Source: a virus. Taken from it: DNA of 64,000 nt. This document shows positions 1 through 64,000 of the stretch, in pieces. The position numbers and the translations under genes were made by a program. How positions within the stretch are numbered: position 1 is the first letter of the stretch; each line of letters starts with the position of its first letter. The notes beneath the pieces are model-generated. The model searched no databases, was not told the DNA's origin, and saw only the letters and a list, made by a program, of their open reading frames with translations. The DNA is taken from positions 64,001 to 128,000 of the IMG/VR virus record IMGVR_UViG_3300046559_000446, one strand, 5' to 3'.

Positions 1-7010: not shown

Positions 7011-8444
7011 GTGACCGAAACGCTCTCCGAACAAATTTTAACTCCCACCCTTCGTCCCCATCAGCTAGAAGCCGTTGATACTCTCGCCAACTCCCAGGAA
7101 ATAACAGCATACGCCGAAATGTCGGTCGCCTCCGGAAAATCGCTCGTCATGGCGAAATTGGGCGAGCGGGCGCTTGCCAACACCCGCGTCGTAATTATCG
7201 CGCACACGGAAGAACTGGTGAAGCAGGACGCCGCCGCCTGCCGGTGGATCGGCCAGGATCCGGCCATCTGTAGCGCCGGCCTTAACGAAATGAGGACTGA
7301 TGGCCGGCTTACCGTCGGCACTATCGGCACTATTGCGAATCGGCTCGATCATTTCAGGGATGTCGGCCTGGTCATCATCGACGAGATCCACCGCGCCCGT
7401 ATGACGCCATATAAAGATGGCACGGTATCAGAATATCTGAAGGTGCAGCAGGCGCTGCCGCAAGCCTGGTTTCGCGGCGTCACCGCCACCGGCTGGCGCG
7501 AGGATGGCACCGGATCGCTCAAAAATACGTTCGGCCCCTGCCTCTACGAATACGGTTTCCTGAAAGCCCTTGAGGATGGTTTCGTCAAGATGCTGCGCGC
7601 GGTCGCCGCCGACGCCCCCGACATCGACACCAAAGGCTTGAAGGTCAACTCCCTGGGCGAATGGGGCGGGCAGGAACTGACCCATCGCGGCGTAGCGTTG
7701 GCGCCGCTCCATGTCGCGAGCCTGGTCAAGGTCATGCGCGAGGAAGAGCGGACCAGGTGCCTGATCTTTGCGTGTGACATCGAGCATGCGAATGTGCTGG
7801 AGCGCGAATACAGAAAGCTGGGCATCGACGCACGGGCCGTCCACACCGGCGTCGGCGGTCGCGTCGAAAATGTCGAGGCTTTTCGCAGGGGCGAATTTCC
7901 CGTCATGATCTCGGTCGCCATGTTTAATACGGGGTTCGATGTCCCCGATATTGACATGATGGGCTTCTGCCGCCCGATGAAATCCAGTTTGCTTTATGCA
8001 CAATCCCTGGGGCGCGGCGCTCGCCTGTCCGAATACGCCGATGATTGCGCCGTGGTTGATTTTGGCGGCAACATCATTCGGCACGGCGCCCTTGATATGA
8101 TCGAGCCGCCGAAACAGCGGGCGCCGAGCGGCGGGAAGCCTGAAGAGGAAAGAGAAAAACTGCCGGCGATGAAGCGGGCCGTCGGCGGCGATCTGCGCAA
8201 TGCCGCAAAGGAGGGCGTATTACTATCAAATCAGGGCAAACCGCAGTGGACGAAGCCAAACGGCGTCCCGATCTTTCTGCCGCAGCGCGGTTTTTGGATC
8301 GTCCCGACAAAGCTCGGCAAGGCGCGCTGGTTCTCGCGCGCTTATCCAAACGACGTCGAGCACCTTTATTGCGAGTATAGGGGAAAATACGGCTGGACGG
8401 CGCGCGGCGCTGTCGATAATGTGGGCATCCTTCACAAAGCGTGA
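7011..8444 (+). CDS. Superfamily 2 DNA helicase (DEAD/RadD-like)
   Basis: Motif I variant SVASGKS, motif II IIDEIH, motif III VTATG, FNTGFDVP and QSLGRGAR; GTG at 7011 after GAGGA. Confidence 0.85.
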   Translation: MTETLSEQILTPTLRPHQLEAVDTLANSQEITAYAEMSVASGKSLVMAKLGERALANTRVVIIAHTEELVKQDAAACRWIGQDPAICSAGLNEMRTDGRLTVGTIGTIANRLDHFRDVGLVIIDEIHRARMTPYKDGTVSEYLKVQQALPQAWFRGVTATGWREDGTGSLKNTFGPCLYEYGFLKALEDGFVKMLRAVAADAPDIDTKGLKVNSLGEWGGQELTHRGVALAPLHVASLVKVMREEERTRCLIFACDIEHANVLEREYRKLGIDARAVHTGVGGRVENVEAFRRGEFPVMISVAMFNTGFDVPDIDMMGFCRPMKSSLLYAQSLGRGARLSEYADDCAVVDFGGNIIRHGALDMIEPPKQRAPSGGKPEEEREKLPAMKRAVGGDLRNAAKEGVLLSNQGKPQWTKPNGVPIFLPQRGFWIVPTKLGKARWFSRAYPNDVEHLYCEYRGKYGWTARGAVDNVGILHKA

Positions 8445-9064
8445 AACAACCGAATACAGAAAAGGGCTATAAAATGGGTAAATTTACAATTTCTGGCATC
8501 ACGAAGCCGGGTGACAGCTTTCTTTTCGAGAGCGACAATCTCAATGAAGTTCTCGACGCCATCGACATCATGCGCGGTTCTGTGACTGCCAGTGAGCGTG
8601 AACAGCTTGCTGCGGCTGGCGCCTTCGAACCGCCTGCGCAACAGGCCCAGCAGACCTACCAGGCTTCGACCCAGCAGGCTCAGGCTGCTCCTACCGCTCC
8701 TGCCGAACCGCCGAAGCGCACCCGCACCCGCAAGGCCGCCGAGGCCCCGGCGCCCGTGCAGCCGCAGGATGCTCCCCAGACCCAGCAGCCGGCCAGCCCG
8801 TTCGCGAACGCCAATGCGCCCTTTGCGCCGGCGCCCGATCACACTTCGAACGGCGCCACCGAGCGGCCTGCGGTCGTCAAGTTGAAGACGCATCTGGCTG
8901 CTCTCGCCGCCGCGCATGGCGAGGGCCAGGTCTATTCCTGGGCCATCCAGAACGCTTTCAACCTGCCGGTCGAGACGACCAAGGATGTCTTTCTCAACGA
9001 GAAGATCTACGGTTTCACCGACGACCGGCTTGAGGCGGCGTATCGCATGAGCGGCGGTCAGTAA
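8441..9064 (+). CDS. Hypothetical replication-module protein with Ala/Pro/Gln-rich linker
   Basis: Coupled to the helicase stop; high-expression codon style. Confidence 0.75.
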   Translation: MKQPNTEKGYKMGKFTISGITKPGDSFLFESDNLNEVLDAIDIMRGSVTASEREQLAAAGAFEPPAQQAQQTYQASTQQAQAAPTAPAEPPKRTRTRKAAEAPAPVQPQDAPQTQQPASPFANANAPFAPAPDHTSNGATERPAVVKLKTHLAALAAAHGEGQVYSWAIQNAFNLPVETTKDVFLNEKIYGFTDDRLEAAYRMSGGQ

Positions 9065-9083
9065 TCACTGATCGCACGAATAG

Positions 9084-9113
9084 AGGGGGTCCATTCGTGC
9101 GGCCCCCTTTTTT
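9084..9113 (+). terminator. Rho-independent terminator
   Basis: AGGGGGTC...GGCCCCCT stem followed by TTTTT. Confidence 0.7.
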
Positions 9114-9136
9114 AACATCCAAAAACAGGAAACCCC

Positions 9137-10138
9137 ATGTCAGCCCACGCCAATTTTGCGCCCTCGTCCGCCGCCAGGTGGCTCGAATGTCCCTTCAGCG
9201 CCATGATCAGCGCCACCCTCCCAAATCACGATAGCGACGCCTCCCGCGAGGGCACCCGCGTCCACACCCTGATCGAGAAGGCCATCGCCGGCGAACCGAT
9301 CCCCGAAAGTGAAGACGAGGACGTTGCTTACGGCATCGAAATGGTGCTCGATTTTGTCAATCAACTCGGCGGTCTGAAGACCGTTTTGGCCGAGCAGAAA
9401 GTACACCTGTCGAAAGACGTGTGGGGGACCGTCGATATCTTACAGCCCGATCCTTACGTCACGACCCTCCTGGACTATAAAAACGGCCAGATGGACGTCG
9501 CCGCCGACCGCAACATGCAGTTGATGACCTATGCGGCGGCGACGCTTGAAGAGAAGGGGCCTTCGAAGTTTTACCGCCTGGTGATCGTGCAGCCGAACAG
9601 CCGCACCGCCGGCGATCAGCGCGATGTCAAGCAGAGCCTGGTTCCGCTCGCCCTGGTCGAGGAACATCGTGAAAAGGTGCTGGCGGCGGTCGAGCGCGGC
9701 ATGCACGGCGAGGGGCCGAAGCCTGGCCGGCATTGCCGCTACTGCTCGGCCTTTGGCAACTGCGAAGCCACGCAGCAGATGTTGCCTTTCATCATGACGG
9801 CGGTCCGGATGCTGCCGCACGAGATCCCCAACGCCACCGCCGTCCGCATGCTGACCGTGCTCCGGGGCCTGGAAGACATGCGCAAGGCCCTGGAGAAGGA
9901 TATCGTCACCCGATTCGCTTCCGGCCAGCAGGTGCCCGGCGCCCAAATGGGCATGACCTCGACCCATCGCAAATGGGGCGACGACCGCATGGCGGTCGAG
10001 AAGCTGATCGCAGCCTATGGCCTGAACGGCGTCGATCCGATCAGCCCGGCCCAGGCCGAGAAAATGGGTTCAGCCGGCGTGGAGTTAGCGAAGACGCTGG
10101 CCTTCAAGCCCACGGGAAGCCCCAAACTGATTTATTGA
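9137..10138 (+). CDS. Cas4-like PD-(D/E)xK exonuclease (DUF2800-like)
   Basis: HANFAPSSAARWLECP N-terminus, EGTRVH, WGTVD...LDYKNG, QLMTYA, CRYC. Confidence 0.85.
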   Translation: MSAHANFAPSSAARWLECPFSAMISATLPNHDSDASREGTRVHTLIEKAIAGEPIPESEDEDVAYGIEMVLDFVNQLGGLKTVLAEQKVHLSKDVWGTVDILQPDPYVTTLLDYKNGQMDVAADRNMQLMTYAAATLEEKGPSKFYRLVIVQPNSRTAGDQRDVKQSLVPLALVEEHREKVLAAVERGMHGEGPKPGRHCRYCSAFGNCEATQQMLPFIMTAVRMLPHEIPNATAVRMLTVLRGLEDMRKALEKDIVTRFASGQQVPGAQMGMTSTHRKWGDDRMAVEKLIAAYGLNGVDPISPAQAEKMGSAGVELAKTLAFKPTGSPKLIY

Positions 10139-10145
10139 TGGAGCA

Positions 10146-10175
10146 TTGACAGCCGAACACGCTCGTGCCAATCTA
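10146..10175 (+). promoter_or_regulatory. Promoter with CGAACACG spacer box
   Basis: TTGACA-gc-CGAACACG upstream of the SSB gene; -10 weak. Confidence 0.55.
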
Positions 10176-10232
10176 CGTGAGTAAATGTAAAGCGTAACCG
10201 TGCAACCAAGCAAACTGTGAAAGGGCGCCTCT

Positions 10233-10976
10233 ATGGCCCGCGAACTGCAAAAAGTCATCCTCATGAATGCCCAGCTTGTCTACACCAATCGCCTGTACGA
10301 GGCAGAAACGGTGGACATGGCCGGCGCTCCGCTCAAAAAGCCAACCTGGTCTGTGAGCCTCCGCTATCCCAAAACCACCCAGAACTGGTTCGACGAGCCG
10401 CTGCTGTTGGCCCTCCGCAATGCCTGCGGCGTCATCAAGAGCCGCGAAATGGCTCACGTTCCTTTCGAGCGGATCGAGTTCCCCGTCAAAGACGGCTCCC
10501 TCCCCAACAAAAAGAACAAGATCCCGTCCTGGGCGAAGGATCACTGGATCATCCGCGCCAATACGACGATCAAGCGGCCTCTGGTCGAGCAGCGCGTCGA
10601 TGGCGTCGTCACCCCGCTGGAGGCGATCCAGCTTGGCGGAACGCGCCTCTGGGGCGACGGCGACTACGCCGGCGTCGTCATGTCCGTCGCCAAGCGCATG
10701 ACCGATGATATCGGCATCAAGTGCTATCTCCAGAGCGTCTGTTTCATGGCGCACGGCGAGCCTCTCAACACGGCGGGCGAACCCACTGACTGGGATGTCG
10801 CGATCAGCCAGGCTGCGGAGCACGGCATCAACATCAAGGCCGACGCCCCCGGCTTCAATGCCGGTGGATTTCCGCCGGCCAGCAACGGCGCGGCGCCGCC
10901 CTTCGCTCCGTTCAATCCGACCGGTGGCCCGTCGCCGTTCAGCGGCGCCGGTCCCAAGGCCGCCGATCCCTTCTAA
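10233..10976 (+). CDS. Single-stranded DNA-binding protein (DUF2815-like)
   Basis: Lies between the DUF2800-like gene and the polymerase; FPVKDG, GIKCYLQSVCF motifs; acidic/Pro tail ending DPF. Confidence 0.7.
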   Translation: MARELQKVILMNAQLVYTNRLYEAETVDMAGAPLKKPTWSVSLRYPKTTQNWFDEPLLLALRNACGVIKSREMAHVPFERIEFPVKDGSLPNKKNKIPSWAKDHWIIRANTTIKRPLVEQRVDGVVTPLEAIQLGGTRLWGDGDYAGVVMSVAKRMTDDIGIKCYLQSVCFMAHGEPLNTAGEPTDWDVAISQAAEHGINIKADAPGFNAGGFPPASNGAAPPFAPFNPTGGPSPFSGAGPKAADPF

Positions 10977-11000
10977 AATCAAAACCCAATCAAAAAGATG

Positions 11001-11025
11001 CCCCAGCGTTCGCGCTGGGGTTTCT
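11001..11025 (+). terminator. Rho-independent terminator
   Basis: CCCCAGCG-TTCG-CGCTGGGG then TTTCT. Confidence 0.7.
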
Positions 11026-11048
11026 AACTGCGCCCGGAGCTACCCAAA

Positions 11049-11840
11049 ATGCGCCTGCATCAACTCCTAGACTTCAAGAACCAACTGCCTGCTGTTGTTA
11101 GCAATTGGTTCTTGAAGTTCGGACCTGACGTGAAGCAATTCTACTTTGGGGATATCATGTCGATCTCTGGAGACGAGTGGGTCGATCTACAGAATTACGC
11201 CGTTGATCTAGTTGCGTTAGGAAAATTTCAGCTTCCCTTTGAGCATGTGTCATACGCTTATGAGTGTGGCGCCATGCAGATTTTGGGCTGCTTGGAGTTT
11301 AAGAACAATGCGTTTCGTATTGCATTGGCTCGAATGTGGAAAGATGAAATAGGCCGAGCCGCCGTATTTAGTCATTATGCAATAGAAGATCTGGAATGCT
11401 CTAAGGAAATTAAGGGTGTTGGTTGCAAATTACGCGACATAGCTTGTTACCCACCGGTTGAAACAAAAGATCAAGCGACGGAAGCGATTGAAGACGCGCG
11501 CGATCACATGCTCGCGTTCATGGCCCTGACCGTCATGCTGTCGGCCAAAGGCGTCGGGGTTGAAGTCATCCCTGCGCCAGAGAAATTGAACAAGTGCCGA
11601 GCCAAAAAAGGGCGCCCGCCGATCAGTGAAATCCGCACTGTCCACATCCGCATTGGCGGCGAAAAATACACTTTCGCCGGCGAGCGACACGGGCACCACG
11701 CCTCTCCCAGGCTGCACTGGCGTCGCGGCCACATTCGCCGCCTGCCTTCCGGTGGCATCACTAATGTTGTGCCGTGCCTCGTCGGAAATGCGGAGCGCGG
11801 CGTCGTCAAGCACGACTACGACGTGAGGGTCAAGCACTAA
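11049..11840 (+). CDS. Hypothetical phage protein with basic His/Arg C-terminal motif
   Basis: 263-aa ORF ending SPRLHWRRGHIRRL...LVGNAERGVVKHDY; AT-richer N-terminal half. Confidence 0.65.
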   Translation: MRLHQLLDFKNQLPAVVSNWFLKFGPDVKQFYFGDIMSISGDEWVDLQNYAVDLVALGKFQLPFEHVSYAYECGAMQILGCLEFKNNAFRIALARMWKDEIGRAAVFSHYAIEDLECSKEIKGVGCKLRDIACYPPVETKDQATEAIEDARDHMLAFMALTVMLSAKGVGVEVIPAPEKLNKCRAKKGRPPISEIRTVHIRIGGEKYTFAGERHGHHASPRLHWRRGHIRRLPSGGITNVVPCLVGNAERGVVKHDYDVRVKH

Positions 11841-12259
11841 TGGGCGGCAGACGCAGAACAGACGGCGATACGTGCGCCCCTTTGGAAGCATCGACCATTC
11901 GTCTTTTACACCGCAAGATTTTCTTTGCGCTTTACCACTATGGCCCCATGACCGCGCTGCCTGCTTCTCTGGCGGTTGGGAAAACTGAACAGACCGTCAC
12001 TACTCGTTTTGAAGAAATGCTTAAACGTGGCCTCGCTACTAATGCTGGAAAGGCAAAAAATTTGTTTACGAACAGATCTGCCATCGTGCGAAAACTTGTC
12101 ATGGGTCACCCCACCATCCCAACCAGCTTTGCTGAATTTATGACCATGTCAAAGGAATATCGCGCGATCAATCGCGAAGACCGGGAAGCCTTCCGCGCCG
12201 TGTTACGCGGCATGCTTGATGAACTCGATAAATTTGATCAACTGGACGAGGGAAAATGA
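11840..12259 (+). CDS. Hypothetical protein, possible winged helix
   Basis: TAATG coupling with the upstream stop. Confidence 0.5.
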   Translation: MGGRRRTDGDTCAPLEASTIRLLHRKIFFALYHYGPMTALPASLAVGKTEQTVTTRFEEMLKRGLATNAGKAKNLFTNRSAIVRKLVMGHPTIPTSFAEFMTMSKEYRAINREDREAFRAVLRGMLDELDKFDQLDEGK

Positions 12260-12540
12260 CAGACAATCGCGGAGGAACCAGCGGACCAGGAAAATGGGGT
12301 CCGGAAGAGAAAGAATCGGCGGCGAAACAGCGCCGGCGGGTCTGGATGATCATGATCGATTGGGAGTGGCACACCCTCTCCGAATTGCACATCCTGACCG
12401 GCGATCCGGAGGCGTCCGTTTCTGCGCGCCTTCGCGATCTGCGCAAGAAGAAATTCGGCGGATATGACGTGCTGCGCAGGCGTGTTTTGGGCTTGAAGAT
12501 TTACGAATATCGTGTGGTCGAGCCAGCAGGTGGCGCGTGA
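12256..12540 (+). CDS. Small HTH-type protein
   Basis: WHTLSELHILTGDPEASVSARLRDLRKKKFGG; coupled to polA. Confidence 0.65.
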   Translation: MTDNRGGTSGPGKWGPEEKESAAKQRRRVWMIMIDWEWHTLSELHILTGDPEASVSARLRDLRKKKFGGYDVLRRRVLGLKIYEYRVVEPAGGA

Positions 12541-14492
12541 AAAAGCTCTACGTCGATGTCGAAACCCGCTCTAGGGTTGAACTGGGCGACGCCGGCTCCC
12601 GCCGGTATGCCGCCGATCCTTCGACCATGGTCACCACGGCGGCGTGGAAATGGGCGGCGCCGAAGGGCGCCTTTTCGCCGGCGATGACCGCCTGTAACGT
12701 CCCCAGCCTTGCCGGCATGGGGCGGGCCTCGATGGCCGAATTTACCAAGGCCCTGGGCGAGGCCGACACCATCGTCGCCCATCACATCAATTTCGACGTC
12801 AATGTGATTGCGAAGACGCTCGGCCCCTGCGGCATGCGGCTGGAGCAATTCGACTGCACGATGGCGCGCGCCCAGCGCATGAGCCTCCCTGGCGGGCTGG
12901 ACGAGCTATGCCGCGCGCTCGGCGTCCAGGGCAAGACCGTCGGCGGGCGCAAGTTCGTCATGGCGACCTGCAAGCCTAAGCGCGACGGCTCGTGGAACGA
13001 GGATCCGGAAGTCTTTCGACACCTGATCGATTACAACGCCCAGGATATCCACTGCCTTGAGAGCGTCGATGAAATCCTGCCGCCGCTGCCGCCAGAGGAA
13101 ATGGCGATCTGGCGGCGAACCTGGTGGAAAAACGCTCGCGGGTTGCCGCTCGATCTGGAGCTATGTCACCGAATCGCGGCCAAGAAGGCCGAGATCGAGC
13201 GCGAGATCGCCGGCGAGCTATTTGAGATCACCGGCGGCGCCGTCACCGCCCTGACCCAGCGCGCGCGGATCCTGACCTGGCTCAAGACGCAGGGCGTCGA
13301 TATCGGCAACACCCAGCGCGCGACGCTCGAAACCTGGCTCGATCTGGAAACGCTGCCATTTTCCGCCTGGCGGATCCTGACGTATCTTTTCGACAGCGGA
13401 GGCTCGGCGCCGACCAAGGCCCAGGCTTTGCTCGACCGGCAGGTCAACGGCCTGTTTCAGGACGCCACCCGCTATTTCGGCGCTCGATCCGGACGAGGGA
13501 CGTCCGAGGGCGTCAATATGTTCAACATCGCCCGGCCATCAGGCAAATACGACACCGAGACGGTGATCGCGCGGCTGAAAGCGGAGCCAAACGGCGTCTT
13601 CACCAACACCGAGCTATCGGACGTCCTGCGCGGCGCCATTGTTGCTCCACAGGGCGACGTGGTGATCGACGCCGATCTGTCCAACATCGAGCTACGCCTG
13701 TCGCTGTGGTTCGCCGGCGATCAGGCCAAGCTGGACCTGCTCGCCAAGGGAGACGACCTTTACGCCAAAACCGCCGGCAATTCGATGGGGGTTCCGGGAT
13801 TGACTAAAAACAGCCATCCCAAAGAGCGCCAGGCCTACAAAAAAGTGGTGCTGTCGGGCGGCTACGGGATCGGCATCGACAAGCTTTTCCGCACCTTCAA
13901 GGTCGATAAAGACCTGCCCTACGAGTACAGGCGCGACATCACCTATGATCAGGTCGCCGCGATCCACCGAGGCTATCGGGCCGATAATGTCCCTCTGCAA
14001 AAATCCTGGTACGCCCTGGGCGACGCCATGAAGCTGGCCCTGCGCGAGCGCGGGCGGGTGATCGAGGTCTGCGACGGCAAGATCGCCTTTCTCTATCGCG
14101 GCGCCGAGGATGTCATGGCCCTGCGCCTGCCGTCGGGCCGGGTGATCCCACACTATAAGCCTCACCTCGACGAAGAGGGCCAGCTATGCTTCTGGAGGGC
14201 GAAATACGGGCGCATGATGAAATGCCGCACCTGGGGTGGCGCGCTGATGGAGATTGCCTGCCAGAGCGCGGCGCGCGACGTCCTGGTGGCTGTCGAAGCT
14301 GGCATCGAGCAGGAGCTTCCCGACGTGCGCCTGATCCTCGACATCTACGACAGCGTGGTCGCCCTGGCGCCCAAGGCGGTCGCCCAGCAGCGATTGGATC
14401 ACATCTTAACCATCATGCGGCGGACGCCGGCTTGGGCTGTCGGCCTGCCCCTGAACGCTGAGGGCATGATCGCGGCGAGGATGCAAAAATGA
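12537..14492 (+). CDS. polA: DNA polymerase family A with 3'-5' exonuclease
   Basis: ExoI YVDVET, ExoII HHINFD, ExoIII YNAQD; motif A DADLSNIELR, motif B RQAYKKVVLSGGYG, motif C variant DIYDSV. Confidence 0.9.
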   Translation: MKKLYVDVETRSRVELGDAGSRRYAADPSTMVTTAAWKWAAPKGAFSPAMTACNVPSLAGMGRASMAEFTKALGEADTIVAHHINFDVNVIAKTLGPCGMRLEQFDCTMARAQRMSLPGGLDELCRALGVQGKTVGGRKFVMATCKPKRDGSWNEDPEVFRHLIDYNAQDIHCLESVDEILPPLPPEEMAIWRRTWWKNARGLPLDLELCHRIAAKKAEIEREIAGELFEITGGAVTALTQRARILTWLKTQGVDIGNTQRATLETWLDLETLPFSAWRILTYLFDSGGSAPTKAQALLDRQVNGLFQDATRYFGARSGRGTSEGVNMFNIARPSGKYDTETVIARLKAEPNGVFTNTELSDVLRGAIVAPQGDVVIDADLSNIELRLSLWFAGDQAKLDLLAKGDDLYAKTAGNSMGVPGLTKNSHPKERQAYKKVVLSGGYGIGIDKLFRTFKVDKDLPYEYRRDITYDQVAAIHRGYRADNVPLQKSWYALGDAMKLALRERGRVIEVCDGKIAFLYRGAEDVMALRLPSGRVIPHYKPHLDEEGQLCFWRAKYGRMMKCRTWGGALMEIACQSAARDVLVAVEAGIEQELPDVRLILDIYDSVVALAPKAVAQQRLDHILTIMRRTPAWAVGLPLNAEGMIAARMQK

Positions 14493-14656
14493 GGATTAAT
14501 ATGGATGGAGCGCGACAGGACAGGCTCACCATCGAATCAGGAGAATTTGCTGATCGGGAGGCGTTCGAAAAATGGATTAAACAGCTAAACACCGCTGCCG
14601 CCATCCTGTGGGGGCCGGCGCCCAAGAAAACGAAAAAATCCGTGGAGCCGAAATGA
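14489..14656 (+). CDS. Hypothetical 55-aa protein (below ORF-track cutoff)
   Basis: ATGA overlaps with the polA stop and with the next gene; MRINMDGARQDRLTIESGEF...SVEPK. Confidence 0.5.
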   Translation: MRINMDGARQDRLTIESGEFADREAFEKWIKQLNTAAAILWGPAPKKTKKSVEPK

Positions 14657-14817
14657 ACGACGGCGACATGCACTGGTATCGGTATGTCCCCTGGGCGCTG
14701 GTGGAGGCCTATCAGGCGCTCGGCTGGGTGCTGGAAGGCGACATGGGGCCGGTCATGCGCGTCTACCGCGCCATCATGCGCTGGGCGGGCCAGGGCGAAC
14801 CCGTGGAGCCGAAATGA
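14640..14817 (+). repeat. 17-bp direct repeat CCGTGGAGCCGAAATGA
   Basis: Identical copies at 14640-14656 and 14801-14817. Confidence 0.85.
14653..14817 (+). CDS. Hypothetical 54-aa protein
   Basis: GGAG RBS with ATGA coupling; WYRYVPW...GW..EG pattern. Confidence 0.55.
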   Translation: MNDGDMHWYRYVPWALVEAYQALGWVLEGDMGPVMRVYRAIMRWAGQGEPVEPK

Positions 14818-15818
14818 GATATTTGAGCGTCGCGAGCGGGATCGAGGGCGCCACGGTCGCCTGGGGGCCGCTCGGCTGGGAGCCGGTGGCCTTTGCCGAG
14901 ATCAATCCGGCGGCGACCGCGATCCTGACGCGCCACTATCCAAAAGTGCCGAACTTTGGCGACATGACCCGGCTGTTCACGCCGGCGCTGGGGCCGGTCG
15001 ATCTGCTTGTCGGCGGGACACCATGCCAGGCCTTTTCCGTTGCCGGCGTCCGCCGGGGCCTCGATGACGCGCGCGGCAACCTGGCCCTCGCATTTGTGGA
15101 GTTAGCGCATGAACTCGCCCGAAAAAACGGCCTCCGGAATTGCCTGTGGGAAAACGTCCCCGGCGTCCTCTCAATGCGAGACAACGCCTTTGGCTGTTTC
15201 CTGGGAGGCCTTGTCGGCGGCGACGCCATCGTTCTGCCAGGAGGCGGAAGGTGGCCCGATCAAGGTATGGCTTCCGGTCCCAGGGGACGCCTTTGCTGGC
15301 GTGTGCTCGACGCTCAACATTTCGGCCTCGCCCAACGACGCCGTCGCCTGTTCGTTGTCGTCGATTTTGGAGGTGGGGCCGATCCCGCTGCAGTTTTATT
15401 TGAGCGCGCAGGTCTGCATAAACATCCTGCGCAAGCGCAAGATGCTCCCTTTCCTGCTGTACCGGGCGCTAATACACCAGGCGCTCAGGATGGGGAGCAA
15501 CCCTTCACTCTCGCCATCAGGGGGCGCAAGGACGGCGCGCAGATAGAATGGCGGCAGGATGGCCTGGCCAATGTGCTGCTGACGCCCAGCGGGGGCCGGG
15601 CCGGCATAGGCGTCGGCGCTATTTGTGTTGACGATACATTGCGGCGGTTCACGCCGACCGAGGCCGAGCGGCTGATGGGCTTTCCTGACGGTTATACCGG
15701 CGGCCAGGCCGATTCGGATCGATACCGGCAGCTTGGCAACTCATTTCCGATCCCCGTATTACGCTGGATCGGACGGCGCTTTGAAAATAATTTTGAAAAA
15801 ATGCAAAAAGGTGTTTGA
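14814..15818 (+). CDS. dcm: DNA (cytosine-5) methyltransferase
   Basis: Motif I SVASGIEG, motif IV GGTPCQAFS, motif VI WENVPG, motif VIII AQRRRRLF, IX RRFTPTEAERLMGFP, X LGNSF. Confidence 0.92.
   Translation: MRYLSVASGIEGATVAWGPLGWEPVAFAEINPAATAILTRHYPKVPNFGDMTRLFTPALGPVDLLVGGTPCQAFSVAGVRRGLDDARGNLALAFVELAHELARKNGLRNCLWENVPGVLSMRDNAFGCFLGGLVGGDAIVLPGGGRWPDQGMASGPRGRLCWRVLDAQHFGLAQRRRRLFVVVDFGGGADPAAVLFERAGLHKHPAQAQDAPFPAVPGANTPGAQDGEQPFTLAIRGRKDGAQIEWRQDGLANVLLTPSGGRAGIGVGAICVDDTLRRFTPTEAERLMGFPDGYTGGQADSDRYRQLGNSFPIPVLRWIGRRFENNFEKMQKGV
15109..15546 (+). CDS. Out-of-frame ORF nested in dcm; probable second (beta-type) methyltransferase polypeptide
   Basis: Own GGAG RBS 7 nt before the ATG; contains CSLSSILE...FYLS...NILRKR, a segment absent from the main frame. 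Confidence 0.6.
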   Translation: MNSPEKTASGIACGKTSPASSQCETTPLAVSWEALSAATPSFCQEAEGGPIKVWLPVPGDAFAGVCSTLNISASPNDAVACSLSSILEVGPIPLQFYLSAQVCINILRKRKMLPFLLYRALIHQALRMGSNPSLSPSGGARTARR

Positions 15819-15855
15819 CAACCGAACACGCCATGTCCTATAAGGGGTCATCAGC
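15815..15855 (+). promoter_or_regulatory. Strong early promoter cassette, copy 1
   Basis: TTGACA-ac-CGAACACG-ccatgtcc-TATAAG-gggtcatcagc with an A/T-rich UP-like tract. Confidence 0.8.
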
Positions 15856-15896
15856 GGACGGGAATTGACCCGCCGCTCTCTCCAGGGGCCAAGACC

Positions 15897-16202
15897 ATGA
15901 ACCACACTCTCGCTGATCGTTACCAGGCCGCCAAGGCCGTCGCCGCCAAGGCCGATGCCGAGGTCAAGGCGCTCCACGCCGAACTGCTCGCTCTGGGCCA
16001 GCCGGTGGTCGAGGGCCAGCGTTGCACGATCAAGATCGCGGACGCTCCCAAGGACAGCCTGACCAAGGAAATGCTCGTCGGTGAGTTCGGCCTCGACTGG
16101 TACAAGGCTCGCGCCAAGACCATCGAAGGCAAGCGCGTCACCATCATCGCCAAGGCCATGCAGACCTTGGTCGTCAAGGCGCTGGAGGAAATCAGCGCCT
16201 GA
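15897..16202 (+). CDS. Hypothetical early protein
   Basis: First ORF after the promoter; RBS AGGGG. Confidence 0.7.
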   Translation: MNHTLADRYQAAKAVAAKADAEVKALHAELLALGQPVVEGQRCTIKIADAPKDSLTKEMLVGEFGLDWYKARAKTIEGKRVTIIAKAMQTLVVKALEEISA

Positions 16203-16276
16203 TTGAAGTCTCAGTGCGGTGGGGGTTTAGGCGCCCCCATTTCGCGGACACTTTCGTCCGACCAAGAGGAACACGC

Positions 16277-16417
16277 ATGAAAAAGTTCTACATTCCCGGC
16301 CTTCTGCTCGCCATCATCATCGTCGGCGGCATCGTCGCCAAGGCCCACGCTGGAACCTGCACCACGACCTGCAACACCTACGGCAACCAGCGGTACTGCA
16401 ACACCACCTGTTACTAA
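16277..16417 (+). CDS. Secreted 4-Cys micro-peptide precursor
   Basis: AGAGGA RBS; MKKFYIPGLLLAIIIVGGIVAKAHA then GTCTTTCNTYGNQRYCNTTCY. Confidence 0.7.
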   Translation: MKKFYIPGLLLAIIIVGGIVAKAHAGTCTTTCNTYGNQRYCNTTCY

Positions 16418-16551
16418 ACACAGCTTCGGTTCAATAGCCCTGGGGTCGCCCCCGGAGATGCGTCCTGCGCGTCGGCTGTGTTTTCTGTCCCTCTGGACCT
16501 GCCCCCTTGAGAAAGGGGCAGACCCGGAAGATCCGAAAAAGGAAAAAATCA

Positions 16552-16881
16552 ATGTCCGTCTTTGAAGTCGCCCTTTACGAAATCACTCAGAGCGTTCGCC
16601 ACCTGAAGCGCAGCGCCAAGGAAAAGAACCAGGTCAAGTTTGACAGCAACGCCGCCTACCTGCGCGGTTTGGTTGAGGCGCTGATCAGCCAGCAGGCCAA
16701 AGCTTTCGAGGCCCCCGTCCTGCCGCTCTACGCGGTGCGGCTCTACAGCAAGATCACCAAGACCGAGGCGTCGTTCGACGTGCGGGCCAGCAGCGAACTG
16801 GCGGCGGTTCGCGCCCTCGTCAACCGTGGTTTCCACAACAAGGACCACATCGTGCGCGGCGTCGATCTGGTGCGGGCATGA
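16552..16881 (+). CDS. Hypothetical protein
   Basis: AAGGA RBS; coupled operon. Confidence 0.65.
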   Translation: MSVFEVALYEITQSVRHLKRSAKEKNQVKFDSNAAYLRGLVEALISQQAKAFEAPVLPLYAVRLYSKITKTEASFDVRASSELAAVRALVNRGFHNKDHIVRGVDLVRA

Positions 16882-17081
16882 AAGCGAAGCTTGACGTCTC
16901 CGTCGAAGACCACGGCTCGCTGTGGCTCTTTCGACCCATCACCGAGGACGCCAAGACCTGGATCGACGACAACGTCGAGGACGCGGCGCTATGGTTCGGC
17001 GGCGCCCTCGCCGTCGAGGCCCGGTTCGTCCAGGCCCTGATCGAGGGCATGCTGGCCGACGGCCTGGAGGTGGGCAGATGA
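16878..17081 (+). CDS. Hypothetical protein
   Basis: ATGA overlap; VEDHGSLWLFRP...WIDDNV...WFGGALAVEARF. Confidence 0.7.
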   Translation: MKAKLDVSVEDHGSLWLFRPITEDAKTWIDDNVEDAALWFGGALAVEARFVQALIEGMLADGLEVGR

Positions 17082-17263
17082 AGCGCGCCACATGGGTGAA
17101 CGGCAAGCGCCGCGTCACCGGCGAGTGGCGATACCACTGGAGCAGCGACACGTTCGTGATTGTGCTCGACGGACGCAATCGCCTGACGGGGCGTCCAAAC
17201 GTGATCTACGCCAAGGGCGAAGAGCCTGAATGGGGCAACTGGAAAAGAGAGGCGGAACGATGA
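17078..17263 (+). CDS. Hypothetical protein
   Basis: GGAGG RBS, ATGA overlap. Confidence 0.6.
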   Translation: MKRATWVNGKRRVTGEWRYHWSSDTFVIVLDGRNRLTGRPNVIYAKGEEPEWGNWKREAER

Positions 17264-17457
17264 ACATTGAGCAGCGCCGAATCCTGGCCCACCTGCCCAA
17301 CAATGTCACGGTCGAAGAGTGGCCGGAACAGACCTATTGGCGCTGGATCGTGGCCCGCGCCTATACCAAAGGCGCCCGCGAGGTGAAGGCATACACCACC
17401 AAGGCCAGCGCAATGCGCGGCGGCCAGCGTTTGAGCAAACACCGGAAGGGGATCTAA
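17260..17457 (+). CDS. Hypothetical protein
   Basis: ATGA overlap with the upstream stop. Confidence 0.55.
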   Translation: MNIEQRRILAHLPNNVTVEEWPEQTYWRWIVARAYTKGAREVKAYTTKASAMRGGQRLSKHRKGI

Positions 17458-17460
17458 AGC

Positions 17461-17688
17461 ATGACGACGAAGGAAATGAGCGAAATGGGCTTGACCGATA
17501 TCCCGCTCACTGCGGACGAGGTTCGCACCGCCATCCTGGCGCTGCACGAAGCGGAGGAAATTTACCTCCGTCGCGCCGCGCGCTACAGGGAGGCCGGATT
17601 CTCGGCCAACCATGCCGACTGCCTCAAGCGGGCCGGCAAGGCCCAGGCGCTGGCCAACTGGGTCGCCCACCACGCCGACGCGGAGTGA
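17461..17688 (+). CDS. Hypothetical protein
   Basis: AAGGGG RBS; 75 aa. Confidence 0.6.
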   Translation: MTTKEMSEMGLTDIPLTADEVRTAILALHEAEEIYLRRAARYREAGFSANHADCLKRAGKAQALANWVAHHADAE

Positions 17689-17876
17689 TGGCCATGCGCA
17701 AGTTTGAAGTTACGGTCCTGGTGACCAGGGAAGGGGCGCTGCGCCCTTTCCGCGTCCATTATCTCACGATGGCCCACACTTTCGAGCAGGCGCGCCAGAA
17801 GGTCGCTGCCCAGGCTCTGAAGCATAAAACCCACCAGTTCATCCGCGTCGTCGATGCAAGGAAACCCGAAGCATGA
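17688..17876 (+). CDS. Hypothetical protein
   Basis: TGATG coupling, GGAG RBS. Confidence 0.55.
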   Translation: MAMRKFEVTVLVTREGALRPFRVHYLTMAHTFEQARQKVAAQALKHKTHQFIRVVDARKPEA

Positions 17877-18181
17877 AGCGTCGCTATCTGACGAAGACCC
17901 AAAAGGCCGTGCTCAAGAGCATGGCCGACAACGGCGGGCGCGCGGTGATCGCCACTGGCACCCGGTGGAGCACCTTCAGCCCCGGCAGGTGCTGCATCTT
18001 CGGGCAAGGAATGCACTGCCTGCTTCACAATCGCTGGATCACCAGCCGTGGCGAAAACCAAATCGGATTTTACGCCTGGACGACCGAAGGCCGGCTGGCG
18101 CACGAGCGCGGCTGGTTCATCCCGCAACTCTATTCCTCGCCCCACTGGGCTGATGAAAAACCCTTGCCCGACGAATCTTGA
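17873..18181 (+). CDS. Hypothetical protein
   Basis: ATGA overlap; 102 aa. Confidence 0.55.
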   Translation: MKRRYLTKTQKAVLKSMADNGGRAVIATGTRWSTFSPGRCCIFGQGMHCLLHNRWITSRGENQIGFYAWTTEGRLAHERGWFIPQLYSSPHWADEKPLPDES

Positions 18182-18200
18182 ACTTTTTTCGAAAAGGCTG

Positions 18201-18245
18201 TTGACACCCGATCACGTTGTGTCCTATAAAGGGTCATCAACAACG
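18201..18245 (+). promoter_or_regulatory. Strong early promoter cassette, copy 2
   Basis: TTGACA-cc-CGATCACG-ttgtgtcc-TATAAA-gggtcatcaacaac. Confidence 0.8.
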
Positions 18246-18259
18246 ACGAGGCGCACAAA

Positions 18260-18412
18260 ATGTTCGGTTACTTCTACGGAAACGTCCTCATCATCGCGAA
18301 GACCCCTTACGGAGGTAAGGATTTTCGGGACGGCGAGCAGATCATCTGCTGGAGCAAGCGCGAAGCCCGCAAGATCTGCAAGGCTCGCGGCATCAAGCCC
18401 TGGAATTTCTAA
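18260..18412 (+). CDS. Hypothetical 50-aa protein (below ORF-track cutoff)
   Basis: GAGG RBS directly after the promoter; MFGYFYGNVLII...KPWNF; followed by a CGGGGGC-GAAA-GCCCCCG hairpin. Confidence 0.6.
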   Translation: MFGYFYGNVLIIAKTPYGGKDFRDGEQIICWSKREARKICKARGIKPWNF

Positions 18413-18462
18413 CCGGGGGCGAAAGCCCCCGCCTGCCCCCCACCCAAACGGGATTTCCTGCT

Positions 18463-18777
18463 ATGTCCAAGATCTACCTCCCCATTTCCAAAGGCCCCTA
18501 CCTCAAGAAAGAGGGCAACTGGGTTCGCGAGAACCCGCTCTGCGACCTGACCTTCGACGCCCTGCTCAAGGATCTGGTCGATGGTCAGTATGACGACGAG
18601 ATCGTCTCGATCATCGAGATCGACCTGGTCGCCGGCACCTCGAAAGAGGTGATCGACGAGTTCGCGGACGCGGTCTACGCCAAGGTCGAGGCCGACTGGC
18701 GCCCGATTGGCGCGGACCTGGCCGAATGGCTGGCTGATCGCGGGTTCCAGGTGTCTCAGAGCGGGGGAGAACGCTGA
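18463..18777 (+). CDS. Acidic hypothetical protein
   Basis: 104-aa ORF with phage-like codon use; D/E-rich. Confidence 0.7.
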   Translation: MSKIYLPISKGPYLKKEGNWVRENPLCDLTFDALLKDLVDGQYDDEIVSIIEIDLVAGTSKEVIDEFADAVYAKVEADWRPIGADLAEWLADRGFQVSQSGGER

Positions 18778-18866
18778 TGAGCGCCTTCTGGAAAGACGCC
18801 ATCCTGGTCGCCCTCGCGACCCTCGCCATCCTGGGCTATGTGAACCTGGTTGAAAATTTTTTCTGA
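18777..18866 (+). CDS. 29-aa single-TM micro-protein
   Basis: TGATG coupling; MSAFWKDAILVALATLAILGYVNLVENFF. Confidence 0.5.
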   Translation: MSAFWKDAILVALATLAILGYVNLVENFF

Positions 18867-18873
18867 AATCAGG

Positions 18874-18920
18874 TTGACAGGCGAACACGGTGTGTCCTAT
18901 AAGGGGACATCAGCAACGAG
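18874..18920 (+). promoter_or_regulatory. Strong early promoter cassette, copy 3
   Basis: TTGACA-gg-CGAACACG-gtgtgtcc-TATAAG-gggacatcagcaac. Confidence 0.8.
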
Positions 18921-18929
18921 GACACACCG

Positions 18930-19364
18930 ATGAAACTCTCCACCGCCCGCCTCACAGACATCGCCGCGATCAACAAGTTCCTGTTCGCCGGCAACGCCAC
19001 TTTCACCCTGGTGTCGGCCAAGACCGGCGCTCGCTACACCTTCAAGGCGCGTCACTGCGGCGACGAAGGCAAGGATCTGTTTTTCGTGTCGGTCCTGACC
19101 GGCGCCGACAACGAGGCCTCCTACACCTACCTGGGCCAGTTCGTCGGCATGCGCGGGTTCCAGCATGGCCGCAAATCGACGATCAGCGCCGAGGCGCCGT
19201 CGGCCAAGGCCCTGGCCTGGTTCTCCAAGTTCCTGAACACCGCGAGCCTGCCCGATGTGGTCGAGTTCTGGCACGAGGGCAAGTGCTGCCGCTGCGGTCG
19301 CAAATTGACCGTCCCCGCTTCCATCGCTTCCGGCATTGGTCCGGAATGCGCCACCAAGATCTGA
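18930..19364 (+). CDS. DUF6011-like protein
   Basis: C-terminal CCRCGRKLTVPASIASGIGPECA motif. Confidence 0.7.
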   Translation: MKLSTARLTDIAAINKFLFAGNATFTLVSAKTGARYTFKARHCGDEGKDLFFVSVLTGADNEASYTYLGQFVGMRGFQHGRKSTISAEAPSAKALAWFSKFLNTASLPDVVEFWHEGKCCRCGRKLTVPASIASGIGPECATKI

Positions 19365-19375
19365 GGATTTCTCTG

Positions 19376-20308
19376 ATGAAAAAGCTTGCTCTCCTGGCTT
19401 CCCTGCTGTGCTCCGTCTCGGCCCAGGCCGCCGAATACAAGATCGTCAACATGCCGAGCGGCGACATCCTCGCCGTCGAGGGCGACATCAATTATGGCGA
19501 AGAAACGGTTTTCGAGGCCCGCCTGGCCGATATCGCCAAGGCCGGCCACACCGTCACCGGGATCGGCCTCAACTCGCCTGGCGGCAACGTCTACACCGCC
19601 GAGGCCATGGCGATCATTGTCGCCAAGCAGGGCTACACCGTCATGGTCGCCAATGGCGATATGTGCGCCTCGTCCTGCTTTCTGATCCTGGCCGCCGGCA
19701 AGGAAAAGCTGGTCATGGCCGACGCTAAGATCGGCGTCCATGGGGCCAGCATGAACGGCAAAGAGGACACCAGCGCCGCCAAGGTCACGCTCTTGATGAT
19801 CGCGGATCTGAAAGAGTACGGCGTCCCGCCGGCGATCCTGGGCAAGCTGGCGATGACCGGCAACAGCGAGGTGTCCTGGCTCGATAGCGCGGACCTGCGC
19901 AGCATGGGCGTCGATATCGTGCCGGTCAAACCCAAGGCGGCTGCGGCGCCCGCGTCCATGCCCAGGCCTTCTGCTGCGCCGCCGGCGCCGGCCAGCAATA
20001 CGATCAACTGGTCTGGCTCCTGGGGCGACTACGTCGATCAGGCCGCTCGCTGGTCGAAAGAGAGCTACGGCAAGCTGAACCTGTCGCGGGTCATGCATAA
20101 CGACGGCTCTTACCTGTTGAGCATCAGCTATGTGTCGAACACCAAGAAGCGGGTCGAGCTTGTGGAGAACCACACCACCGGCGCTGAGAAGGAATTTGAC
20201 GCCTGGACCTGCGTCCACTACTCGGACGCACTCAAGAAGTGCCGTGGCTGGGGCATTCAGCAATGGGACACCTACAACAAGATCAACGCAAGATGGGTGA
20301 AGCAATGA
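19376..20308 (+). CDS. Secreted/periplasmic protein with ClpP/crotonase-like domain (COG3904-like)
   Basis: Signal peptide MKKLALLASLLCSVSAQA; LNSPGGNVYTA, CASSCFLILAAG, KIGVHGA motifs. Confidence 0.7.
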   Translation: MKKLALLASLLCSVSAQAAEYKIVNMPSGDILAVEGDINYGEETVFEARLADIAKAGHTVTGIGLNSPGGNVYTAEAMAIIVAKQGYTVMVANGDMCASSCFLILAAGKEKLVMADAKIGVHGASMNGKEDTSAAKVTLLMIADLKEYGVPPAILGKLAMTGNSEVSWLDSADLRSMGVDIVPVKPKAAAAPASMPRPSAAPPAPASNTINWSGSWGDYVDQAARWSKESYGKLNLSRVMHNDGSYLLSISYVSNTKKRVELVENHTTGAEKEFDAWTCVHYSDALKKCRGWGIQQWDTYNKINARWVKQ

Positions 20309-20382
20309 TGCAGACTATGTGGATGCTTATCGTGGGATTCGCGATTATCTATATGGTGATCGCGGCGGTATTTAGGAGGTAA
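20305..20382 (+). CDS. 25-aa single-TM micro-protein
   Basis: ATGA overlap; MMQTMWMLIVGFAIIYMVIAAVFRR. Confidence 0.45.
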   Translation: MMQTMWMLIVGFAIIYMVIAAVFRR

Positions 20383-20384
20383 AA

Positions 20385-20588
20385 ATGAAAACACACCCGT
20401 CAATTACTATTGACCGCCTCTTGGATGCGGTCGAGCGCCGCGATCATTGCCTGGACAATCCGGGCTTCTGCATCGCATGCGGCGGCGAGCAGGATGGCTG
20501 CGAACCGGACGCCAGGAAATACGTCTGCGAGGCCTGCGGCAAGCGGGCGGTGTACGGCGCCGAGGAGATCCTGCAATGCATTTCATGA
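20385..20588 (+). CDS. Small zinc-ribbon protein
   Basis: GFCIACG...CEPDARKYVCEACG; AGGAGG RBS. Confidence 0.7.
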   Translation: MKTHPSITIDRLLDAVERRDHCLDNPGFCIACGGEQDGCEPDARKYVCEACGKRAVYGAEEILQCIS

Positions 20589-20701
20589 TCGGATTCGGGA
20601 TTTTCGTGCTGTGCTGGGGCCTGTTCCCGCGCGTCATGGGCTGGATCACCCTGCTGGCTGTCGTCGCTCTCGTCTTGACCATTGGAGGGTCGCACCAATG
20701 A
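20585..20701 (+). CDS. 38-aa membrane micro-protein
   Basis: ATGA overlap; MIGFGIFVLCWGLFPRVMGWITLLAVVALVLTIGGSHQ. Confidence 0.5.
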   Translation: MIGFGIFVLCWGLFPRVMGWITLLAVVALVLTIGGSHQ

Positions 20702-20904
20702 ACTGGAAACCGGAGGTTAAAATCAGCGGAAACTGGGAGCACAATCGCCTGGTGTTCGCGACCAAGGAAGAGGCCGAAATCAGCGCGCATAGCCTGTTCA
20801 TGCGCTGGACCCTGGCCGAGGATCACCGGGCCGTCGAGAGCAGCGACCCGGTCAACTACGTCATCATCGACGGCGAAATGTCGCCGGTCAGGGAGGGGGC
20901 TTGA
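20698..20904 (+). CDS. Hypothetical protein
   Basis: GGAGG RBS; MNWKPEV...NRLVFATKEEA...DPVNY. Confidence 0.65.
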   Translation: MNWKPEVKISGNWEHNRLVFATKEEAEISAHSLFMRWTLAEDHRAVESSDPVNYVIIDGEMSPVREGA

Positions 20905-21004
20905 CCCTCGCCTTTATCATCATTCTCCTGGCGGCCAGCGCGCCCAAAACCATGCTGGCCGGCTTAATTGCAACCCTCATCACCCTGAACTGGACGAGAA
21001 CCCA

Positions 21005-21280
21005 ATGAACAACAGACCCGAATTTCCCTTTCCGCCCATGCTCTACGGCAATGTCGAAGGGATGGAAGAGCCAATCATTACCGCCGCAGTCGATGTGGGC
21101 GAGGATCTGAGCTTTCTGCCGCCCGACGCCATAATCAACGTCGGCATGCTGCTGATCGTCATGGGCGTCAATGGCATGGACGCCTGCCCCGACCCGATTG
21201 CGACGCTCAACAAGGTGCGGGATTGCGCCTTTGCTTCGCTGGAAAACCTGCGCAAATACACCCAAGAGAGGACAAACTGA
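21005..21280 (+). CDS. Hypothetical protein
   Basis: 91 aa, coupled to the next gene. Confidence 0.6.
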   Translation: MNNRPEFPFPPMLYGNVEGMEEPIITAAVDVGEDLSFLPPDAIINVGMLLIVMGVNGMDACPDPIATLNKVRDCAFASLENLRKYTQERTN

Positions 21281-21561
21281 TGAGCACGGAAATGAACTTC
21301 GACAGGCATGCGCCGACTTTTTACGGCAATATCAGCATGCTCGAGAAACTCACGCTCGGCATGATGCTGACGCGGCTGCTGAAGGGCGACCTGGCGCTGG
21401 CGCCGCCAAAGTTCCTGCTGAACCTTGGCATGCTGCTGATCGTCTCGGCCATGCAGCGCATGAAGACCGACAAGCCCGACGCCATCATGGCCGACATTTC
21501 CGACTGCGCCGTGCGCTCCCTGTCCAACATGCGAGCCTGGATGCATGACAATGAAATGTAA
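21280..21561 (+). CDS. Hypothetical protein
   Basis: TGATG coupling; GAGG RBS. Shares NLGMLLIV / NVGMLLIV with the upstream ORF (possible paralogs). Confidence 0.6.
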   Translation: MSTEMNFDRHAPTFYGNISMLEKLTLGMMLTRLLKGDLALAPPKFLLNLGMLLIVSAMQRMKTDKPDAIMADISDCAVRSLSNMRAWMHDNEM

Positions 21562-21751
21562 TCAGTGCCGGTTCTACGATCCGCTCTCCAAGCCGTGGGA
21601 GTGGCGCGGCTCCTGCAACATCAAGCTGCCGCCTGGCGCTATTATGGACGCCAACGGGGGCTATATTCCCGACAGGTTCACGCGCGGCGATTCGGGCTGC
21701 GATCTGGGCCAGCCGATTGAAGAAAAGGAGGAAACAGCCGATGACGCCTGA
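21545..21751 (+). CDS. Small Cys-rich protein
   Basis: CNQCRFY...GSC...GC pattern. Confidence 0.55.
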   Translation: MTMKCNQCRFYDPLSKPWEWRGSCNIKLPPGAIMDANGGYIPDRFTRGDSGCDLGQPIEEKEETADDA

Positions 21752-21968
21752 AATGTTGGAAACCGTGGGCCAGAACCTGTTCGGCGCTCATTGGATCGGG
21801 GAACTGGCCGCGCGCTTGAACGTGGCGCCGCGTACGGTTCGGCGCTGGGCCAGGGGTGAGTTCGCCATGCCAAAGGACGCCCAGGAGGCTCTGGGGGTGA
21901 TCGCGCAGGAGCGGGTCCGGGAGGCGGCGCGCGCTTTGGAGGGGTTGCTTGGCGCTGGACAGAATTGA
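21741..21968 (+). CDS. XRE-type HTH protein
   Basis: ELAARLNVAPRTVRRWARGE; AGGAGG RBS. Confidence 0.7.
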   Translation: MTPEMLETVGQNLFGAHWIGELAARLNVAPRTVRRWARGEFAMPKDAQEALGVIAQERVREAARALEGLLGAGQN

Positions 21969-22172
21969 AATCCGGGCCTAAGTTGGACGCCCCAAATAAA
22001 CAAGACCCCGGCCTTGCGGCTGGGGCCTTGGTCTGCACTACCACCGGGAGAACGGACGACGGGACGACAGGAGAATAGTCAGTGGACGCTGACTTGACAG
22101 CAATTTAGGCTCCCCCGTCATCATTGTCAACGAACAGCCTTGCATTTTGCAGGGGCGGGAGAGCTTTGCGCG

Positions 22173-22826
22173 ATGGCTGACTATGATGTTGAAAAGATCA
22201 AGAAAATTATCGCCATGCTGTCGAGCGAACACGATGGCGAGGCTGCTGCGGCTGCAAGAATGCTTTGCATTCACGCAAAAAAGCAGGGCCACAACGTCAC
22301 AGAAATGATGGCGGCGGTTTTTGGCGGGGGCGGCGGCGGCATGCTGCAGTATAGGCTCGACGCCGCCTTGCACATGGTCGAGGTCGCCAAAGAGGCGGTC
22401 GCGGTGGCGCTGGCTAAGGCCGAAGAAGAGAAGGCCAAGCGCATCGCGCTGGAGCGCCATCGAGACGCAGGCTTTACGGCAACGTCGGCGCCGCGCCCGC
22501 AGCAAGAGGATCGATCCGCCTTCTGGAACGCAGCAGCCAACGCACGGGCGTCGAGCAATCCCGATCCCTGGGCTTGGGGAGCGCCGCCGTGGGGGGCCAA
22601 GCCCTCGCCCCCACCGCCGCCCTGGATGGACATCCTGCGCGATATGTTCGACCGGCACGGCGTGTCCATGCTGACGCAATGGGAGCAAAATTTTGTCGTT
22701 GACCTGATCGACCGAGGCATCCGCCATCCGAGCGAAAAGCAAGAGGCGGTGATTGTCAGGATCGTGGCGAAATACCGCACATGGGAAGACACTGGAAATT
22801 GTGGTTTTCACAGCGTCGGGCGATAG
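22173..22826 (+). CDS. Hypothetical protein (DUF2786-like N-terminus)
   Basis: KIKKIIAMLSSEHDGEAAAAA and C-terminal LTQWEQNFV...SEKQ. Confidence 0.6.
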   Translation: MADYDVEKIKKIIAMLSSEHDGEAAAAARMLCIHAKKQGHNVTEMMAAVFGGGGGGMLQYRLDAALHMVEVAKEAVAVALAKAEEEKAKRIALERHRDAGFTATSAPRPQQEDRSAFWNAAANARASSNPDPWAWGAPPWGAKPSPPPPPWMDILRDMFDRHGVSMLTQWEQNFVVDLIDRGIRHPSEKQEAVIVRIVAKYRTWEDTGNCGFHSVGR

Positions 22827-22833
22827 ACAAAGA

Positions 22834-22865
22834 AACGGGGGCTTGCGCCCCCGTTTGCAGTTTTT
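22834..22865. terminator. Hairpin, putative terminator
   Basis: AAACGGGGG-cttgcg-CCCCCGTTT between the 22173 ORF and primase. Confidence 0.5.
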
Positions 22866-22921
22866 GCCCAAACAACACACCCAAAAGGCAGACCCGAACG
22901 ATGGAAAAGGGACCGACTTAG

Positions 22922-25798
22922 ATGTCGAATATAGATCACGGTTCAGGCGGAAGCAAGGGCGGCGGCGGGGGCGGCTCGCAATATCGGTTTTTTCAGATGA
23001 TGGCTAATTATGCCGATTTGCTGATCGACGCCGGCTATCCCATCATCCCGGTCAAGGGCAAGATCCCGACAGACGAAGGTTGGCTGGATCGAAAATACAG
23101 CAAGAGCGACATGCGCGAGCGCATGCTGGCCGGCGGCAATATCGGCCTGCCCCTGGGCCGTGAAGTGGGCGACGACATGGCGCTGGTGTCCATCGACGTC
23201 GATATCCCATTTCTGGCCCCTGCCGAGGCGGTGCGCGGCGTCATGCCAGACGGGCCGACCTGCTATGGAAATCAGCCAAAATTTAAGATGATCGCGCGTG
23301 TGCCCCTGGCCGAAGCTTATTCGCGGGATTATCCCTTTGTGCGCTACAACGGCGCCGGCGAGGAAAAAATCCAGGTCCAGGTGCTGGGCAAGGGCAAACA
23401 AGCGGTGATTTTCGGCATCCATCCCGAAACCGGCAAAATGTATTTTTGGGACGCCGATTCGCAGCAACGGCGCATTTTCGAAATGGCGCCGGATGATTGG
23501 CCGGCAATTAACAACATCGAGACGCTGATAGGATCGATAGCGCGGGCGCTGGAGCCGTTCGGCTGGTCCCGGCGGGCGTCAGGCGTCGGCGGGGCGTCGC
23601 CGCGCGCCCAGGCCTATCCGGAGGGCGTCGAGATCCCGGAGCATATCCTGGACGCGGTCGAAGCTTACCTGAACCGCGAGATCGCCGTCCTGGCCGGCAT
23701 GGCGCCTGGCACGGGGCGCGGGACCAAAGCTTTCGAAATCGGCTGCTGGGCCGGGTTCGCGCTGCGCGATGGCGGCATTGATTTTGACGCGGTGCGGGCC
23801 GAGGTGTCGGACGCCCTGGGCGAAAATCAAAAAGACCTGCGACAATTCGACAATGGCGTGGCTAAGTCGGACGGGCAGCAATTCGCAGAGCCAAAAATCG
23901 ACTGGAACGCCGAGGCGGCAAAGATGGGCGGGCCTGGGCCAGCGCCAAACGTCACCTCAATCGGCCATGACGGCTACAGGATCGCCCTCGCCACGCTGCA
24001 CCGGACCCTTGAGCGCCGGCATGTGCTGCGCCATGGCACAGACACGTCATATGCGGCGCTGATCGCGGAGGCGGCGACCCTGTCCTGGCGTGGTTCGCTT
24101 TACCGCAACATGGCCGGCGATGTGGTGCGGGTGATGCCGTCCGCCGGCGCGCATGGCACGGCGGCGCCAAAGGGCACGTTGAAGGATCCGACGCCGCCGC
24201 AAGTGCGGGTATCGGTTCCGGATGATTGCGAGGTGCGGCTGATGATCGGGGACGCGGTCACAACCTGGGAGCGGGTCAGGATCCCGGACGAGGGCGGGCC
24301 GTCGCATATCGTGATCAATCGCGACCCCAACGGCGAGGACATATCGTGGAGGGGCGCCGGCGGGCTGAAGGTCGAGGGCGCCAAAACCTCGATCTGGGCC
24401 AGGCGCGCGGCGCACAATCACGGGCGCGAGGCCTGGATTGACGACCGCGACGCCTGGGTGAAATGCGCCTTGCCCAAGGGCGAAGGGATTAAGGCGGTGG
24501 TGAAGGCCTTCCGGACCAATGCCGGCACAGTGGGGACGCCGTGGCTGCGCTCGGTATCGACGGCGCCGTCTTTCGGCAGGGACGGGCGGCTGCTGATGGA
24601 TGACGGGCCGCTGGAGACGGCGGCGGGTGAAATCGTGTTTACGGTCCAGGGGGCGATGCGCGGCCACGTCAAGCTGATGCATATTGACGACGCCAAGAAG
24701 GTGCTGATGGACTTCCTGGCCCTGTTTCCGTTCGCTGACGACGTGAGCGAATCGGTGGGCCTGGCGCTGTTCCTGTCGCTGATCGCGCGCGGGGCCTTTG
24801 GCGTGGGGCCGGCTTACGTGATCGACGCGCCGGATTATGGCGCCGGCAAAACTTTTCTGGCCGGCAAGCTGGGGCTGTTTTCGGGGCAACCCATGAACCT
24901 TATCCCGTGCGGCGTGGACAAGGGCGAAGAGGAATTAAGCAAGCGTTTCGAGACGGCGCTGATGACGGAGGCGAGCGGGATGCTTTTGCTCGATGATGTG
25001 CCGCATGGAAAGATGCCGAACTTTCCGACGATGCGAACCTACCTAAGCGCGACCACGCCAGAGCTAAAAATCCGGCGGTTCGGCAAAAACGACGATCACA
25101 AGACAGTCAGGACGGACGCGACCACGCTTGCGGTCACCGGCTGCGCGGTCGAAGTGAGCAAGGACATGGTGCGGCGGGTGCTGCGCACGAACCTGGATCC
25201 GCGCAAGGCGGCGGACAGGGTGGAGTGGGAGGCCGAGGCCTGCCGGCTGGACCTGGACGCCATGTATGCAGACCCGGCAGCGCACGGGCGCGTCCTGGGG
25301 GCCGCGCTGACGGTCCTAGACCATAACTGGCGCACCAGGCCGGCCAGGCTCGATCCGTCGCAGAATTACGAAGCTTGGTCGCGGGTGGTCAGGGAAGCTT
25401 GCAAGGCGGTCACTAATTTTGATCCGGACGATTCCAGGGCGGTGCTTGAGGCGATGGACGCCGATCATGAGCAATGGAGCGACACGCTGCTGGCGGTCAA
25501 GGCGGTGATGGACGGCAAGCCGTTCACGGTCGCGGAACTTGTGGAGAAAGCGCAGGCGTCGGGGAGCACGTTCGGGAGCGTGGGCGCGCCTAGCCCGGCT
25601 CAGGCGGCGCTCGATCACCTCATAGATGAATTTGAACTGCACCGCATCAAAGCAAGCCGGTTTGCGAAACGGCTGGGCCGGTTCCTGCTCAAGCATCGCG
25701 ATAGGCCATTGTGGGAAAAGGGTAAGGAAATTTTCTTGCGCCAGGCCGCCAAGCGAACACAGTTTAAGGGCGAAAAGACGGTCTGGCGGTTCGAATAG
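22922..25798 (+). CDS. Primase-polymerase (prim-pol) fused to SF3-like helicase/ATPase
   Basis: N-terminal YPIIPVKGKIP...GW...NIGL...SIDVD prim-pol motif; C-terminal Walker A YGAGKT and LLLDD. Confidence 0.8.
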   Translation: MSNIDHGSGGSKGGGGGGSQYRFFQMMANYADLLIDAGYPIIPVKGKIPTDEGWLDRKYSKSDMRERMLAGGNIGLPLGREVGDDMALVSIDVDIPFLAPAEAVRGVMPDGPTCYGNQPKFKMIARVPLAEAYSRDYPFVRYNGAGEEKIQVQVLGKGKQAVIFGIHPETGKMYFWDADSQQRRIFEMAPDDWPAINNIETLIGSIARALEPFGWSRRASGVGGASPRAQAYPEGVEIPEHILDAVEAYLNREIAVLAGMAPGTGRGTKAFEIGCWAGFALRDGGIDFDAVRAEVSDALGENQKDLRQFDNGVAKSDGQQFAEPKIDWNAEAAKMGGPGPAPNVTSIGHDGYRIALATLHRTLERRHVLRHGTDTSYAALIAEAATLSWRGSLYRNMAGDVVRVMPSAGAHGTAAPKGTLKDPTPPQVRVSVPDDCEVRLMIGDAVTTWERVRIPDEGGPSHIVINRDPNGEDISWRGAGGLKVEGAKTSIWARRAAHNHGREAWIDDRDAWVKCALPKGEGIKAVVKAFRTNAGTVGTPWLRSVSTAPSFGRDGRLLMDDGPLETAAGEIVFTVQGAMRGHVKLMHIDDAKKVLMDFLALFPFADDVSESVGLALFLSLIARGAFGVGPAYVIDAPDYGAGKTFLAGKLGLFSGQPMNLIPCGVDKGEEELSKRFETALMTEASGMLLLDDVPHGKMPNFPTMRTYLSATTPELKIRRFGKNDDHKTVRTDATTLAVTGCAVEVSKDMVRRVLRTNLDPRKAADRVEWEAEACRLDLDAMYADPAAHGRVLGAALTVLDHNWRTRPARLDPSQNYEAWSRVVREACKAVTNFDPDDSRAVLEAMDADHEQWSDTLLAVKAVMDGKPFTVAELVEKAQASGSTFGSVGAPSPAQAALDHLIDEFELHRIKASRFAKRLGRFLLKHRDRPLWEKGKEIFLRQAAKRTQFKGEKTVWRFE

Positions 25799-25799
25799 T

Positions 25800-26112
25800 G
25801 TTAGGGGTTTGGGGAAAATTTTGGGGGTTTTATGGGGGTTTGCGTTTGAGCAAACCCCTAACCATTTTTCCTGTTAAATCAATGGTTTAGGACGTAATAC
25901 AGGGGTTTTAGGGGTTTTATTTTATATTTAAGGAATATTTTTTATATCTTATGTCTTAATATGAGACACATATGAATGATTTTTCTATATAAAGGTAGCT
26001 CGTAAAACCCCTAAAACCCCTAAAATCGAGAAAGGCCTTTAGAATCATGGTTTTAAGGCTAGGGGTTTGTTTGCCAGGGGTTTTATTTCAAACACCTAAG
26101 CAAACCCCTAAA
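25800..26112. other. Putative replication origin (iterons plus AT-rich core)
   Basis: About 12 copies of AGGGGTTT/AAACCCCT in both orientations around a very AT-rich tract (~25915-25995), right after primase. Confidence 0.65.
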
Positions 26113-26161
26113 CGAAAGAAAGACGCCCGGAGGCGTCAATCTAGTTGACTTTCGTTAAAGG

Positions 26162-26368
26162 TCACGATTTCGTATACGTCATGACTTGTTTTTGTGACAT
26201 GCCGGTGCGGATCATGAGGCGCAGGAACATTGCGACAGGCAATGGCGGCCCGATATGCTGCCAGTGCTGATAGTGGGTCTGCCGAGAGTAGCCGAACAGG
26301 GCGGCGCATTGCGGCCCTGTTAGTTTGAGGTGGCGCAAGGCCATGCAATATTCGGTGGCGTCCATCAT
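26162..26368 (-). CDS. Small XRE-like HTH protein
   Basis: MDATEYCMALRHLKLTGPQCAALFGYSRQT...W...PLPVAMFLRL. Confidence 0.65.
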   Translation of the reverse strand: MMDATEYCMALRHLKLTGPQCAALFGYSRQTHYQHWQHIGPPLPVAMFLRLMIRTGMSQKQVMTYTKS

Positions 26369-26580
26369 TTGACCCTCGTCTTTTCAATGCGCCAGGTATA
26401 TGCGGCGTTTTGGGTGATCGCCAAGCCTTCGTCGCGCCTGTCATGGTTGAAGCGCACGATGCGGAAGGCGTAGCGAAAGGCGGCGTCGCCGCGCTTGAAA
26501 GCGTCGTCGGCGCATCCCTGGCGATGGGCCGCCTGATCGGCGGCGCCACGGGCGGTTTTGAAGGTTTGGGCGAGAATCAT
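26365..26580 (-). CDS. Hypothetical protein
   Basis: AAGGA RBS; MILAQTFKTARGA...; ATGA overlap with the HTH gene. Confidence 0.6.
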   Translation of the reverse strand: MILAQTFKTARGAADQAAHRQGCADDAFKRGDAAFRYAFRIVRFNHDRRDEGLAITQNAAYTWRIEKTRVK

Positions 26581-26596
26581 GGCGGTTTTCCTTTGG

Positions 26597-27163
26597 TTAG
26601 CGCGCCAGGGAGGCGGCGTTGCGGGCCTTGATGGCGGCAATTTTGGCGTCGGTGTGGACCGAACGACGCTTGCCATAAGCGGCGCGAACCTGGCGGAAGC
26701 CGGCTTGCGTCAGGGCGCTTTCAGCGGCCAGGAGCACGGCGTCAACGACGTCGAAAGCGGCCTTTTGGGTGTCGTAGCTGCCGCCGTCCTGGCTCTCAGC
26801 GACCAAGTCGGCGGCATCGACGGCGGCCTGGATGTGCTGATCGATCACCAGGCGTTCGGCCTGATAGGCCTTCCACGAGGCGCGCTCGAAATCGCGCAGC
26901 GCCTTCATGTCATGCTTGGACATGCAGCCGTCCAGGTTTTCCAGGATGAAATCGGCGCCTTCTGCGGTCAAATGCATGGCGTCATGTTCGACGCGGATGA
27001 GGATCGGGCTGTTCAGGCGCAGCGACAGGTCTTTTTCTTCGCGGTTGCCGCAATGGATGATGTGGCCGCCGGCGGTGAAATCAAGGTCGCTGCGAGCGCC
27101 TGTGATGATGGCGAGGACGGCGCGGTCGTTAACGGTGCGGGCGAGTGTCGGGGAAGTGGTCAT
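26597..27163 (-). CDS. Hypothetical protein
   Basis: AGGAG RBS; 188 aa, behind two operator sites. Confidence 0.7.
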   Translation of the reverse strand: MTTSPTLARTVNDRAVLAIITGARSDLDFTAGGHIIHCGNREEKDLSLRLNSPILIRVEHDAMHLTAEGADFILENLDGCMSKHDMKALRDFERASWKAYQAERLVIDQHIQAAVDAADLVAESQDGGSYDTQKAAFDVVDAVLLAAESALTQAGFRQVRAAYGKRRSVHTDAKIAAIKARNAASLAR

Positions 27164-27235
27164 AACGTGTGCTCCTGTTCGGTGTCTCTTATGTAAACTG
27201 GGTTGACAGGCTTGTCAACCCAGTTGTCGAATTAT

Positions 27236-28021
27236 TTACGCCTGGGCGCCAACAAAACGCTTGGCGGTGGCGCCGTGGGCGATGATCACCATGGACGCTT
27301 TCGCCTTTGCGCTGGTGCCGCCGCAGGCCTGGCAAGCGTCGCAGGAGGTCTTCACGCCGGCTTCTTTCGACGCCGGGCAGATCACTTCACCCTTGGCCTT
27401 AGCCTCCGACGGGGTGCGGACGCGGAACGAGCGCCAGCCGGCGGCGGTCGCGTCCGCCAGGTCGGCCAGGCTGTCGCATGACGCCATGCAGATGGTCTTG
27501 AGCGCCTGGAAACGAGCGTCGCGCCATTGGTGCGAATAGCCGTTAGTGAAGGCGGCGCGAAGCGTGGCGGCGCGCCAGACCTGGAAAGGCACAGCAGCTG
27601 GATCGCCATATGTGCCGAGGCGGAAGCCCAGGCCGGCGAACAATTCCGGAAGGATGGCAACGTCATAATCGACGCCCGGCTCGGCGTAGCGGTCGCCACG
27701 GATTAGCGTCTCGTATACGCTGCGAACGCTGCGCCCGACGTTGACGTAGCAGGCGCCACCCAAATACGGGCGCATGAGGCAGTCACCGCACACGCTGCTG
27801 TCAAGGCCGCTCTTGAGCGCGACGACCGGCGACACATCCGAGCGGATGATAAAGGTCTGCACCATCGCGCCCGTCTTGACGTTGGTGCTGGCCGAGGTGA
27901 TTTTGTTGGCGATGGCGACAATCGGGGCGCCGTCGATCATCGACGGGCCACGATAAAGGACGACGCCGCAAAAGCGATTGGACTTGAGAGCGGCGAGCAT
28001 GTCGGAGGCGGTGCGGATCAT
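27236..28021 (-). CDS. Cys-rich phage protein, possible Fe-S/degenerate radical-SAM-like (DUF7227-like from memory)
   Basis: CGDC-x9-CY, RLGTYGDP, GYSHQW, C-terminal CP...CDACQAC. Confidence 0.6.
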   Translation of the reverse strand: MIRTASDMLAALKSNRFCGVVLYRGPSMIDGAPIVAIANKITSASTNVKTGAMVQTFIIRSDVSPVVALKSGLDSSVCGDCLMRPYLGGACYVNVGRSVRSVYETLIRGDRYAEPGVDYDVAILPELFAGLGFRLGTYGDPAAVPFQVWRAATLRAAFTNGYSHQWRDARFQALKTICMASCDSLADLADATAAGWRSFRVRTPSEAKAKGEVICPASKEAGVKTSCDACQACGGTSAKAKASMVIIAHGATAKRFVGAQA

Positions 28022-28060
28022 GTGGAGAGGCCTTTTTGTCTGCGGCGTTGAACTGTCCCG

Positions 28061-28089
28061 AATATAGCCACAGCGTATGCGCCTGTCAA
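28061..28089 (-). promoter_or_regulatory. sigma70 promoter with CG-N4-CG box overlapping an operator
   Basis: Minus strand TTGACA-gg-CGCATACG-ctgtggc-TATATT. Confidence 0.7.
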
Positions 28090-28124
28090 CTAGGTTTACA
28101 AATTAAAATAAATTATTTTTGCGC

Positions 28125-28170
28125 TTGACAACTAGATTGACGCCAGGCATATAAAGGGCAGTTAACAACC
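28125..28170 (+). promoter_or_regulatory. Divergent rightward promoter
   Basis: TTGACA...TATAAA-gggcagttaacaac; same downstream signature as the early cassettes; spacer of 19 is long. Confidence 0.5.
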
Positions 28171-28189
28171 GCACACGAAAGGCGCTCAC

Positions 28190-28495
28190 ATGCTGCAAGT
28201 TCAAGGCCTTCCCTTCCACAAAGGATCCGACGCCTGGCGCGTCATACACGAGGGGCGCATCCTGCCCAAGTATGTGCGCGACGAGATCGCCCGCCTGCGC
28301 CGCGAGCGGAACGAATACAGCGAGATCCGGGTGCTGATGACGGGCGAGCCTGGCTGGATCAGCCGGGCAGAGCAGGCGGCGCGCAGCGCCCGCACCTACG
28401 CCGAGCACGAGGCGCGCGCCCTGGGCTGGACCGAGCCAAGCGTCGCCGCCGAGGGCGCCGCCGCCTACGCCGAGGCGCTGGCGCGCCAGGCCTAG
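28190..28495 (+). CDS. Hypothetical protein
   Basis: AAGG RBS after the promoter; 101 aa. Confidence 0.6.
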   Translation: MLQVQGLPFHKGSDAWRVIHEGRILPKYVRDEIARLRRERNEYSEIRVLMTGEPGWISRAEQAARSARTYAEHEARALGWTEPSVAAEGAAAYAEALARQA

Positions 28496-28761
28496 CCAGG
28501 CCCAGGCCTGTCAGAGGGCTGACAGCCCTCTGACACGCCTGTTCCCGGTCTGTTCTGGCAGGGTGCTGACAGGGCAGCGACAGGCCTCGAAGTAAAAAAC
28601 GACCGGGGGTACCCCCGCTAATAGGCGGCCTAGAGTATACTATAAGCCCCAAAAATTTTTCTCAAATTTTTCACCCAATAAATAATCGTATTCGGTTGTT
28701 GACCAATAAACGGACACTCTCATGGATTTTGGGAAATGAATGAGAGTGTTCATTTCCCGGT

Positions 28762-29145
28762 TCAAATAGCCCCAGACAGTTTTGAACTTTTCTCCCTAAC
28801 TTTGACCATGAGGTCATTCAGCCCAGTGACGAGCTTCTCCAAGGCTTCCAACGTATCGTTCATTTCCCCCGCCGAGTCCCCCTCCCAGGTGTCGATATGC
28901 GACCGTATCGCCTCCAGCAGGTCGATCTTGCTCTCCTGGACGCCCTCGGCGTAGGTCATATAGATCTCGAATTGTTTATCCGCGACCCACACGCACAGGT
29001 TCACCCTTGGCAGGATGCGGGTTTCCCACTTCGATAGTTTGAAGCCGTGGCGGCTGTAGTCGTATGGCTTGGTGATCTGGGTGAAGGGGTCGTACCCCCC
29101 GCAGTCGTCCCCTTGCATTTCCGGCGCTCTGTGTCTACCCATCAT
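28762..29145 (-). CDS. Hypothetical protein
   Basis: Strong GGAGGAGGAG RBS upstream of the ATG. Confidence 0.55.
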   Translation of the reverse strand: MMGRHRAPEMQGDDCGGYDPFTQITKPYDYSRHGFKLSKWETRILPRVNLCVWVADKQFEIYMTYAEGVQESKIDLLEAIRSHIDTWEGDSAGEMNDTLEALEKLVTGLNDLMVKVREKSSKLSGAI

Positions 29146-29247
29146 ATGCTCCTCCTCCGTATTCTACTGTCTAACCTGTTTTCGCTCTTGCCGGCAAGCC
29201 CATTTCCCTCATATACTCCAGCACCCCCGACCGACGAGGCCCACGCC

Positions 29248-29814
29248 ATGCCCACCAAAAAGCAAAACCGGCGCATAGCTCGCTTCGAACTAGCGCAATC
29301 CACCAGGGCGGCGCCGACGCCCCCGGAGGTCAAGCCGCCGTGGGCCAGTATCTACACCCCCGCTATCGGGGAGCGGATTTGCGATCTGGTCACCAATGGC
29401 AAGACCTTGCGGCAGATTGCGCTGGAGGAGGTCTGGGCGCCCAACGCCCGGATCATGTATTATTGGCTGGAGGAGCATCCGGAATTTGCGCGGGCCTTCG
29501 CGGCGGCGCGAGAGCTATACGCGGATGACATCGCCCGCGAGATCGTGACCATTGCCGACGAGGCGGCGACCGATCTCGACATCGCCAAGCTGCCGCATCG
29601 CATCCATGCCAGGGAGTGGCTGGCGGTGAAGCGGTCCCCCCGCTTCTATGGCGACCGCCGCATGATCGACACCACCTCGCAGGTCAATATCAACAATTTG
29701 ACCAAGATTGATGTCTCCCATCTGTCCTCGGACGAGATCCTCATTGCCGAGAAGGCCCTGATGAAGGCGATAGGACATTCCAGCTGCAATCCGGAGGACG
29801 ACGACGATGCCTAA
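29248..29814 (+). CDS. terS: Terminase small subunit
   Basis: YTPAIGERICDLVTNGKTLRQI...WLEEHPEF...YADDI...IAD...REWL...PRFYGD (Sf6-type pattern); upstream of TerL. Confidence 0.85.
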   Translation: MPTKKQNRRIARFELAQSTRAAPTPPEVKPPWASIYTPAIGERICDLVTNGKTLRQIALEEVWAPNARIMYYWLEEHPEFARAFAAARELYADDIAREIVTIADEAATDLDIAKLPHRIHAREWLAVKRSPRFYGDRRMIDTTSQVNINNLTKIDVSHLSSDEILIAEKALMKAIGHSSCNPEDDDDA

Positions 29815-30016
29815 ACACATCCAGCCCGCCAAGACCCTGGTCGATATCACGGTCGCCGGCCCAAGCCCTTACGAAGGCCGGATATTCCCGCTCAATGTTC
29901 AATTTCTCGAGGGCGAGTGGATGATGCAGGTCATTCCCGCCGGCCCCTCCAGGGAGGCGGCGTTTTATTTCCCGATCAAGGATCTCAAGGTCTGGGCGCC
30001 GGCGGGGCATCTATGA
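29807..30016 (+). CDS. Hypothetical protein
   Basis: Overlapping, co-oriented, GAGG RBS. Confidence 0.5.
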   Translation: MPKHIQPAKTLVDITVAGPSPYEGRIFPLNVQFLEGEWMMQVIPAGPSREAAFYFPIKDLKVWAPAGHL

Positions 30017-30216
30017 ATCCGATCACCCTGCTCCAGGACTGGTGGTGCGCCAGGCTCCGGAATATCGACATTCAATACCTCTGGCCGATCTGTAAGGAAC
30101 AGGCCCGCGACTTCGCTGAGGCCCGTTACGTTTTTGCTATTCACGCCATTTGCGATCCGGCCTGGCTGCGGCTTCCCGCCGAAGAGATCAAGCGCATTAT
30201 CGGGGAGTTGCAATGA
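30013..30216 (+). CDS. Hypothetical protein
   Basis: ATGA coupling. Confidence 0.5.
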   Translation: MNPITLLQDWWCARLRNIDIQYLWPICKEQARDFAEARYVFAIHAICDPAWLRLPAEEIKRIIGELQ

Positions 30217-30398
30217 AGAACACTTTTGAGATCAAGCTGGGCCTCCATGTTCACGGCTCCGACGACTGGGAGCCGATGAATTACTCCAACTATTCCTCCT
30301 GCGTTCACGCCTGGCGCGCCGTCGATCCCGACTGGGATCCCCATTTTGCCGAGTTTTCATTCGAGATCGCGGAGTTTAACGGGGTGCTGTTCGGATGA
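30213..30398 (+). CDS. Hypothetical protein
   Basis: ATGA coupling on both sides; GGAG RBS. Confidence 0.5.
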   Translation: MKNTFEIKLGLHVHGSDDWEPMNYSNYSSCVHAWRAVDPDWDPHFAEFSFEIAEFNGVLFG

Positions 30399-32029
30399 CG
30401 TCCATCAATCTTCAAAAGGTCAATCCGCAGGATGTCCTCGACCGCATGGACAAGGAGATGTGCGAGCGGTCCCTGCACGAGTTCGTCAAGCGGGCCTGGA
30501 AAGAGGTCGAGCCGGGCCAGCCCATGCTCGACAACTGGCACCTGCCGTTCATCTGTGAACATTTGGAGGCGATCACCGACGGCGCCCAGGTCGATGGCAA
30601 GCCCTACAACCGTCTCCTGATCAACATTCCTCCCGGCGGCATGAAATCCCTGCTGCTCAATGTGTTTTGGCCGGCCTGGGAATGGGGGCCTGCCGCCATG
30701 CCCCACATGCGCTATCTCTGCGCGTCCCATAACATCGACCTGGTCGAGCGCGACAGCATTCGCATGCGCCGGCTGGTCACCACCGCCTGGTATCAGAAGC
30801 ACTGGGGCGACCTGGTCGAACTGACCGGCGACCAGAACTCCAAGACGGTGTTCGAAAACACCCGCTCCGGATGGCGCAGGGCGGTCGCGGCGGGAGCGGA
30901 TACCGGTCACCGGGCCGACCGCGTCCTGATCGACGACGCTCTGAGCGTCAAGAACGCCAACAGCGACAGCACCCGCGAGAGCGTCAACCTGTGGTTCAGG
31001 GAATCGGTGCCGACCCGCCTCAATTCGCCGCGCAAGAGCGCCATCGTGGTGATCATGCAGCGGCTGCACGAGGCCGATCTGTCCGGAATGATCCTCGACA
31101 AGAAGCTCGGCTACGATCACATCATGATCCCGATGCGCTACGATCCGGACCGCGCCCACCCCACCATGCTCGGCTACAAAGACCCCCGCACCATCCCCGG
31201 CGAGCTTTATTTCCCGACCCGTTTTCCCCTCGACGTGGTCGAACGCGAAGAGCGGATCATGGGGCCGTTCGCCACCGCCGGCCAAATGCAGCAGGCCCCA
31301 GTCCCGCGAGGAGGCGGCGTCATCAAGGACGCCGACTGGATCCTGTGGGACAGGCCGGAATTTCCGGCGCTCGACTTTATTATCGCCTCCATCGACACCG
31401 CCTACGGTCTGAAGCAGGAGAACGACCCCAGCGCCATGACGGTGTGGGGGGTGTTTTCAGGCGACACCCGCAACCAGGCCACCAGGCTGGTGGATCGCTA
31501 CGGTCACCCGAAGGAAATGCCTGAAGGCGGCGCCTCCACTCACCTCGACGCCGCGCCGCGCGTCATTTTGATGTACGCCTGGACCGAGCGCCTCAGTCTT
31601 TCCGACCTGGTCGCCAAGGTGGCCCTCCATTGCAAGAAGTTGAAGGTTGACCGCCTGCTGGTCGAGGCCAAGGCGAGCGGCATATCGGTCGCGCAGGAGA
31701 TGCGCCGTCTTTACGGACATGAGCCATGGGCGGTTCACCTGATCAATCCAGGCAACCAGGATAAACTTGCTCGGCTGTACAGTGTTCAGCCGCTGTTTGC
31801 GGAAGGCATGGTCTACGCTCCAGACAAGGAATGGGCGGAAATGGTGATCAGGCAAGTGGCTTCCTTCCCCAAGGCGCTGCATGACGATCTTACCGACACC
31901 ACATCACAGGCGATTCGCCACCTGCGCGACTGCGGATTGCTGACCCGGTCCGACGAAAGGTTGGCGGAAATGAACGAGGAAGTCCAGTATGGCCGCACCA
32001 GGCCGCTGGAGCCGCTCTATCCAGGCTGA
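30395..32029 (+). CDS. terL: Terminase large subunit
   Basis: LINIPPGGMKS Walker A, IDD Walker B, VIMQRLHEADL, nuclease motifs IDTAY, VEAKASG, HDDLTD. Confidence 0.92.
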   Translation: MTSINLQKVNPQDVLDRMDKEMCERSLHEFVKRAWKEVEPGQPMLDNWHLPFICEHLEAITDGAQVDGKPYNRLLINIPPGGMKSLLLNVFWPAWEWGPAAMPHMRYLCASHNIDLVERDSIRMRRLVTTAWYQKHWGDLVELTGDQNSKTVFENTRSGWRRAVAAGADTGHRADRVLIDDALSVKNANSDSTRESVNLWFRESVPTRLNSPRKSAIVVIMQRLHEADLSGMILDKKLGYDHIMIPMRYDPDRAHPTMLGYKDPRTIPGELYFPTRFPLDVVEREERIMGPFATAGQMQQAPVPRGGGVIKDADWILWDRPEFPALDFIIASIDTAYGLKQENDPSAMTVWGVFSGDTRNQATRLVDRYGHPKEMPEGGASTHLDAAPRVILMYAWTERLSLSDLVAKVALHCKKLKVDRLLVEAKASGISVAQEMRRLYGHEPWAVHLINPGNQDKLARLYSVQPLFAEGMVYAPDKEWAEMVIRQVASFPKALHDDLTDTTSQAIRHLRDCGLLTRSDERLAEMNEEVQYGRTRPLEPLYPG

Positions 32030-32045
32030 AAAAGGGAGAAAAGTC

Positions 32046-32192
32046 ATGTTTTTTCGCAATAACCCCACGTCCGTGACGGAGAAGGCTCCGGAAAAGCCGA
32101 TTCCAGCCCCAAAAACCCCTGAAAAACACGAAAAACACGATGAAAAGACCGAAAAACACCCCCACCGCGACATGCACGAGAGCAAAAAATGA
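32046..32192 (+). CDS. Small charged protein
   Basis: GGAG RBS; K/E/H-rich 48 aa; ATGA overlap with the next gene. Confidence 0.45.
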   Translation: MFFRNNPTSVTEKAPEKPIPAPKTPEKHEKHDEKTEKHPHRDMHESKK

Positions 32193-32776
32193 CTAAAAAG
32201 ACCGAACATGAGCACCAGGTCCATAAGTCGAGCCGCATCAAACCCTCGATTCAGGCTGCTTTGGACGAAACGCACCCCACCGGGGGCGCTGAAGTGCTCC
32301 ACCATCACCCTTCCGTGGCCGGATCGCACCGCCGGCCCGGCGATTTCGACGTATTCGACCCCCAAGACCCCGGCATGCAGGGCATTCCGCTGGCCGGGCC
32401 TCCTTCTTACCTGTCGCCATCGACCGGCGACCTCCAAAGGAAGCTGGCGGAAGCTCCTCCTCTCTTAATGCCCGATCTTGAGCACGTCGCCGCCTTTGGC
32501 GAGGGCTTCACTCACATCGCCAGCGGCAATGAGGGCGTCACCGCGACCAATATTCATCCCAACCAGGTCCGCTTCATGGATTTCGGCGCCGCGCTTCTCC
32601 AATTGGAGCAGGGCCACCGCATTCAGCGCAAGGCGTGGAGCGGCAGATGGGTCGAGGCCCGCTTTCCCGACGGCGCGCCGGCGTGTCTTTACATGACGCT
32701 GGCCAACGGCGAAATGACCATCTGGACTATCTCCCAAGCTGACGTATTGGCCAGAGACTGGAGCATTGCGCCATGA
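32189..32776 (+). CDS. Protein with C-terminal DUF2829 (Tad2-like) domain
   Basis: MDFGAALLQLEQGHRIQRKAW...WTISQADVLARDW. Confidence 0.75.
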   Translation: MTKKTEHEHQVHKSSRIKPSIQAALDETHPTGGAEVLHHHPSVAGSHRRPGDFDVFDPQDPGMQGIPLAGPPSYLSPSTGDLQRKLAEAPPLLMPDLEHVAAFGEGFTHIASGNEGVTATNIHPNQVRFMDFGAALLQLEQGHRIQRKAWSGRWVEARFPDGAPACLYMTLANGEMTIWTISQADVLARDWSIAP

Positions 32777-33111
32777 CCGTAGTTGAGAACGACCGTATGA
32801 CGTCCATCAATCCCTACAGCATGGATTTTGGCACGGCCATCCTGCAAATGCGGGCCGGCTGCAAAGTCCAGCGCGAGGGCTGGAACGGCAAGGATATGTG
32901 GATCGCCCTGTCGGGCGTGGAGGGACCGCGCGTAGTCTACCACGAGCAGCTTTGGTCGAAGGTCGCCCGCGATTACGCCAAAACCCAGCCCGATGGGAGA
33001 GTTACCGTCCTGCCCTGCTTCATCATGAAGACGGCGACCGGCGAAATCCTGATGGGTTGGCTGGCGAGCCAATCCGACATGCTGGCCCAGGATTGGAGAG
33101 TTGTGCCGTGA
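32773..33111 (+). CDS. tad2: DUF2829 / Tad2-like anti-defence sponge protein
   Basis: MDFGTAILQMRAGCKVQREGWNGKDMWI...PCFIMKTATG...GWLASQSDMLAQDW. Confidence 0.85.
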   Translation: MTVVENDRMTSINPYSMDFGTAILQMRAGCKVQREGWNGKDMWIALSGVEGPRVVYHEQLWSKVARDYAKTQPDGRVTVLPCFIMKTATGEILMGWLASQSDMLAQDWRVVP

Positions 33112-33299
33112 CCCCGTTCAGGCCCGAACCCATCAAGACGACCAAGCTATGGACCGGCGTCTGCCGCGACGGCCCGTGGAAAGGCCTGCCATTGACGGCG
33201 GGATCGCGCTTCGTCTGCGCCCCCGACGGCAATGAATACTGCAATGACGGGACCGGACACTGGAACTGGGTCGAGCTACACCACGAGGGCAAGAAATGA
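33108..33299 (+). CDS. Small protein (GxCxxGP...W-x-W mini-domain)
   Basis: GTGA overlap; TGVCRDGPWKG...EY...HWNW. Confidence 0.55.
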   Translation: MTPFRPEPIKTTKLWTGVCRDGPWKGLPLTAGSRFVCAPDGNEYCNDGTGHWNWVELHHEGKK

Positions 33300-33754
33300 G
33301 CAAAATCCTCAATGGCGTTTGCGTCGGCGGTCCCCTGAATGACCGGGGCCTGACCTGGGACAAGGACGTGAAAGTGCTGCTGGCGTCGAACAACGACGGC
33401 CACGCCGGCGAATACCACTATGACCACGCAGCCACCAACAAGTGGATCTGGCTTGACGAAGGCAAGGAACAAACCATGAGCAGAGCAGCCGAAGAGCAGA
33501 CCATACCCCGAATTACGCCCGAAATCATCGATAAGCGCATCGTGCGGGTGAAATACTATCAATTTCCCGACTCCACCGTCATGATCTGCGCCATCGAACT
33601 GACCAATGGCTACCATGTCATTGGCGAGGCCGGCTGCTCTTCTCCGCTCACTTTTGACGAAACCATCGCCAGGCGGATCTCCTTCGACGACGCCCGCCGC
33701 AAGATCTGGCCGCTGGAGGGCTACGTCCTCCGCAACGAACTGAAGGGGCTATGA
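33296..33754 (+). CDS. acb2: Acb2/Gp49-like anti-CBASS sponge with N-terminal extra mini-domain (internal start 33476)
   Basis: PRITPEIID...CAIELTNGYHVIGEAGC.SP..FD...IARRI...A..KIWPLEGY. Confidence 0.8.
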   Translation: MSKILNGVCVGGPLNDRGLTWDKDVKVLLASNNDGHAGEYHYDHAATNKWIWLDEGKEQTMSRAAEEQTIPRITPEIIDKRIVRVKYYQFPDSTVMICAIELTNGYHVIGEAGCSSPLTFDETIARRISFDDARRKIWPLEGYVLRNELKGL

Positions 33755-33894
33755 CGCCGCTCGATATCGCCATTTCGGTTTTCATCCTGCTGCTTGTCAG
33801 CCGCCTCTCCTACAACAAGGGGCGGCGCGACGAGCGCGCCGCTCATTTCGAGGATTACGAAAATGAGTTTCATGATGAAGGCCACTGTCGATAA
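33751..33894 (+). CDS. 47-aa membrane micro-protein
   Basis: ATGA overlap; MTPLDIAISVFILLLVSRLSYNKGRR... Confidence 0.45.
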   Translation: MTPLDIAISVFILLLVSRLSYNKGRRDERAAHFEDYENEFHDEGHCR

Positions 33895-34078
33895 TCACCC
33901 GCTGCCTGGCGGGCGACCCTCACACCTGTTTGACGTCCATGTCGAGGGCGGCGATCCGCCGGCCAAGGCCGAATACACCATCATCGCCAACGATGAGGAT
34001 GAAGCGGCCCGCGAGGGCATGAAACGGTTCCAAAAGGCCCATGACAAGACGCCGATGCCCGACATTGGCGATATTTGA
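33863..34078 (+). CDS. Hypothetical protein
   Basis: GAGG RBS; just before the portal. Confidence 0.6.
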   Translation: MSFMMKATVDNHPLPGGRPSHLFDVHVEGGDPPAKAEYTIIANDEDEAAREGMKRFQKAHDKTPMPDIGDI

Positions 34079-34122
34079 AATAGGCGTTATAGTCCCTTCT
34101 GCTTTTCCAGAGAGGATGCGCC

Positions 34123-36657
34123 ATGCCATTGGTGCCGGGCTTGCCCCTGAACATCCGCCAGACCAATGGCGGCGCCCCGCCGGCCATTTCTCCGGGCGTC
34201 TCCATCCAGCATGACGTTCACGAGCCTCCCGGCGTCCCCGAAATGGACGACGCCGGCGCTGTCATCAAGATCGAGCATGCCGACGGCAGCGTCACTGTCT
34301 CGCTTGATGGCAAATCGCTGGTCGATAAGCCAGAGCAGAACACAGGCTGGTTCGCCAACCTGGCCGAAAAGCTTCCGGAAGACGATCTGAGCGGCATTGC
34401 CGACGATTTGCTGCGCGGGATCGACGAGGATCTGACCAGCCGCAACGACTGGATCGAAGAGCGCGCCCAGGGCATCAAGCTGCTCGGCCTCAAGATCGAG
34501 ATCCCCAATTTGCAGTCGGCGGCGGACGGCGCCCCGGTGGACGGCATGTCAAAAGTGCGGCATCCGCTGCTGCAGGAGGCGGTGCTCCGCTTTCAAGCCA
34601 ACTGCCGCTCCGAAATGCTGCCCACCGACGGGCCGATCAAGATCCGCGATGACGGCAGCAACTCCAATCTCCCTCGTGACGCACTGGCGACCGCCCTTGA
34701 AAAAGACCTCAATCATTATCTCACTGTCACTGCGACCGAATACTATCCCGACACCGACAAGATGTTCCTTCTGCTGGGCTTTGGCGGCACGGCATTCAAG
34801 AAAGTGTACAACTGCCCGCTGCGTAATCGGCCAGTTTCTGAATCGGTTGACGCCAACGACCTCATCGTCAACGACGCCGCCACCGACCTCGCCAACGCCA
34901 AGCGTGTTACCCATCGATCTATGATGCGGCCCTCGACGGTCAGGCGCATGCAGATAATCGGCGCCTATCGCGACATCGACCTCGATACGCCCAAGCCGCA
35001 GACGCTCGACGCTGCGCAGGAGGCGGCTAAAAACCAGCAAGGGATCCAGACCAACACCACGAGGCCCGACGACCGTGACCGCGAGATCTACGAGTGCTAT
35101 TGCGAACTCGATCTCAAAGGCTACGAGCACAAGTACAAAGGCAAGATTTCGGGCCTTGAGATCCCGTACCGGGTCACCATCGACCTCTCCAGCCGCAAAA
35201 TCCTCTCGGTCGTCAGAAACTACGATGAGGACACGAAGGAGCTTCCTGAAGCTAGAGAGACATTCGTCAAATATACCTACGTACCGGGCCTCGGCTTCTA
35301 CGATATCGGACTCCTTCATATATTGGGCAATACCACCAACGCTGTTACTGCTGCTTGGCGCGAGTTGCTGGACGCTGGAATGTTTAACAACTTTCCCGGC
35401 TTTCTCATGGCTGATACGGGAGCCAGACAGAACACGAATATCTTCCGCGTACCGCCGGGCGGCGGCGTCCTCGTCAAGACGGGCGGTCTTCCCATCAATC
35501 AGGCGATTATGCCACTTCCTTACCAGCCGCCGTCTCAAGCTCTGATGGCCCTGGTCGATAACATGGTGCAGACCGGCCAGCGCAGCGGCGGCACCGCCGA
35601 ACTGCCGGCCAACGAAGGCAAGGCCGAAATCCCCGTCGGCACCATCCTGGCGATGATCGAGCAGGCCCAGAAGGTGCTGAACAACGTCCACAAGCGCATG
35701 CACTCGGCGCAATCGCAGGAATTTCGCCTGCTGATACGCTGCTTCAAGGAGAACCCCAAGGCGTTCTGGCAGCGCAACAAGAAGCCGTCCGCGCCGTGGG
35801 ACGAGCAGAACTTCCGCGCCGCGCTCGATCAGGCCGACCTGACCCCGCAGGCCGATCCGAATACGTCGAGCCATGGCCAGCGCGTGATGAAGATCATGGC
35901 GCTCAAGCAGTTGCAGCAGCAAAACCCCAGTCTCTACGACCCCATCGCCATCGATACGGCGGCGCTGCAGGCGCTGGGCTGGAACAATCCGCAGCAATTC
36001 ATGGCGCCGCCGAGCGCCCAGGCCGCGCCTCCCCCGCAACTCATCCAGCAGCAGGCTGAGACGGCGGCGAAGACCCTCACCTCGCAGGCGGCGATGGTCA
36101 CCGCCCAGGCGCGGGCCAAGGAGGCCGGCGCCCGCGCCATGAACCTGATGGCGGAAGCCCAGACCATGGGCATGGACGAAACCGGCCAGATCCAGCAGGA
36201 CACGCCGGTCGATCAGCACCGCGCCGAATCGGAGCGCATCAAGGCCAACGCGCATGCGCAGCAGGCCGACACTCACCAATCCGTCATGCAGGCCAAGTCC
36301 CAGGCCGACCTGCTGAACGCCCAGACGCGGGCCAAGGAAATCCAATTGAAGCTGGGCGAACTGTCGATGAAGGATTCGCACCACGACGACGAGCAGCGCC
36401 TCAAGGCGAGGCAGAGCGCCGTCGATATGGCCAAGCAGGTCATGGACACCCGTGCCGAAGACCAGCGCACCGCCGCCGAGATCCATCACGATCACACCAT
36501 ACTGAGCCGCGAGCAGGAGCACGATCACGCGATCACCGAAAAGACCCACGCGCATGAGAAGGAATTGGAGGGCGTGAAGAAAGCGGCGGCTATCGCGGTC
36601 GCTAAAGCCAAACCGAAACCCAAGCCTGCAGCCGCCAAGCCAAAGGCCAAGAAATGA
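34123..36657 (+). CDS. Portal protein (P22-like, long helical C-terminus)
   Basis: 844 aa after TerL; HPLLQEAVLRFQA, GFGGTAFKKVY, GLGFYDIGL motifs; Q/A-rich barrel region. Confidence 0.85.
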   Translation: MPLVPGLPLNIRQTNGGAPPAISPGVSIQHDVHEPPGVPEMDDAGAVIKIEHADGSVTVSLDGKSLVDKPEQNTGWFANLAEKLPEDDLSGIADDLLRGIDEDLTSRNDWIEERAQGIKLLGLKIEIPNLQSAADGAPVDGMSKVRHPLLQEAVLRFQANCRSEMLPTDGPIKIRDDGSNSNLPRDALATALEKDLNHYLTVTATEYYPDTDKMFLLLGFGGTAFKKVYNCPLRNRPVSESVDANDLIVNDAATDLANAKRVTHRSMMRPSTVRRMQIIGAYRDIDLDTPKPQTLDAAQEAAKNQQGIQTNTTRPDDRDREIYECYCELDLKGYEHKYKGKISGLEIPYRVTIDLSSRKILSVVRNYDEDTKELPEARETFVKYTYVPGLGFYDIGLLHILGNTTNAVTAAWRELLDAGMFNNFPGFLMADTGARQNTNIFRVPPGGGVLVKTGGLPINQAIMPLPYQPPSQALMALVDNMVQTGQRSGGTAELPANEGKAEIPVGTILAMIEQAQKVLNNVHKRMHSAQSQEFRLLIRCFKENPKAFWQRNKKPSAPWDEQNFRAALDQADLTPQADPNTSSHGQRVMKIMALKQLQQQNPSLYDPIAIDTAALQALGWNNPQQFMAPPSAQAAPPPQLIQQQAETAAKTLTSQAAMVTAQARAKEAGARAMNLMAEAQTMGMDETGQIQQDTPVDQHRAESERIKANAHAQQADTHQSVMQAKSQADLLNAQTRAKEIQLKLGELSMKDSHHDDEQRLKARQSAVDMAKQVMDTRAEDQRTAAEIHHDHTILSREQEHDHAITEKTHAHEKELEGVKKAAAIAVAKAKPKPKPAAAKPKAKK

Positions 36658-38870
36658 ACGAGCGCGCGAAAGCCCTTGGCTTCGATCCGTCGCAGACGTG
36701 GTTTCACGGCTCAACTAAGGATCTGCCGGCTTTCGCCGCCAAGCGCGCTCCGCGCAGCGAGCAAATGGGCCTGGAAGGCGTTCACCTTGCGCAAAATCCG
36801 GATTTTGCCTCCCATTACGCCGAAGGGCCTGGCGGCAACGTCACGCCAGTTCATGTGCGCGGCAATATTCTCGACGCCACCCAGCTTATCCCCGAAGGCG
36901 GCGAGCATCACGCCATTCTCGATAAGCTGCTGAAGGGAACAGGCCGCAAGCCATACTGGAACTCTGATGAGCAGGGGCGTCGATTCGCCCCGCCGCTTCA
37001 GGGTCATATCGACGCCGTCAGCCCGCAAAAGGCCAAGCGCGTCATCCAGGAACACGGCTACGACGGCGTCAAATACGATGCTCGATACGGATCATTGCAG
37101 CCTGGAGGCCGCAGCGCGAGCATTTCAAACAAAAGCCCCGCAGTGGTGATGTTCGACCCATCGAATATCCGGGCCAGGACTGCACAATTCGACCCCCAGC
37201 AAGCAGGGAGCGCGGAACTAATGGCATCGAGAGGCGGTAAGGCGATCCACTCTGCGCTCCTGACGGCCAAGAGCCTTTATGACAAGCTGCCGCATGTCGT
37301 CGGCGGCGGGGCGCCGATGGCCAAGGGCGGCGCTGCGCTGGCGCCGATTCCCCAGATCATCATGCCGGGCGATCACCCGGCCCGCATCGACACCCGGCTG
37401 GCGACCGGGGCCAAGCCGCTCGATCTGGGGCCAGGGCCGCGCACCGTCAACATGGCTGCGTTGCGGGCGACGCCGGCGCTGTTCGACAAGAACGTCGATA
37501 TCCTGCGGCACTACCCGAATGTTTCGAAAAGGGCGGCGAAGCTGTCGAACCCGGATATGGCCGAGCATTTCATCAATCACGTCAAGGACAACCTGCTGTG
37601 GCTGCACGATCAGGTGCCCAACGAAACCCGGCAGCGGTCCAAATTGTGGTACGACGGCGCCAACAAGCTGGCCAAGGAGTGGGCGCAAAAATACGGCGTC
37701 TCGGAGGCGTCCGCCGCCGGCGCGCTGGCCGCGCTGTCGCCGCAGAAGGACTGGTTTCAGAACGTGTCGCTGGCCGAGCGCGTCCTGCATGCGATGAAGG
37801 GGCGCGGCAATAACGCATATCATGGTGAAACCTTTTCGCCTGAAATGGAGGGCACCTATCGCGGCCTGGACAAGCTGGCCACCGAGAAGAACGAGCCAAT
37901 CTTCCAGGCGATCAGGGGCAAGTCGCTGGGCGACATCGACGACATGAAGCACATTCCCGGCGACGAGCGCGCGGTCATGAAGGCGCTGTGGATCCGGATG
38001 CACGATCAGACCCACGGCGATCCCGGCTACAAGATCGCCACGCCGGAAGGTCATTTTGGCGAGGTCGCCCGGAACGCCGACGGATCGCCATCGAGGGCGG
38101 GCTGGGGTTCGCTGGGCGAAATCGGCAAGGCGGTGCAGGCCATCGAGAGCAATGGCGATCCGACCTTCATGAACCGCCTGATGGGCGAGCGCCACAAGGT
38201 TCGCAATTTCTACAATAACATCCTCGATCCCAACTCCCAGCACGGCGACGTCACCATCGACACCCATGCGGTCGCCGCCGGCCTGCTGCGCGCGCTGTCG
38301 GGCAATTCGCTTGAGGTGGCGCACAATTTCAGCAACTACGCCGGCAAGGGCGTTCCCGGCGCCGGCGGCTCCAACGCCACCGGCGTGAACGGAACCTATC
38401 CGCTCTACGCCGACGCCTATCGCCAAGCCGCCAAAGAGCGCGGTATACTGCCGCGCGAAATGCAATCGATTACGTGGGAGGCGATCAGAGGATTGTTCCC
38501 CGACACCTTCAAAACTGATAAAAACAACGCCCATATCGACAGCATCTGGAACGACTACAAGAACGGAAAGAAGGGAATCGACGATGTCCGCAAAGAAATC
38601 CACGACTTCGCGGGGGGCATCCGGCCACCGGAGTGGCACGACACCTCTGGAACGCCTGATGCACCGGTTCGGGGTGCCAGTGGACCGGGACTCGTACCTG
38701 GCCCTGGATCACGCGGGCCAGCCCCCCAAGGAATTATCGGCGGAACAGGAAATGGACCTCCCGGAGCACCTGCGCCGCAAGCACCCCGGCAGTCGGGGCT
38801 GATCCTGCCGCCAGGTTATGCCTGCGGCGGCATGATCGACAAAGCATTGGCCGCGACACGGCCCCGGTAA
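36654..38870 (+). CDS. Fusion: ADP-ribosyltransferase-like (ART-PolyVal type) plus HhH-GPD glycosylase-like domain
   Basis: N: WFHGS...VHLAQNP..AS.YA...PVHV...GYDGVK...VVMFDPSNI. C: LWYDGA...ALAALSPQ.DW..N...KVRNFYNNI...VTIDTHA...QSITW. Confidence 0.6.
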   Translation: MNERAKALGFDPSQTWFHGSTKDLPAFAAKRAPRSEQMGLEGVHLAQNPDFASHYAEGPGGNVTPVHVRGNILDATQLIPEGGEHHAILDKLLKGTGRKPYWNSDEQGRRFAPPLQGHIDAVSPQKAKRVIQEHGYDGVKYDARYGSLQPGGRSASISNKSPAVVMFDPSNIRARTAQFDPQQAGSAELMASRGGKAIHSALLTAKSLYDKLPHVVGGGAPMAKGGAALAPIPQIIMPGDHPARIDTRLATGAKPLDLGPGPRTVNMAALRATPALFDKNVDILRHYPNVSKRAAKLSNPDMAEHFINHVKDNLLWLHDQVPNETRQRSKLWYDGANKLAKEWAQKYGVSEASAAGALAALSPQKDWFQNVSLAERVLHAMKGRGNNAYHGETFSPEMEGTYRGLDKLATEKNEPIFQAIRGKSLGDIDDMKHIPGDERAVMKALWIRMHDQTHGDPGYKIATPEGHFGEVARNADGSPSRAGWGSLGEIGKAVQAIESNGDPTFMNRLMGERHKVRNFYNNILDPNSQHGDVTIDTHAVAAGLLRALSGNSLEVAHNFSNYAGKGVPGAGGSNATGVNGTYPLYADAYRQAAKERGILPREMQSITWEAIRGLFPDTFKTDKNNAHIDSIWNDYKNGKKGIDDVRKEIHDFAGGIRPPEWHDTSGTPDAPVRGASGPGLVPGPGSRGPAPQGIIGGTGNGPPGAPAPQAPRQSGLILPPGYACGGMIDKALAATRPR

Positions 38871-38896
38871 CCTGATACGGTGATTTAGCTAGAAGG

Positions 38897-39160
38897 ATGA
38901 CGCCGATGTGTTTCTCGCTCGCCTGGCTTGAGAATTTGCTCATTTGGGTTGTCATCGTCGGCGCCCTGATCGCCATCCTCCAGCTTTTCGTGCCTTGGGT
39001 GCTGGCCCAAGTCGGGGATCTGGGCGGCGCCGTCGGCGTCATCCTGCAAATCGTCAAAATTATCGTCTGGGCGGTGATCGTGATCTTCGTGATCTATGTT
39101 GTGTTCGATCTGATTCAGTGCCTGATTGGCTCCGGTGGCTTGAAGCTACCCAAGTCATAA
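38897..39160 (+). CDS. Two-TM small membrane protein
   Basis: MCFSLAWLENLLIWVVIVGALIAIL...IIVWAVIVIFVIYVVFDLIQCL. Confidence 0.7.
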   Translation: MTPMCFSLAWLENLLIWVVIVGALIAILQLFVPWVLAQVGDLGGAVGVILQIVKIIVWAVIVIFVIYVVFDLIQCLIGSGGLKLPKS

Positions 39161-39202
39161 CCCCACGGCTCCGGTAAGCCGTAAACCGAGAGGACCATAT
39201 CG

Positions 39203-40483
39203 ATGTCCGAACAAGCCAAAACATACCGCGCCGCGATGCGGGCTAAGGCCGAGCGTTTGGGGACGGCCACGTCCGCAGGCAAAGTCGATTGCAGCGATTT
39301 CGGCCCTGTCGAGCAGGATCCAATTCACGCCGATAAGCAGGAGGGCCTGCGACCCGTCTCCAGGCGAGCGTATAAGAGCGGCGGCGCCGTCATGGGCGCG
39401 GCGGCTTTCAAGCATGGCGGGCGCGTTGCGCGCAAGGGCGGGGGCGCGGCCAACGCCAGTTCCATGTTCGGCAACGCCATCTACAATAGCGACGTCAAGG
39501 AAGCCAACGAGAAGCGCGACGGCTACGTCAAGCGTGAAGGCGGCATGAAGAAAGGCGGCAGGACCGGCAGATTTGGCGGCGGCGGCAATGGCCCGATTGG
39601 CGGCCAGACTGCTGTCAACAATCAGGCGGCTGCGAACGCCATGCAGGCCATCGACGCCAACAATAGAGTCGGCGGCAACGTGCCGACCAACGCCTTGGGC
39701 GTTTCGGCGGGCAGTGGCAGCGGCCATATGTTCGGCATGGCGAAGGGCGGTCACCCGCACAAGGCCGAAGACGAGAAATGCGCCAAGAAGCTGGTCGCAC
39801 ACCACAAGGCCGACGGCGGACCGATCCCGTCGCCGGCGGACGCCGGTCCGCCTCCCGGCCCGCCCGAAGCTTCACCTTCCGGAACGGACCAGGATTCGGG
39901 CAAGCTGGATGCGCTGATCAGCGCGCTGGAGCACCAGCATAAAAAGTCGAAGAAGCACAAGGCGCCGCCGATGCCGCCTCCGGGTGCTGATGATGAGGCC
40001 GGCCCGCCCCCCGATGAGCAGGCCGGCCCGCCTCCAGGCCTCGGCGCCAAGCGCGGCGGCAAGGCCCGCAAGGAAGGCGGCGGCGTCTACGCCCCCAACA
40101 TCAAGCTCGGCCCGCGCGACGGTTACGCCAAGGGCGGCAAGACCAAGGGCAGGACGAACATCAATATTGTCATTGGGCAACCTGGCGGCGCCTCTCCTCC
40201 CGATGCTGGCGGACCTCCTCCCCTGGCCGGGCCGCCGCCGGGGCCGGGGGCGGTTCCTGTGCCGCCTCCCGCGCCCCCGCCCCCGCCGATGGCTGGACCT
40301 CCAGGCATGCAGGGACCGCCGGGCGCGCCCCCGCCGATGCCGATGCCGCCTCCGGGCGGGCCGATGGGCCGCAAGCATGGCGGTCGAGCCTATCCGATTG
40401 ACGATGGATCGGGCGGCGGCAAAGGCCGTCTGCAGAAGATCAGGTCTTATGGCCTGGTTCCAGCCAAAGGAGGTGGGAAGTGA
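39203..40483 (+). CDS. Gly/Pro/Lys-rich probable internal virion protein
   Basis: GAGG RBS; about 10 x-x-x-G-G motifs and poly-Pro tracts; in the head module. Confidence 0.75.
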   Translation: MSEQAKTYRAAMRAKAERLGTATSAGKVDCSDFGPVEQDPIHADKQEGLRPVSRRAYKSGGAVMGAAAFKHGGRVARKGGGAANASSMFGNAIYNSDVKEANEKRDGYVKREGGMKKGGRTGRFGGGGNGPIGGQTAVNNQAAANAMQAIDANNRVGGNVPTNALGVSAGSGSGHMFGMAKGGHPHKAEDEKCAKKLVAHHKADGGPIPSPADAGPPPGPPEASPSGTDQDSGKLDALISALEHQHKKSKKHKAPPMPPPGADDEAGPPPDEQAGPPPGLGAKRGGKARKEGGGVYAPNIKLGPRDGYAKGGKTKGRTNINIVIGQPGGASPPDAGGPPPLAGPPPGPGAVPVPPPAPPPPPMAGPPGMQGPPGAPPPMPMPPPGGPMGRKHGGRAYPIDDGSGGGKGRLQKIRSYGLVPAKGGGK

Positions 40484-40749
40484 GCTTCGAAAAGTCTGTT
40501 GTCGATCACGCGCTTGTTGTCGCTTTGGGGATCCTCCTCCTGCTGTTCGCTTTTGCCGGCTTTGTCATTTCGGCTCGTGCTCAGTCTATCGAGATTGGGC
40601 CAGGCGGCGTTGCGGTAAGTCCTGGCCGCGAGCGCGGCTGGGGCGGGCAGTGCGAGGAACTGCGGCGCGCTTGCGAATACAAGGAAGAGCGCGGCGAGGA
40701 AGGTTACGGCAACTGCCGTCGCTATCGCCGCTTCTGCCAAGGCAGGTAA
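40480..40749 (+). CDS. Small secreted Cys-containing protein of rhizobial type
   Basis: Signal peptide ending ARA; QSIEIGPGGV...CEELRRAC...GNCRRYRRFC. Confidence 0.7.
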   Translation: MSFEKSVVDHALVVALGILLLLFAFAGFVISARAQSIEIGPGGVAVSPGRERGWGGQCEELRRACEYKEERGEEGYGNCRRYRRFCQGR

Positions 40750-40767
40750 TCAAATAGGAGAAAGTTG

Positions 40768-41457
40768 ATGGTGCTTCGTCATGTTGTAATTCGTGGAGTG
40801 GCCGAGATCGGTGACGTGGCCGGCTCGGTCGATCCCGGCTTTGGGCGCCCTGGCTTTGGCGGTCATCCCGATCAGGGCCTTCCCGGCTACGGCCATCCCG
40901 ATCAGGATTTGCCTGGCTACGGACATCCCGATCAGGGTTTGCCTGGTCACGGTCATCCCGATCACGATCTTCCCGGCAGGCGCCCGCGTCCCGATCAGGG
41001 CCTGCCCGGCTACGGTCATCCGGATCAAGGATTGCCTGGCTACGGTCATCCCGACAACAGCCTGCCCGGCTTGCCGGTTTATCCCTCACAGGGTCCAATT
41101 CTTCCGGCCCCTCCCGGCCATCCTATTCCCGTGCCGCGCATTCCCGTGGTGCAAGCCATCGCGCTGCCTGAAGGCGAAACGCTGCCGACTGGCGCGCCCC
41201 ATCGCCCCGGCAGGATTTGCGTGGTGGTTGACGGCGAAACCAAGGCGGTTGGCTGGCTGCAGGGTTCGGATGATCTTCCGGTCGCAGAGCCGAAAGGCGA
41301 TGCGCCTGTGCCTGGCGGTCATTGGGTCGCGGTCGAAGCCTTCCCGCAGGCGCGACCGAAAAAGTGCCCCGATGGCGGCGAAGGCGTCGGCAAGACTGGT
41401 TTTGCCTGGGTGTTTGAGGTGAAGGCCGACTGGGGAACCCAGCCGACGCCGGTCTGA
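40768..41457 (+). CDS. Protein with GYGHPDQGLP decapeptide repeats
   Basis: AGGAG RBS; 7 repeat units. Confidence 0.75.
   Translation: MVLRHVVIRGVAEIGDVAGSVDPGFGRPGFGGHPDQGLPGYGHPDQDLPGYGHPDQGLPGHGHPDHDLPGRRPRPDQGLPGYGHPDQGLPGYGHPDNSLPGLPVYPSQGPILPAPPGHPIPVPRIPVVQAIALPEGETLPTGAPHRPGRICVVVDGETKAVGWLQGSDDLPVAEPKGDAPVPGGHWVAVEAFPQARPKKCPDGGEGVGKTGFAWVFEVKADWGTQPTPV
40861..41070 (+). repeat. 30-bp coding tandem repeat x7
   Basis: ggtcatcccgatcagggccttcccggctac-like units at 40861, 40891, 40921, 40951, 40981, 41014, 41044. Confidence 0.9.
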
Positions 41458-41464
41458 AAACACA

Positions 41465-41501
41465 GAGGGCCGCTTCCAGTACATCCGTGGAAGCGGCCCT
41501 C
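41465..41501. terminator. 14-bp perfect hairpin
   Basis: GAGGGCCGCTTCCA-N9-TGGAAGCGGCCCTC 8 nt after a stop codon; no U tract. Confidence 0.45.
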
Positions 41502-41562
41502 ATACCCTCGGTCGTCACCTTGAGCTTGTCTTACATCAGGAACAAATCAGGTTCAAGCCCTA

Positions 41563-41775
41563 ATGCAGACTTTCAAAAGCGTTTTTGCCGAAGAACTGAA
41601 GAAGCTCCTGCGCGAGCAGATCGAAGCTCAAAAGAACGACCTCGCATACGGCGCCAGCATGACGACCTTCGAAGCCTATCGCGAGGCGGTTGGCGTCATA
41701 CGCGGCCTCAACAACGCCATCGACACCGTCGATGAGGCCGAGCAGAAGGCCAACGACCGCGAGCGCGGCCTCTAA
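41563..41775 (+). CDS. Hypothetical helical head-module protein
   Basis: 70 aa; LAYGA...Y...VGVIRGL pattern preceding the GroES-like gene. Confidence 0.7.
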   Translation: MQTFKSVFAEELKKLLREQIEAQKNDLAYGASMTTFEAYREAVGVIRGLNNAIDTVDEAEQKANDRERGL

Positions 41776-41832
41776 ATCCTATTGTCAGCGCACTGACAGT
41801 GTGCGAGTAATTGCGTGTCACAGGAGACGCGC

Positions 41833-42219
41833 ATGGCCTTTGCCGAAATGCAACATGAACTGGAACCTCGCCTGAAGCTTCTGGATGAGCTTGGTGATCT
41901 GTCAGGGGTCGAACTTTTCCACAATCAGTTGCTGGTCGCGGTCTACATCAGGCCCGAAAAGACCAAGAGCGGCCTGTTCCTGGCCCAGCAGACCCTCAAC
42001 GAGGATCGTTTCCAGTCCAAACTGGGCCTCGTCGTCAAGAAAGGCCCCCAGGCTTTCATCAGCGGCGGCGAATGGCAGTTCCCTGACATCGAACTGCATG
42101 ACTGGATCCTGTTTCGCCCCTCGGATGGCTGGAACATCACCGTCAGCGGCGTTCTGTGCCGCATCCTGACCGATACGGCTGTCAAGGGGCGCATCAGCAG
42201 CCCCGATCTCATTTGGTGA
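41833..42219 (+). CDS. GroES-like co-chaperonin
   Basis: EKTKSGLFL...GLVVKKGPQAF...DWILF...CRILTD; CAGGAG RBS. Confidence 0.75.
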   Translation: MAFAEMQHELEPRLKLLDELGDLSGVELFHNQLLVAVYIRPEKTKSGLFLAQQTLNEDRFQSKLGLVVKKGPQAFISGGEWQFPDIELHDWILFRPSDGWNITVSGVLCRILTDTAVKGRISSPDLIW

Positions 42220-42224
42220 GCGAC

Positions 42225-43070
42225 ATGGCGAAAGATCCGAATAGCATCCCGGCCTTCGATCCGAACACCGATTGGGAGCATGGCGGCAAGGAAGAGCGCG
42301 ATCCGCTGGTCGAACTGCGGGCGCAACTCGACCGCGAGCGCGCCGCGCGCATCGAGGCGGAACGCCGCGCCAACGAATACGCGACCACCGCACACGGCGC
42401 GCAGGTCGAAGTGGCCGACAACGAGCTTAAACTGGTGATCAGCGCCATCGAGCGGGTCAAGGAGCACACCAACGCCCTGAAGGCCGCTTACGCTGAAGCG
42501 ATGCGCAATGGCGATTTTGACAACGCCGCTGAATTTCAGTCGCAGCTTGGCGACAATTCGGCCCGCCTGCTGCAGCTTGAAAACGGCAAGGCGTCAATGG
42601 AGGCGCAGCCGGCGCCGGCGCCGCCGCAGCCGATCAAGACGATCATCGATCCCGTCGAGGAATTGGCGAGCCAGTTGACGGCGAAATCCGCCGCCTGGGT
42701 CCGCGCGCATCCGGAATGCGCCCGCGACAAGAAGCTTTACGCCAAGATGGTCGCCGCCCACAACATCACGGTCGCTCGCGACATCGATCCCGACACGGAC
42801 GATTATTTTCGCTCGGTCGAGGCGCTCGTCTACGACAGGCCCGCAGGCCAAGATTTGGACACCGGCGCCGACGATCCGCAGGCCATGTCCGCCAAGGCGG
42901 CGCCGCAGCGTGAATCGGCCCCGCCGGCTGCGCCTGTCAGCCGTGGGTCGAGCGGCAGGAGCGCCGTGCTGACGCCGCTTGAGCGCGAATACGCCGAGAT
43001 CTCTGGCATGTCCGAGCAGGAATACGCCAAGGCCAAAGAGGAAATGCGCAAAGCTGGGCGCATGCATTGA
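42225..43070 (+). CDS. Putative capsid scaffolding protein
   Basis: Coiled-coil, acidic; C-terminal LTPLEREYAEISGMSEQEYAK; position before the MCP. Confidence 0.65.
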   Translation: MAKDPNSIPAFDPNTDWEHGGKEERDPLVELRAQLDRERAARIEAERRANEYATTAHGAQVEVADNELKLVISAIERVKEHTNALKAAYAEAMRNGDFDNAAEFQSQLGDNSARLLQLENGKASMEAQPAPAPPQPIKTIIDPVEELASQLTAKSAAWVRAHPECARDKKLYAKMVAAHNITVARDIDPDTDDYFRSVEALVYDRPAGQDLDTGADDPQAMSAKAAPQRESAPPAAPVSRGSSGRSAVLTPLEREYAEISGMSEQEYAKAKEEMRKAGRMH

Positions 43071-43080
43071 GGAAAAGATA

Positions 43081-43662
43081 ATGGTCAACCGTCCGCCTCC
43101 GCAGCGTTTCACCACCCAAGAGCCGAGAGTTGAAGAGGCCATGCAGGCGCCTTCTTTCATTGAGCGCCCGCCGCTTCGCCAGCCGGTCGAAACCTCGATG
43201 GACCGCGCCGCCCGGCGCACCTTGGAATTGCGCGGCCACTTCACTAACGGCGTTCTCGACGAGGGCGCCGATGAATTTTACATCAACCCCGCGATCATTC
43301 CGGAAGGGTGGTCATACGAGTGGAAGCTGTTCTCGATCCTCAACGAAGAGCAGTCGTCCTATCAGGTCACTCTGGCCCGCACGGGCTGGGAGCCGGTGCC
43401 GTCGGATCGACATCCCGAATTGATGCCTCGCGGCACTAAGGAAAAGACTGTAATGCGGCGCGGCATGCAGCTTATGGAGCGCCCGCTCGAAATCACGCTG
43501 GAGGCCAAGCAGCTTGAGCGCGACAAGGCCCGCCGCCAGGTTCGCATCAAGGAAGAGCAGCTTACTGCGGCGCCTCCGGGCCAGTTTGGGCGCGACAACA
43601 AGGGTGAACCCTTGACCCGTCTCGGCAAGACTTACGAGGCCATGCCGGTGCCAAATAATTGA
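43081..43662 (+). CDS. Conserved head-module hypothetical protein
   Basis: IPEGWSYEWK...GWEPV...GMQLMERP; GAGG RBS. Confidence 0.7.
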   Translation: MVNRPPPQRFTTQEPRVEEAMQAPSFIERPPLRQPVETSMDRAARRTLELRGHFTNGVLDEGADEFYINPAIIPEGWSYEWKLFSILNEEQSSYQVTLARTGWEPVPSDRHPELMPRGTKEKTVMRRGMQLMERPLEITLEAKQLERDKARRQVRIKEEQLTAAPPGQFGRDNKGEPLTRLGKTYEAMPVPNN

Positions 43663-43670
43663 CGGCGCTT

Positions 43671-43700
43671 GACGGCGCCGTATTTTTGGATGTACAAAAC
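43671..43700 (+). promoter_or_regulatory. Putative promoter for the capsid operon
   Basis: TTGACG-N18-TACAAA; TTGACGGCGC is duplicated. Confidence 0.45.
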
Positions 43701-43800
43701 GTGTACTCGCTTCTCCCCGCTGTGAGAAGCCGTATTTTTCGGACCTCCCCTAGCCCCCGGTGTGGCATAGCAGGTCTTCCTTGAAAGAGGAGGGTGAGCT

Positions 43801-44409
43801 ATGGCCAATATCAATGCGCCTTTCGGGTTCCGGCAGGTCCAGGGTCTGGGCAGCGCCCCGACTTATGAGCACGTCGAAGTCGTCGTCAACTACAACACCG
43901 GCGCCATCTACGAAGGCGACCCCGTGGTTCCGCTTGCTGACGGCACCGTCGGCCCCGCCACGCAGACCCTGGCCGTGCTGGCTTCCGGCATCGCCGGCAT
44001 CTTCAAGGGCTGCAAATATCTTTCCGTTTCGCAGAAGCGCACCGTCTGGTCAAACTACTGGCCCGGCAGCGATGTCGCGTCTGGCAATTCGGTCACCGCT
44101 CAGATCATCAATGATCCGAACGCCCATTTCATTGCGCAGTCCGACGCCACCGGCCTCGGTCTGGCCGATGTCAATGCGCTGATCGGCATCAACATGGGCG
44201 TCCCGAATCCGGCCAACGGCTTCTCCGGAGCCTTCCTCGACACCACGACGCTCGGCACCGCGCTCGATCCGTTTATCATTGTGAGGATCCACCAGCAGCC
44301 CGCTGGCTCCCCCGGCACCTTCGTGCCGAGCGATGCGACGACCAAGCCCTATGACTGGGCCATCGTTCGCTTCAATAACGTCGTCACCCGTGGCCTCACC
44401 GGCATCTGA
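43801..44409 (+). CDS. Putative capsid decoration/cement protein
   Basis: MANINAPFGFRQV...IAGIFKGCKY...DPNAHF; directly before the MCP. Confidence 0.65.
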   Translation: MANINAPFGFRQVQGLGSAPTYEHVEVVVNYNTGAIYEGDPVVPLADGTVGPATQTLAVLASGIAGIFKGCKYLSVSQKRTVWSNYWPGSDVASGNSVTAQIINDPNAHFIAQSDATGLGLADVNALIGINMGVPNPANGFSGAFLDTTTLGTALDPFIIVRIHQQPAGSPGTFVPSDATTKPYDWAIVRFNNVVTRGLTGI

Positions 44410-44437
44410 TCCGGCCATCACAAAGGAGTAACCCGTC

Positions 44438-45352
44438 ATGGCCGTCAATCTTAGCGCCATCAAAGACCTTCTGCTCCCCGGCCTCCGTGGGATCGAGGGC
44501 AAGTACGAGATGATCCCGTCTCAGTACGACAAGATCTTTACCAAGCACAACTCAAAGATGGCGCTGGAGCGCACGGCTGAGATGCGCTACCTGGGCCTCG
44601 CCGCCCTCAAGACTGAAGGCGGGCAGACCCAGTTCGACAACGGCGCCGGCGAGCGTTACGTCTACAACCAGGAGCACGTCGAGATTGGCCTGGGATATGC
44701 GATGACCCGCAAGGCCATCGACGACAACCTCTACAAGACCCAGTTCCATCCCTCCAACCTCGGCCTGATCGAATCCTTCCAGCAAACGAAGGAAATCTAC
44801 GGCGCCAACGTCCTGAATACGGCCCAGGCCTATAATCAGACAATCGGCGGCGACGGCAAGGCGCTCTGCGCGGTCGATCATCCCATCGACAGCGGCCTCG
44901 TCGGCAACACGCCGGCGGTGCAAGTCGATCTCGGTGAATCGACCCTGCTCAACGCCATGATCGGCGTCCGGACCAACTTCAAGGACCAGGCGGGTTTGAA
45001 AGTTTTCGCTCGCGCGCGGAAGCTTATCATCCCGCCGCAATTGGAACCGGTAGCAATTCGTCTTCTCAAGACAGAATTGCGGCCAGGCACGGCAGACAAC
45101 GACGTCAATGCCATCCTCTCGACTTCGGGTGGACTGTCTGAAAGCTTCATGGTCAATGACTTCTTGACCTCGCCCTTCGCCTGGTTCCTTCTCACAAATA
45201 TCGATGGTCTTTCCTTCATGGAAAGAATAAAGTTCGAAACGGATATGCAAGTCGATTTTGTGACCGATAACCTGCTCGTGAAAGGTTACGAGCGGTATTC
45301 GTTCGGTTACTACAACTGGCGAGCAGTCTACGGCAACTTCCCGACCTCGTAA
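44438..45352 (+). CDS. Major capsid protein
   Basis: LLLPGL, ALCAVDHP, LIIPPQLE, NDFLTSPFAWF, YERYSFGYYNWRAVYG; AAGGAG RBS. Confidence 0.85.
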   Translation: MAVNLSAIKDLLLPGLRGIEGKYEMIPSQYDKIFTKHNSKMALERTAEMRYLGLAALKTEGGQTQFDNGAGERYVYNQEHVEIGLGYAMTRKAIDDNLYKTQFHPSNLGLIESFQQTKEIYGANVLNTAQAYNQTIGGDGKALCAVDHPIDSGLVGNTPAVQVDLGESTLLNAMIGVRTNFKDQAGLKVFARARKLIIPPQLEPVAIRLLKTELRPGTADNDVNAILSTSGGLSESFMVNDFLTSPFAWFLLTNIDGLSFMERIKFETDMQVDFVTDNLLVKGYERYSFGYYNWRAVYGNFPTS

Positions 45353-45376
45353 TACTGGCTCAGAAGGAGAAAGCAC

Positions 45377-45841
45377 ATGGGTGCGACACACTTCACGGGG
45401 CCGGTTATCGTAGGCGACCCCGCTGTTTCTCAGGGTGAGCTTGAATTGTATCAAGACACCATGATTACGTTTGCGCAGACGCCTGCGTCTTCGACGCTCA
45501 ACTTCCCGCTCAACATTCCGGCTGGCTCCACCATCATGGGGTTTGAAGTCGCCTTGCTGACATCGTGGGTTGGCCCCGCCACGGCGGTGCTCACTATCGG
45601 CACCGACACCACTACGAACAAGGCCTCGCTCGTCGGCGCGACCGATCTGAAGGCGGCGGCGCCGTTCCCGGCCATGACGCAGTCGGCGGCGAACATCGCC
45701 GCCCAGCGCGGATACACGCTGCTTGGCGTTCCCGCGCCAAATCCGTCGGCGCTCAACATCCAGATCGTCACGGGCGCGGGCGCTCCGAGTGCCGGCGCCG
45801 CGCTGGTGTCCGTCCACTACATCCAAAATCCGTCACCTTGA
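45377..45841 (+). CDS. Virion structural protein (beta-rich)
   Basis: MGATHFTGPV; follows the MCP; AAGGAG RBS. Confidence 0.7.
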   Translation: MGATHFTGPVIVGDPAVSQGELELYQDTMITFAQTPASSTLNFPLNIPAGSTIMGFEVALLTSWVGPATAVLTIGTDTTTNKASLVGATDLKAAAPFPAMTQSAANIAAQRGYTLLGVPAPNPSALNIQIVTGAGAPSAGAALVSVHYIQNPSP

Positions 45842-45851
45842 GGGGGCTTCG

Positions 45852-46094
45852 ATGGGCAAGTTTGAGAAGGGCAAGAAGCCTGCTTTCGGCGGCGGCAACG
45901 AGGATGTTAAGGAAGAGGCTGAAGAGAAGGGCGGCAAGAAAAAGCGTGTAGGCGGGCCGGTTGGCGCGTCTGCTCACTCGCACGGTGGTCGAGCGGCTCG
46001 CAAGAGCGGCGGCGCCTGCGAGAGCCACCTGTTCTCGTCAGCCGCTGCGGGTACGCATGCGCCTGGGCGGAAGCTGATGTCGAAGAAGGATTGA
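45852..46094 (+). CDS. Small basic protein
   Basis: K/G-rich 80 aa with GRAARKSGG motif. Confidence 0.6.
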   Translation: MGKFEKGKKPAFGGGNEDVKEEAEEKGGKKKRVGGPVGASAHSHGGRAARKSGGACESHLFSSAAAGTHAPGRKLMSKKD

Positions 46095-46098
46095 CGCC

Positions 46099-46764
46099 AT
46101 GCGGCCAGTCACCGTCTCCGCTGCGCCTCTGGCCGCCGCCAATACGACGGCTGTTTGCGCGTCACAAGTGCCGCCGGCGGCTCCCGGCGGCGCTCTGGTC
46201 CTGACTTCATATCCGGTCGTCCTTGACCAGGCGCGCCAGCTTGCTTTCACCTCGACCGGCAGCAATGTCGCCACCACATTCACGATCAACGGCACCGACG
46301 CCTTTGGCGCCGCCCAGAGCGAAACTCTCGTCGGCGGCAATAACAGCACGGTCGTCACCACCAAAAACTACAAGACAGTCACCTCGATCACCAGTTCAGT
46401 GACGAGCGCGGGAAGTGTGATTGTCGGCACCAATTCCAGCCCGGCGATCACGTCCTCGGCGTGGGTGCGCTTCGACGATTCCGGCGATCCGGGGGTTGCG
46501 ATCCAGATCAATTCGGCTGGGGCCACCAATATTTCGATCCAGCAGACCCTCGACGATCCCAACAGCCCGACCAATCCGGTTGCGCCCGCCAACGTGAGTT
46601 GGGCGCCGCATCCCGACGCCACTTTGGTCGCCGCCGCCATGGCCACTGGCGCGGTGTTGCAGGGCAACTACGCCTTCAAACCAGTCTTCGCGCGCCTCCT
46701 GCTCAACAGCGGCGCCGGAACGGCGACGGCAACTTTCTGTCAAGCTGGCGGGGCTGATTACTGA
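46099..46764 (+). CDS. Virion structural protein
   Basis: 221 aa, T/S/A-rich beta character; in the late operon. Confidence 0.7.
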   Translation: MRPVTVSAAPLAAANTTAVCASQVPPAAPGGALVLTSYPVVLDQARQLAFTSTGSNVATTFTINGTDAFGAAQSETLVGGNNSTVVTTKNYKTVTSITSSVTSAGSVIVGTNSSPAITSSAWVRFDDSGDPGVAIQINSAGATNISIQQTLDDPNSPTNPVAPANVSWAPHPDATLVAAAMATGAVLQGNYAFKPVFARLLLNSGAGTATATFCQAGGADY

Positions 46765-47150
46765 TGCCTCCCCCCGGCCTATCAAACGGCCACAACAAGC
46801 TGGCCTCCCATCCTGGACTAGCCAAGCCTGGAGGCCTCGGCGGCAGTATCGGTTTGGGGCCGCTCGACGCACCGCTGCTCCGCGATCAAACCCTGACCGT
46901 CAACCTTCCTGTTTCCATAGACGAGAAGATCGGCCAGGCGCGGAACTGGGGTGATATTGCCGACAAGTTCACCATCGTCTCGATTGAGCCGCCCGTCGCC
47001 GGCGGCTATTTCAGCATCAATAAAGCAGGCGAGCTTCACGTCACGCGCCTCGGCGTTTTGCACCTCCGCAGGCGCGAGTATCGCTTGACGGTCGAAGCTG
47101 ATAATGTCGTCGGGTCAGGGCGCGCGGTCATCACGATCAAGGTGGTGTAG
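46764..47150 (+). CDS. Hypothetical protein, Ig/cadherin-like C-terminus
   Basis: TGATG coupling; YFSINKAGEL...YRLTVEADN...AVITIKV. Confidence 0.55.
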   Translation: MPPPGLSNGHNKLASHPGLAKPGGLGGSIGLGPLDAPLLRDQTLTVNLPVSIDEKIGQARNWGDIADKFTIVSIEPPVAGGYFSINKAGELHVTRLGVLHLRRREYRLTVEADNVVGSGRAVITIKVV

Positions 47151-47173
47151 CTGCCCCATCGTAGGGGGTTCGC

Positions 47174-47857
47174 ATGACTTACAGCGACAAGTTCAACTTC
47201 GCCCTGGGACTTAGCGACGTCACCCTCTATGCGTTCGGTCTGTGCGGCATCAGGCGCACCGCGATTCTCCAGGAGCATATGGCCGACGCCTATATCGCGG
47301 CCAATCTCCTCCTGGCCGACTGGTCAACCAAGGGCGTTAATCTCTGGCAGGTTTCCCAGATCTCGATCATCCTGGGCCAGGATGTCGGGATCTACGATGT
47401 GCCGAACGAGGCCATCGTCATGCTCGACACCTTCGTGACGGTCGATGGCAGGGATCGCATCATGATGCCGGTCAGCCGCACCGAATATGCGAGCTACCCC
47501 AACAAGAACCAGCAGGGCGTCCCAAGCGTGTTCTGGATGGACCGCCAGCTTCCAGGGCGCGGCGGCATTCACATCTGGCCGGTGCCGGATCGCGACGGTT
47601 ACGTCCTGACCTACCACTATCTGACGCAGTCGATGTCCTCGAATTTCACCAACGATCAGCAGCCTCCCGTCCCGCCAGAGTGGCTTTACGCCTTCGCTAC
47701 CGGCCTGGCCGAGAAGCTGGCGATGTCCTGGGCGCCAGAGCGCCTGGCCTTTCTTTCGCCCATTGCCGAAAAGGCCTATGATACCGCCTCGCGCAGCGGC
47801 GTCGAAACCGCCCAGCAATACATCAGCCCGCAGATCGGCGGCTACTTCAGGAATTGA
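47174..47857 (+). CDS. Head-tail adaptor / tail tubular protein A-like
   Basis: LLLADWSTKGVNLW, Y..YPNK..QG.P...W.DRQ, PPEW...GLA..LA. Confidence 0.7.
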   Translation: MTYSDKFNFALGLSDVTLYAFGLCGIRRTAILQEHMADAYIAANLLLADWSTKGVNLWQVSQISIILGQDVGIYDVPNEAIVMLDTFVTVDGRDRIMMPVSRTEYASYPNKNQQGVPSVFWMDRQLPGRGGIHIWPVPDRDGYVLTYHYLTQSMSSNFTNDQQPPVPPEWLYAFATGLAEKLAMSWAPERLAFLSPIAEKAYDTASRSGVETAQQYISPQIGGYFRN

Positions 47858-47867
47858 GGAGTGAGCC

Positions 47868-48416
47868 GTGGGCTACGCATCGAAGCTCGGTCGAGCCAGG
47901 ATCAATTCCCGCAATCCGCAGGCGGCGGCGATCTGCGACCGATGCGGCTTCGTCTATAATCACGTCGATCTTCAATTCCAGTTCGACTGGGCCGGCGCGA
48001 CGACAGTCAACAAGCAGATCTTGGTCTGCAACAATTGCCTCGATACGCCACAGCAGCAGCTTCGCGCCATCGTCATTCCCGCCGATCCGATGCCGATCAG
48101 CAACCCGCGCCCGCAGGAATATCGCGTAGCGGAGGCGAACGTGCGCGTGACGACCAATCGCTACGTGCCAGACGGCAAGACCGGCATTCCGGTTCCGGAT
48201 CTCAATCCGCCGCCCACGGCGAGCGGTCAGCCTACCCAGCCCGCAGGGACGACGCGCACCACGCAAGTTAACGACACCCGCGTCACCCAGCAAACCGGCG
48301 CACCCAACGGCACTCTGAACCAGCAGCCCGGCACCGATCCGAATGCGCCTGGCAACGATGATCCGGGTCTGCCTTACCGCAACGTGGATGTTCCAAACAC
48401 GGGGCCGCTCAAATAA
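47868..48416 (+). CDS. Hypothetical protein with zinc-ribbon-like N-terminus
   Basis: AICDRCGFVY...VCNNCLD..Q.Q...DP.P..NPRP. Confidence 0.7.
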   Translation: MGYASKLGRARINSRNPQAAAICDRCGFVYNHVDLQFQFDWAGATTVNKQILVCNNCLDTPQQQLRAIVIPADPMPISNPRPQEYRVAEANVRVTTNRYVPDGKTGIPVPDLNPPPTASGQPTQPAGTTRTTQVNDTRVTQQTGAPNGTLNQQPGTDPNAPGNDDPGLPYRNVDVPNTGPLK

Positions 48417-50713
48417 TGGCAAACATCCAGATCCCCAATCTCCCCGTCGCCGTTGCGCTGTCAGGCGACGAATCGCTCGAAATCGTGCAGGCCGGCGTTT
48501 CGGTGCGCGCCACCACCAAGCAGATGGCGCAACTGGCTGCGGTGGGAGAAGAAGGCCCGCCTGGGCCTCCTGGGCCTGTCGGCCCTCCTGGGCCAGCCAG
48601 CACGGTTCCAGGTCCGCAAGGCCCGCCAGGCACTGCCGGCAATCCTGGCGGCGCCGCCAATCAGATCCAGTACAACAACGGCGCGGGCGGCTTCGCCGGC
48701 TTCACGATGAGCGGCGATGGCACTCTGGTCGCCTCGACCGGCGCCATCACGATCACCAAGACCAATGGCGTGAATTTCGGCCCCTACGCCACGGCGACGA
48801 CGCTCCCCCAGTTCAGCAGCACTGTCGCGGGCATTGTTCCGGCGTCAGGCGGCGGATCGACCAAATTCTTGTGCGCGGATCAGACTTGGGCGATTCCTCC
48901 AGGCACTGGCGGCGGGGGAACAGTCACGACCCCCGGCGGCCTCAACGGCCAGCTTCAGTATAACAATGCAGGCGCTTTCGGCGGCATATCCACGAACGGC
49001 ACGGGCGTTCCGCTCGGCACGACTGGTTCAACCGGCGTCAGCCACATCACCGATGTCACCGTGACTGGAGTTGGATCTGGCACGGGAGCGAGCGTAACCC
49101 TCAATAAAACAGTGGGAAACACCAGCGCCATCTATGCCGAGACTGGCGGCGCCCTGCGCTGGCAATTGAGCCTTGGCGACAATGTGGCGGAAAGCGGCAG
49201 CAACGCAGGATCTAATTTTTCTCTTGCTCGCTTCACCGATGCGGGCGCGTGGGTGGACAACCCGATCAGCATCACTCGCTCCAATGGCGACACGACGCTG
49301 GTTCACAATCTTACGCTAGGTGGGAATGTCTACAGCAACGGCGGGCAACTCTCGGCAAGCGGCGCGAACGCCAATGTGTGGTTGAATAAGCCAGCTAGTG
49401 GAAGCGTGTGCGCGTTATACGGGGCTATGAACGGCAAGGCGCGCTGGCAAGTGACGGTTGGCGACAGCGCCGCCGAAAGCGGCAGCAACGTCGGATCTGA
49501 TTTTGGCCTATACCGTTTCAACGATGCCGGGGCATACCTCGACACCTCACTCGCCATCAGTCGTTCCAGCGGCGTCGCTACATTCTCACAGCAAGTTTAC
49601 GCTACTGGATTTAGGGTTGGCACAGGTACGGCTATCGCCGGCGATTCCATAGAACTCGGCAGGCCGGGGCAGAATGCGGCGGCTTTCATCGACTTTCACT
49701 CCGGTGCGAGCAGCACTGATTATGATTGCCGCATCATATCCGCTGGAGGCACGGCGTCGGCGGGTGCTGGCGCTCTTAGTCTGATTGGCGCCACTACGGG
49801 CGTAAGTGGAAATTTTAGCGTAAATGGGGCGTCAAATATTAACGCTCTGAATTGCGGTACGATTAATTCTAACAGCAGCGATTACAGGTGGGTCACTGGT
49901 GTTCAACCAAATACGCTTACGCTGTCTGATGCGTCATTCAATGGCGGTCAGTACCGTGATTTTCACATTCGTGGCGTTGATTCTGGCTACACGGTGGAAG
50001 TTCCGCTAAACGCCATATACCTCACTGCTCAAACTGTTCAGTGTGCTAATAACGTAAATGCCGCTGGCACCATCACTGGCGGAAATGTTACGGCAACCAG
50101 CACAGTTTCGGGAGCTTACGTAACTTCATCTGGAACTGTGAACGGGCAGACTGTTCAGGGAACTTATCTGTATTCGGCTGGAAATGTTAATTGCGCTGGA
50201 AACATGGGGGCCTCTGGCTCGGTTGATGGCGCTCAAGGCATCGTCGGTCGTCAAGGATCAGGCGGCGCGGCTGGACAGAATGTGTGCCAGTTCTGGGATG
50301 GCGCCCACATGAACCAGTATGTCGGCGGCACCTTCGTCGGCTACGTCCAATATATTTCCGACTACCGCGTCAAGGAGAACGTCGCGCCGCTGATGTCGGT
50401 GTGGGACCGCGTCAAGAACCTGAACCCGATCAAATACAGCCTCAAGGATTTCTCGCCAGAAGGTTTCAGGAACACGGTGGACGAGGCCGTGCCGCTGGTC
50501 ATAGGCGATGAAAAGGAACGCTGGGGCTTTCTTGCGCACGAGCTTCAGGCGGTGCTGATCGAAGATGCAGCGAGCGGCGTCAAGGACATCCCTAATCACA
50601 TTCAGACGCCCAACCCGTGGACAGTGATCGCGGCGTTGACCAAGACGCTGCAAGAGGCAATGGCGCGCATCGAAGACCAGGACGCCCGCATCAAAATCCT
50701 GGAGGGGGCATGA
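48416..50713 (+). CDS. Tail fibre 1 with C-terminal S74 intramolecular chaperone
   Basis: Collagen GPP repeats, G/S/T-rich body, SDYRVKENV...GFLAHELQ...coiled coil. Confidence 0.85.
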   Translation: MANIQIPNLPVAVALSGDESLEIVQAGVSVRATTKQMAQLAAVGEEGPPGPPGPVGPPGPASTVPGPQGPPGTAGNPGGAANQIQYNNGAGGFAGFTMSGDGTLVASTGAITITKTNGVNFGPYATATTLPQFSSTVAGIVPASGGGSTKFLCADQTWAIPPGTGGGGTVTTPGGLNGQLQYNNAGAFGGISTNGTGVPLGTTGSTGVSHITDVTVTGVGSGTGASVTLNKTVGNTSAIYAETGGALRWQLSLGDNVAESGSNAGSNFSLARFTDAGAWVDNPISITRSNGDTTLVHNLTLGGNVYSNGGQLSASGANANVWLNKPASGSVCALYGAMNGKARWQVTVGDSAAESGSNVGSDFGLYRFNDAGAYLDTSLAISRSSGVATFSQQVYATGFRVGTGTAIAGDSIELGRPGQNAAAFIDFHSGASSTDYDCRIISAGGTASAGAGALSLIGATTGVSGNFSVNGASNINALNCGTINSNSSDYRWVTGVQPNTLTLSDASFNGGQYRDFHIRGVDSGYTVEVPLNAIYLTAQTVQCANNVNAAGTITGGNVTATSTVSGAYVTSSGTVNGQTVQGTYLYSAGNVNCAGNMGASGSVDGAQGIVGRQGSGGAAGQNVCQFWDGAHMNQYVGGTFVGYVQYISDYRVKENVAPLMSVWDRVKNLNPIKYSLKDFSPEGFRNTVDEAVPLVIGDEKERWGFLAHELQAVLIEDAASGVKDIPNHIQTPNPWTVIAALTKTLQEAMARIEDQDARIKILEGA

Positions 50714-51417
50714 GCGCCGCAGACATCCTCAACCTTCCTGTCGCCATTGGCCTTTCAGGCGAGGAGTATATCGAGGTCGTCCAGGGCGGCACTCTCCATC
50801 GCGCCACGGTGAAGCACTTCAGCAAGCGGCTGCTGGAGGGCGAGATCCCCAATGGCGTCCTCGTGCTGGATGGCAAGGAGGGGCCGCCGGGAGGCGCGGG
50901 TCCGCCTGGTCCGCCGGGGCCTGATGGTCCGCCTGGCCCGCCGGGGCCACGGGGAGGGCAGGGTGAGCCTGGCCCGTTCGGGCCGACCTTCACGCCGATG
51001 TCTGGCGCTGTCATCCGCTCGTGGTCCGTCTACGACAACAATACGCACTTGTTCAAGGAACGCTACATTCTGGGGGCCGACTTCCAGAAGAAGAACTTCT
51101 ACCCGCAACTGATGCTCGCGCCCGCCGTGTCGGCGCTCGGCAACCGGCTGCGGCTGCGGGCCAAGGTCTGGTGTGTGGGCGCCGCCCACGATTGCGCGAT
51201 CAACGGCGGCATGTTCGTGAACGGCGAGAAGGCGGTGAGCGTCGCGCGCGCCTTTGCCGATTCGCCGCTGCTGTTCGACTATGAGTGCATCCCGACTGTT
51301 CTGACGCCGCAGATGTTCTCCTTCTGTATCGGCCCGTCAGACGTCGGCGTCGATTGCATTGTCAACGTGGGCCGACTGGTTCAGAGTTGCCTCGTCATCG
51401 AGGAGATCCAGGCGTGA
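50710..51417 (+). CDS. Short collagen-like fibre protein
   Basis: Shared N-terminal docking motif, (GPP)n tract, C-terminal globular domain. Confidence 0.75.
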   Translation: MSAADILNLPVAIGLSGEEYIEVVQGGTLHRATVKHFSKRLLEGEIPNGVLVLDGKEGPPGGAGPPGPPGPDGPPGPPGPRGGQGEPGPFGPTFTPMSGAVIRSWSVYDNNTHLFKERYILGADFQKKNFYPQLMLAPAVSALGNRLRLRAKVWCVGAAHDCAINGGMFVNGEKAVSVARAFADSPLLFDYECIPTVLTPQMFSFCIGPSDVGVDCIVNVGRLVQSCLVIEEIQA

Positions 51418-54400
51418 GCAATGTCCAGATCCCGAACCTGCCCGCCGCCGGCGCCCTGACTGGCACAGAGCAATTGGAGCTTGTGCAGGCTGGCGTCTCG
51501 GTGCGCGCTACGATTGCGCAAATTGTCACTGACGCGCAAGTTCCGACAGCATCTGACACCCTGCCAGGGATGGACGGCGGGGCCTCGGCGGGCGTCGAGG
51601 TGACCTATTCGCGCGGCGATCACATCCACCCGACCGACACCTCGCGCTATGCGGCGTCGAATCCGGCGAATTATGTGACGGCGGCTGCGCTGGGGCCTTA
51701 TGCCCTGATCGACAGCCAGGCGTTCACGGGGACGCCCTCGATGCCGACAGGCGCCACGGGCGTCACGCAGGCGGCGGCGGATAGTTCGACTAAGCTGGCG
51801 ACCACCGCCTTCGTTAAGGCCCAGGGTTACCAGGTGGCGTCCGCGCTCGGCACGATGTCCACCCAGAACGCCAATAGTGTGGCGATCACCGGCGGCGCCA
51901 TCAACGGGACGACCGTCGGGGCCACCACGCCTAGCACCGGCGCCTTCACTAATCTGTCGGCGTCGGGGACGGTGTCCGGAGCGGGGTTCACCGCGCTGCT
52001 CGCGCCCTATGCGCTGACGGCGAATGTTCCTGTTGCTTCCTCGACCAATCCCTCGATGGACGGGACGGTGGCGATTGGCGTAGGGACGACGTGGGCGCGC
52101 GCCGATCACGTCCACCCTTCCGATACTTCGCGCTATGCGGCGTCGAACCCAGCCGGCTATCAGACGGCGGCGCAAGTCACAGCTTCCCTGGGGCCTTACG
52201 CCCTGATCAATTCTCAGGTGTTCACGGGGACGCCCTCGCTGCCGACCGGCACGATTGGCGTGACGCAGGCGCCTGGCGATAGCTCGACCAAATTGGCGAC
52301 CACGGCTTTCGTCGGGGCGGCGACCACCGCCTTGGGCCTCGGCACGATGGCGGCGCAGAACGCCAACAGTGTCGCGATCACGGGCGGCGCCATCAACAAC
52401 ACGGCGATTGGCGCGACGACGCGCAGCAGCGGCGCTTTCACCACGCTGGCGGCCAACGGCGCGGCGACCTTCACATCCTCGCTGACGGCCTCGCCAGCCA
52501 GCGCCAATGTCACTCTGTCGCCCACCGGCACCGGCACGGTCATCATCAACCCGGCGACGGCTGGCTCCATCGACAATACGGCGGTGGGCGCGACGACGCC
52601 CAGCACCGGCAAGTTTACCACGCTGTCCGCGACGTCGATCAACAGCACCCCGATTGGCCCCACGACGCCCAGCACGGGCGCCTTCACCACTTTGAGCGCC
52701 AATGGCGCGGCGACGTTTACAGGCTCGCTGACGGCCTCGCCAGCCAGCGCCAACGTCACGTTTTCACCGACCGGCACCGGCACGGTCACCATCAACCCGG
52801 CGACGCTCGGCCATGTCGATAACACGGCAGTGGGCGCGACCACGCCCAGCACGGGCGCCTTTACCAATTTGTCCGCGACCGGCACGGTGTCGGGCGCCGG
52901 CTTCACCACGCTGCTGAACCCCTATGCGCTGGTCAATTCTCAGGTGTTCACCGGGACGCCATCGTTGCCGACTGGCACCATTGGCGTGACGCAGGCGACG
53001 GCCACCAACAACACGACGTTGGCGACTACCGCCTTTGTCAAGGCGCAGGCTTATCTGACCGGCAATCAGACCATCACCCATACGGGCGACGCCACCGGAT
53101 CTGGCACCACCAGCATCCCGATGACGGTCGTCCAGCTTCAGGGCAGGCCGCTCGCCGCCACCGCGCCTGCCACCGGCAACCTGATGGGCTGGAACGGCTC
53201 GACGTGGGGGCCGGTTGCGGCTGGCGCGGCGGCGGCTGGCGGCACCAACGGCCAGATCCAGTACAACAATGGCGGCGTCCTCGGCGGCTTGACGCTCAAC
53301 GGCACCGGCAATCCAGTCGGCACGACCAGCCCCACCTTGGCAGGCTCGGTGGTCATCAACGGCACGGCGCTCGGCAGTGTCGCGGGCAACTCGCAGATCG
53401 TCTTCTCGCCGGGTTCAACCGACACCAATGGCGAGTCGCTGCGCACTGAAATCCAGCGCAAGTCGGCGGGATCGGATTGGAGCACCGCCGCTTGGCAGAT
53501 CTACCGTCAGGTAGACAGCACCAAGATGGGCTATATCGAATTTAACAGCGGAAGCTCCAAGCCAATAGCTTTCGGTAATGGCGTCACTGAACATGCCTAT
53601 TTCGACAGCGGTAAAAACCTGACCATTTTCGGCAATGTGGCGGCGACTGAAGTTTCTTACACCAATGGTGTAAACCCAGCGGTTGTTCTGAGTAAAAGCG
53701 CGTCAGGTGGCACGTCTCGCATCGTCGGCTCGATGGCGGGTAGCCCCAGATGGCAGGAAATGCTTGGAGATGCATCAGCCGAAAGTGGCAGCAATGCTGG
53801 ATCAAATTATGGTCTGCAAAGATACACTGATGCTGGGGTTCTTATCGACGCGCCGTTTGCTATCAATCGCGCTTCTGGCATCGCCACGTTTTCGCAGGGG
53901 GTTGCTGCTGCGAGTTACACGGTAAATGCCTTAGCCGCTACCGATGCCGCTTTATACCTCAACAAGCCCGCATCTGGTCGAGCTTCAACTGTGTACGGCC
54001 AGATGGCTGGCTCGACTCGTTGGGGCATGAATTTTGGCGATTCTGGGGCTGAAGCCACAGGCAACGTCGGTTCTGATTTTGGCCTCGCCAGATTTGACAA
54101 CACGGGCGCGTTTATCGACAACCCGCTAACTATTAACCGTGCAACTGGCGCGGTGACGCTGAACCAGACCAACTCTAGCGGTGTGCTAAACCTCACTGCA
54201 ACAGCGGGCGTGTGGCCGCAGATTTCGCTCAATAAAGCGGCCAGCGGCGTGGGCGCTGTTGTAACTGGCACTAAGGCTGGCGTCGCTCGCTGGCAGGTGT
54301 CGCTGGGCGATCAGACCGCTGAAGGCACTGCCAATGCCGGGTCAAATTTCACAATATCCACTTTTTCCGATGCAGGCGCGTACGTAGGCAGTCCGTTTCT

Positions 54401-55658
54401 TATTGAGCGCGCCTCTGGTTACCTCCGGTTGAACGGCAACGGAGCCACTCCTACCACAGCATCCCCTGCGCCTTTTGGTCACAGTCAGGTTGTGCTCAAC
54501 AAGGCTGGATCGACAAAAGCATGCAATATTGTTGGTCAAAACAATGCTTTGCCTAGATGGGAAATTGATATTGGAGACACCACCGCAGAGAGTGGCAGCA
54601 ATGCCGGATCTAATTTTGGCATAGCAAGGTTCAATGATGCTGGTGCAGGCATAGACTATCCGTTCTCCATACTTCGTTCATCTGGGATTGCCACTTTTTC
54701 TAAAGCCGTAGTCGTACAAAGCTTCGACAATCTAGGTCAGCTTCGCCTTGTTGGCGGCAACTATGGCGCTGGCATACGCAATGATGGCGCAAGCTGCTAC
54801 CTCTTGCAGACTGCGGTGAGCGACCAGTATGGGGCGTTCAGCACTGCCCGTCCGTTCTCGTGGAACCTGTCCAACGGCGCTGTTAATATCGATGGCGGCG
54901 CTGCTGGAACTACATTTGGCGGCGCAATATCTACATCAGGTCAAATATACACTAGCGGAAGCATAATAGGCAGCGGTATTTATGCTTCTGGCGGTCAGAT
55001 GACCGTACAAACTAGCGGCGCTAACGGGTACATCAATCAATGCGACGCTTCTGGCAATGGCGGGCAGTTCAGAAACCTTACCATACGCGGGTTGGACGCT
55101 GGCTATTCTGGGCAAGTCAACTTGAGCGCGATAACCCTCGCTACGGCTCTTGTTACGTCCAACGGGATTATTGACGCTACGAATGGTTTTCGGTGCCGCC
55201 TTGGCGCTCCCGGCGGCGCGCTGGGCGCAAACGTGTTCAGCTACTTCTGGAACACCGACAACCATCTCTACGGCTCTGTGGACGCCACCAATCTGGGCTG
55301 GATCGCGTGGTCTTCCGACTACCGCATCAAGCGGGACATTGCGCCGCTGCCGTCGATGTGGGACCGCGTCAAGGCGCTGAAGCCGATCAGCTATTTCCAT
55401 AAGGATTGGACGCCAGAATGGGAGGCGCCGAAAGAAAATGGCGATGCGCCCGATCCACTGTTCAGGGACGATGGCGTAGAGAACTGGGGCTTCGTCGCGC
55501 ACGAGCTTCAAGAGACGCTGATCCAGAGCGCGGCGACCGGCGTCAAAGATGAAGCCGGTCTGGTGCAGGCGCCCAACCCGTGGACGGTGATCGCGACGCT
55601 GACCAAGGCGCTGCAAGAGGCAATGGCGCGCATCGAGGCGCTGGAGGCAAGGCCATGA
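51414..55658 (+). CDS. Long tail fibre 2 with C-terminal S74 chaperone
   Basis: Internal repeats (FTGTPSLPT, GTTPSTGAFT); SDYRIKRDI...GFVAHELQ. Confidence 0.85.
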   Translation: MSNVQIPNLPAAGALTGTEQLELVQAGVSVRATIAQIVTDAQVPTASDTLPGMDGGASAGVEVTYSRGDHIHPTDTSRYAASNPANYVTAAALGPYALIDSQAFTGTPSMPTGATGVTQAAADSSTKLATTAFVKAQGYQVASALGTMSTQNANSVAITGGAINGTTVGATTPSTGAFTNLSASGTVSGAGFTALLAPYALTANVPVASSTNPSMDGTVAIGVGTTWARADHVHPSDTSRYAASNPAGYQTAAQVTASLGPYALINSQVFTGTPSLPTGTIGVTQAPGDSSTKLATTAFVGAATTALGLGTMAAQNANSVAITGGAINNTAIGATTRSSGAFTTLAANGAATFTSSLTASPASANVTLSPTGTGTVIINPATAGSIDNTAVGATTPSTGKFTTLSATSINSTPIGPTTPSTGAFTTLSANGAATFTGSLTASPASANVTFSPTGTGTVTINPATLGHVDNTAVGATTPSTGAFTNLSATGTVSGAGFTTLLNPYALVNSQVFTGTPSLPTGTIGVTQATATNNTTLATTAFVKAQAYLTGNQTITHTGDATGSGTTSIPMTVVQLQGRPLAATAPATGNLMGWNGSTWGPVAAGAAAAGGTNGQIQYNNGGVLGGLTLNGTGNPVGTTSPTLAGSVVINGTALGSVAGNSQIVFSPGSTDTNGESLRTEIQRKSAGSDWSTAAWQIYRQVDSTKMGYIEFNSGSSKPIAFGNGVTEHAYFDSGKNLTIFGNVAATEVSYTNGVNPAVVLSKSASGGTSRIVGSMAGSPRWQEMLGDASAESGSNAGSNYGLQRYTDAGVLIDAPFAINRASGIATFSQGVAAASYTVNALAATDAALYLNKPASGRASTVYGQMAGSTRWGMNFGDSGAEATGNVGSDFGLARFDNTGAFIDNPLTINRATGAVTLNQTNSSGVLNLTATAGVWPQISLNKAASGVGAVVTGTKAGVARWQVSLGDQTAEGTANAGSNFTISTFSDAGAYVGSPFLIERASGYLRLNGNGATPTTASPAPFGHSQVVLNKAGSTKACNIVGQNNALPRWEIDIGDTTAESGSNAGSNFGIARFNDAGAGIDYPFSILRSSGIATFSKAVVVQSFDNLGQLRLVGGNYGAGIRNDGASCYLLQTAVSDQYGAFSTARPFSWNLSNGAVNIDGGAAGTTFGGAISTSGQIYTSGSIIGSGIYASGGQMTVQTSGANGYINQCDASGNGGQFRNLTIRGLDAGYSGQVNLSAITLATALVTSNGIIDATNGFRCRLGAPGGALGANVFSYFWNTDNHLYGSVDATNLGWIAWSSDYRIKRDIAPLPSMWDRVKALKPISYFHKDWTPEWEAPKENGDAPDPLFRDDGVENWGFVAHELQETLIQSAATGVKDEAGLVQAPNPWTVIATLTKALQEAMARIEALEARP

Positions 55659-56260
55659 CAATCGACAGAGAGTTTTTCTTCGACGCCGTCCGCGACGAAC
55701 TGTTCAGCGGCGGGATGGCGCAGTCTCAGGTGGACGGCATGAACAATCTGCTCAACATCTGGGAAGCCGACTATGCCGCCGCCAACCCGCGCGACGGCAA
55801 GATGTGGCTGTCCTACGGGCTGGCGACCGTGTACCACGAGAGCGCGCAGACCATGCAGCCCATCGAGGAGTATGGCAAGGGCGAGGGCCACAGCTACGCC
55901 GACCCGGACGGCCCCTACGGCCAGTCCTATTACGGGCGCGGCCACGTCCAGTTGACGTGGTTCGAAAACTACGAAAAGGGCGAGGCTGTCTTCAAGGAAA
56001 AATTCGACCGCAATGTGCCGATGGTCAAATACCCGCACCGCATGCTCGAGGAAGAGACGTCGGCGGTGATCCTGTTCGAAGGCATGATCGACGGCTGGTT
56101 TACCGGCGTCGGCCTGCCCGACTTCTTCAGCGCCGAAGAGGGCGAGGAAGATCCCTACAACGCCCGCAAGATCATCAACGGCCTCGACAAGGCCTCGACC
56201 ATCGAGGGCTATTATTGGGTGTTCAAAGAGGCGATTCGAGATGCGGAAAGCAGTGTTTAA
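55655..56260 (+). CDS. Endolysin, glycoside hydrolase family 19-like
   Basis: LATVYHES...YYGRGHVQLTW.ENY...ARKIING. Confidence 0.8.
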   Translation: MTIDREFFFDAVRDELFSGGMAQSQVDGMNNLLNIWEADYAAANPRDGKMWLSYGLATVYHESAQTMQPIEEYGKGEGHSYADPDGPYGQSYYGRGHVQLTWFENYEKGEAVFKEKFDRNVPMVKYPHRMLEEETSAVILFEGMIDGWFTGVGLPDFFSAEEGEEDPYNARKIINGLDKASTIEGYYWVFKEAIRDAESSV

Positions 56261-56465
56261 TGGATCGGTCATCGTCGCCGTCCTGACTGCCGCAGCCAAC
56301 GGCTCCATCGAGTGGCCGGGGGTTCTCGTCACGCCTGAACATATCGTGCAGATCCAGAAGGTGCTGTTCGCCGCGCTCAGTATTTGGGCGGTCGCATTGC
56401 CATTCATCTTGAAGGCGAGCAATGCTATTGATGATGCTGCCGTTAAAAAGGGACCGCCGTCATGA
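56241..56465 (+). CDS. Putative holin
   Basis: Two hydrophobic segments; overlaps the endolysin end. Confidence 0.5.
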   Translation: MRKAVFNGSVIVAVLTAAANGSIEWPGVLVTPEHIVQIQKVLFAALSIWAVALPFILKASNAIDDAAVKKGPPS

Positions 56466-57238
56466 CGGGGATCAGCGAACCGCTCACCTATAACAGCTAC
56501 GTCTCTGCCATCGCGACCCTTGCTGTCGTCCCGACGCAGGGAGACAGCGGTGGCGTGATGCATTTCACCGAGCCGAATCTCGATGGCGTCGTCCCACAGA
56601 TGCTGAATTACGCGGAGCTTCGCATCCAGCGCGACCTTAATCACCTGGCGTCGCAGAAAATGCGCTCCTACGCGCTGGCGGATGGCTCCTGGGAATTGGA
56701 CATCCCCTTCGATGATCTCGTCACCGTCCAAAACATCACTCTCGCGGGGGTGACCGACACCACTGTTTTCTCCGCATTGACGCCGGTGTCGAAAGAGTTT
56801 TGGCAAACCGTTTACATTGATCCCGACTATACCGCCGTCCCGAAATATTTCACGCCTGTCGGCGGCGAGTTAAATCCGGCGGGCGCCACATATCACATTT
56901 ACTCCATTATGCCGAAGCCAGATCAGCCGTATAAGGCTTATGTCACAGGCACCGCGCGCATGCCCTCGCTGTACATGAAAAAGAACTCTGAGCCTAACAG
57001 CGGAACAACCTTCATTTCGAGCCAGATGCCTGATCTTTTGCTGATGGCGAGCATGGTGTTTTTGAGCGCGTACCAGCGCAACTTTAGCTCGGCAGGCTCC
57101 GATCCGCAGATGCCGATCAATTACGAGACGCAATACCAGACCCTGCTGAAGGGCGCGATGGTGGAGGAAATGCGGCGCCGCTTCTTGATGGTGCCAGGGT
57201 CGAGCGATGCGCCGTCGCCGGCGAATATGAAGGGCTGA
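56462..57238 (+). CDS. Tail/neck structural protein
   Basis: YAELRIQRDL, P.PDQ.Y, PDLLLMASMV, YETQYQTLL. Confidence 0.7.
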   Translation: MTGISEPLTYNSYVSAIATLAVVPTQGDSGGVMHFTEPNLDGVVPQMLNYAELRIQRDLNHLASQKMRSYALADGSWELDIPFDDLVTVQNITLAGVTDTTVFSALTPVSKEFWQTVYIDPDYTAVPKYFTPVGGELNPAGATYHIYSIMPKPDQPYKAYVTGTARMPSLYMKKNSEPNSGTTFISSQMPDLLLMASMVFLSAYQRNFSSAGSDPQMPINYETQYQTLLKGAMVEEMRRRFLMVPGSSDAPSPANMKG

Positions 57239-57241
57239 CCC

Positions 57242-59428
57242 ATGCCGCACCAGGTTCTCAAAGTCCAGCCCGGCGTCAACACCAACGAGACGCCTGTCCT
57301 GAACATGGCCGGCATTTCGGAATGCGACAAAATCCGCTTCAGGCAAGATCCAGCCGGCTTGGGCCTGGTCGAGAAGCTGGGCGGCTGGACGCGCTTCTAC
57401 ACCGGCGTTTTCGATTACGCCGTGCGCCATCTCTTCGTGTGGCAGGAAATCGACATCGACAAGTTCGTGGCTGTCGGGATGGCTGGCCTGGGCGGCGTCG
57501 AGCTTTTGCGGGCGCAGGATGAGCTTAATCCGATCACCGGTCTGCCCACGGGTTTCTCGACAGCGACGCCCAGCGGCGCCCTGCCTCTCACGCCGCTGTT
57601 CAGGAATACGGACGCTCCGAACACTACGATCCTGGTTTCGACCGTGGCCGGCAGTCCGTTCGTCTCCATAACCGATCCATCGCTCGACCAGATCCACACC
57701 ACGGATTCGGTCTATTTCGCCACCCATGTCGCCGTCGGCGGCCTTGTCCTGTTCGGGCAATATGCGGTCTACGCGACGACGTCTTTCACCAGCTATCAGA
57801 TCGTCGCGCGCACGGTGCTCGGCGCGCCGCAGGCGGCATCTACGACTGCGGGTTCGACAACCGCTGTTCCGCCGCTCTTCACCACGGCGACCAACAGTTA
57901 TGAAATTACTGTCACGCTGCCGAAACACGGCTACGTGGTTGGTGATGTCTTCCCGCTGCTGATCGCCACCGCCGTCGCCAACATCACGCTCGCGCCGCGC
58001 GAGTACGAGATCCAGCGGATCACCGACGTGGATCACTTCGTCATCCTGGCGAACGAGATCGCGACGTCAGGCGCGTCGGCCTATCCGAACGGCGGCAACT
58101 TCCGCCTGATTTATAATATCGGCGGCGCCCCCAGCAACATCATCAGCGGCTACGGCGCCGGCATTTACGGCGGCACGGCTGGAGACGGCGGCTATGGCCG
58201 AAACAGTGGCGGCGCGCCGACAGCGCCAGGAACGCCGGCCTCGGCCACGGATTGGAACTTCGACAACTGGGGCAGCATCCTGCTCGCCAGCCCCAGGAAC
58301 GCCGTCGTCGATGGCATTCCGGTGTCTGGCATCTACCAGTGGGAGGATGAGACAGGCGCCAAGGTGCTCGCGGTGATCGCGGAGGCGCCGCCTTGCAATG
58401 ATGGCTTTTTCGTCGGCATGCCGCAGCGCCAGATTATCACTTGGGGTTCCAGCTTCACCGGCATCCCAGACCCGCTGCTCGTCCGCTGGTGCGACGTCAA
58501 CGATTACACCGTTTGGGCGGCGACGATCACCAACCAGGCCGGATCTTACCGCATCCCGAAAGGCTCCAAGATCGTCGGCGCCCTCCAGGCCGCGCAGCAA
58601 GGCATCCTCTGGACCGATATCGGCGTCTGGTCGATGCAGTATATCGGCCAGCCCTACATCTACAGCTTCAATGAACTCGGCACTGGCTGCGGCATGCTTG
58701 CGCAGAAGGGGGCGGGGGCGGTCAATGGCGTGGTCTACTGGATCAGCCACCGCCAGTTCTTCATGCTGTCGGGGGCCGGCGTTCAACCAGTCCCGTGCCC
58801 CGTCTGGGACATCGTCTTTCAGAGCATCGACCGCCGTTATTATGACAACGTCCGGGTCGCGCCCAATTCGATGTTCAATGAGATCTCCTGGTTCTTCACC
58901 TCGGTCAATTCCCCAAATCACGAGAACGATTCCTACGTCAAGTTCAACTACGTGCTGAACGCCTGGGACTACGGCACGATTGCCCGCTCGGCATGGGTCA
59001 ACCAAAGCGTCCTCGGCTCTCCGATGGGCGCGGGCGTCAGCCCGGAGGATGGTCAGATCCGCCTGTTCCAGCATGAGCGGACGCCCGACGCCGACGGTCA
59101 GCCAATGCACTCGTGGTTTGCGACCGGCTATTTTGCGATGGCGGAAGGCGACAGCAAGATTTTCGTCGATGAGATCTGGCCCGACATGAAGTGGGGCGCC
59201 TATGGCGTCACCAAGAATGCGACGGTCGATCTGACGTTCACGGCCAAGGATTTTCCCGCTCAAGACCCGCTGATGACGAACAGTTTTTCCTTCACGGTGG
59301 GATCGACTTACGTCACGCCGCGCCTTCGCGGGCGCTTGATGCAGGTGACCCTTGGGAGCAATGATCGCGGATCGTTCTGGCGCCTCGGCGGCATGCGGTA
59401 TCGCGCAGCGCCAGACGGGAAATACTGA
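57242..59428 (+). CDS. Tail nozzle / stabilization protein (P22 gp10 / T7 gp12-like)
   Basis: 728 aa beta-propeller character; DKIRFR...EKLGGW, VRW.D..D...W, PRLRGR; position before the ejection genes. Confidence 0.7.
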   Translation: MPHQVLKVQPGVNTNETPVLNMAGISECDKIRFRQDPAGLGLVEKLGGWTRFYTGVFDYAVRHLFVWQEIDIDKFVAVGMAGLGGVELLRAQDELNPITGLPTGFSTATPSGALPLTPLFRNTDAPNTTILVSTVAGSPFVSITDPSLDQIHTTDSVYFATHVAVGGLVLFGQYAVYATTSFTSYQIVARTVLGAPQAASTTAGSTTAVPPLFTTATNSYEITVTLPKHGYVVGDVFPLLIATAVANITLAPREYEIQRITDVDHFVILANEIATSGASAYPNGGNFRLIYNIGGAPSNIISGYGAGIYGGTAGDGGYGRNSGGAPTAPGTPASATDWNFDNWGSILLASPRNAVVDGIPVSGIYQWEDETGAKVLAVIAEAPPCNDGFFVGMPQRQIITWGSSFTGIPDPLLVRWCDVNDYTVWAATITNQAGSYRIPKGSKIVGALQAAQQGILWTDIGVWSMQYIGQPYIYSFNELGTGCGMLAQKGAGAVNGVVYWISHRQFFMLSGAGVQPVPCPVWDIVFQSIDRRYYDNVRVAPNSMFNEISWFFTSVNSPNHENDSYVKFNYVLNAWDYGTIARSAWVNQSVLGSPMGAGVSPEDGQIRLFQHERTPDADGQPMHSWFATGYFAMAEGDSKIFVDEIWPDMKWGAYGVTKNATVDLTFTAKDFPAQDPLMTNSFSFTVGSTYVTPRLRGRLMQVTLGSNDRGSFWRLGGMRYRAAPDGKY

Positions 59429-59838
59429 TGACAGCTTCTCTTGGCGACCTCCTCTCCGCAGCCAAAAACATCGCGCAGGCGATCAATGACGCGGCGCGGG
59501 CCTATGTCGGCGTCCAGGGTTCCCAGGTGTCGCTCACGCTAACGGCTCCTACGCAGGTCGTTCATGGCGCGGGACGGGTCGCCATGCTCAATGTGCATGC
59601 GGCGGGATCGACTTCAGGCAACCTTTGCGACACTACCGATGTCGGCAACAGCAACAACCCCAAGCACATCATCGCCACGATTCCGATGAGCGTCGGCTTT
59701 TATTTTGTCAACACCACCTTCAACGATGGACTGCTCGTTTTGCCTGGGACGGGCCAGTCGGTCACCGTGACCTATTCGACCGGATCGGCGGCGGGCAACC
59801 AGTCGTCCTCCGCTGCCAACCAGGCGAGAGGACGCTGA
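59428..59838 (+). CDS. Virion structural protein
   Basis: TGATG coupling; 136 aa. Confidence 0.65.
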   Translation: MTASLGDLLSAAKNIAQAINDAARAYVGVQGSQVSLTLTAPTQVVHGAGRVAMLNVHAAGSTSGNLCDTTDVGNSNNPKHIIATIPMSVGFYFVNTTFNDGLLVLPGTGQSVTVTYSTGSAAGNQSSSAANQARGR

Positions 59839-59839
59839 C

Positions 59840-60529
59840 ATGCCACTGATCAAATCCGGATCCAAGGAGGCCGTCAGCCAGAATATCAGGACGGAGATCG
59901 GCGCCGGCAAGCCGCAGAAACAGGCGGTCGCCATCGCCCTCGATGTCGCGAGGCGCGCACGGGACGCCGGCGGCGGCATGCCGACGCTCTCAAAACTGGA
60001 CACGCCGCCTGATGTTCCGAGCACGGTTCACGCGCACCTGTCGGCCAAGGTCCACACCGGCCCGATCCACAGCGCGGTCGCGGGCCGCACCGATCACCTG
60101 CCCGTCCATGTTCCGAGCGGCAGCTATGTCATTCCCGCCGACGTCGTCAGCGGCATGGGCGAAGGAAACACTAATGCCGGATTCAAGAACATCAAGCGGA
60201 TGTTTGGTGGCCTGCCTCGTGGGGCCGGCGAGCAACCCTATGATCATAAAGGCGGACCTTATGGCGCTGGGTCTGCTCCCTATAACATCGATCCCAGCAA
60301 GCCCTATGGCGAACCGCTACCTAGTGGGCATGCTGCTGGCGGGAAAACCGGTAAGGATGTCAAGGTCGTTGTGGCAGGCGGCGAATACACGCTGACGCCT
60401 GAAGAGGTGATGGCGGCGGGCGACGGCGACCTGGATCGCGGCCACCGCGTTCTCGATGATTTTGTCAAACAAATGCGCGGCCACATCGTCAAGACGATGT
60501 CAAAGCTGCCTGGACCGAAGCGAGACTAG
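59840..60529 (+). CDS. Probable internal virion protein
   Basis: MPLIKSGSKEAVSQNI...QAVAIAL N-terminus; GRTDHLPVHV..GSYVIPADVVS..GEGN. Confidence 0.7.
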   Translation: MPLIKSGSKEAVSQNIRTEIGAGKPQKQAVAIALDVARRARDAGGGMPTLSKLDTPPDVPSTVHAHLSAKVHTGPIHSAVAGRTDHLPVHVPSGSYVIPADVVSGMGEGNTNAGFKNIKRMFGGLPRGAGEQPYDHKGGPYGAGSAPYNIDPSKPYGEPLPSGHAAGGKTGKDVKVVVAGGEYTLTPEEVMAAGDGDLDRGHRVLDDFVKQMRGHIVKTMSKLPGPKRD

Positions 60530-60533
60530 AGCA

Positions 60534-61037
60534 ATGAGCGACATACGAGTGAGATACGGCGTTCCAGCCGACGTGCATAATTTCATGGACCTGACATCCA
60601 TGTGCGCGGAAGAGAACGGGCTGCTCGCGGTGAACACCAGGAAAGTGCTGGAAGAGGTGTGGGCCAGCCTGAACTGGGACCACGGCGTGATCGGCGTGAT
60701 CGAGGGTGACGAAGGCATGCTGGAGGCCGGCATCCTGCTCCGCGTGGACACCACGCCTTATAGCGTCGAGGAAGTCCTGTGCGAACGCGCGATCTACGTG
60801 CGGCCAGAATTTCGCAAAGTGCAGCGCAGCCTTTATCAGGGCGGGCGCGCCAGCTATCTGTGCGAGTTCGCCAAGAACGCCGCCATGCGCCTCGAATTAC
60901 CCCTCCTAATCAGTATTTTGTCAACGCACCGCGCTGCTGGTAAGGTGAGACTTTACGAGCGGCATTTCGGGACGCCGGCGGGCGCCTATTGGCTTTGGAA
61001 CGCGAAGACGGGCCATAAGCAAGAAGCTGCGGAGTAG
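60534..61037 (+). CDS. GNAT-like acetyltransferase-fold protein
   Basis: IRVRYGVPAD...EE...IYVRPEFRK...L...AK; typical slot before podovirus ejection genes. Confidence 0.55.
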   Translation: MSDIRVRYGVPADVHNFMDLTSMCAEENGLLAVNTRKVLEEVWASLNWDHGVIGVIEGDEGMLEAGILLRVDTTPYSVEEVLCERAIYVRPEFRKVQRSLYQGGRASYLCEFAKNAAMRLELPLLISILSTHRAAGKVRLYERHFGTPAGAYWLWNAKTGHKQEAAE

Positions 61038-61042
61038 GCGTC

Positions 61043-64000
61043 ATGGGCGGCAAGACACAGCAGGCTTCGTCTCAGGTCACGATACCGCCGGAAGTCCTGG
61101 CGCGCTATAACGCGGTCAACGCCAATGCGCAGCAAGTGGCGCAAACGCCCTTCCAGCAGTATTCGAGCGATCCGAACGCCTTCGTCGCGCCGATGACCAC
61201 GGCCCAGAACATGGGCCTCCAACAGACCGCGAACTATGCCAACGCCGCGCAGCCCGGCTTGCAGACGGCGATGGGCATGACGCAAGGCGCGATGGGGTCA
61301 GCGAATCCGTGGGATCTGAACTCCGATCAGATCAACAAATACATGAACCCGTACACTCAGAACGTCACCAATCAAATGGGCGCTCTGATGAACCAGCAGG
61401 CCCAGACGGCGCAGTCGGGCCAACTGGGCAACGCCATCAAGACCGGCGCCTTTGGCGGCGACCGCAGCGGCATTGTGGCGGCGAACCTTCAGCAGCAGAA
61501 TGCGCTGGCCTATGGCAACGCCATGGCGCCGGTGCTCCAGCAGGGCTACAACACGGCGCTCCAGACCGCCACGGGGCAGCAGGCGCTCGATCTGCAAGCG
61601 CAGCAGGCCAACCTGGCGCGGCAGATGCAGGGTGCGGGCCAGTACGGCCAATTGGCCGGCGCGCAGCAGCAGGCGGGCCTCGCCGGCGCGCAGGCGATGA
61701 TGGGCGCGGGCCAGGTGCAGCAGCAGACCCAGCAAGCGGGCCTCACTTCGCTCTACAATCAATTCCAGCAGCAGCAGTCTTATCCGTTCCAGACGGCGCA
61801 ATTCATGGCGAATATTGCGGAGGGCACCGGTTCGCTGTCGGGCCAGACGACGAACTCCACCCAGCAGGCGCCGTTCTTCTCCGACCGCAAGTTGAAGGAA
61901 AACATCAAGCGAATCGGCACCGCCAAGAACGGTCTGCCGATCCACAGCTTCAACTACAAGGATGATCCGGAAAAGCTCACCCGCCTCGGCTTCATGGCCG
62001 ACGAGGTCGAGAAGAAACATCCGGAGGCGGTGGGCCTGGCCGGCGGCTATAAGACCGTCGATCACGAGAAGGCGATGAAGAGCGCCGGCGGCAGCGTCAC
62101 TGACTTCGACCAGGGTCGAGCCTATGATCGCGGCGGCTTCGACCTCGGCGGCGCTGCCAGCACCTATGACCCGTCCTGGCAGTCTGTCGCCCAGCGGCAC
62201 ATGGCGGGGTTGCAGGGTCAGCAGCAGGGCAGCGGCAGCACTTTGTACGGCGGCAAGAGCCGTCACGTTCCAACGACGTCTGGCGCTCGCTACAGCCTGC
62301 CGAATGCGCCTGGCATGCCGGCGGCAAAGCCGTCAGGTCTGAACCAGGCTGTCGGAACGGCGCAGGCGACCGTGGGCCTCGGCCAATCGCTTGGCGACGC
62401 CTATAATAAGTACACCGGCAAGGATCAGCCTGCCGCCACGACCACCGCGCCTGCTGCTGGCGGTGCGCCTGCCACGCCTGCCGCGCCTGTGGTGGCGAAC
62501 AAAGCGCCTGGCACACCCGATCAACCCGACGTCACATATTTGCGCCGTGGCGGGTTGGCCACCGGCGGCAGCGAGCCTGTCGTCATCGCTGCGGCGCCGC
62601 CTGCCGCCGTCGCTTCATCTCAGGGCCTCGCGGCGCCTGGCGTTGCCGATGTCGTTACGCCGACGGCTCAGTACCAAGAAGGATTGGGCAAGGCCCAAGA
62701 TGCGCAAGTGCGCGCGAACGACATTCAGCAGGCTGACCGCGACGCAGCAGCGAAGGCTGGCATGTCGTTCAAGCCCGACTGGGACAATGGTTTCCTGGCG
62801 CAAGCCGATCTGGCCCGTTCGATGGGCGTCTATGGATCGCTGAACGGCTATCACGACCCAACCCATGGCGGGTCGTATCTCGGTTTCGCGGATGGCGGCG
62901 CGGCCAGCACGGATGAATACAAAGCCCCCGATCCGAACGCCACTCAGGACACGACGAAGCAAAACATTCCGGACGTGCATTCAACCTACAAGTTGCCCGA
63001 TCCGCCCAAGCCGCCAGGCGGCAGTGGAAAGAGCGGAGCCGGCCAGGCGCTGGGCGCCGCCAAATCGCTTATGGGCCTCGCTTCCCTCATTCCCGGCGTC
63101 GGCGCCGTCACTGCTCCCCTTGGCGCCGTAATGGGCGCGGGCGAGGCGTTGGCCGGCGCCAGCGGCGGTCTGATGGTCGCTGGCCGGCGCCGCAAGCGCA
63201 AGGGCCTGGCCGCTGGCGGTCAGGGCGAGGGCGTCGATTACATGAGCGAAGGTGCGCAGGGGCGTACATACGATGACCCAGAGCAGCAAACTGCCCTTAA
63301 TCTGGATCGCATTAAGGATCTTGAGGGCGAGAACAGTCAAACCGGTCTGGGCGGTAAGGGCAATAGCGTAGACAACATGAGCGAGGCCAATCAAGGTCGC
63401 ATGGCCCCGAATGATACAGAAGCGCAAGACGCATGGCGATTGGAGCATATTCCGCGCGAAGATTTGCACAAGGAAGTACCGCCGGAAAGGTTGGCAAAAC
63501 TATTCCCGCCGACGCAGGAAACGCCGCCTCCAGGTGTGCTTGGCCCGTGGTCGAGCCAATCCGCGTCTGCTTCTGTTCCTAATTCGGGCGAGCGGCTGCT
63601 CAACACGCAGCCAACTACGCGCGATGCCCAGACTGGCGCGGCGCCGGTCGAAGGGTCTGGTTTCGACAAGCCGCTCAATCTCGGAAGCGGGCAGCTATAT
63701 CAAAGGCCACCGGATGTTCCGGCCACGCCTGAACAGGCTGCGGCGGCGAATGCGTTGCGCAGATCTCCTGAAGCTGCCGCGCTTGCAGGCGCGGAGGAAG
63801 CGCGTCAAGGCAAGGCGGCGGATGCTGTAGCACGGGAGAAGGATTATCAGGCGCGTCATGCGCAATCGTGGACGGATTCGCTGACGGGCGTGAAGCCTGA
63901 TCTGGCGCCTGAAACACCTGAAGAAGAGAAGGCCCGCTTCGCCCGCTACGATTCGACCACGCCGACGACACGCGAGGAAGCTACTGCTGGTCCGATCACG
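61043..64000 (+). CDS. Ejection/DNA transfer protein, 3' truncated, with internal S74-like segment
   Basis: ATG at 61043 (MGGKTQQASSQVTIPPEVLARY...); frame open at every spot checked up to the window end; Q/A/G-rich; absent from the ORF track because no stop falls in the window. Confidence 0.8.
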   Translation, partial: MGGKTQQASSQVTIPPEVLARYNAVNANAQQVAQTPFQQYSSDPNAFVAPMTTAQNMGLQQTANYANAAQPGLQTAMGMTQGAMGSANPWDLNSDQINKYMNPYTQNVTNQMGALMNQQAQTAQSGQLGNAIKTGAFGGDRSGIVAANLQQQNALAYGNAMAPVLQQGYNTALQTATGQQALDLQAQQANLARQMQGAGQYGQLAGAQQQAGLAGAQAMMGAGQVQQQTQQAGLTSLYNQFQQQQSYPFQTAQFMANIAEGTGSLSGQTTNSTQQAPFFSDRKLKENIKRIGTAKNGLPIHSFNYKDDPEKLTRLGFMADEVEKKHPEAVGLAGGYKTVDHEKAMKSAGGSVTDFDQGRAYDRGGFDLGGAASTYDPSWQSVAQRHMAGLQGQQQGSGSTLYGGKSRHVPTTSGARYSLPNAPGMPAAKPSGLNQAVGTAQATVGLGQSLGDAYNKYTGKDQPAATTTAPAAGGAPATPAAPVVANKAPGTPDQPDVTYLRRGGLATGGSEPVVIAAAPPAAVASSQGLAAPGVADVVTPTAQYQEGLGKAQDAQVRANDIQQADRDAAAKAGMSFKPDWDNGFLAQADLARSMGVYGSLNGYHDPTHGGSYLGFADGGAASTDEYKAPDPNATQDTTKQNIPDVHSTYKLPDPPKPPGGSGKSGAGQALGAAKSLMGLASLIPGVGAVTAPLGAVMGAGEALAGASGGLMVAGRRRKRKGLAAGGQGEGVDYMSEGAQGRTYDDPEQQTALNLDRIKDLEGENSQTGLGGKGNSVDNMSEANQGRMAPNDTEAQDAWRLEHIPREDLHKEVPPERLAKLFPPTQETPPPGVLGPWSSQSASASVPNSGERLLNTQPTTRDAQTGAAPVEGSGFDKPLNLGSGQLYQRPPDVPATPEQAAAANALRRSPEAAALAGAEEARQGKAADAVAREKDYQARHAQSWTDSLTGVKPDLAPETPEEEKARFARYDSTTPTTREEATAGPIT

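Follow-up and report, generated by a model that had tools for sequence, protein, structure and literature searches.

The 64,000-nucleotide stretch of phage DNA analysed here (the window) probably carries a counter-defence cargo module, which occupies a variable slot between the large terminase and portal genes and would encode three proteins from two families of immune-signal sponges, Tad2 and Acb4, together with a mini-domain, termed GGP, that most likely acts with the sponges. The genes of this slot and its two borders are listed below.

30395..32029, + strand: large terminase subunit, 544-aa ORF, left border of the slot
32046..32192, + strand: 48-aa small ORF rich in Lys/Glu/Pro/His; the longest frame starts at 31989
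32189..32776, + strand: 195-aa protein, N-terminal extension and short-insert Tad2-like domain (PF11195)
32773..33111, + strand: 112-aa stand-alone long-insert Tad2-like protein (PF11195)
33108..33299, + strand: 63-aa free GGP mini-domain protein, from the ORF list, with a GTG start overlapping the previous stop
33296..33754, + strand: 152-aa fusion of a GGP mini-domain (aa 1-55) and an Acb4-family domain (PF13876)
33751..33894, + strand: 47-aa ORF, from the ORF list, whose N-terminal helix is hydrophobic and whose tail is charged
33863..34078, + strand: 71-aa ORF immediately before the portal gene, with its start set according to the homologue in unit A
34123..36657, + strand: portal protein of SU10 type (PF23899 SU10_portal, E 2.5e-17), right border of the slot

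The phage is of a soil/rhizosphere type with a genome of ~69 kb, and the 138-kb source record appears to be an end-to-end join of two related ~69-kb genomes (units). The third Tad2 gene and the second Acb4 gene of the record were rejected as members of one genome, being alleles of the second joined unit. Near-identical copies were found in at least 24 sequencing runs from soil and rhizosphere, among which no RNA run was listed, and a host search via the terminase in prokaryote genomes gave a single distant MAG match only. The terminase shares 70% nucleotide identity with the annotated terminase large subunit of MW202675, matches PF17289 weakly in Pfam and has a dN/dS of 0.08 between the genome units. 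The portal protein is 75% identical to a portal fragment of a relative (L012), which follows a GGP-Acb2-type gene. Between these borders, the ORFs 32189-32776, 32773-33111, 33108-33299 and 33296-33754 are all on the + strand, and the ATGA/GTGA stop-start overlaps visible in the sequence predict one translationally coupled row from 32189 to 33754. The island genes are under purifying selection, with dN/dS values of 0.11-0.33 in the unit-versus-unit comparison (among the small ORFs, all except 33751). A promoter scan found no convincing site within the island, the counts being close to the shuffled expectation, and the position looks like that of a late operon without an internal promoter-like site. 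Such a position is late for proteins that intercept early signals, which counts against the sponge-island explanation.

The earlier note had placed three sponge homologues between terminase and portal and named PF11195 and PF13876 as the profiles to check them against. All three genes match above the Pfam cut-offs, two to PF11195 (cut-off 25 bits; the whole-record scan agrees) and one to PF13876 (cut-off 27). PHROG 872/1048 and 322 also match the island sponge genes, and PADLOC gave no match among the island proteins. In relatives, the same slot always holds either Tad2 and Acb4 or Tad2 and an Acb2-type gene. More widely, 14 of 80 IMG/VR Acb4 loci have a Tad2-like ORF on the same strand within 3 kb. 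The Acb4-like gene of the window likewise neighbours Tad2, an arrangement that has often been reported.

The C-terminal part of the 152-aa protein matches PF13876 (Phage_gp49_66, the N4 gp49 / Sf6 gene 66 family) at aa 73-148 (33512-33739), with an E-value of 3.1e-20 and 72.9 bits. The Gp49-type domain had thus been correctly seen; the sole error in that observation was the name Acb2, as Chang et al. (bioRxiv 10.1101/2024.12.30.630793) assign PF13876 to Acb4. A family profile of the 152-aa protein (A1) matches Acb4 of phage SPO1 (PDB 9E4W) with an E-value of 2.9e-5; SPO1 Acb4 and the window domain share ~15% identity. The AlphaFold2 model, with pLDDT >90 over aa 70-150, presents the Acb4 fold, namely a three-strand sheet flanked by helices and a long C-terminal helix. 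Foldseek search with this model returned 9E4W chains at all of ranks 1-10 (probability 1.00, target TM 0.62-0.73), the best-fitting of which superimpose with an RMSD of 1.5 Å over 69 columns. The identification of the third gene as Acb2 was rejected: 9E4W is the best match by both profile and AlphaFold model, no Acb2 entry in the PDB was matched by single sequence, family profile or fold, and the Acb2/Tad1 hairpin family PF24729 has no match in the whole 138-kb record at E-values up to 1. Acb2 does the same general job as a cyclic-nucleotide sponge, whereas the window protein belongs to a different fold and family. As PF13876 is Acb4 and PF24729 is absent from the record, the statement on Acb2 ligands in the earlier note is not applicable, and the precedent to be used is that of Acb4, whose ligands are 3'3'-cGAMP and cUA and, for homologues from phages of Gram-negative hosts, also 3'3'-c-di-AMP.

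Comparison of the pocket with that of SPO1 Acb4, also proposed earlier, gave a mixed result. At the SPO1 contacts K36, F48, E49, V56, Y57, F62, N63, I66, T70 and K81, the 152-aa protein has T, Y, H, C, S, F, D, I, I and P, respectively. Three of the ten contacts are kept (F62 and I66 unchanged, with F48 to Y counted) and seven differ (K36T, E49H, V56C, Y57S, N63D, T70I and K81P), which counts against the sponge-island explanation. However, all 8 diverse PF13876 homologues that were assayed bind 3'3'-cGAMP (Chang et al., bioRxiv 10.1101/2024.12.30.630793), so the SPO1 contact residues are not a strict signature of the family. The domain also lacks 10 residues in the region of the N-terminal helix, all of its close relatives having them, and this deletion likewise counts against the explanation. 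In addition, the gene possesses an in-frame internal start, M61 at 33476, where an ATG/GTG codon and an upstream purine-rich tract occur in 5 of 5 DNAs; it could also yield a 92-aa Acb4-only product, similar in size to SPO1 Acb4 (~90 aa). Compared to SPO1 Acb4, the window protein has an additional N-terminal GGP domain. GGP is not among the published Acb4 fusion partners that we found (Tad2 and Sequestin), and Sequestin (PF21825) has no match in the record at E-values up to 1, nor do the extensions have any Pfam match.

The GGP mini-domain is defined by the signature G-x-C-x-x-G-P ... Y ... W-x-W. The free 63-aa ORF recurs as the N-terminus of the 152-aa protein (pairwise BLASTP E 0.002) and matches nothing in Pfam or PHROG. 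With 95% amino acid identity and a dN/dS of 0.11 between the units, no other island gene is as conserved. A profile search over 1.84 billion representatives yielded about a dozen true relatives, either free or fused to sponges. Three further proteins of this search (P0033, P0035 and P0041), large repeat proteins with Kazal, DUF7507 or other repeats, were judged spurious. Relatives have one or two GGP copies attached to Acb4, the tandem GGP-GGP-Acb4 form occurring in three of them (P0005, P0010 and P0012). In another (P0039, loci L012-L014), two GGP domains precede an Acb2/Tad1-type PF24729 domain, again in the terminase-portal slot. The AlphaFold2 model of the 63-aa protein has a pLDDT of 82 and five short strands. 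Structural similarity search of this fold with VIA-align (wide) gave one chain with a Z of 2.1, and that against BFVD gave only weak matches (E >=0.03) to small uncharacterised phage proteins; these results assign no fold to GGP and do not imply that its fold is novel. The ESM Atlas gave nothing usable. Complex prediction for the free GGP protein and the fused GGP domain scored 0.00, which counts neither way.

GGP most likely acts in concert with the sponges, either in an assembly or adaptor role or by serving as an additional binder. The first option, that it pairs with a second GGP, on the same chain or on the free 63-aa protein, and thereby stabilises, cross-links or tethers the sponge oligomer without binding a signal, has a realistic chance, short of even. 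The copy number varies as expected for pairing, from one free and one fused copy in the window to one free and two fused copies in a relative (L007). Both a tetrameric Acb4 partner and one of Acb2/Tad1 type, the solved members of which are hexameric, are also compatible with such a role, and the conserved internal start M61 could determine the proportions of Acb4 with and without the tag. On the other hand, the fused GGP is poorly modelled in the full-length protein, with pLDDT <50 for aa 1-32. The second option, that GGP itself is a new sponge for a nucleotide signal, would turn the locus into an island with four or five binding modules, in which fusions join two specificities like those of Sequestin-Acb4 and Tad2-Acb4. 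Sequestin was discovered by the same logic of fusion to a known sponge, and GGP is a confidently modelled, small and conserved β-fold that, within a single phage lineage, occurs both free and in fusions with two sponge families unrelated to each other. We nonetheless regard this option as unlikely, as its ~45 ordered residues are fewer than those of any known sponge protomer, the fold searches (VIA-align, BFVD) returned no ligand-bearing structural relative, the family is tiny and restricted to this lineage, and a comparable add-on, the N-terminal β-domain of RyR Tad, dimerises rather than binds. That GGP is a new counter-defence module of either kind, namely a tiny sponge for a signal outside the range of Tad2 and Acb4, or a portable module that builds mixed sponge complexes by pairing, M61 then setting the tagged/untagged ratio of Acb4, is a tentative proposal that we consider rather doubtful.

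Upstream of GGP lie the two tandem DUF2829-type domains that the earlier note had described, one with a ~130-aa extension and a shortened insert, and both were confirmed by PF11195. The 195-aa protein matches at aa 130-193 (32576-32767) with an E-value of 3.4e-13 and 50.4 bits, and the 112-aa protein at aa 17-111 with an E-value of 1.5e-22 and 80.3 bits. The two domains are 33% identical, the 195-aa copy lacking ~33 insert residues. The preceding aa 1-129 form a low-complexity, His/Pro-rich and lineage-specific extension, which is found in only a few close relatives, there on short- or long-insert Tad2 domains. Solved Tad2 structures were used for comparison (SptTad2 8WJD, HgmTad2/AcrIIA7 8KBI-8KBM, SPO1 Tad2 8SME and MoTad2 9EIB/8V3E). 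The alignment of the 112-aa protein with SptTad2 (8WJD, E 8.6e-14) and HgmTad2/AcrIIA7 (8KBI, E 3.7e-13) spans its full length; the protein retains the GWNG and ASQ(S/T)D pocket motifs and resembles the HgmTad2 class in its long insert. The short paralogue resembles the MoTad2/SPO1 class, with MoTad2 (9EIB/8V3E, E 5e-5) as its best PDB relatives, and its insert is smaller still than that of SPO1 Tad2. Among the 80 IMG/VR Acb4 loci, tandem Tad2 paralogues occur otherwise only in a close relative (L017, on the same contig as L010), and a Logan contig (L013) has two Tad2-like genes too.

The gcADPR pocket of HgmTad2 includes W21, N22, S90, T92 and D93, mutation of which abolishes gcADPR binding. 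Alignment places W37, N38, S99, S101 and D102 of the 112-aa protein at these positions, indicating that it retains the pocket residues. The 195-aa protein has W150, S151, S182, A184 and D185, that is, 3 of 5 kept (N22 to S and T92 to A); nearly devoid of the insert, it could be inactive or bind another ligand. The cyclic-dinucleotide pocket of HgmTad2, which lies in the insert (R31, L36, K46/S47, F70 and N85), is conserved in neither: the 112-aa protein differs by R31S, a gap at L36, deletion of K46/S47, F70V and N85M, and the 195-aa protein lacks the insert itself. The partly altered gcADPR pocket of the short paralogue and the loss of the cyclic-dinucleotide pocket in the long one count against the sponge-island explanation. 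The proposal that the paralogues bind different messengers is plausible, given that the long form is nearest to SptTad2/HgmTad2 and the short form to MoTad2, and that their pocket residues differ.

A role of one or both Tad2-like proteins mainly on a target other than Thoeris, as an AcrIIA7-like anti-CRISPR protein, a sponge of Pycsar signals (cUMP/cCMP) or a binder of another signal, appears quite improbable. HgmTad2 was first isolated as AcrIIA7 and is named in the PDB as a type II CRISPR-Cas inhibitor, and MoTad2, to which the short paralogue is closest among the solved structures, binds His-ADPR and cUMP and does not inhibit type I Thoeris; the short paralogue itself differs at two of the five gcADPR-pocket positions. 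[quoted passage not shown] Least probable of all is that the short-insert Tad2 is a decaying, non-functional duplicate from recombination of two alleles (the N-terminal extension with a short or a long Tad2): despite the partly changed pocket, the occurrence of the same extension on either form in relatives and the single, extension-fused long Tad2 of unit A, the short frame is open, coupled to its neighbours and found in the near-identical copies of the sequencing runs, a diverged relative (L010/L017, with 77% identity in the adjacent gene) retains both genes in this arrangement, and the short form is the sole Tad2 in others (L011 and P0045/P0046).

The small ORFs at 32046, 33108, 33751 and 33863, earlier listed as candidate new anti-defence genes, do exist, and all four recur in relatives; a link to counter-defence was found for 33108 only, through relatives in which GGP is fused to Acb4 or to an Acb2-type sponge. 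The 48-aa ORF at 32046, whose stop overlaps the next start as ATGA and whose unit A homologue has the same MFFRNNPTSVTEK start, has a dN/dS of 0.33 between the units and no match in Pfam, PHROG or PADLOC. The 47-aa ORF at 33751 is kept in unit A (compared by eye) and in two relatives (L010 and L011), with weak PHROG matches (E 0.04-0.07) and no Pfam or PADLOC match. The 71-aa ORF at 33863 has a dN/dS of 0.18 between the units, sits beside the portal gene in all relatives, and matches unnamed viral clusters only in the ESM Atlas.

Our preferred reading remains the counter-defence module. HMM, profile and fold matches, together with what has been published on the functions of the two families, support the earlier proposal that sponge homologues form an anti-signalling island here. 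The pocket-residue patterns of the Tad2 pair and the Acb4-like domain make a sponge function of the three proteins likely, as judged from sequence. The island would be read within the rightward row of packaging and head genes, each gene being coupled to the next by stop/start overlap, to yield the 112-aa long-insert Tad2, the 195-aa short-insert Tad2 on a disordered-looking extension, and the 152-aa Acb4-family protein. By analogy with solved members, each sponge would form a homotetramer with inter-subunit pockets that hold nucleotide second messengers; the Tad2 tetramer would be a dimer of dimers, and that of Acb4 would take up four ligands. Tad2 would bind ADP-ribose isomers made by TIR proteins and keep Thoeris effectors off, and Acb4 would bind cyclic dinucleotides and keep CBASS effectors off; for the island proteins, we infer the oligomeric state, the actual ligands and the inhibition of defence. 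Tad2-Acb4 fusions are frequent, and a natural fusion blocks both Thoeris and CBASS (Tal et al.). About a quarter of assayed sponge homologues inhibited none of seven systems, which counts against activity of the island.

Fusions of Tad2-Acb4 and of Sequestin have been published (bioRxiv 10.1101/2025.07.12.664507), as has an anti-signalling hot spot, the Ab09/N4-like island with Acb4-Sequestin, Bes1 and Bes2 (bioRxiv 10.64898/2026.06.04.730250). The latter and the window island are both compact variable loci that stack inhibitors of nucleotide signalling, with sponge domains bearing extra small domains. They differ in position and lineage: the Ab09/N4-like island sits in the primase-vRNAP slot of another phage lineage, whereas the window island sits in the terminase-portal slot. 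In addition, the window island differs from the published hot spots and fusions in its tandem Tad2 paralogues, the short one of which departs from known Tad2 proteins in two pocket residues and its extension, and in a different add-on domain, GGP.

Sponge proteins are a main phage means of disarming Thoeris, CBASS and Pycsar, and serve as tools for finding new immune messengers. Both sponge families, the Tad2-Acb4 linkage and multi-inhibitor islands are already published, and the locus adds little to the principle; its newer point is the undescribed GGP domain, both free and sponge-fused. Since Sequestin was found by its fusion to known sponges, this approach could reasonably be extended to GGP. 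The locus also represents a compact natural experiment among closely related strains, which differ in having one or two Tad2 paralogues, a short or long insert on the same extension, and Acb4 or an Acb2-type domain behind GGP. These differences make any ligand split between the paralogues and the contribution of GGP directly testable.

Seven short plus-strand genes separate the large terminase gene from the gene of the SU10-type portal, arranged as follows.

Genes of the terminase-portal interval and its flanks (window positions)
30395-32029, + strand, large terminase gene, left flank of the row
32046-32192, + strand, 48-aa ORF
32189-32776, + strand, 195-aa ORF, PF11195 at aa 130-193
32773-33111, + strand, 112-aa ORF, PF11195 at aa 17-111
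33108-33299, + strand, 63-aa ORF with a GTG start, small β mini-domain (termed GGP)
33296-33754, + strand, 152-aa ORF, PF13876 at aa 73-148
33751-33894, + strand, 47-aa ORF
33863-34078, + strand, 71-aa ORF
34123-36657, + strand, SU10-type portal gene, right flank of the row

Every gene pair from the 48-aa through the 47-aa ORF is coupled by an ATGA or GTGA stop/start overlap, and the 71-aa ORF starts 32 nt upstream of the end of the 47-aa ORF. As these overlaps are accompanied by no convincing promoter or terminator within the row in a consensus scan, the island genes are probably cotranscribed with the packaging and head genes. Directly after the portal gene, with a stop/start overlap, lies the gene of a 738-aa protein (36654-38870) that matches DUF7178 (E 1.3e-28); a match to the ART-PolyVal ADP-ribosyltransferase domain stays below the cut-off (27.7 vs 31.2 bits).

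On family matches and predicted models, the best reading of the cluster is an anti-signalling island of two Tad2 paralogues and one Acb4-family, not Acb2, sponge. The earlier note had proposed such an island of sponge homologs, and this reading is retained on the PF11195 and PF13876 matches and on the profile and fold match to the Acb4 structure 9E4W. All Pfam matches of the 195-, 112- and 152-aa proteins are well over the curated cut-offs, and the PHROG assignments of the sponge-family proteins agree with Pfam.

The two tandem DUF2829 (PF11195, Tad2-like) domains that had been noticed by eye, one with a shortened insert, were both borne out by the HMM search, with E-values of 3.4e-13 for the 195-aa and 1.5e-22 for the 112-aa protein. 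The short domain of the 195-aa protein shares 33% identity with the long one and lacks ~33 insert residues. According to Li et al. (bioRxiv 10.1101/2023.11.15.567273), the mutations W21A/N22A and S90A/T92A/D93A eliminate gcADPR binding in HgmTad2, and the long-insert residues R31, F70, N85 and S47 bind cGG and cGAMP. The 112-aa Tad2 keeps the gcADPR pocket (W37, N38, S99, S101 and D102 at the positions of W21, N22, S90, T92 and D93), whereas its cyclic-dinucleotide pocket is not kept (R31S, F70V, N85M, K46/S47 deleted). The short Tad2 has three of the five gcADPR-pocket positions (W150, S151, S182, A184, D185), and the insert that carries the cyclic-dinucleotide pocket is nearly absent. Its closest solved relatives are structures of MoTad2 (9EIB/8V3E), a His-ADPR and cUMP binder that inhibits neither type I Thoeris nor CBASS. 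Given these differing pocket residues and the ligand set of MoTad2, it is reasonable to propose that the two paralogues may differ in their ligands. Ahead of the short Tad2, the 195-aa protein carries a His/Pro-rich N-terminal extension of variable length, with two conserved short motifs close to its start. This extension is known from only a handful of close relatives, where it carries a short- or long-insert Tad2, and has no family match in Pfam or PHROG; it is probably a disordered, lineage-specific appendage.

The third sponge gene had been labelled Acb2 for its Gp49-type domain. The domain itself is present (PF13876, Phage_gp49_66, E 3.1e-20), but the label proved wrong, since PF13876 defines the Acb4 family, whose founder, SPO1 Acb4, is a 96-aa tetrameric sponge of CBASS signals, 3'3'-cGAMP and its relatives (Chang et al., bioRxiv 10.1101/2024.12.30.630793). 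A single-sequence search of the 152-aa protein for solved relatives gave no match, whereas a profile of 26 homologues matched Acb4 9E4W with an E-value of 2.9e-5. The AlphaFold2 model has a pLDDT above 90 over aa 70-150, and its ten best PDB matches in Foldseek are exclusively 9E4W chains (target TM 0.62-0.73), the best-fitting of which superimpose with an RMSD of 1.5 Å over 69 columns. PF24729, the Acb2/Tad1 hairpin family, has no match across the whole record, and the Acb2 identity was rejected. Aligned through the 26-homologue profile, the SPO1 ligand contacts correspond to K36T, F48Y, E49H, V56C, Y57S, F62F, N63D, I66I, T70I and K81P, with 3/10 counted as kept. As all eight diverse Acb4 homologues assayed bound cGAMP, and the ones encoded by phages with Gram-negative hosts bound c-di-AMP as well (Chang et al., bioRxiv 10.1101/2024.12.30.630793), a family-level function is likely. 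Met61 of the 152-aa protein (33476) is an in-frame internal start that follows a purine-rich tract and falls exactly at the start point of stand-alone Acb4. Its position is kept in 5/5 readable DNAs (ATG, with GTG in one relative), which suggests that a 92-aa Acb4-only product may be made beside the GGP-Acb4 fusion, giving two isoforms.

Further matches to Tad2 and Acb4 at other places in the source record might be taken as extra copies within one genome. The record (138,254 bp, IMG/VR, labelled 'complete', 99-bp terminal repeat), of which the window covers bases 64001-128000, consists in self-comparison of two collinear halves that are 67-94% identical nearly end to end, most long blocks being 77-94% identical. 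Unit A spans record 1-69298 and unit B, which holds the island, starts at 69299 (junction at window 5298/5299); relatives are 61-69 kb long. In a contig from an independent soil run that reaches into the beginning of unit B, the sequence left of the junction has exactly the variants of the unit B end and not those of unit A. Unit B is therefore a separate genome, and the record most likely represents two co-assembled ~69-kb strains joined head to tail in one circle. The extra-copy reading was thus rejected in favor of alleles of a sister strain. In unit A, a single 235-aa protein has the same N-terminal extension joined directly to a long-insert Tad2, the 63-aa ORF is almost identical to that of the window, and the GGP-Acb4 protein has 160 residues. 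The latter is free of a 10-residue deletion in the N-terminal helix region of the window protein (33497-33511 region, aa 67-72; consensus VEMQIRENGK), the stretch being present in unit A and in 11/11 close relatives. Between the units, dN/dS amounts to 0.11-0.33 in the compared island genes and to 0.08 in terminase, indicating that these island genes are real and under purifying selection. The island sequence recurs with almost no change in at least 24 metagenome runs from rhizosphere and soil.

The same slot was compared in relatives of this lineage, all from metagenome contigs apart from the nearest GenBank phage, MW202675.

Contents of the terminase-portal slot in relatives
L010/L017 (one contig): short Tad2 on the extension, free long Tad2, GGP and GGP-Acb4, the window's arrangement
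L007: one Tad2, four small ORFs including a free GGP, then a GGP-GGP-Acb4 protein
L011: short-insert Tad2 on a long extension, and GGP-Acb4
L012-L014 (portal 75% identical to the window's): Tad2-like genes, then the protein P0039 (L012:597-1160, L013:1764-2327, L014:139-702)
MW202675 (slot 5893-6836): dCTP deaminase-like gene and dATP/dGTP diphosphohydrolase-like (N-terminal domain) gene, no sponges

By these differing contents, the slot is a variable, general cargo hot spot, filled in this lineage mostly with sponge genes. P0039 joins two GGP domains to a domain of the PF24729 Acb2/Tad1 type (E 3.9e-14) that replaces Acb4; in this sister phage, the sponge domain has been swapped and the GGP front part retained. 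In 14 of 80 Acb4-family loci from IMG/VR, a Tad2-like ORF lies on the same strand no more than 3 kb away, which fits the frequent linkage and fusion of Tad2 and Acb4 (Tal et al., bioRxiv 10.1101/2025.07.12.664507). An additional Cys-rich ORF of 92-97 aa (CWCPF ... THGTCRL motifs; 92 aa in unit A) separates the free GGP gene from the GGP-Acb4 gene in unit A (record 28205-28483) and two relatives (L010:1055-1348, L007:3717-4004); it is missing from unit B and matches no family. Next after the sponge gene of L012 comes a TSCPD-like ORF of 111 aa.

The free 63-aa GGP protein shows weak similarity to the N-terminal ~55 residues of the 152-aa protein (E 0.002), and both have invariant G, C, G-P, Y and W positions in common with the relatives. 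When 1.84 billion representatives were searched exhaustively with a profile, 15 proteins reached E ≤ 0.001, ~12 of which are genuine, small proteins; three large repeat proteins look spurious. GGP occurs free, or fused to Acb4, to an Acb2/Tad1-type domain or to an unassigned C-terminal part (P0037), and among the 80 Acb4 loci it is found solely in the two closest relatives. AlphaFold2 gave a confident five-strand model of the free protein (pLDDT 82), for which structure searches returned no convincing structural relative. A role of GGP as a further sponge would follow the reasoning by which Sequestin was uncovered.

If the record is a two-strain co-assembly, gene counts for the 138,254-bp 'genome' are doubled. 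Publications already cover the Tad2 and Acb4 families, their linkage and the concept of stacked anti-signalling hot spots, whereas the tandem pair of short and long Tad2 and the undescribed GGP domain, which travels with two unrelated sponge families, go beyond current descriptions.
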